Numbered from the stretch's first letter, positions 1 through 31,049 are shown. The stretch: 31,049 bases of DNA from a bacterium (GCA_040752695.1 JBFMGO010000075.1:1-31049), one strand, 5' to 3'. Notes: a model not told the origin generated them from the sequence alone. Numbers and translations: made by a program.

Positions 1-77
1 GCGCGGGAAGCGCCAGGGCCGCACGCTATGGTTGATTTCACCTTTTTTGTTTATTCTTTTTAATCAGTGTTTGCTCT

Positions 78-1277
78 TTAATCATTGAATACGAGTCTCA
101 ATGCCGCTCTGGCCCAGTTGATAGCCTCTTTGGTAGCATTGCAGCCCTGGCAGCCCATACAACCGGAATTTTCCGGGGATGCATTATCTACCCCATGCTT
201 TACCAGCACCTTCCCAAACTCCTTATGGAGTTGCAGGACCTCATCTTCCCTGCCGATATACGTAGGGATAAATTCTCCCAGGTTTGGACTGCCTACGCGG
301 AGAAGAAAGATCGAGGTCATCACCCCGATTCTGGCTGCTCGCTCGATACCTTTGAGCGTGACATCGTAATCTTCATCAAAGCCGATGATATTGATATTCC
401 ATACCTTCCCCCGGCCAAAACAGGAAGCGGCCATCTCCCAGCTTTTCATGTAATCTTCCTGTGTAAATGCCTGCGCTTTGCCGGGACAGATCTTACGGCG
501 CACCTTTTCATCAAAAAATTCCAGGAATATGCCGATTGAATCAACCGTACTGCTCAATTCTTTCATCAGGCCGGGATCGAGGATCGGCTCGGTTTGTACA
601 TGAACCGATAATCCGGTCTCCTCCCTGATGCGCGCTGCCAGAGCGAGCAGTTCCGTGCCCGTTTTTTCCGGAGTGTCCAGAGTGCCGCTGGTCACACTCA
701 CCGAGCGAATGGAACCGTTCTTTATGGCCAGTTTAAGGTACTCAAGGTTTGTCTGGTCGGGTTGTCGTTTTGGAAGGTTGAATTTATTGGCTGTTAAGTC
801 AGTAGTGCAGAACTTGCACCCTGCATCTTTTTCCAGATGCCTGCAACTCCGATAAAGGCATGCAGAGTAGGTCCGATAGGGATGCATCCGCGCTTTGAGC
901 GACCTTATCGTGGCCCAATCACCGGGTGAAATCCCTTTCCATTCGTGGCCCACTTCTTCAAGAAAGATACCGTCATCGGTAGCTATGACTCTTTTCCGGA
1001 TATCGGACGTATCCTCCTCCCCCTTCCACCACTTCGTCGGAATGGCATAGTTGGCCATATAGTGATCTTTTGGATAAACCACAAGACTGATCTGGCTGTT
1101 ATGATTGCCTGGGGCATTACCAAGATAACAGGCTATACCCTGAGGGCCTGAACCGCCCCGCGCTGATTGCATATGAATCGCCGGGATTGACTCATCCGGC
1201 AGGACAACGCCTCGGGATAACAGATTGATTCGGCTTTTTAAATTTTGCAGCGCATTCTCTTCATTCTCGGGTCTCAA
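78..1277 (-). CDS. Radical SAM protein, MSMEG_0568/NitD-like (biotin-synthase-like fold)
   Basis: 399 aa. TTG start with GGAG 7 nt upstream. Variant cluster motif CRHLEKDAGCKFC (CX8CX2C), N-terminal RGGSGP, VTSGT, 'R..ICPGKA' and C-terminal GCMGCQGC match my recollection of this family. Confidence 0.75.
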   Translation of the reverse strand: MRPENEENALQNLKSRINLLSRGVVLPDESIPAIHMQSARGGSGPQGIACYLGNAPGNHNSQISLVVYPKDHYMANYAIPTKWWKGEEDTSDIRKRVIATDDGIFLEEVGHEWKGISPGDWATIRSLKARMHPYRTYSACLYRSCRHLEKDAGCKFCTTDLTANKFNLPKRQPDQTNLEYLKLAIKNGSIRSVSVTSGTLDTPEKTGTELLALAARIREETGLSVHVQTEPILDPGLMKELSSTVDSIGIFLEFFDEKVRRKICPGKAQAFTQEDYMKSWEMAASCFGRGKVWNINIIGFDEDYDVTLKGIERAARIGVMTSIFLLRVGSPNLGEFIPTYIGREDEVLQLHKEFGKVLVKHGVDNASPENSGCMGCQGCNATKEAINWARAALRLVFND

Positions 1278-1442
1278 GATGTTTCTCCAATTATATTCAT
1301 TGTTGACGATAAATTTTGCAGTATTTATTAAATTTATTGATGTATTCGATATAGTTTATCGGTATAGTCGGGATAATAGAGCGACAGGGAAAATGAGTCA
1401 TTCATATTTCAATAGTCAGCATGGACAAATTGGGGCATAAGA

Positions 1443-2240
1443 GTGGGAACGCTGAATACGGGCAGGAATTTGTACTACAATCAGATTGGGAAAATTGTCT
1501 CGAATACTTCGACCAGCCTCAGCATTTCATGGCAAGATATTACGGGACTTACGTTTATAAACTACAAGTACGATGTGGTTTACTCCATTGAATATTATGC
1601 AGGAAAGGGCACCAAAGCTGGCATTAGAATCACGGACACCACGAAAGACTTACATCAATATCTGCCGTCATTGGTGGGTTATAAGGTCGTCATTTGCAGC
1701 AGTCCGGGAAGTTCTCAAAAAATTGCCATAGGTCAGGTCGTGCAAAGTCAGCCCACCTGGTTCGAGGTAGATCAATGGATTGACTGGAAAGCCCGCACGG
1801 GAGTCCCTATTGGAGGCATACCTGCAGACGGAACGGTCGGCTACTACTTCTCCGTAACAGGAAAGACCCTGATGTGCTCCGACTGCCATAGTAATAATGA
1901 GATTTCCGGGACTTCAGCCCAGGGGCCGCATGGCTCCACAGTCAAATGGATGCTGAAAGGGCGAAACAGGGCCTGGCCTACCTTGTCAGCCTCAGAGAAC
2001 GGAACGGGAACAGGCACTTTACGCAAGATCGGAAACACCGCTACTCCTAACCATAGATCCGTAAAAGACGGGAATCCGGATGGGAATGGCCTGTTTTGCT
2101 TGAACTGCCACTCCACGGTGAGTTTTTCCAAAAATAAATACGGAGTCCAGGATGCCACCAATATCCATCTTATTCATGCTGCTGGTTGGCCCGATGGGCC
2201 TGAATGTGTGAGGTGTCACATCCTTTGGCTAAAAATATAA
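1443..2240 (+). pseudogene. Multiheme cytochrome c fragment, probably truncated at both ends
   Basis: Three CXXCH motifs (CSDCH 1875, CLNCH 2097, CVRCH 2205) and GPHGS after the first. No signal peptide. The open frame continues upstream of the GTG to a TAG at 1413. It stops 6 codons after the last CXXCH. Confidence 0.6.
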
Positions 2241-2374
2241 AAATGGTTTTTTTGTCCAACGCCCCGAAAAGGCAAAATAAGATCGTTGGTTTTTTCTCCA
2301 GTGCTATCACGACTTCAGTATTCCTTCCGGCATAGTTAACCATCTGATTAATGCTCATAAATGATCAAAATCTA

Positions 2375-2403
2375 TTGCTTCTAAATCCATTTAGTGCTAT
2401 TAT
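2375..2403 (+). promoter_or_regulatory. Sigma70-type promoter with extended -10
   Basis: TTGCTT (2375-2380), 17-nt spacer, TATTAT (2398-2403), TG at 2395-2396; an overlapping TATAAT lies at 2401-2406. Confidence 0.55.
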
Positions 2404-2409
2404 AATAAC

Positions 2410-2620
2410 AGATAAGCAAGAAGTTATTGGTAAGGTTTCAGCAAAGAGGTGCTTTGCAGGTAAACACTCTCTAGCGAACATTACCAAGAATAGAAAAAGA
2501 TTGGGCCGTCAGCATTATAGGCTTTGCGAAAATCTTCTCGGAGAGGAAACTCTCCGGGAGGATTCCTACCCGAAAGGGTAGGTAAGCGAAGTCTACAATA
2601 CTGGCGGTCTTTTTATTTCT
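2410..2620 (+). ncRNA. Candidate structured non-coding RNA, family unknown (three-way junction with two GAAA tetraloops)
   Basis: P1 2503-2527/2586-2610 (23 of 25 positions pair, including G-U). P2 2532-2545/2550-2563 (14 bp, GAAA loop). P3 2565-2571/2576-2582 (7 bp, GAAA loop). U-rich tail 2610-2620 and an upstream promoter. Confidence 0.55.
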
Positions 2621-3120
2621 GCCCGTCAAGAAACGGTGGTGGATGCTTTTGGCAACTGTGATTATGCCCTGCTAAATTCCCCGCCGATATCCTATAACCG
2701 GCATAAACCCAACATTTGTGATACCAGCCGCAATAAGGGTAATATCAATTAGAAGAAACTCTATTTCTTCTTGACTAACTTCTAACTACAGTGAAAAAAT
2801 AATTCTATTTTTGACGTTTTCTTTAATATCCCATAGTCCAAGCGGCCTTTCTGTTCTATTCCACATTTCAAGAGCAGCATCCATGGCCTGTTGGAGGTCT
2901 GTATATTCCGGATCATCTGGAATCGGTTTTGTTCTGGTACTGGCCGCCAAGGCCTCCCTGAGCGGAAGGTTTGCACGTCAAAAGCAGAGCGGGGGACGGA
3001 AAATAGAAATCCTCTTGTCATTATTTCACCCTCTCCCACAGGTTGTCTGAACTGCCATAAATTTTGGTCACTTAATCACCTCTATTCACCAGTGCATTTC
3101 TGGTGCACGTTTTTATGGGA

Positions 3121-3152
3121 TATTGATAATTAATAACTTATTGATAATTAAT
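3121..3152. repeat. 14-bp direct repeat TATTGATAATTAAT x2, possible regulator site
   Basis: Exact copies at 3121-3134 and 3139-3152, just upstream of the extended -10 at 3189. Confidence 0.5.
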
Positions 3153-3188
3153 GAAAATGGCTAAAGAATAGCATTTTTATCAATAAAG

Positions 3189-3197
3189 TGCTATAAT
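3189..3197 (+). promoter_or_regulatory. Extended -10 promoter for the OmpA-family gene
   Basis: TGcTATAAT at 3189-3197; no good -35. Confidence 0.4.
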
Positions 3198-3419
3198 CGG
3201 CATGATATTATTACCAGGACAATGCCATGTCATTTCGAACAAAGGGGTATGAATGGCGCTGTCCTGCCTTGAATTTGAGTGAAGGAACAGGCTGTCTGTT
3301 CCGATCAGATAACTGATCGGCATATCCTTCATAGATAAGTCCGTCTTACCAGAGTTCTCATTAATATATGCGGCTTGGCTGAGCCGCGAGCGGGATAATC
3401 CGTAAACCAGAGGAGGTCA

Positions 3420-4091
3420 ATGATGAAAAAAAGTACAGCTTGTATCGCAATCTTAATCTTTTTTACCGGTTCTGTTTGTTTGAGCGGCTGCGGAGCCAAC
3501 AATTTAACGAAAGGTGCTGGGATTGGTGCAGCAGCAGGTGCGGCTATCGGTGGCATCATAGGAAACCAGTCGGGGCATGCAGGTCAGGGCGCTGTTATCG
3601 GAGGTGTTGCCGGTGGCGCTCTTGGTGCTCTTATTGGGAGGCGGCTGGATAAGCAGCAGGAGGAATTACAAAAGGTTCCTGGAATGCAGAGTGTGCAGGT
3701 CGATGAAGAGAAACAGTCGATTAATGCAGCGCTGCAAGTACTCTTTACGGTAAACAGTGAAGAGATTAAATCGGGTGAAGCCCAAAAACTTGATGAACTT
3801 GCAGCAGTTTTTGCCAAATATCCGGAAAATATCGTGGTCATTGAAGGGCATACTGACAGCGATGGTTCGGAAGAGTATAATCAAAAACTTTCAGAAAAAA
3901 GAGCTCGGTCTGTAGAAAATTATCTCAGGGGAAAAAGAATCAATATCGCAAGCCTCAGTTCTGTAGGGTACGGCGAATCAAGACCGATTGCGTCAAATTA
4001 TACTTCGGAAGGAAAAGCGGCTAACCGCCGTGTAGAACTCAAAATCTCCGTTGATCCGAACAAGGTTCCACAGGAAGAAGTAAAAAACTAG
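3420..4091 (+). CDS. OmpA-family outer-membrane lipoprotein (YiaD-like, glycine zipper plus OmpA C-terminal domain)
   Basis: GAGGAGG RBS, lipobox LSGC, glycine zipper GAGIGAAAGAAIGG, and GHTD..GSEEYNQKLSEKRA, GYGESRP, NRRVE motifs. Confidence 0.93.
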   Translation: MMKKSTACIAILIFFTGSVCLSGCGANNLTKGAGIGAAAGAAIGGIIGNQSGHAGQGAVIGGVAGGALGALIGRRLDKQQEELQKVPGMQSVQVDEEKQSINAALQVLFTVNSEEIKSGEAQKLDELAAVFAKYPENIVVIEGHTDSDGSEEYNQKLSEKRARSVENYLRGKRINIASLSSVGYGESRPIASNYTSEGKAANRRVELKISVDPNKVPQEEVKN

Positions 4092-4414
4092 GGGTCCCCC
4101 CTGTGTTCCAGCCTTTGACTTTTAGAAGGGAAATTGAATTATGATAGGAGTAAAAGGTAGTTATTTGCTCTTAATTCAGATCTGTTATAGAGTATTGAGG
4201 TTATGAACTGACACCCAAAGAGCGGGCATTATTGAGTTTGGTGAAAGATGCATGTAAGCAGGCAGCAGCAGCTCTCTATGAGCGTCTCAATACATCATCG
4301 GCCACGGCCGTGATATCTCCCTGATATACTTACAGTGTTTAGGTACACTATTTACGATGATGTACCCTGTGCCCCGCGCTGCAAAATGCCGGTGCAAAGA
4401 AGCCCGCTGGATTG

Positions 4415-4804
4415 TTATGTCAGTTCTTTTCGGTCAGGCTGCTTCAGGATATTTGCAACGAACTGCTTCAATTCCTCGATTCGGAAGGGCTTATTCAGGA
4501 ATTCATCCGCTCCCAGTTCCATAGCGTTAACGTATGATTTTTGGCCACCAAAGGCGGTAATCAGGACAATTTTCACCTCAGGGTCCTCCTCCCGGACTGC
4601 CCTCAGCAATCTGACGCCTCCCATTTCGGGCATGTTTTTGTCCGTAATGATCAGGTCAAAATCCCCCTTCTTGATCTTGTCCAGTGCCTGCCTGCCATTC
4701 TGTGCCGTGGAGATGGAATATCCCTCCGCTTCCAATGCTTCCTTGAAGACGTTGCAGAGTTCCTCTTCATCATCGACAATGAGTATTTTTTTTGGGGAGT
4801 CCAT
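4415..4804 (-). CDS. Single-domain response regulator (CheY-like receiver)
   Basis: 129 aa; ILIVDDE, phosphoacceptor in TDKNMPEMGG, ITA and KPF motifs; no output domain. Confidence 0.93.
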   Translation of the reverse strand: MDSPKKILIVDDEEELCNVFKEALEAEGYSISTAQNGRQALDKIKKGDFDLIITDKNMPEMGGVRLLRAVREEDPEVKIVLITAFGGQKSYVNAMELGADEFLNKPFRIEELKQFVANILKQPDRKELT

Positions 4805-5017
4805 GGAATCAATTTTTCCTTTCGTTTTTCTTCTCCGGGTTACTGATCGAAAGTTTTTCGATAGTCAATCGGCATCCATCCAAACCCCTGAATATTTCTT
4901 CAGGCTGCTTGCTCATCCTCCTTTGGCTCAAGAAGGTATTCGTCAGCCTGTACACCGTACCATCCAAGGTCTCAAACCGCCAGCTTTCCACCAGGGACAG
5001 ATAACAAATCAATGATA

Positions 5018-5046
5018 TTTCCATTCCCTCCAATATATGCTATAAT
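5018..5046 (+). promoter_or_regulatory. Sigma70-type promoter for the NUDIX gene
   Basis: TTTCCA (5018-5023), 17-nt spacer, TATAAT (5041-5046) with upstream TG. Confidence 0.5.
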
Positions 5047-5137
5047 GAGTGATTTGTAAAGATGAAAAGGGAAAAATTGCTGAACACGCGCAGTTCAATA
5101 TGAAAAAAGTTCCCCTCCCTCCAAAGGAGCAAAAACT

Positions 5138-5542
5138 ATGGAACAAAAGTTTCGCAATCCCCTGCCTACAGCGGACATTATCATTGAGGTAGAGGGAAAA
5201 GGAATTGTTTTGGTTCGCAGAAAGAATCCCCCCTATGGTTGGGCCATACCCGGCGGTTTCGTAGAATACGGAGAGTCTCTGGAGGAGGCCGCTGTCCGGG
5301 AGGCCAAAGAGGAGACGGGCCTCGATGTACAGTTGATCCGGCAGTTTCATACCTATTCGGACCCCAAAAGAGACCCCAGGTTCTGCACCGTTTCTACCGT
5401 ATACCTGGCTACAGCCGAAGGAACCCCGGTGGGTGACGACGACGCCACAGAGGCCCGCATATTTACGAAAGACCGGCTTCCTTCCGATCTGGCTTTTGAT
5501 CATGCAAAAATTCTGGAAGATTACTTCGAAAAAAGGTTTTGA
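5138..5542 (+). CDS. NUDIX hydrolase (ADP-ribose pyrophosphatase-like)
   Basis: AAGGAG RBS; Nudix box [32 protein letters not shown] and LAFDH motifs. Confidence 0.93.
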
Positions 5543-5611
5543 ACGCTGGATGCCGGAGAGCCCGGCGGCTTTAATGCCAGTGGCAGGATGAAGGGGGAAC
5601 CGATGGCGAGA

Positions 5612-5653
5612 TTCTGACTTCTGGCTCCTGACTTCCTGACTCTTGGCTCCTGC
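5612..5653. repeat. Degenerate ~7-nt tandem repeat (CTGACTT/CTGGCTC-like)
   Basis: ttctgacttctggctcctgacttcctgactcttggctcctgc between the NUDIX gene and tilS. Confidence 0.55.
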
Positions 5654-5701
5654 TTTTTGATCCTTTGATAGAAAAGGCGATTTGAGTCGAAAAAGAAAAA
5701 T

Positions 5702-7123
5702 ATGAACAGAACGCTAAGACATACTTTATTGCAGCGAATCCGGAAGCTTGTCAAAGAGTATCGAATCCTGGAGCGGGGGGATAACGTTCTCGTTGCTCTT
5801 TCAGGCGGCCCTGATTCGGTTGCCCTCCTTCATCTTTTGCGTGCATTGCAAAAAGAGTATGAACTGACGCTTGTCCTGGCTCATCTTGAGCACGGAATTC
5901 GGGGAAAGGAATCGCATGAGCAGGCAGGCTTCGTCCAGCAGATCGGGAGGAAAATGGGGCTCAACTGCTTTATTCGCCATATGGATGTGCCATTGCTTAA
6001 AAGGATGAGCGGCCTGTCCCTGGAGGAAGCGGCAAGGGAAGCCAGGTATCAGTTTTTCCGGGAAATGGCCAAAAGAGCCGGATCGACTAAAATTGCCCTG
6101 GGGCATACAGCCGACGACCAGGCGGAGACTTTGTTGATGCGTCTTTTGCGGGGGGCGGGATTGGATGGTTTGGCAGCTATGCGTCCCAGACGGTATGAAG
6201 AGATCCCCTTGATCCGGCCTCTTTTGAATGTTTTTCGCCGGGAAATTCTGGATTTTCTGCATGAGGAAAAGATCCCTTTCTGCCTGGATTCGACCAATCA
6301 GGAGTCAGACTACCTGAGGAACAGGATTCGCCTGCACCTGATCCCCATGCTGAGAAGGGAGTATAATCCGCAAATCGGCTCGGTCCTGCACCAGACCGCC
6401 TCCATTCTCGGAGAGGAAAGGGAGTGGGTGTCCTCTTTGGTCCGGGAGAAATTAGAGCAGTGTCTTGAGACCAGGAAGGGGAAAAAGATGCGTCTTGGTC
6501 TGAATTCTTTTTTGGCCATGCCTCTGGCCCTTCAGCGTGAGGTATTGCGGGAAGCGGTCCATGAGGTCACTTCGGATCCTTACAAGATTGGTTTTGTGAA
6601 GGTTTCAGCAGTCTTGCAATGGCTCAACGAGAGCCGGTGGGGATGTCTGCACCTTTCCCGAAACGTGTGTATCCAAAAGCGGGCGGGAAGCTTTTGCATC
6701 GAAGAGAAAGAGCCTGAGCCCGAAATTTCGCCCCGGGATTTTCACTACCGGCTGAACATTCCGGGTGACACCTTGATTCAGGAACTGAACCTGACGGTTT
6801 CGACCAGGATTTTGAATGACTGGGTGACGGGGTGCAGCCGGTTTGAGGCTGAAAAAGCCTATCTGGATTTTGATGCGCTGACTCTTCCTCTTTTTATCAG
6901 GAAAAGGCAGCCGAAAGACCGGTTTCATCCGCTGGGAGGGCCGGGTCATAAGAAATTAAAGGAGTTTTTCATTGATGATAAGATCCCGAGACTGGAAAGA
7001 GAAAAAATCCCGGTAGTAGCTTCCGGACATGAGGTGGTATGGGTTTTCGCAAGGCGCGTTGCTGAACCCTTCAAGATAACCGAGAGGACGAGGCGAGTTC
7101 TCTTAATTGAGAAAAGAATTTGA
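5702..7123 (+). CDS. tilS: tRNA(Ile)-lysidine synthetase
   Basis: PP-loop SGGPDS, EEAAREARY, GHTADDQAET, IRPLL, RNRIR and C-terminal KKLKEFFID; directly upstream of ftsH. Confidence 0.96.
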   Translation: MNRTLRHTLLQRIRKLVKEYRILERGDNVLVALSGGPDSVALLHLLRALQKEYELTLVLAHLEHGIRGKESHEQAGFVQQIGRKMGLNCFIRHMDVPLLKRMSGLSLEEAAREARYQFFREMAKRAGSTKIALGHTADDQAETLLMRLLRGAGLDGLAAMRPRRYEEIPLIRPLLNVFRREILDFLHEEKIPFCLDSTNQESDYLRNRIRLHLIPMLRREYNPQIGSVLHQTASILGEEREWVSSLVREKLEQCLETRKGKKMRLGLNSFLAMPLALQREVLREAVHEVTSDPYKIGFVKVSAVLQWLNESRWGCLHLSRNVCIQKRAGSFCIEEKEPEPEISPRDFHYRLNIPGDTLIQELNLTVSTRILNDWVTGCSRFEAEKAYLDFDALTLPLFIRKRQPKDRFHPLGGPGHKKLKEFFIDDKIPRLEREKIPVVASGHEVVWVFARRVAEPFKITERTRRVLLIEKRI

Positions 7124-7174
7124 AATTTGTTGGCTCTTCGATCGGAAAATTGAACTGAACTCCCTGTTAGTATG

Positions 7175-7203
7175 TTGTAATATGGAAAATGTTGTGCTAT
7201 CAT
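7175..7203 (+). promoter_or_regulatory. Sigma70-type promoter for ftsH
   Basis: TTGTAA (7175-7180), 17-nt spacer, TATCAT (7198-7203) with extended -10 TG. Confidence 0.5.
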
Positions 7204-7312
7204 TAAACACGTCCCGCTATATATGAGCATATAAATACAGAATAATAGAGAAATAAAAGACAAATACTAGAGAAATAGTTCGAGAAAAATACATGCTTGT
7301 GGAGGCAAGATT

Positions 7313-9193
7313 TTGAATAATTCATTTTACAAAAACTTGGCCCTGTGGCTGGTCATGGGACTGGTCCTGATCCTGCTTTTCAACCTCTTTAACACTCCAA
7401 GGTCGCAGGTAAAGAAAATTATTTTCAGCGATTTTTTAGAAGAAGTTCAAAGAGGGAACGTGGCTGAAGTGACCATCAAGGGAAACGATATCCAGGGTGT
7501 CTATCAGGATAATACCCGCTTTAAGACCTTCGCTCCGAATGATCCGGAACTGATCCAAACGCTCCGGACAAACAAGAATATCCGGATCGAAGCCAAACCG
7601 GTGGATGAAAATTCCTGGTTCACGAATCTTTTTATCTCCTGGTTCCCCCTGATTCTGATTATCGCCATCTGGATATATCTGATGCGGCAGATGCAGGGAG
7701 GAGGGGCCAAGGCGCTTTCCTTCGGCAAAAGCAAGGCCAAGATGCTCTCGAACCCGAAGCAGAAGATAACCTTCGAAAATGTAGCAGGTATCGATGAAGC
7801 CAGGGACGAGTTGCAGGAAATAATCGAATTTTTGCGCGACCCGCAGAAATTCCAGAGACTGGGAGGGAAAATCCCCAAAGGAGTGCTGCTCATGGGACCC
7901 CCGGGAACCGGTAAGACTTTACTGGCCAGGGCCATCGCTGGTGAGGCGGACGTGCCGTTTTTCAGCATCAGCGGTTCGGACTTTGTCGAGATGTTTGTCG
8001 GTGTTGGTGCTTCCAGGGTACGGGATCTGTTCGAGCAGGGAAAGAAAAATGCTCCCTGCATCATTTTCGTGGACGAGATCGATGCCGTAGGCCGGCATCG
8101 CGGCGCAGGATTGGGAGGGGGCCATGACGAGCGGGAGCAGACCCTCAACCAGTTGCTGGTAGAGCTGGACGGTTTTGAGTCCAATGAAGGAGTCATTATC
8201 GTGGCCGCGACCAACAGGCCAGATGTCCTTGATCCGGCCCTTCTGCGACCCGGCAGATTTGACCGTCAGGTGGTGGTTTCCCGTCCGGATATCAAGGGCA
8301 GGGAAGGCATCCTGAAGGTCCACGCAAAAAATGTACCTCTGGATGAAGACGTTGATTTAAAAGTAATTTCCCGCGGCACGCCGGGGTTCTCCGGTGCGGA
8401 TCTGGCCAACCTGGTCAATGAATCTGCCCTTCTGGCAGCCAGAAAGGGAAAGGAAAAAGTGGCCATGGAGGACTTTGAGGCTGCCAAAGATAAGGTCATG
8501 ATGGGTAAAGAGCGAAGGAGCATGATCATCAGCGATGAAGAGAAAAAGATCACTGCCTATCACGAATCCGGTCACGCCCTGGTAGCCATGATGCTGCCGG
8601 GAACGGACCCGATTCACAAAGTGACCATCATTCCGCGTGGCCGGGCTATGGGGTTGACCCAGCAGTTACCCCTGGATGAAAAACACAATTATTCATCGGA
8701 TTACCTTTTGAAAAACATTGCCATTTTACTGGGCGGAAGGGCTGCCGAAGAGATCGTCCTGAACAGCCTGAGCACGGGAGCGGGAAACGATATCGAGCGG
8801 GCTACGGAGCTGGCCAGGAAAATGGTTTGCGAGTGGGGAATGAGTGATAAGCTGGGGCCCCTTTCCTTCGGGAAGAAGGAAGAGCAGATCTTTCTCGGAC
8901 GGGAATTTGCCCAGCACAGGGATTATAGCGAAGACACCGCGGTCCTGATCGATCAGGAGATCAAAAGGATCGTGAACGAGAATTACAACCGTGCGCGGGA
9001 AATTTTAACAACCTATCTGGACCGGCTGAATGCGCTCGCCAATGCCCTTTTAGAGAGGGAAGTTCTCGATGGAATCGAGATCGACGCGCTGGTTAGAGGA
9101 GAAATCCACCCGGCAGCGAAAGATACTGCAGGGATCAGCAAAAACGCCCCTTCAGTGGCGCAGACCGCTGTCAAGACAGCGGGCCCAAAATGA
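7313..9193 (+). CDS. ftsH: ATP-dependent zinc metalloprotease FtsH
   Basis: GGAGG RBS with TTG start; two TM helices; Walker A GPPGTGKT, Walker [31 protein letters not shown], zinc motif HESGH. Confidence 0.98.
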
Positions 9194-9274
9194 GATGTCC
9201 TCTTCATTCTTCCCTTTCCCCTTATGAAGGGAGTCATCTGGAGGAAATCATCCTGCTTGAGGAGATGATCCTGT

Positions 9275-10150
9275 ATGGCAAAGAGGAAAAAATACACTCT
9301 CCCGCTGCATGATCGGACTATCCTGCTTGGAACGAGAACCTGCATTATGGGCATCTTGAACATTACCCCTGACTCGTTTTCCGATGGGGGTAGGTATTTT
9401 GCCCTTGACCAGGCTATACAAAGGGCTCAGCGGATGGTTGAGGATGGAGCGGATATCATCGATATCGGCGCGGAGTCAACCCGTCCCGGTTCCCTGCCGG
9501 TACCTGCCGAGGAGGAGATCCGGCGGCTTCTGCCTTTGGTTGTGCACCTGAGAAAGGAAAGCGGGGTTCCTCTGTCCATCGATACCTATAAGGCCGGGGT
9601 GGCGCAAGCCCTGCTCGATGAGGGGGTTCACCTGATAAATGACATCAGCGGCCTTGCTTTTGATCCTCGCATGGCGTCTTTAGTGGCCAGATACAAAGCA
9701 GCCGTGGCTTTGATGCACATTCAGGGGACACCTCGCGATATGCAAAAAAATCCCCATTATCAGCATCTTGTCCCGGAAATAACCAGCTATCTGCAGCACA
9801 GCATCGACCTGGCACTGAAGGCCGGTATCGCACCTGAGCGAATCATGGTGGACCCTGGTATCGGCTTTGGAAAAACTGTGCTCCATAACCTTGAGATCAT
9901 TCAGAAACTCGACCAGTTTCAATCCCTGGACAAGCCAATTCTGCTTGGCCCCTCCCGAAAATCTTTCATCGGCAAAATCCTGGACCTCCCTGTCGAGGAC
10001 CGGCTTGAGGGGACCGCTGCTGCCGTGGCAGCCGGGATTATGAACGGGGCGCATCTGGTACGCGTTCACGATGTCCGGGCCATGGTCCGGGTAGCCAGGG
10101 TAGTGGACGCCATCATGGATCCTCGCAGCCAACTCGATGGAGCACCATAA
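9275..10150 (+). CDS. folP: Dihydropteroate synthase
   Basis: MGILNITPDSFSDGG, GAESTRPG, SIDT, NDISG, DPGIGFGK, SRKSFIG and RVHDV motifs. Confidence 0.98.
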   Translation: MAKRKKYTLPLHDRTILLGTRTCIMGILNITPDSFSDGGRYFALDQAIQRAQRMVEDGADIIDIGAESTRPGSLPVPAEEEIRRLLPLVVHLRKESGVPLSIDTYKAGVAQALLDEGVHLINDISGLAFDPRMASLVARYKAAVALMHIQGTPRDMQKNPHYQHLVPEITSYLQHSIDLALKAGIAPERIMVDPGIGFGKTVLHNLEIIQKLDQFQSLDKPILLGPSRKSFIGKILDLPVEDRLEGTAAAVAAGIMNGAHLVRVHDVRAMVRVARVVDAIMDPRSQLDGAP

Positions 10151-10232
10151 AACCCGCTCTTTCGAGAGGGTTTACTACCATCCGTAAGAAACATCACGCT
10201 ATCGTAAAGAAAGATAACAAGGAGAAAGGTGG

Positions 10233-10946
10233 ATGACCAAGCTAGGAGTTAATATCGACCACGTTGCCAATATTCGAGAGGCTCGAAAAGCAGTGCAGCC
10301 GGACCCGATAACCGCAGCCGTGATCGTGGAAATGGCAGGTGCCGATGGCATTACCGTACACTTGAGGCAGGACCGCCGCCACATCCAGGACCGGGACCTG
10401 AGGCTTCTGCGGGAAATTGTCAAGACCAGACTGAATCTTGAGATGTGTGCAGAACAGGAGATGATCGATATCGCCCTCAAGATCAGGCCGGATATGGTCA
10501 CTCTGGTTCCGGAAAAGGCGAATGAAGTGACCACGGAGGGCGGATTGGATATAAGCCGGCAAAAGGAAGTGCTCAGCCGGCGGATTCAATCCCTTCAGAC
10601 GTCCGGAATGAGGGTGAGTATTTTTATCGATCCTGACCTGACCCAGGTGAACCTGGCCCGGGAAGTCGGGGCCGATTACATTGAACTTCACACCGGATTG
10701 TATGCTGCGGCCAAGACCGAAAAGAGCAGGAAAGATGAGCTCGAAAGGATCCGGCAGGCAGCGAGGGCTGCCGCCAGCCTGGATCTAGGCGTAAATGCAG
10801 GTCATGATCTGACCTATCAGAATGTCACTCCGATTGCTGCCATTGAGGAGATCGAAGAGCTGAATATCGGCCATAATATTGTTGCCAGGGCAGTTTTTGT
10901 CGGCCTGGAACAGGCGGTCAGGGAGATGCTCGCCCTGATCCGGTAG
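10233..10946 (+). CDS. pdxJ: Pyridoxine 5'-phosphate synthase
   Basis: [45 protein letters not shown] and ELNIGH motifs. Confidence 0.98.
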
Positions 10947-10981
10947 ATGAAATAAGCTCTTTTTACCCGATAAGTAAGGTT

Positions 10982-11806
10982 ATGAAAAAATATTCTTTCC
11001 CATATCATGACTCTTTATCGTTTCTGCTCGGTCTCATCGGGCTTTTCCTTGTCTTCGCAGCCTCTTGTCCGGCACGGGTTTTGGCCGGTCAGGCAGGCAC
11101 CTCCAGCGGGAAATTACAAAGGGAGTACCCCCCGGACAAGCTTCAGGAGGTCATCCGGCAGATAGAGAGAAAATATCTCGGCGAAAGCGCGGAAGGTCTG
11201 ATGACCATGCAGGTCGCTACCCGCCACTATACCCGCAAGATGCGCATGCAGTACTGGTCCAAGGGGAAGGACCTGTTCCTGGTCACCATTCTTTATCCGG
11301 CTAAGGATGAGGGCATCAGCACCCTGAAAGTCGGCAAGGATATCTGGAATTACCTGCCCAAGGTAGACCGAGTGATTAAGATCCCTCCTTCCATGATGGG
11401 AGGCTCATGGATGGGGAGTCACATCACCAACGATGACCTGGTGAAAGAATCTCAGATTGCGGATGATTATACCTTTCGCCTGATCGAAGACCGCGATGGA
11501 ATCTGGGTGATCGAAGCTCTCCCGAAACCGGAAGCTGCGGTAGTGTGGGGGAAAATGATGTACGAGATCATCATGCCTGATCTTGTCCCCCGGCGGATTT
11601 CCTACTTTGACGAAGAAGGAAAGGAAGTGAGGGGGATGAAGTATTCGGATATTCAGGAAATCCAGGGCCGCAAGATTCCTCTCTCCATAGAAGTAACGCC
11701 TCTGGACAAACCGAACGAATCTACCACCTTGCGGTATGAAAAGATCCACTTTGGGATTTCCCTGAAAGATGATTTCTTCTCTTTGAGAAATCTCAAAAAA
11801 CGGTAA
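10982..11806 (+). CDS. LolA-like periplasmic protein (outer-membrane lipoprotein-sorting family)
   Basis: Signal peptide; YPAKDEG..TLK...IWNYLP.VDRVIKIPPSMMGGSWMGSHITNDDL pattern and C-terminal DDFFSLRNLK; upstream of LolCDE-like genes. Confidence 0.85.
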   Translation: MKKYSFPYHDSLSFLLGLIGLFLVFAASCPARVLAGQAGTSSGKLQREYPPDKLQEVIRQIERKYLGESAEGLMTMQVATRHYTRKMRMQYWSKGKDLFLVTILYPAKDEGISTLKVGKDIWNYLPKVDRVIKIPPSMMGGSWMGSHITNDDLVKESQIADDYTFRLIEDRDGIWVIEALPKPEAAVVWGKMMYEIIMPDLVPRRISYFDEEGKEVRGMKYSDIQEIQGRKIPLSIEVTPLDKPNESTTLRYEKIHFGISLKDDFFSLRNLKKR

Positions 11807-11892
11807 AACGGCAATATGTGAGACGTAAAAACGGGAAAAGGGAAAGGATGAGCACCGCCCAGAGGGGATAGAAGGGGACAACGAGGGGGACA

Positions 11893-13116
11893 ATGCTCAC
11901 GTTGAAAATGGCCTACAGGAACCTTTGGCGAAACAAGCGCAGAACAGGCTTGAGTATTCTGGCTATGGTCGTTGCCTCATCCATGCTGATGCTGGCTATC
12001 GGTATTATCAATGGCATGATATCCGATCTGATTACTTCCTCTACGGACCAGTATACCAGCCATATTCAGATTAGCCGTAAAGGTTATCCGGATGTTCGTG
12101 ACCTGTACCAGAGCCTCGACCATTACCAGCCCATTCTGGACCTGGTGAGAGGGCTGCCGGAGGTTACTGCGGCCTCGGCCAGGCTGCGCTCTTTCGGGCT
12201 TCTGTCTTTCGGCAGCAACACCCAGGCTGTGGAGATGCTGGGCATTGAGCCTCCGCAGGAACTAAAGGTTACTACCTTAGGCCGCTCCCTCATCCGGGGG
12301 AAAATGACATCCCCGCCCGGCCAGGTGGTGATCGGAGATGCTCTGGCCCGGAAACTGAAAGCGGGGGTAGGGTCACAACTGGTGTATGTCACCTCTGCGG
12401 CAGACGGTTCGATCGGGAACGACCTTCTCACCGTGGCCGGTATTTTCAAAACCGGCAGTTCTCATCTCGATGGAGGATTGGCCCTGGTCAATCTCACCTG
12501 GCTGGAGGATGTGGTGGCATATCCAGGCCATATCCATGAAGTTGCGATCAGGATAAAAAAGCCGGACCGTGCTCCGGAAGTGGCCGCTAAGATAGCGCTT
12601 ATGGCCGATGATCCTTCTTTGCAGGTGCGCTCCTGGCAGGAGATTCTCCCGGACATAAAGCAGGCCCTCGATTTTTCCGGTATCAATATCCTGGTGACTC
12701 TCTTTATCCTGTACCTGGCCACGGGTCTTGGCATTATCAACAGCTTCTTCATGATTGCCTATGAGCGCACCAAGGAGTTCGGGCTGATGCTCTCTTTAGG
12801 CATGACGCCCCGTGAGATCCGCTGGCTTATGGTTACCGAAGCCACCCTGATGGGATTGATATCCATGATCCTTGGTGGTGCACTTGGATTGGGACTACTG
12901 ACCTGGTTCCATCTTCATGGAATTGATCTTTCTGCCTGGATCACACCGGTAAGCTATCTTGGCGCAACTTTTCTGCCGGTCCTCCATGCCGAATTCAGTT
13001 GGCAGGGGATTGTCTACCCTCTGCTCTTTTTGGTGTTCACCGCTGCCGGATCTGCCTATATACCTGCCTTACTGGCTTCAAAACTGGATCCGGTGCATGC
13101 CATGAGGAGAGTGTAA
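11893..13116 (+). CDS. ABC transporter permease, LolC/E-FtsX family
   Basis: AYRNLWRNKRRT N-terminus, large periplasmic loop, ERTKEFGLMLSLG, four TM segments, DPVHAMR end. Confidence 0.93.
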   Translation: MLTLKMAYRNLWRNKRRTGLSILAMVVASSMLMLAIGIINGMISDLITSSTDQYTSHIQISRKGYPDVRDLYQSLDHYQPILDLVRGLPEVTAASARLRSFGLLSFGSNTQAVEMLGIEPPQELKVTTLGRSLIRGKMTSPPGQVVIGDALARKLKAGVGSQLVYVTSAADGSIGNDLLTVAGIFKTGSSHLDGGLALVNLTWLEDVVAYPGHIHEVAIRIKKPDRAPEVAAKIALMADDPSLQVRSWQEILPDIKQALDFSGINILVTLFILYLATGLGIINSFFMIAYERTKEFGLMLSLGMTPREIRWLMVTEATLMGLISMILGGALGLGLLTWFHLHGIDLSAWITPVSYLGATFLPVLHAEFSWQGIVYPLLFLVFTAAGSAYIPALLASKLDPVHAMRRV

Positions 13117-13161
13117 GCGATGCTGGATCCGGTGCATGCCACGGGGAGAGTTTAAACGATG
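13084..13161 (+). repeat. 39-bp tandem duplication of the permease 3' end
   Basis: 13084-13122 versus 13123-13161: 35 of 39 identical. Confidence 0.9.
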
Positions 13162-13189
13162 AATGAAACGTGCAGGACGTGAGGAAGAC

Positions 13190-14425
13190 ATGGACGCACG
13201 GGAGATCATGAAGCTTGCCTGGAAGAACCTTGGCCGGCATCGAATCAGGACCACACTGACGGTGCTGGCAGTCGGGGGGAGCCTTTTTCTGGCCATCACC
13301 TTCGTCAATATGGCTAAGGGAGGGTACAGCAAGATGATCGATCAGGGCGTGCGCGCAGGCTCCGGCCATATCGGGGTCTACCGGAGGGGGTATCTGGAGG
13401 ACCGGGTGGCGGAGCAAAATTTCCTTGCGGCCGACCTGCCGGAAAAAGTCCGGAAACTTCCCGGCGTAGCTGCGGTTTTGCCTCATATCCAGCTTTCAGC
13501 CCTGGCCCAGTCCGCCTATGAGTCAAGAGGAGCCTTTTTAGTCGGACTTGTGCCCTCTGAGGAAGCTTCAGTCAATCCCTACATCCAGAAATTATCTCAG
13601 GGCCGGTTCCTGCAGGATGCAGACATGCGAAAGGCAGTGATTGGCTCCATCCTGGCCAGGGAACTGAAAGTGGAGACAGGGAAGGGCTTCGTGATTACGG
13701 TGCAGGATAAAGATGGGGAGTTGCAGAGCGAAAAATTCCGCGTGGCCGGTATTTTTCATACCGGGATCAAGGAGATCGATAATTCCCTGGTCATGGTGAA
13801 TTTAAGAGAGGCGCAGAAGCTCTCGCGCTTAACGGGCAGGGTGCATGAGCTTTCGGTGCTCCTTTTGTCCGCCTCATGGCAGGAGAGTGTTCAATCCGCC
13901 ATCAGGGATCTTTTATCGGATCGCCAGGACCTGGTGGCAGAGGGCTGGCACCGGGCCATGCCGAATCTTTACCATGCCATTCAGTACGATTATGTCTCCT
14001 TGCAGGTAATTCTTCTGCTCCTGGTGGTTATTGTGGGTATCGGCATTATAAACACCTTCCTGATGTCCGTTCTGGAGCGCACCAGAGAATTCGGCACGCT
14101 CATGGCCATTGGCACCCCGCCGGCTTTTTTGCGCTGGCTGGTGGTTACGGAAGCCTTCCTGACCGGAATCATGGGCATTACCCTGGGGTGGATCGGCGGA
14201 TGTGCTGCCACCGATTATCTGGTGAGGTACGGCCTGGATCTGACCAGCATCATATCGAAAGGCCAGGAGTTTGGGGGAGTATTTTTTGATCCGGTTATCC
14301 GGGCAAGCTGGAATTTTTCCACGATGGCCTTTCTTTCACTTTTTTTGCTCCTGGTGTGTATTGGAGCTTCCCTCTATCCGGCCTGGCAGGCCGGGACGGT
14401 GAATCCGGTAGAGGCACTGAAATAG
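13190..14425 (+). CDS. ABC transporter permease, LolC/E-FtsX family (second subunit)
   Basis: LAWKNLGRHRIRT, SVLERTREFGTLMAIG, NPVEALK. Start placed at ATG 13190 after GAGGA; 13163 and 13208 are alternatives. Confidence 0.92.
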   Translation: MDAREIMKLAWKNLGRHRIRTTLTVLAVGGSLFLAITFVNMAKGGYSKMIDQGVRAGSGHIGVYRRGYLEDRVAEQNFLAADLPEKVRKLPGVAAVLPHIQLSALAQSAYESRGAFLVGLVPSEEASVNPYIQKLSQGRFLQDADMRKAVIGSILARELKVETGKGFVITVQDKDGELQSEKFRVAGIFHTGIKEIDNSLVMVNLREAQKLSRLTGRVHELSVLLLSASWQESVQSAIRDLLSDRQDLVAEGWHRAMPNLYHAIQYDYVSLQVILLLLVVIVGIGIINTFLMSVLERTREFGTLMAIGTPPAFLRWLVVTEAFLTGIMGITLGWIGGCAATDYLVRYGLDLTSIISKGQEFGGVFFDPVIRASWNFSTMAFLSLFLLLVCIGASLYPAWQAGTVNPVEALK

Positions 14426-14435
14426 GATCGCTTCC

Positions 14436-15125
14436 ATGTCTTTAGTAGAGTTACGCGAGGTAAAAAAATATTACCACAATGGGGAGAGTATCATACGGGC
14501 GGCAGACGGGGTCAGCCTTCGAATTGAGCGGGGGGAATTTTCCGTTCTGGCCGGCCCGTCAGGCAGCGGGAAGACCACCATCCTGAATTTGATCGGAGGA
14601 TTGGACCGCCCGGACAGCGGAGAGGTCTTTGTCGATGGTGACAATTTGACCAAAAAAGACCAAAAAGCCCTGTCAAGGATACGAAGACATAAGATCGGCT
14701 TCATTTTCCAGGCCTACAACCTGGTTCCTGTGCTTACGGCTGAAGAAAATGCGGAATTTGTCCTGATGCTGAACGGCGTACCGGCCAAGGAGCGCAGTCA
14801 GCGGGTTCTCGCATTACTGAAGGAAATGGGTATGAGCGGACTTGAGTACCGCAAACCTGGGGAAATGAGCGGCGGCCAGCAGCAGAGAGTTGCCGTGGCC
14901 AGGGCCATGGTGACAGAGCCGGTCATTATCCTGGCCGATGAGCCCACAGCCAATCTTGACTCGGAATCGAGCATCAATCTTTTGAACCTGATGCGAAGAT
15001 TCAATGAGACCAAGGGCATCACCTTTCTCTTCAGCAGCCATGATGAGCGGGTGATTCATCTGGCCAAACGGATTATCCACTTGCGTGACGGGAAGATCGA
15101 ATCGGACCAGAGAGAAGGCTTATGA
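14436..15125 (+). CDS. ABC transporter ATP-binding protein, LolD/MacB-type
   Basis: Walker A GPSGSGKT, GFIFQAYNL, signature MSGGQQQR, ADEPTANLD, SSHD. Confidence 0.95.
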   Translation: MSLVELREVKKYYHNGESIIRAADGVSLRIERGEFSVLAGPSGSGKTTILNLIGGLDRPDSGEVFVDGDNLTKKDQKALSRIRRHKIGFIFQAYNLVPVLTAEENAEFVLMLNGVPAKERSQRVLALLKEMGMSGLEYRKPGEMSGGQQQRVAVARAMVTEPVIILADEPTANLDSESSINLLNLMRRFNETKGITFLFSSHDERVIHLAKRIIHLRDGKIESDQREGL

Positions 15126-15236
15126 GAATAAGGTGGGAAGAGGGTGAGAACAGGGCTGGAATGAGATGGAGATGAGGTGAGAAGAGGGCAGGAAAAGGTG
15201 ATGAGGATAAGGTGATGAGGATAAGGTGAGAAGAAA
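15126..15236. repeat. Purine-rich intergenic low-complexity repeat
   Basis: Almost free of C; contains AAGGTGATGAGGAT x2 followed by AAGGTGA, plus degenerate GGTGAGAA units. Confidence 0.6.
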
Positions 15237-16472
15237 ATGAGAAGAATGCTGAGCTTCCGGCTGTTTTTTCTGTGCCTTCTATGCGCTCCCTCGCTGGTCT
15301 TTTTTGGACAGGGAAAAGCGTCCTGCCAGGAGCCTTTTGCCGGGCAGGCAGAAGAAAATTCCCGGTTTTCCCTGCCCCTGACCATAAAAGGGCATTTCAA
15401 GTCCTTAAACCGGGTCCAGAAAATGCCTCTCGAAGAAGACTATCACGGATTTACCGGCACTCAGGCTCGTCTCGATATCGAACTGACCCTTCCATGGCCG
15501 CTCGAGCCGGGGTCGCTCAATCTGGCCTATTCCCAGGTAGCGGACCTTCTGGTAGGAGAGAACGCCCAGGCCCTGAGCGGCAAAAGCCCCTTTGACCTGC
15601 CCGATCTGGACGCTGCTCCCATCGACGAAGAAGATACGGTGGTTAAACTGCATCCCGACCGCCTGAATGTTAACTGGGAATCGGAAAAATTTTCAGCCAC
15701 CATAGGCAGGCAGGCCATCGGCTTTGGAACTCTCCTTGGCTTTTCGCCCCTGGACATTATCGCCCCTTTTTCCCCCCTTGCCCTCGATAAAGAAATCCGT
15801 CCGGGCGTGGATGCAATAAAAATGGAATACTATCCTCACCCCTTCAGCACGGTCACATTTGTGGCTGTAATTCCCGCCAAGGCACGCAACCGAAGTTATC
15901 TTTTGCTTTACACCCTTGCCGGGGAGAAGGGAGATTTCAATGTTCTGCTCGGAGAAAACCGCAATAAACCTGCCTTGGGCTTTGGGTATGCGGGTGCACT
16001 GAAGGGCATGGGAGTGCGTGCCGAGAGCTTATTTTTTGGTGACGAGCATGACGGGAACAACTCCGGGTATGCTTTAGCGGGCCTTGAGGTGAGTTATCTT
16101 TTCCAAAATAATATCCAGGTAGACCTTGAATTTTTTTTTCATGGTGATGGAGCCGGTGATGCGGAAAACTATAACCTTGCGAATAACGATGCCGATTATC
16201 AGACCCCTTTTGCTGGCCGCTATTACACGATCCTGGATATGAGCTATGATCTTACTCCGCTTTTAAAATTCAGCCCGGCAGCGATAGCCAATCTCGGCGA
16301 TGGGTCCATGCTTGTTTCCCCCAGACTCGTCTACTCTGTCTCGGATAATTCCGAAGTGCTCGCCTTCATCGATCTGAGCCTCGGTCAATCACCGGACCGG
16401 GATGGTACCATCCGCAGCGAATACGGATCATCTCCACGTGGTGGAGGGTTGTTTCTGCGGCTGTTCTTTTAG
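15237..16472 (+). CDS. Probable outer-membrane beta-barrel protein, function unknown
   Basis: Signal peptide, alternating amphipathic strands, DRLNVNW..ATIGRQAIGFG..FSPLD motif, C-terminal GLFLRLFF (BAM-type terminal Phe). Confidence 0.7.
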   Translation: MRRMLSFRLFFLCLLCAPSLVFFGQGKASCQEPFAGQAEENSRFSLPLTIKGHFKSLNRVQKMPLEEDYHGFTGTQARLDIELTLPWPLEPGSLNLAYSQVADLLVGENAQALSGKSPFDLPDLDAAPIDEEDTVVKLHPDRLNVNWESEKFSATIGRQAIGFGTLLGFSPLDIIAPFSPLALDKEIRPGVDAIKMEYYPHPFSTVTFVAVIPAKARNRSYLLLYTLAGEKGDFNVLLGENRNKPALGFGYAGALKGMGVRAESLFFGDEHDGNNSGYALAGLEVSYLFQNNIQVDLEFFFHGDGAGDAENYNLANNDADYQTPFAGRYYTILDMSYDLTPLLKFSPAAIANLGDGSMLVSPRLVYSVSDNSEVLAFIDLSLGQSPDRDGTIRSEYGSSPRGGGLFLRLFF

Positions 16473-16654
16473 CTAACCTCGCTTTTTTCATCTGATCTGC
16501 ACATTACTTTCCTTATTGTTACATCACCGTGCGTTTGAATCATAAATTCATCCGATATAATTACACGAATTATTTAATTCAATAATCTATATTTTTAACC
16601 TCATAAAAAGGGAATAGAGAAAGAGATTGCAGGAAAATTTTAAGGGATAGAGCC

Positions 16655-17377
16655 ATGCCCGATGAACCTTTTCGGATAGAGGAAAATCCGGACTTGATTC
16701 TGGACGCCTCAAATCGTAAATCATCTTTTTGGCAGAAGAGGGGGATGGGGTTTTTGCATCAGCTTGGTTTTGCCGTTTTACACCCCATTCTGATTTTCGA
16801 TGAGATCCTCAGCGAGTATCTCTACCCGGCCATCCTTACCCGGAAAGAGGGAGTAACGTTGAAGGGGAGGATAATATTGAAAGGGTTTCCCCTGGTCGAG
16901 ATAACCGAAGATGCGTCAATAATCATAGGAAACAGGGTAACACTCAATTCACGGAGCAGGGGGTATCATATTAACCTTCATTCCCCCGTGAAACTATTCG
17001 CCGACAGGCCCGGTGCGGAAATTACGATCGGAGAAAGCAGCAGGATACATGGGACCTGTATTCACGCCTGGAAGAAGGTCAGCATTGGCAGGGGGTGCCT
17101 GATAGCGGCCAATACCCAGATTTTCGATGCAAACGGACACGAACTTTCATTTCCGCGGGTTGAAGACAGAATCAATACGACCGGCGGCGCTGAAGCGGTT
17201 ACCATAGGGGATAATGTCTGGATCGGGGCAAATTGCATCATCCTGCCGGGTACATCCATCGGCAGCGGAAGTGTCATTGCGGCTGGAAGCGTAGTGGTCA
17301 AGAGCATACCGCCTCTGGTGGTTGCAGGCGGGAATCCGGCCCGAGTGATCAAAGATTATTCAAACCTCCATGCGTAG
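16655..17377 (+). CDS. Hexapeptide-repeat (left-handed beta-helix) O-acyltransferase
   Basis: [33 protein letters not shown] and [10 protein letters not shown]; conserved D..GH. Confidence 0.9.
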
Positions 17378-17501
17378 GTTTTAAGAAAGTCAGTCAGCAG
17401 CCAGACCTTGCAGGAGTCGGACTTTGCAGCAGTCGGACGGACAAAGGACACCGTATTGCACAACGAGAGAGAACCGTATCACCACAGCCAGGAGGAAGGT
17501 T

Positions 17502-20500
17502 ATGAAAAAACTGCCCCTTTTTATTCTGATCGGATTGTTAGGATTTCCTTTTCTTTTGGCTCTGCCTCTGGGAAAAGTAATGTGTCCGAGAGCGGTTGCC
17601 AGCAATATCACTTCCGCGAGACTGGCCGAAAGTGCCTGGCCATGCCGGGGGCATGATCCGGGTCATACCGGCCTGAGTTCCTTCCCCGGCGTAGAGACTG
17701 GCAGTCTGAAGTGGACCTGCCAAACGGGGGGAAGTGTTTATTCCTCGCCAGTCACGGGGGTTGACGCTACGGTTTACATCGGGAGTTCGGATGGCCGGAT
17801 TTACGCTCTCGATCCGGTGAGCGGCAGCCCGAAATGGAGCTACCAGACGGGGGGGAATGTCTATTCCACGCCGGGTGTAAGTGCTGATGGTACGGTTTTT
17901 GTCGGGAGCCTGGATGGTATGGTTTACGCTATCAGGGCTCAGGACGGCGGCTTGCGATGGAGCTATAAAACCGGCAAAGAGGTTTACTCCTCACCGGCCA
18001 TAGGGCCGGATGGCACGGTCTATGTCGGAAGCCTTGACGATGCCGTCTATGCCCTCAATCCGGAAAGCGGCAGCCTGAAATGGAGTTATCAGACCGGGGA
18101 CGATGTTTATTCTTCCCCTGCCTTGAGTGCGGACGGTACGGTCTATGTCGGAAGCATGGACGGCGCTGTCTATGCATTGCATCCTCAGAATGGCAGTCTG
18201 AAGTGGAAATACCAGACCGGGGGCAGGATCGATTCCTCACCTGCGGCAGGTGAGGATGGAACGATCTACGTTGGAAACATGGAAGGTCGTATCTACGCGC
18301 TCAAGGGCCAGGACGGCAGCCTGAAGTGGAGCTATAAGACAGGGGCAGCGGTTTCTTCCTCCCCGGCCTTGGGTGCGGATGGCACGGTCTATGCCGGAAG
18401 CCTGGATGGCCGGATCTATGCACTTAAGGCTCAAGACGGCAGCCTGAAGTGGAGCTATAAGACAGGGGCGGGAGTTTCCTCCTCCCCGGCCTTGAGTGCG
18501 GATGGCACGGTCTATGCCGGAAGCCTGGATGGCCGGATCTATGCACTTAAGGCTCTGGACGGCAGTCTGAAGTGGAGCTATAAGACGGGGGCGGGGATCT
18601 GTTCTTCTCCGGCCATCGGTGCAGATGGTACGGTCTATGTCGGAAGCCTGGATACCAGAATCTATGCCTTTGGTTCTCCGGAAGGTCAGGCTGGCAGCAG
18701 TTGGCCGTGCTGGAGGCTTGATGCAAGGCACACTGGCCAAAGCCCGTTTGACGGCGCGCAGAGCAATACCCTGAAATGGAGTCTTCAGGCAGGGGGTGCG
18801 GTTTACTCTTCCCCTGCGGTAGGTGCGGGGGGCACGATCTATATCGGAAGCTACGACTACCGCGTCTATGCCCTTAACCCGGATGGAGGCGGTCTGAAAT
18901 GGAGCTACCTGACTGCCGGTTCCGTCTTTTCCTCCCCTGCCATAGGGGACGATGGCACGATTTACGTCGCAAGTCTGGATAACAAGGTCTATGCACTCAA
19001 ACCCCAGGACGGCAGCCCGAAGTGGATCTACACGACAGGGAACCGGGTTTTCTCTTCGCCAGCCGTGGGGCCTGATGGTACGGTTTACATCGGGAGTCTT
19101 GACAGCCTGGTGTATGCACTCAAAGCCCAGGACGGCACCCTGAAGTGGAGCTTCAAAACCGGAGACCGGATCTATTCTTCCCCTGCTGTAGGGATCGACG
19201 CTACCGTGTATATCGGAAGCTATGACGGTAAGGTCTATGCCCTGAACGCAACGGATGGCAGCCAGAAGTGGAGCTTTCAAACCAAAGACGCGGTGTATTC
19301 CTCCCCTGCCATAGGGGATGATGGCACGATCTATGTCGGGGGCCTGGATGGCAACGTCTATGCCCTCGATCCGGGGAATGGCAGCCAGAAGTGGAGCTTT
19401 CAAACCGCTGGCCCGGTTTACTCCTCACCTGCTGTCGGCAGCAATGGTGTCGTTTATATCGGGAGCCTGGACGGCAAGGTTTATGCCCTCAAGGTAGAGG
19501 ATGGAAGCCCTGTATGGAATTTTCAAACAAAAGATGCCATCTATTCCTCACCGGCCCTCGATGCCGGGGAAGCGGTCTACATTGCGAGCCTTGACGGCAT
19601 GATCTACGGTCTTAAAATCCGCGATGGCGGTTTGATGTGGAGTTATCAGACCGGCAGCGGCGTCAATTCCTCGCCTGCCATCGGTGCTGACGGCACGGTT
19701 TATAGTGCAAGTTCGGCAGGAAAGATCTTTGCCTTCAGCAGTGACAGGGATAAAAGACCTCCCAAGATCAGTTGTCCGGACGATATGAGCGTTTCAGCTA
19801 CAGCCAGCAAAACCAGAGTGAATTTTACCGTAACAGCCGCTGACGATGTGGACCCCAACCCCGCAATAGCCTATAGCCATAAGCCGGGCACTGAATTTCC
19901 GCTCGGAATAACGGAGGTCAACGTAAGTGCCAGCGATTTTTCGAAAAATATCAGTTTCTGCTCTTTTCGGGTGACGGTTAAAGACATCGAGCCTCCTAAG
20001 ATTACCTGCCCGGCGGATATGGAAGTTCCTGCCACCGGCAGTAAAACCAGAGTGGGTTTCAAAGCGGAGGCCATAGATAATGTAGATCCGAATCCCAAGT
20101 TGTTTTATGACCATTTGCCAGACTCTGAATTTCCATTGGGTACGGAAACGGTCAAGATAATGGCGAGCGATGCATCGCAAAATTCCAGCTTTTGCACCTT
20201 CCGGGTGACGGTAAAAGATAAGGAACCGCCGCAGATTAGCTGTCCGTCCGATTTGACGGTTAAGGCCACGGGTCCAAAGACCCCCGTGTCCTTCGAGGCA
20301 AAGGCGGTGGATAACGTTGACCCCTTCCCCCGGATAAGCTACGATCATGAGCCTGGCTTCGGTTTTTCAGTGGGGACCACACGGATTCTGGTGACAGCCA
20401 CCGATGCATCGGGCAATGCCAGTGAATGCACTTTTGCGGTTACCGTGATCGACGATACACCGCCGCAGATTACCTGCCCGGCTGCTCGGAGGGTTAAGGC

Positions 20501-23500
20501 CACAGGTCCCGAGACAGCAGTGTTTTTCGAGGCAACGGCAGTGGACAGCGTTGACCCTGCCCCCCGGATAACCTGTGACCGTGCATCCGGCTCCGGTTTC
20601 CCAGTGGGGACCACACAGGTTTTGGTGGAAGCTGCCGATGCATCGGGCAACGCCAGTGAATGCACTTTTGATGTTACCGTGATCGACGATACGCCGCCGC
20701 AGATTATCTGCCCGCCCGCTCAGCCTGCTGTTGCCAAAGATGGCAAAGCCAAAGTGGAGTATGAAGCAAGAGCCATCGATAATGTCGATTCCCACCCCCG
20801 GATAACCTTCGATCCGCCGTCAGGCTTTGAATTTTCGGTCGGCACGACCGAGGTCACGGTAACGGCAACCGACGCATCGGGCAATGCCAGCACCTGCTCT
20901 TTCCCTGTGACGGTAACGGCAACAGAAGGGAAGGATACCCTCCCTCCCCAGATCGCCTGTCCGGCAGATCAGACCGTTCAGGCTACAGGCAGGCTGACCA
21001 CCGTGTATTATGAGGCAACGGCCACTGATGGGGAAGATCCTCATCCGGTCATCGCCTATGACCCTGAACCAGGCTCAGGATTCCCGGTTGGACCGGCGAT
21101 AGTCCAGGTGACTGCCAGTGACGCATCGGGCAATGCCAGCACCTGTTCCTTTCAGGTGACCGTGATAGATACCGTGACTCCTCAAATTACCTGTGAGGAC
21201 ACGATGACGGTTTCAGCTACGGGAGAGCAGACTATCGTATCCTACACGGCATCGGCTATAGATAATGTCGATCTCGATCCACGGATAACATTCGATCCTC
21301 CACCGGGTTCGGAGTTTTCTGTCGGGACAACACCAGTCATAGTGACCGCCACCGACTCGTCAGGTAATTCCAGCAGCCACACCCTCCAGGTGACGGTGAA
21401 GGACGACATTCCTCCTGTAATCATCTGCCCGGATGATAAGACTGGCAGGACCCCAGGCAGCAAAGTCACGGTGAATTTCGAAGCAAGAGCCATCGATAAT
21501 GCAGATCCAGCCCCCCGGATAACGTATGATCCTCCTTCGGGCTCGGATTTTTATGTTGGCAGAACAGAGGTCATGGTAACAGCAGCCGATGCATCCGGCA
21601 ATGCCAGCACCTGCTCCTTCTGGGTAACCGTAACACGTTCAGGCGGAACATCGGGAGGCGGAACATCGGGAGGCGGAACATCGGGGGGCGGGACATCGGG
21701 AGGTGGGACATCGGGAGGTGGGACATCGGGAGGCGGGGACACTACTCCGCCCGTGATTCACTGCCCCGGATCCATAACTGTCCCGGCCACGGGAAGCCTG
21801 ACCAAGGTGACCTTCACCGCAGCCGCAACAGCCACCGATAATGCAGATCCCCAACCCCGGATAACCTATGAGCCTGCATCCGGCTCGGGATTCAGGGTAG
21901 GGACGACACAGGTCTTGGTGACTGCCATTGATGCATCGAATAATAAAAGTACCTGCTCCTTTCAGGTAACGGTGAAGGATACGGAAATTCCCAAGCTTAC
22001 CTGCCCGGAAAATATAACGGCTCAGTCCTCGGGCACCAGCATCAAAGTGGAATTTACTGCATCTGCCATAGATAATATCGATCCCTCACCCGCGATAACC
22101 TTTGTGCCTGCTTCTGGTTCAGAATTCCCACCAGGTACAACGCCAGTCAGAGTGACCGCTACCGACTCATCAGGCAATGCAGCTACCTGTACTTTCCAGG
22201 TGAAGGTCAATTCCACGGACACCACTCCTCCCCTCCTCACCTGCCCGGAAAATATGACCGTCTCTGCTACAGGCACTCTTACCAGAGTGTATTTCACGGC
22301 AACGGCCACCGATACCATAGACCCCTCTCCACGGATAACCTATGATCATGCACCGGGCTCTCAGTTTCCGGTTGGAACAACGTGGGTCAGGGTCACTGCC
22401 ACCGATGCATCCGGCAATTCCAGCAGCCAATCCTTTCAGGTGACGGTGAAAGATACGATTTCTCCTGTGATTATCTGTCCGGAAAATCCGATCATTTCCG
22501 CAACAGGTCAAAAGACCAGGGTGAATTTTGCAATAACGGCTACCGATAATGCGGACCCCAATCCACGGATAACCTGTTATCCTGCTCAAAACTCCGAATT
22601 TTCGATTGGAACGACACCGGTCAGGGTAACTGCAACTGATGCGTCAGGCAATACCAGTACCTGCGATTTTACGATAACCCTAAAGGACAACGAACCTCCT
22701 CTGGTTACGCTCTCGCTCGATGATAAGACGGCTTATAGTACAGGTCAATCCGTCTCGCTTGATGAAAAAGCCCTTTATGATACAACCCAATCCATAATGA
22801 TACGGTACACCGTGACAGATGGCTGTGATCCTGACCCCGTGGTCAAGGTGGAAATTGCGAACAACGGGAGTAAACCGGTTGACTTTTCAACTTCATCGAA
22901 GTCGCCCATTGCCTGTGCCCTGTGTGAATTGGCCGGACAGAACGTGGTCACCCTGACAGCTATCGATGCCTGCGGTAACGTAGGGAAAGCTTCGGTGGAC
23001 TTTGAGGTGGCCCTGAAACTGGATGAAGGTCACGTCTCCATAAAACCTGAAATTCTCAGAATCTTTCCCGGCGCATTTACCGTCTCTCTAACCTTCCCCT
23101 CTCCCTACGATGCTTCAACAATATATGAAGTTATTGTCGATGGGGCACAGAACAAGGATATTGTCTATAATCCAAGAACACAGAAGGCAATCTGTGATTT
23201 TCTAAGGTCTGATATTCCTACGCTGCCGGTGGACCCGGCCTTTGAGGTTACAGGCTTCTTCAGATATAAAGGTGCAGCATGCAGATTCATTGGCTCCGAT
23301 ACCATCCGGCGCGTATTGTGGCCGTCCAGAGGAACCAGGGAGAGCATCCGGTTGATGAACGAGGATTGTCAATGGCCCTTTTGCTGGCGGGCAGGGGGAG
23401 GAACAGGGGTAAGAGAATGGGGATCGGGCGTAAGGGAATGGGGATCAGGGGATGGGGGATTTCTTTCGTCTGTGACCAATCGCCTCCCTGCCAATCCCTG

Positions 23501-23501
23501 A
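17502..23501 (+). CDS. Large secreted/surface protein: two 8-bladed PQQ-like beta-propellers, 12 HYR-like domains, C-terminal beta-rich region
   Basis: AGGAGG RBS before ATG 17502 and signal peptide MKKLPLFILIG (1999 aa). Sixteen ~41-aa W..TG..V.SSPA...DGTVY.GS.D..VYAL repeats. Twelve ~80-aa D..PP.I.CP...F.VG.T.V...A.D.SGN repeats. Confidence 0.9.
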   Translation: MKKLPLFILIGLLGFPFLLALPLGKVMCPRAVASNITSARLAESAWPCRGHDPGHTGLSSFPGVETGSLKWTCQTGGSVYSSPVTGVDATVYIGSSDGRIYALDPVSGSPKWSYQTGGNVYSTPGVSADGTVFVGSLDGMVYAIRAQDGGLRWSYKTGKEVYSSPAIGPDGTVYVGSLDDAVYALNPESGSLKWSYQTGDDVYSSPALSADGTVYVGSMDGAVYALHPQNGSLKWKYQTGGRIDSSPAAGEDGTIYVGNMEGRIYALKGQDGSLKWSYKTGAAVSSSPALGADGTVYAGSLDGRIYALKAQDGSLKWSYKTGAGVSSSPALSADGTVYAGSLDGRIYALKALDGSLKWSYKTGAGICSSPAIGADGTVYVGSLDTRIYAFGSPEGQAGSSWPCWRLDARHTGQSPFDGAQSNTLKWSLQAGGAVYSSPAVGAGGTIYIGSYDYRVYALNPDGGGLKWSYLTAGSVFSSPAIGDDGTIYVASLDNKVYALKPQDGSPKWIYTTGNRVFSSPAVGPDGTVYIGSLDSLVYALKAQDGTLKWSFKTGDRIYSSPAVGIDATVYIGSYDGKVYALNATDGSQKWSFQTKDAVYSSPAIGDDGTIYVGGLDGNVYALDPGNGSQKWSFQTAGPVYSSPAVGSNGVVYIGSLDGKVYALKVEDGSPVWNFQTKDAIYSSPALDAGEAVYIASLDGMIYGLKIRDGGLMWSYQTGSGVNSSPAIGADGTVYSASSAGKIFAFSSDRDKRPPKISCPDDMSVSATASKTRVNFTVTAADDVDPNPAIAYSHKPGTEFPLGITEVNVSASDFSKNISFCSFRVTVKDIEPPKITCPADMEVPATGSKTRVGFKAEAIDNVDPNPKLFYDHLPDSEFPLGTETVKIMASDASQNSSFCTFRVTVKDKEPPQISCPSDLTVKATGPKTPVSFEAKAVDNVDPFPRISYDHEPGFGFSVGTTRILVTATDASGNASECTFAVTVIDDTPPQITCPAARRVKATGPETAVFFEATAVDSVDPAPRITCDRASGSGFPVGTTQVLVEAADASGNASECTFDVTVIDDTPPQIICPPAQPAVAKDGKAKVEYEARAIDNVDSHPRITFDPPSGFEFSVGTTEVTVTATDASGNASTCSFPVTVTATEGKDTLPPQIACPADQTVQATGRLTTVYYEATATDGEDPHPVIAYDPEPGSGFPVGPAIVQVTASDASGNASTCSFQVTVIDTVTPQITCEDTMTVSATGEQTIVSYTASAIDNVDLDPRITFDPPPGSEFSVGTTPVIVTATDSSGNSSSHTLQVTVKDDIPPVIICPDDKTGRTPGSKVTVNFEARAIDNADPAPRITYDPPSGSDFYVGRTEVMVTAADASGNASTCSFWVTVTRSGGTSGGGTSGGGTSGGGTSGGGTSGGGTSGGGDTTPPVIHCPGSITVPATGSLTKVTFTAAATATDNADPQPRITYEPASGSGFRVGTTQVLVTAIDASNNKSTCSFQVTVKDTEIPKLTCPENITAQSSGTSIKVEFTASAIDNIDPSPAITFVPASGSEFPPGTTPVRVTATDSSGNAATCTFQVKVNSTDTTPPLLTCPENMTVSATGTLTRVYFTATATDTIDPSPRITYDHAPGSQFPVGTTWVRVTATDASGNSSSQSFQVTVKDTISPVIICPENPIISATGQKTRVNFAITATDNADPNPRITCYPAQNSEFSIGTTPVRVTATDASGNTSTCDFTITLKDNEPPLVTLSLDDKTAYSTGQSVSLDEKALYDTTQSIMIRYTVTDGCDPDPVVKVEIANNGSKPVDFSTSSKSPIACALCELAGQNVVTLTAIDACGNVGKASVDFEVALKLDEGHVSIKPEILRIFPGAFTVSLTFPSPYDASTIYEVIVDGAQNKDIVYNPRTQKAICDFLRSDIPTLPVDPAFEVTGFFRYKGAACRFIGSDTIRRVLWPSRGTRESIRLMNEDCQWPFCWRAGGGTGVREWGSGVREWGSGDGGFLSSVTNRLPANP
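21642..21737 (+). repeat. 15-nt coding tandem repeat giving a (TSGGG)x6 linker
   Basis: GGCGGAACATCGGGA-like units between HYR domains 8 and 9. Confidence 0.9.
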
Positions 23502-23517
23502 AGAAAGAAGCAGTCTT

Positions 23518-23546
23518 AAAACCCCCCGCCTACACCCGGCGGGGGG
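23518..23546 (-). terminator. Intrinsic terminator-like hairpin, U-tract on the minus strand
   Basis: 9-bp all-GC stem CCCCCCGCC/GGCGGGGGG with a 7-nt loop; AAAA at 23518-23521 reads TTTT on the minus strand. Confidence 0.55.
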
Positions 23547-23643
23547 AGCACCAGTTCGCTCCTTCCCCTGCTGGAGAAGAGATGCAGTCAAAGGCAGTCA
23601 GCGATACCCTATAGAGAAGGAGCGGTAATCCACAGAGTGGAAG

Positions 23644-23934
23644 CTAACTTCGCGGAGAGGAAGCGGCATGTCTTCTTTTAATACAGATCAGACCAAAAAG
23701 GCCGCCGGAGGAGGCGAGAAGCAAAAATCCACCACGAATGGGAGTAAAGATCATCGTTTGATAGTCAATTCCATCACCTGGAACTAATTCAACAATATAA
23801 TTCAATGGATTGGTACTGGTTTTTATAAATTGGCAGATGTACACATCCTTTGCCCTGCTTCTTCTTCCCGTCTCTCTTGTACTTTTCTTACTTGTCGTGA
23901 TATACTCATTGCTGTTTTCTTTTATTTCAAATAA
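23644..23934 (-). pseudogene. Remnant of a gene ending in a VPLPA/PEP-CTERM-like sorting tail
   Basis: Frame ends ...TPIRGGFLLLASSGGLFGLICIKRR(HAASSPRS). No signal peptide; the frame is closed upstream by TAA at 23937-23935. Confidence 0.45.
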
Positions 23935-24051
23935 TTATCCTACTGTCTCTAGTGGATCTTCACACTTGAAATTGTGGGGACAAGCGTTTAAATGAGGGGC
24001 AAAAACAACCTCTCTCCTTCACAAATTCAGCCGTGAAGACCCACTAGCGCC

Positions 24052-24069
24052 ATATGATCTAAATCATAT
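24052..24069. promoter_or_regulatory. FNR/Dnr-like palindromic binding site
   Basis: ATATGAT-CTAA-ATCATAT, a perfect 7-bp inverted repeat with a TGAT-N4-ATCA core, 43 nt before the Crp/Fnr start. Confidence 0.6.
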
Positions 24070-24112
24070 ATGCAAGCCGCTCATCCAGGATATATTCAGG
24101 GGATATGATTCT

Positions 24113-24820
24113 ATGAAAAATACATTTGGGACGTTAGAACCCTCTTCATTGAAAACAAAGAGGAGTGGCTTAATACTGGAGGAATTCCCTGTCTTTGCCA
24201 CCCTTTCAAAAGAGCATCTCAGTAACATAGAAAAAATTACTCGGCAAATTCTGCTCAAAAAGGGATCGGTTCTTTTTAGTCCAGGGGATGCCGCAGAAGG
24301 GTTTTATGCAGTCCTTGATGGTGCTCTTCGCATGTATAGAGTTTCTCCGAAAGGGAAAGAGATAACCTTGGAGATTGCCGGTCTAAAAAGTACCTTTGCC
24401 GAGGCCAGTCTGTTTTCGGATACGTATCATTGTTTTGCAGAGGCATTGAAAGATAGTGAACTCTACCTCATAAGAAAGGCTGAATTCTTAAACATGATAA
24501 GGGAAGATATTCAATTCGCAATGGAATGGATACGCATCCTCTCAATGCAAGTTATCCATCTCAGGCAACGTATAGAAGAGCTTTCTCTCAAGTCTCCAAG
24601 AGCGAAAATCTCCAGCTATATTATCTTATTGGCTGAGATGCAGAATTCATCCTCTGTAACCCTTCCTGTCCATCGAAAAGCTATTGCAACACTTTTAGGC
24701 ATGACACAGGAGACATTCTACCGGACTGCAAAGGAACTGGAAAACGAAAGGATAGTGCACTTTGATGGGCAAAAAGTTGAAATCATAAACTACACTCTGC
24801 TGGAGGAAATGTTCGAATAA
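24113..24820 (+). CDS. Crp/Fnr-family transcriptional regulator (Dnr/HcpR-like)
   Basis: cNMP-like domain (KKGSVLFSPGD, FYAVLDG, SPKGKEITL, FAEASLF) and HTH IATLLGMTQETFYR; no FNR N-terminal Cys cluster. Confidence 0.92.
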   Translation: MKNTFGTLEPSSLKTKRSGLILEEFPVFATLSKEHLSNIEKITRQILLKKGSVLFSPGDAAEGFYAVLDGALRMYRVSPKGKEITLEIAGLKSTFAEASLFSDTYHCFAEALKDSELYLIRKAEFLNMIREDIQFAMEWIRILSMQVIHLRQRIEELSLKSPRAKISSYIILLAEMQNSSSVTLPVHRKAIATLLGMTQETFYRTAKELENERIVHFDGQKVEIINYTLLEEMFE

Positions 24821-24864
24821 GTTGACCAGGAGCCTGTCCAGCTTATGACAAAAAGGGAGATCAA

Positions 24865-26370
24865 ATGAAGGTATTGAAAATTACGATCGGCTGCGCCTGC
24901 TTACTCTCGCTTATTGGTTGTACTCAGACCAATCTTGTAAGGGAGATTGTGCAGGCGCAAGCGCCAAAATCACCTTCCACCGCTTTCACAGCCACAATAG
25001 AAAGGGGGACGGAGACGACCCAGCAGGGAGGGGTGGATACATCCAGGGGAAGGCTCGCAACAATGCCTGATCCGAACATCAGCGGCAGGACACTTACTCT
25101 GGCCAATTCCATTCGGATCGCTCTTGAGCGAAACCCCAAGACGAGGGTTTCCTGGCGTGAGAGCCTGTCGGCAGCGGCCAGGGCAGGGGAAGTATCTTCG
25201 GCCTACTGGCCGGATGTGGAGATTTCCTCCGGTGCCGTGCGGGCTGATTCTGTGACGGCTGGAAGTGCGAAAGCCCAGGGACCCATCAACACGTATAATG
25301 CCGATTTTGGAGTGCACTATCTTCTGTTTGATGCTGGCGTCAGGTCAAATCAGGTGAAAGGTGCCAGGGCCGAGCTTCTGGCCGCAAACTTTCGACATAA
25401 TGCAAGCATGCAGGATGTGGCTTTTCACGTTGAGGAAGCTTACTATGACCTTTTGACCGCCGGTTGGCTGGTGAAGGTTTCAGAGGACAGTCTGAAGCAG
25501 GCAGAGCGCCACTGGGAACTTGCTGCCGCACGACATGCTGCCGGTGTTGCCATCCGCTCCGATGTGCTCAAGGCTGAAACGGAAAAAGCACAGGCAGCAC
25601 TGGCCCTTGTTCAGGCCCGCAGTGCAGAGCGGATAGCCCGCGGACAACTGGCTGACGCTATGGGCATCGTGGTTTCGCAGGACTTTAATATAGCGGATGT
25701 TTCCTATGATCTGCACAAACAGGAAGTTGCCGATATTGACCGGCTCCTTCAGGAGGCAGCCAAAATGCGTCCTGAGCTTTTGGCCTCTTTAGCCAGAATC
25801 GAAATCCAAAAGGCGCAGGTCCGAACCGAACGGAGCAGATACTGGCCTGCGCTGACCGCAGAAGCTTCCTATGGCTTGAGGGACGATATCTTCCTTCCGG
25901 AAAAAGATGAATGGTCAATCGGGGTTGGGCTTCACTGCCCCCTCTTCACGGGTTTTGAAAGGGAGTACCGGATCGAGCGGGCAAAGTCTGATCTGGCCAG
26001 AGCACAGGCTGAATATGAAAAGGCGCTGCACGGGATCGAGCTTGAGGTTTGGACCGCTTATGTCAATGTCTTAGAGGTGGATGAGGCCATCGGTGCAGCC
26101 GAGACCCTGGTCCGGAGCGCTGAGGAAAACGCTCTTGCAGCAGAGGCGGAGTACAAGAATGGCACAGGCACCATCATTGATCTTATCGATGCGCAAAACT
26201 CCTTGACTTCGGCCAGGGCGCGGCTCATTCAGGCACGGCTTGGCTGGTATAAAGCCACAGCCAGGGTGGAAAAGTCCATAGGCTCTTTACTCGCCGGGCA
26301 CATGCTGGCAGTCGGCCTCCGATCCTCTGGTCAGGGCAGAACCAACTATGAGCAGGGAGGAACCAAGTGA
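24865..26370 (+). CDS. TolC-family outer-membrane efflux protein (lipoprotein)
   Basis: Lipobox LIGC, LTLANSIRIALERNP, two OEP repeats (YWPDV / YWPAL, LFDAG / PLFTG), YKNGTGTIIDLIDAQ. Confidence 0.93.
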   Translation: MKVLKITIGCACLLSLIGCTQTNLVREIVQAQAPKSPSTAFTATIERGTETTQQGGVDTSRGRLATMPDPNISGRTLTLANSIRIALERNPKTRVSWRESLSAAARAGEVSSAYWPDVEISSGAVRADSVTAGSAKAQGPINTYNADFGVHYLLFDAGVRSNQVKGARAELLAANFRHNASMQDVAFHVEEAYYDLLTAGWLVKVSEDSLKQAERHWELAAARHAAGVAIRSDVLKAETEKAQAALALVQARSAERIARGQLADAMGIVVSQDFNIADVSYDLHKQEVADIDRLLQEAAKMRPELLASLARIEIQKAQVRTERSRYWPALTAEASYGLRDDIFLPEKDEWSIGVGLHCPLFTGFEREYRIERAKSDLARAQAEYEKALHGIELEVWTAYVNVLEVDEAIGAAETLVRSAEENALAAEAEYKNGTGTIIDLIDAQNSLTSARARLIQARLGWYKATARVEKSIGSLLAGHMLAVGLRSSGQGRTNYEQGGTK

Positions 26371-27605
26371 AAAAGACGAAAGGAATAAAAATATTGATAG
26401 TGGCCATACTTCTGGCTGCTGGAGCCACTGCCTCGGTTTTTTGGTGGCGAAAGACGCTTGATGCCAGGCAAAAGGAATTAAAGCCGCTCATGGCAACTGC
26501 CATCCGACGGGATTTCACCTCGTCGGTTCTGGCCACAGGTGCGGTCAGGCCGCAGGTAGGGGCTGAGGTACATGTCGGTGCCCGGATATCGGGTAAGGTG
26601 ACTCAGTTGAAGGCCAATATCGGGGATATGGTGAAAAAGGGGCAGGTAATTGCCGAACTGGAGAAGGAAGACCTCGAAGCTATGGTAGCCCAGCGTCAGG
26701 CCGAGCTTGACCTTGCCAGGGCCAAACTCTCGGCGCTGGAAGCGCTGCGGCCGAAGGATATCCCAAAGGCCCGGGCGGAAGTCGATCAGTGGGAGGCCAC
26801 GGTAGCTCTGGCCCAAAAAGAGCTTGAGCGTGAAGATGGCCTGCTCAAGGATGATTTTACCACCCAGCAGGCGCGGGACCGTGCCAGGGAGCAGTTATCA
26901 GTGGCTGAGGCGCAATTGGTCTCCGCGCAAAAAAGGCTTGAGGTGCTTATCACCCGCTATGAGCAGGACCTGAAGCAGGCGCAAACCGAAGTGGCCCGCG
27001 CCAAAGCCGGTCTGGATCAGGCCAGGGTACAGCTTTCGTATGCTACTATAGTGGCCCCTATCGCCGGGGCCATAGCTTCCGTCTCCACCCAGGAGGGGGA
27101 AACGGTAGCCGCAGGTCTCAATGCGCCGACCTTTGTCACCATCATCGACCTTGACCGCCTGCAGGTGGATGCCTACGTGGACGAGGTAGATATCGGCAAG
27201 GTCAAGCCCGGTCAGAAAGCCATATTCACGGTCGATGCCTTTCCCGATCAGGAGTTTGAAGGCAGGGTCAATGCCATTTATCCGAAGGCGGTTATTCAGG
27301 AAAATGTGGTTAACTATGATGTGGTGGTCGAGATCACGGCGCCGCCTGCGGGGCTCCTGCGCCCCGAGATGACGGCCAGCGTGACCATTTTTCTTGACCG
27401 GCGAAAAGATGTTTTGGCACTTCCGGCCAAGGCCATTGGCAGGGAGCAGGGGAAGAACGTGGTCTATGTGCCGGATAAGGATGGCCAGCCCAGCCAGCGA
27501 GAAATCAAGATCGGCTGGAAAGATGGCCAGTGGGTTGAGATTGTCTCAGGTTTGAGCGAACGAGAGAGCGTACTTCTTGATCTTCCACCAAAACCAGACA
27601 AATGA
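26367..27605 (+). CDS. MacA-like periplasmic adaptor (membrane fusion protein)
   Basis: GTG overlaps the upstream TGA; N-terminal anchor, VGARISGKV..GDMVKKGQVIAE, long helical hairpin, IVAPIAG, VDEVDIGKVKPGQ, LRPEMTA. Confidence 0.93.
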   Translation: MKKTKGIKILIVAILLAAGATASVFWWRKTLDARQKELKPLMATAIRRDFTSSVLATGAVRPQVGAEVHVGARISGKVTQLKANIGDMVKKGQVIAELEKEDLEAMVAQRQAELDLARAKLSALEALRPKDIPKARAEVDQWEATVALAQKELEREDGLLKDDFTTQQARDRAREQLSVAEAQLVSAQKRLEVLITRYEQDLKQAQTEVARAKAGLDQARVQLSYATIVAPIAGAIASVSTQEGETVAAGLNAPTFVTIIDLDRLQVDAYVDEVDIGKVKPGQKAIFTVDAFPDQEFEGRVNAIYPKAVIQENVVNYDVVVEITAPPAGLLRPEMTASVTIFLDRRKDVLALPAKAIGREQGKNVVYVPDKDGQPSQREIKIGWKDGQWVEIVSGLSERESVLLDLPPKPDK

Positions 27606-27620
27606 ACGGAGTAAAAGAGC

Positions 27621-28355
27621 ATGATTGAGCTTGATGGCATTACCAAAACCTATACCAAGGGAACCGTTACCACACAGGTCCTGAAAGGGATCAGCTTTCG
27701 TATCGAGGCTGGTGAATATACCTCTATTATGGGCACTTCAGGCACGGGCAAATCGACACTGATGAATATCCTGGGCTGCCTTGACAAGCCCACTTCCGGC
27801 CATTACCACCTGGACGGCATCGATATGATCAATCTGGATGACAGGGCACTGTCACAGCTTAGAAACCGCAAGATCGGCTTTGTTTTTCAGCAATTTCATC
27901 TTCTTGACCGCACCACTGCCCTGCGCAACTGTCTTTTGCCTCTTATTTATGCGGATCATTACCCGGACGATGCGCACAAGCGGGCCAAAAAGGCCCTTGA
28001 GGCAGTGGGACTCTCGGACCGGATCATGCACAGGTCCGGCGAACTTTCCGGCGGCCAGCAGCAGCGGGTAGCCATAGCGCGGGCGCTTATCACCGATCCT
28101 GAAATCATTCTGGCAGATGAACCTACGGGAAACCTGGACGAGCGAAGCGGCCTTGAAATTATGGCCATATTCAAACGCATGCACAGCTCTCACAAGACCA
28201 TCATCATGGTTACCCATGACCAGAAGGTGGCCGAACAGGCGGATAGGATCATTGTTCTGAAGGATGGGCTGGTAGCCGAAGACCGGAAAACAGCCCGATC
28301 CCGCCACTCTGAAATCGAGCATCAAGAGATGGCTGATAAGGAGAGAAGAAAATGA
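27621..28355 (+). CDS. ABC transporter ATP-binding protein (MacB-type NBD)
   Basis: [38 protein letters not shown]. Confidence 0.95.
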
Positions 28356-29584
28356 GATCGATCAGGATTGCCAGGGAAGGGATGAGTGCACTTTGGGCTA
28401 ACAAGCTGCGTACCTTCTTCATGACTGCCGGAACCATTGCGGGCATAGCTGCCCTGACCATCATCATGTCCATCGGCAAAGGGGTCGAGAAAAAGGTAGC
28501 AAAGAGGGTAGCCAGCTTCGGCTATGATGTTATCATGGTGACAGCAGGCGGAGGCAAGGGATTTTCGCCACCCCAGGAGGGCATCACTACCTTAAGAATG
28601 GAGGATGCTGAGGCTATAAGGGAGCAGGTGCAGGGAATTGAAATCGTCTCTCCCTTTGCCATAAAGCGGGATATGGCCGTGAAGTCAGGCTCAAACCGGC
28701 AGTCGGCCTCCGACCAGACGCAGACCATAGTCATGGCTGGAGAGCCGAGTTTCCACAAGGCCTGGGGCTGGTACCCGGAGGGCGATCCCATAACCGATGA
28801 AGATGAGGCCACTATGGCCCGCGTGTGTGTCCTGGGAAAGAACCTGGTGAGGGATCTTTTCGGAACCGAGAACGCAGGCAGCGTGATTGGCGAATATATC
28901 CAGATCAACAACATCCGGTTCAAGGTCAAGGGGATCCTTGAGACCCGTGGTCAAAGCCCTATGGGCGATGATTTTGATTCACGGCTGCTTATCCCTTTGT
29001 CCACAGGGCTTCGGCGCACCTTTAACCAGGATTACATCACCAACATCAGGGTCAAGGTCAAAGATCCAGGCCAGCTTGTTCCTCTGGGAGATGAGATCCG
29101 CAACCTTCTGCACGAACGGCACCACATTACCCCGCCGCAGGAGGATGATTTTGCCATATTCTCCGCTGCGGAAATCGCCAAAATGGCCCGTGGAGTCGGA
29201 AGGACGCTGACTATCCTGCTCGTTGCCCTGGCTGGCTTGAGCTTGCTGGTGGGTGGAGTTGTTTTGATGAACATTTTGCTCATATCGGTCGGTGAAAGGA
29301 CTAAAGAGATCGGGCTTCGGCGGGCGCTTGGTGCGACCCGTAAGGACATTCTCTGGCAGTTTCTGGCAGAATCTCTGGCCGTGACTTTCCTGGGGATGGT
29401 TCTGGGAGGATCTTTTGGACTGGGAGTTTGTCTTTTTCTGGGCAAATTTACCAAAGTGCCGATGGCACTCTCCTGGGAGCCTTTTGCCTTAGGCTTATTC
29501 TTTGCCTTTATAGTCGGTATTTTATTTGGGAACCAGCCTGCGCGGGCCGCAAGCCGGTTGCATCCTGTGGAAGCTTTGCGATGA
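28352..29584 (+). CDS. MacB-type ABC permease
   Basis: ATGA overlap; ANKLRTFF, VGGVVLMNILLISVGERTKEIGLRRALGA, QFLAES, HPVEALR. Confidence 0.94.
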   Translation: MRSIRIAREGMSALWANKLRTFFMTAGTIAGIAALTIIMSIGKGVEKKVAKRVASFGYDVIMVTAGGGKGFSPPQEGITTLRMEDAEAIREQVQGIEIVSPFAIKRDMAVKSGSNRQSASDQTQTIVMAGEPSFHKAWGWYPEGDPITDEDEATMARVCVLGKNLVRDLFGTENAGSVIGEYIQINNIRFKVKGILETRGQSPMGDDFDSRLLIPLSTGLRRTFNQDYITNIRVKVKDPGQLVPLGDEIRNLLHERHHITPPQEDDFAIFSAAEIAKMARGVGRTLTILLVALAGLSLLVGGVVLMNILLISVGERTKEIGLRRALGATRKDILWQFLAESLAVTFLGMVLGGSFGLGVCLFLGKFTKVPMALSWEPFALGLFFAFIVGILFGNQPARAASRLHPVEALR

Positions 29585-30810
29585 AACTGATTCGAAACAC
29601 GGTCTTATCCCTGGAAATTCTGGCCAGTCATAAGGTGAGGACACTTTTGAGCCTCACCGGCATTGTGGTCGGCGTCGGAGCAGTGGTCCTGATGGGGTCG
29701 CTTGGCCGGGGTGCGCAGGCTCGCATCCTTGGCCGCATCAGGGCTATGGGCACGAATCTGATCGTAGTGAGTGCAGGAAAAACCCAGATTATCGCTGGCC
29801 GCCAGCGTCAGATGACTATCGTGACCACTCTTGTTCCAGACGATGCCAGCCAGATTATGAAGCACTGCCCTTCCGTGGAACTGGCCGCTGCTGCCACACG
29901 CCAGAATCTTGCGATTCGCTGGGAATCGGAAAATGCCATGACCAGTGTCGTGGGCATGGCTTGTGATGGCTTTCGCATCCGTAATATTACGGCTGCTTCG
30001 GGCCGTCTCTTCGATTCGAAAGATAGCAGGGCCAGACGCAGAGTGGCCGTCGTAGGCCCCACCGTGGTTCAAAACCTTTTTGGTGGGGCCGATCCGGTCG
30101 GCCTCACCATTCGAATCGGCAAGGTTCCTTTTGAAGTGATCGGTGTCAGCGCACCAAAGGGCACAGACGTAAATGGCGCGGACCAGGACGATCTGATTCT
30201 GGTGCCCCTTGAAACTGCCCTGCGAAGGCTTCTTAATGTTACCTATGTGCAGACCATCTATGCTCAGGCTCGAAATTCTGAAGGATTAAATCTTGCGGAA
30301 AATGAAATCAGACAAATTTTACGGCAGCGACACAGGCTTGGGAGTAATCTGGCAGATAAACCGGACGACTTTACCATCCAGAATCAGGCGACCCTGCTTG
30401 AGGCTGAGGGAGAAACGATGCGCTCCATGATGCTCCTGATAGGCAGCGTAGCGGGAATTTCCCTGCTGGTGGGTGTTTTTGGGATTCTGGCAGTCATGAC
30501 TATCTCCGTGCGAGAGCGCAGACGGGAAATTGGCTTGCGCCGGGCAATTGGGGCAAGCAGGCAGGATATTCGAAACCAGTTTCTGGCAGAAGCCACGATC
30601 CTGTCCGCAATCGGCGGACTGAGCGGTGTTCTGCTCGGAGTCGGCATCACCTATGCCGTGGCTCATCTTGGCTACTGGGATGCTCTTATTTCCTGGACTG
30701 CTGCTGGTGCGGCCATGCTCTTTTCATTGGCTGCGGGGATTGTATTCGGAATTTACCCTGCTGCACGCGCTGCCGCTCTTGAGCCTATCCAGGCGCTGAG
30801 AGCCGAATAG
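29581..30810 (+). CDS. MacB-type ABC permease (second subunit)
   Basis: Start ATG 29581 overlaps the upstream stop (ATGA); SHKVRTLLS, SVRERRREIGLRRAIGA, FGIYPAARAA, PIQALRAE. Confidence 0.94.
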   Translation: MKLIRNTVLSLEILASHKVRTLLSLTGIVVGVGAVVLMGSLGRGAQARILGRIRAMGTNLIVVSAGKTQIIAGRQRQMTIVTTLVPDDASQIMKHCPSVELAAAATRQNLAIRWESENAMTSVVGMACDGFRIRNITAASGRLFDSKDSRARRRVAVVGPTVVQNLFGGADPVGLTIRIGKVPFEVIGVSAPKGTDVNGADQDDLILVPLETALRRLLNVTYVQTIYAQARNSEGLNLAENEIRQILRQRHRLGSNLADKPDDFTIQNQATLLEAEGETMRSMMLLIGSVAGISLLVGVFGILAVMTISVRERRREIGLRRAIGASRQDIRNQFLAEATILSAIGGLSGVLLGVGITYAVAHLGYWDALISWTAAGAAMLFSLAAGIVFGIYPAARAAALEPIQALRAE

Positions 30811-31036
30811 TACTGAAAATCTTTTCTGATAGCTCTAAGCCTACCTGGCAGTGTTTTTCACTTCCTTGCCATGTATACTGTATCGATTTATTCCCACGAA
30901 GTATGTATTTTGAGATAAATTCTTGGTAGTGATAAACAAGTAATGCTGGAGGATTTTTCCGGATAGAGTGAGGAAAGTAGACGACAATTCATTAGAGTTA
31001 CTTCTAAGCGATAAAACTTCTGAAAAGGAGCCAATA

Positions 31037-31049
31037 ATGAATTGTCCTT
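31037..31049 (+). CDS. Start of a gene running off the window (MNCP...)
   Basis: AAGGAG RBS 6 nt before the ATG; only four codons visible. Confidence 0.45.

Follow-up and report, generated by a model that had tools for sequence, protein, structure and literature searches.

In the stretch of DNA examined in this study (hereafter the window, 31,049 nucleotides from a bacterium, GCA_040752695.1 JBFMGO010000075.1:1-31049), positions 2503-2619 of the plus strand are probably the gene of one member of a lineage-restricted, multicopy family of sibling small RNAs that are structured and independently transcribed. The family is new and is supported by covariation; as a kind, the orphan multicopy small RNA, it is already known. 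Judging from the genomes and contigs searched so far, it appears to be confined to one order of an uncultivated phylum of 20 species.

The features of the window copy are listed in Table 1. An earlier reading made from the sequence alone had described a promoter-flanked structured RNA of about 210 nt with two domains, and both the sequence and the MFE fold reproduce that description. The 25-position stem (P1), the 7-bp hairpin (P3), the GAA and UAA linkers and the GAAA loops all reappear in the MFE fold, and a recount of the 3' domain agrees on exactly seven G-U pairs against two A-C mismatches. P1 forms 23 pairs over its 25 positions, the two mismatches being C2513/A2600 and A2517/C2596, while the second hairpin (P2), given earlier as 14 bp, reaches 15 bp once the A2531-U2564 pair that the same reading had proposed is counted. 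The 5' domain was borne out only in part, with its closing helix present but its inner hairpin GCAAAG/CTTTGC (2441-2457) absent from the MFE fold; the arms of this hairpin are not complementary in the closest relative, a copy on a metagenome contig (L019), in which a single compensatory change (U-A to C-G) preserves the closing helix. For 2408-2625, the plus strand has an MFE of -89.8 kcal/mol, compared to -53.6 +/- 4.3 kcal/mol for 200 dinucleotide-preserving shuffles, none of which folded as well; this comparison, which had been suggested as a check, gives a z-score of -8.5, while the minus strand reaches only -75.9 kcal/mol (z -6.7).

Table 1. Features of the window copy, with positions counted from the first letter of the window.
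Feature	Position	Strand	Basis and remarks
Sigma-70-type promoter (predicted)	2375..2406	+	Sequence reading; L019 counterpart TTGTTT-17-TACTAT
5' leader, unpaired, purine-rich	2411..2426	+	Unpaired in MFE fold
5' domain, lineage-specific	2427..2487	+	MFE fold; UUGGUAA 2427-2433 pairs with UUACCAA 2481-2487
Probable relic of the family's second promoter type (GTAGYR, 16-17 nt, YCGAWA)	2459..2492	+	Alignment with L019 and G002
A-rich linker	2488..2502	+	MFE fold: 2491-2500 pairs with U-tail 2612-2621
P1 5' arm, closing stem common to the whole family	2503..2527	+	MFE fold, covariation
J1/2 junction strand GAA	2528..2530	+	Part of the conserved GUGAAAA box atop P1 (alignments A9, A10)
P2, variable arm	2531..2564	+	2531-2545/2550-2564, 15 bp, GAAA loop (MFE fold)
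P3, short conserved hairpin	2565..2582	+	2565-2571/2576-2582, 7 bp, GAAA loop
J3/1 junction strand UAA	2583..2585	+	AUA, AUAU or AUUA in other copies
P1 3' arm	2586..2610	+	MFE fold, covariation
U-rich tail	2611..2620	+	Sequence reading

The promoter had been called a good sigma70 promoter. Its elements lie where they had been placed, with the -35 hexamer TTGCTT at 2375-2380, a 17-nt spacer, TATTAT at 2398-2403, a TG one base ahead of it (2395-2396) and an overlapping TATAAT at 2401-2406; however, a scan for consensus promoters did not list it because the -35 hexamer matches the consensus at only 3 of 6 positions, and the strength of the promoter is predicted to reside in its extended -10. Transcription would be expected to start at about 2410-2413, and only if it begins at this promoter does the leader exist at all. 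A 14-nt stretch of the leader is identical in L019, and the leader is absent from the other copies. P1 and the U-rich tail together look like an intrinsic terminator by sequence, and the terminator scan did not list them; A-rich stretches like the linker of the window precede P1 in L019 and in a congener (G002) too. As had been claimed for the region downstream, no convincing coding sequence was identified on the plus strand, where no ORF between 2240 and 3420 belongs to a Pfam family.

The extent of the conserved unit was established by comparison with relatives. BLAST identified a second copy in the same genome (contig C18, 77% identity), which is decayed (fold z -1.9), and one copy in G002 (83% identity); both matches cover the 3' domain only. 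G002 shares nothing with the window upstream of about 50 nt before P1 and lacks the 5' half of the 5' domain, while L019 keeps the promoter, leader and 5' domain of the window copy. Because BLAST covers only the 3' domain and G002 differs upstream, the conserved unit consists of P1, its contents and the U-run, which in the window means 2503-2619 (P1, junction, variable apex and U-rich tail). The two-domain unit of about 210 nt thus gives way to a functional unit of about 110 nt, the 3' domain, and the 5' domain and sigma-70-type promoter are common only to the window and L019.

Two covariance models, R1 (six copies) and R2 (23 copies, P1 only), were run on all 20 genomes in the collection for the phylum of the window, whose class comprises the same 20. 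With R2 at E up to 0.001 and opposite-strand doubles dropped, 30 loci were identified in 6 of the 20 genomes, a multicopy nature that the sequence-only reading had not foreseen. Three loci are in the window's own genome, G000 (the window, the decayed C18 copy and a distant copy without a U-run on C39), and one is in G002, of the same genus. Three genomes of the same family carry four (G003), 13 (G004) and eight (G005) loci, the last including two copies in tandem 300 nt apart on contig C265, and one genome of a neighbouring family (G012) carries a single locus. No locus was found in a further member of the genus (G001, 96% complete) or in the 13 other genomes of the phylum. Weaker R1 matches in G011, G013 and G014 are plain perfect hairpins with a U-run that fail R2.

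Beyond the phylum collection, exact-pattern scans used a 19-nt degenerate motif from the P1 3' arm. Among metagenome contigs, 12 stretches matched, of which two are true members that fold as this RNA (L019, 80% identical to window 2234-2740, and L024, a short form of the RNA) and the other 10, two of them identical, are chance matches. Genome contigs of species representatives gave eight stretches, of which two are copies from G004; the remaining six are attributed to chance, since none forms this hairpin when folded. Viral contigs contained no match to this pattern. For the description below, 27 sequences were inspected, comprising 25 of the 30 loci together with L019 and L024; outside this set are three loci of G004 (C153, C150 and C143) and one of G005 (C115), and a further G004 copy (C155) was examined separately. 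In that copy the end of a multicopy IS replaces the first bases of P1. Window positions 2477-2488 resemble the end of this IS, but over about 11 nt only, and the IS was not found in G000, so the resemblance was set aside as coincidence.

The pairing of P1 is conserved throughout the family. When 23 copies were aligned with MAFFT, standard pairs made up 87.5% of the P1 cells, a share that fell to 33-49% if the 3' partner was displaced by 1-3 columns, and 14 of the 23 pairs were changed on both sides (in 47 cells). In 500 column shuffles the observed values for percent paired, double-change cells and covariation score were never reached, that for pairs with a double change was reached once and that for further pair types four times, counts that are not probabilities because paralogues and close relatives were being compared, in alignments partly fitted to the model. 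The P1 cells comprise 350 Watson-Crick pairs, 112 G-U pairs, 10 A-C mismatches and 56 others (529 cells). Since a G-U pair on the plus strand is a C-A mismatch on the opposite strand, this excess, along with the compensatory changes, indicates that selection acts on a plus-strand RNA, as had been proposed from the window alone in preference to a DNA palindrome. The strand preference is also seen with model R1, which gives the window 136.7 bits when read on the plus strand and 38 bits on the minus strand.

The interior of the unit is far more variable. P2 differs by compensatory changes among the window, L019 and G002 (C-G to A-U and G-C to A-U), and more distant copies have other hairpins in its place, related to it neither in sequence nor in length. 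P3 was seen in all 11 plus-strand rows of alignment A10, with the consensus UCURCC, loop, GGYRGA and one pair alternating between A-U, G-C and G-U; it is capped by GAAA, GAAG, UGCG, GGGA, GAGA or longer loops. Across the family, apical loops include GAAA, GCAA, GAAG, UGCG, GGGA and GAGA. In five copies (G004 C122, C213 and C145, L024 and G005 C393) P2 and P3 are missing, and a loop of 30-35 nt stands in their place. The double-GAAA three-way junction described in the sequence-only reading is not a hallmark of the family, being one of the shapes that the variable apex can take. Among unpaired bases, the most constant are those of the junction, GUGAAAA on its 5' side and GAUA, AUAU or UAA on its 3' side.

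Most copies are bounded by a promoter-like element and a U-rich tail (at least five U in the 9 nt after P1), the tail being present in 23 of the 27 copies and missing in four. Two groups of upstream element were distinguished. In the first, TTGTTT is followed after about 18 nt by TGGTAAAAT or TAGTAAAAT, ending 4-11 nt ahead of P1, such that the RNA would start at the foot of P1; an extended -10 (regular expression TGnTAnnnW) lies within 14 nt of P1 in eight of the 27 copies, and several further copies have a plain -10 of the TAAAAT type. In the second, GTAGYR is followed after 16-17 nt by YCGAWA. The YCGAW motif was found in 13 of the 27 copies, one of which (G000 C39) probably carries it incidentally, and lies 11-16 nt from P1 in most copies and 22-28 nt from it in four. 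This second element is a putative promoter, and its -10-like part resembles a sigma-28 box. A classical sigma-28 (FliA) promoter was considered for these copies and rejected, as they have no TAAAG and GTAGYR lies at a spacing 2-3 nt longer, while the flagellin genes of these genomes carry the canonical TAAAG-N14-YCCGATAA. The promoter-like sequence is conserved between paralogues in unrelated contexts, and conservation between paralogues stops at this element on one side and at the U-run on the other.

The window copy appears to have lost its element of the second type. The element is intact in G002 (GTAGTT, 17 nt, CCGATA), its spacer is 3-4 nt longer in L019, and in the window the spacer is lengthened and a 6-nt deletion, which turns CCGATAGATAG into CCAAG, also removes the -10-like box. 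Since the element is broken in the window, this lineage seems to have switched to the sigma-70-type promoter about 95 nt upstream, and the 5' domain of the window copy seems to consist partly of a dead promoter.

No gene accompanies the family. Pfam scans of 65 flanking ORFs at 21 loci identified no common neighbour, in keeping with the earlier view of a free-standing RNA; the flanking ORFs are varied housekeeping genes, with only SLT, OMP decarboxylase and HTH_3 occurring twice, in differing arrangements, and a convergent gene faces many of the copies. The one candidate for a shared partner, a 242-aa gene that L019 carries intact and in divergent orientation to the RNA, was rejected because it is absent beside the other copies and only fragments of it occur in G000. 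Its N-terminal relic occupies window 2249-2358 on the minus strand, and C-terminal pieces lie on G000 contig C134.

Other traces of rearrangement surround the window copy. Positions 2705-2740 contain a 36-nt motif that is found again on C134 and C8; in L019 this motif lies to either side of the RNA gene, forming a direct repeat of 36-37 nt. Positions 2745-2830 represent a separate repeat family, also present on C8, C12, C140, C80 and C134, and a block of about 500 bp around the window copy recurs in L019 in a different context. The window copy thus lies in rearranged, repeat-rich DNA, a setting that feeds the mobile-element explanation considered below and leaves the RNA-level evidence unchanged. 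In addition, a hydrophobic ORF of 10 codons (2643-2675) lies downstream of the window copy and has been retained in L019. Coding on the minus strand at 2672-2785 was considered and dismissed, since just one of the six differences from L019 is synonymous and the stretch is therefore not a constrained reading frame.

Catalogue searches agree with the earlier statement that the RNA matches no known class, as neither the window nor 20 loci with relatives obtained a usable match in Rfam. The whole window had no match at the gathering thresholds of Rfam 15; at E up to 10, the region 2200-3450 matched only a serC leader (12.9 bits against a threshold of 35), and the 20 member loci (55,519 bases, E up to 0.1) returned nothing but an off-target miRNA model elsewhere in the sequence (30.6 against 90 bits). 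The full-text literature, which was not searchable by organism name, yielded no description of such an RNA family. A search of sequencing runs listed no RNA run containing the stretch, and four DNA runs compared with it yielded only 151-nt contig pieces from relatives. Among possible partners, TROVE/Ro (PF05731) was found in none of the 20 genomes of the phylum, while control genomes gave matches, and Hfq, ProQ and CsrA (PF02599) were each found in none of the five genomes of family f1. A CsrB/RsmZ-type sponge was rejected on account of this lack of CsrA in the five genomes and because GGA is not a constant loop motif. A fuzzy whole-genome search with either P1 arm, on both strands, identified no extended target site for action in trans, returning the RNA itself, the C18 copy and scattered matches with three mismatches. 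Because the Y-shaped copies, the window's among them, are almost fully paired and their loops are tetraloops, they show no visible base-pairing seed. Exposed CCUCC or CUCC apical loops, which would suit the occlusion of ribosome-binding sites, occur in 3 of the 27 copies, all short forms, too few for an anti-Shine-Dalgarno seed to be a feature of the family.

These findings suggest the following organisation. Each gene unit would comprise an upstream promoter-like element, a P1 of 23 pairs and conserved sequence, a junction box (GUGAAAA on the 5' side and a GAUA type on the 3' side), a variable apex and a U-run, with the apex taking either a Y shape (variable P2 and short capped P3) or the form of a plain loop. 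From this arrangement we infer transcription, termination, action in trans and a division of labour within the RNA. P1 and the U-run would most likely end transcription and protect the RNA. P1 and the junction vary less in sequence than the need to pair would explain, while the apex diversifies, which suggests that the P1-junction module may be a constant 'handle' recognised by a putative factor and that the variable apex may set the specificity of each sibling. Having apparently lost the usual proximal promoter, the window copy and L019 would be read from the distal sigma-70-type promoter, the use of which would add the lineage-specific 5' domain; the added leader (2411-2426) and linker (2488-2502) may then serve specificity too.

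There are several potential modes of action for such siblings. Base pairing with mRNAs in trans is a plausible, if tentative, proposal. A structured RNA that binds or sequesters protein, or that forms part of an RNP, is also conceivable, though it too falls short of being probable; the almost complete pairing of the Y-shaped copies and their compensatory evolution suit a protein-binding or processed RNA better. A more specific scheme, which taken as a whole we consider unlikely, is that of an undescribed RNP system of the phylum, in which the P1 and GUGAAAA/GAUA handle would be bound or processed by a lineage-specific protein. Under that scheme, the 23-bp stem would be a candidate site for RNase III-type excision, and the apex would be a diversifying cargo, displayed or set free by the handle. 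In effect, the dozen siblings would form a set of interchangeable specificity modules, part of them switched on by an alternative sigma factor through GTAGYR-N16/17-YCGAWA.

Explanations other than a family of small RNAs must also be weighed. The most serious is a selfish MITE or REP, that is, a palindromic DNA repeat with the P1 arms as terminal inverted repeats around a variable core and with incidental transcription. Copy number is volatile (0 to 13 among related genomes), copy positions are not syntenic, the P1 arms resemble inverted repeats of about 23 bp, the window copy adjoins repeats common to C8, C12, C140, C134 and C80, and its 500-bp block recurs elsewhere in L019 within a direct repeat of 36-37 nt, all of which would be expected of a mobile element. 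Pairing at the DNA level, however, gives no strand asymmetry of the kind found between G-U pairs and A-C mismatches in P1, nor does this explanation fit the compensatory changes in 14 of its 23 pairs. Many near-identical genomic copies had been named in advance as the mark of a REP or MITE, but the copies are diverged, with at best 77-83% identity within the genus; most of them carry an oriented promoter-like element and a U-run, and their flanks have no conserved ends beyond the promoter. On the grounds of divergence, RNA-type pairing and the oriented element and tail, the family is not regarded as a REP or MITE, and we hold that explanation to be quite improbable.

A cis-acting leader, attenuator or orphan riboswitch with a lost downstream gene, which had been offered as an alternative in the sequence-only reading, is very unlikely. 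In its favour, the three-way junction is aptamer-like in its conserved junction nucleotides and capped helices, the U-run behind P1 recalls an expression platform of the terminator type, and about 800 nt downstream of the window copy are without a plus-strand gene; yet no downstream gene family recurs at the 21 loci, many copies have a convergent gene opposite them, and it is this lack of a linked gene that leaves the idea unsupported. Moreover, the terminator stem would be the same stem that closes the aptamer, with no alternative antiterminator pairing seen, several copies lack P2 and P3, and no Rfam riboswitch matches. Still more improbable is the RNA half of a type I toxin-antitoxin pair similar to Sib/QUAD, with a tiny toxin ORF opposite or alongside. 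Such RNAs would likewise be multicopy, lineage-restricted, intergenic, highly structured and about 100 nt long, and the 10-codon hydrophobic ORF kept in L019 might be seen as the toxin; however, this ORF is present only in the two closest relatives, known type I toxins are longer than 10 codons, paralogues are not conserved beyond the promoter and the U-run, a variable apex cannot hold a conserved antisense ORF, and the opposite-strand frames of the window, L019 and G002 are not hydrophobic by eye. Hardly any weight can be given either to an RNA of the Y-RNA type, in which a conserved stem formed by the two ends would bind a Ro-type protein and the variable apex would tether further factors. 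Both share a layout (long conserved terminal stem, variable apex, U-rich 3' end, paralogues), but TROVE/Ro is lacking from all 20 genomes despite positive controls, and neither Y_RNA nor a related Rfam model matches.

The family of sibling small RNAs adds a covariation-supported structured RNA to a phylum known from 20 metagenome-derived species, in a lineage in which none of the four partner proteins searched for (Hfq, ProQ, CsrA and Ro) was found. Unusually, its diverged copies number up to 13 in a single genome, and the family has promoter-like elements of two kinds. Should there be a protein partner or a processing step, the RNAs would open a way into post-transcriptional control in an unstudied lineage; otherwise the family would simply be a further orphan small RNA.

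Compared to known systems, the RNAs share features with several and coincide with none of them. Like Rho-independent terminators, they have a stem with a G+C-rich base, a U-run and an upstream A-rich stretch able to pair with the tail, but they differ in the conserved stem of 23 pairs, the structured insert of 60-90 nt and the upstream promoter-like element of their own. As in MITEs and REPs, inverted-repeat arms enclose a variable core in intergenic, multicopy elements of variable copy number, whereas the dominance of G-U pairs on one strand, compensatory changes, oriented ends and lack of near-identical copies set the family apart. The Sib/QUAD RNAs of E. coli are multicopy structured type I antitoxins of about 100-140 nt with a narrow host range; in contrast, inspection by eye identified no conserved small ORF opposite or beside the copies described here. 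Y RNAs have a terminal stem formed from both ends, a variable apical module, a U-rich 3' end and paralogues, but in this phylum Ro/TROVE is missing from 20 of 20 genomes, Rfam gives no match and copy number reaches 13. Sibling small RNA families, such as LhrC1-5 of Listeria, NgncR_162/163 of Neisseria and the duplicated CsrB, are reported to comprise several diverged intergenic copies per genome, some in tandem, within one lineage, each with its own promoter-like element and a terminator-like end and with promoters differing between copies, much like the RNAs reported here (PMC5880928, PMC9973317, PMC6262261). The present family differs in that the usual chaperones or partners, Hfq, ProQ and CsrA, were not found in the five family f1 genomes. 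In known sibling families the conserved part is a short single-stranded seed or a protein-binding motif, while here the long closing helix and the junction are conserved and the exposed parts vary, which is the reverse of the pattern in most base-pairing small RNAs.

Upstream of the RNA gene and on the opposite strand, the window carries the N-terminal relic of a gene for a 242-aa protein, for which no Pfam family was found; about 17 codons are conserved in this relic (MEKKPTILF...-like). The intact gene is present in the metagenome locus L019, the closest relative of the window RNA copy, where it is divergent from the RNA gene. On contig C134 of the window's own genome (G000), the C-terminal part (aa 154-241) survives in pieces at 82-88% identity.

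On the 3' side, the RNA is directly followed by a hydrophobic ORF of 10 codons, preceded by GGTGG and retained in L019 with three replacements, all conservative; its small size and narrow distribution do not allow it to be called a gene. Farther downstream, a motif of 36 nt is shared with contigs C134 and C8 of G000; in L019 it occurs twice in direct orientation, approximately 470 bp apart, flanking the RNA gene on both sides. This motif may be a repeat of the attachment-like or regulatory kind. The adjoining repeat-family member consists of a hairpin (AGAAGAAA/TTTCTTCT) and, after it, approximately 50 nt of conserved sequence, and lacks a 60-nt middle segment present in the other copies, which were found on contigs C8, C12, C140, C80, and C134. 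The C8 copy is upstream of a gene for a 377-aa protein that, by eye, looks like a putative transposase.

Positions of the features described in the window and in related sequences
Sequence	Positions (strand)	Feature
Window	2249-2358 (-)	Relic of 242-aa gene
Window	2643-2675 (+)	10-codon ORF
Window	2705-2740 (+)	36-nt motif
Window	2745-2830	Repeat-family member
Window	3121-3420 (+)	Segment with direct repeat ATTGATAATTAAT (x2)
Window	~3190-3198 (+)	Extended -10 TGCTATAAT
Window	3420-4091	OmpA-family lipoprotein gene
L019	2306-3034 (+)	Intact 242-aa gene
G000 C134	4717-4982	C-terminal pieces of 242-aa protein
G004 C155 (L006/L068)	60-145	RNA family copy
G005 C265 (L069)	1106-1208; 1501-1597	Tandem RNA family copies
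L082, L085, L087, L089, L079 (G002-G005)		Sigma-28-type promoters upstream of flagellin genes

Among RNA copies in same-family genomes, one of those in G004 (contig C155) is missing the initial bases of P1, the 23-pair closing stem, which have been lost to the end of an IS. Numerous contigs of G002, G004, and G005 terminate in this IS end (15, 7, and 7 matches, respectively); it was not found in G000. In G005, two tandem copies are separated by 300 nt that contain an additional promoter-like element (TGGTAAAAT) and possibly a third, degenerate copy.

Searches for RNA partner proteins found no Hfq, ProQ/FinO, or CsrA family member in G000, G001, G002, G004, or G005 (0/5, all nearly complete), and no TROVE/Ro protein in the phylum (0/20 genomes).

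The OmpA-family lipoprotein gene in the window is preceded by an extended -10, located 3' of the direct repeat, and a leader of approximately 210 nt, and Rfam gave no match in the plus-strand segment containing them. Flagellins are encoded in all five genomes searched, and in G002-G005 their genes are preceded by promoters of the canonical sigma-28 type (TAAAG, 14 nt, YCCGATAA).
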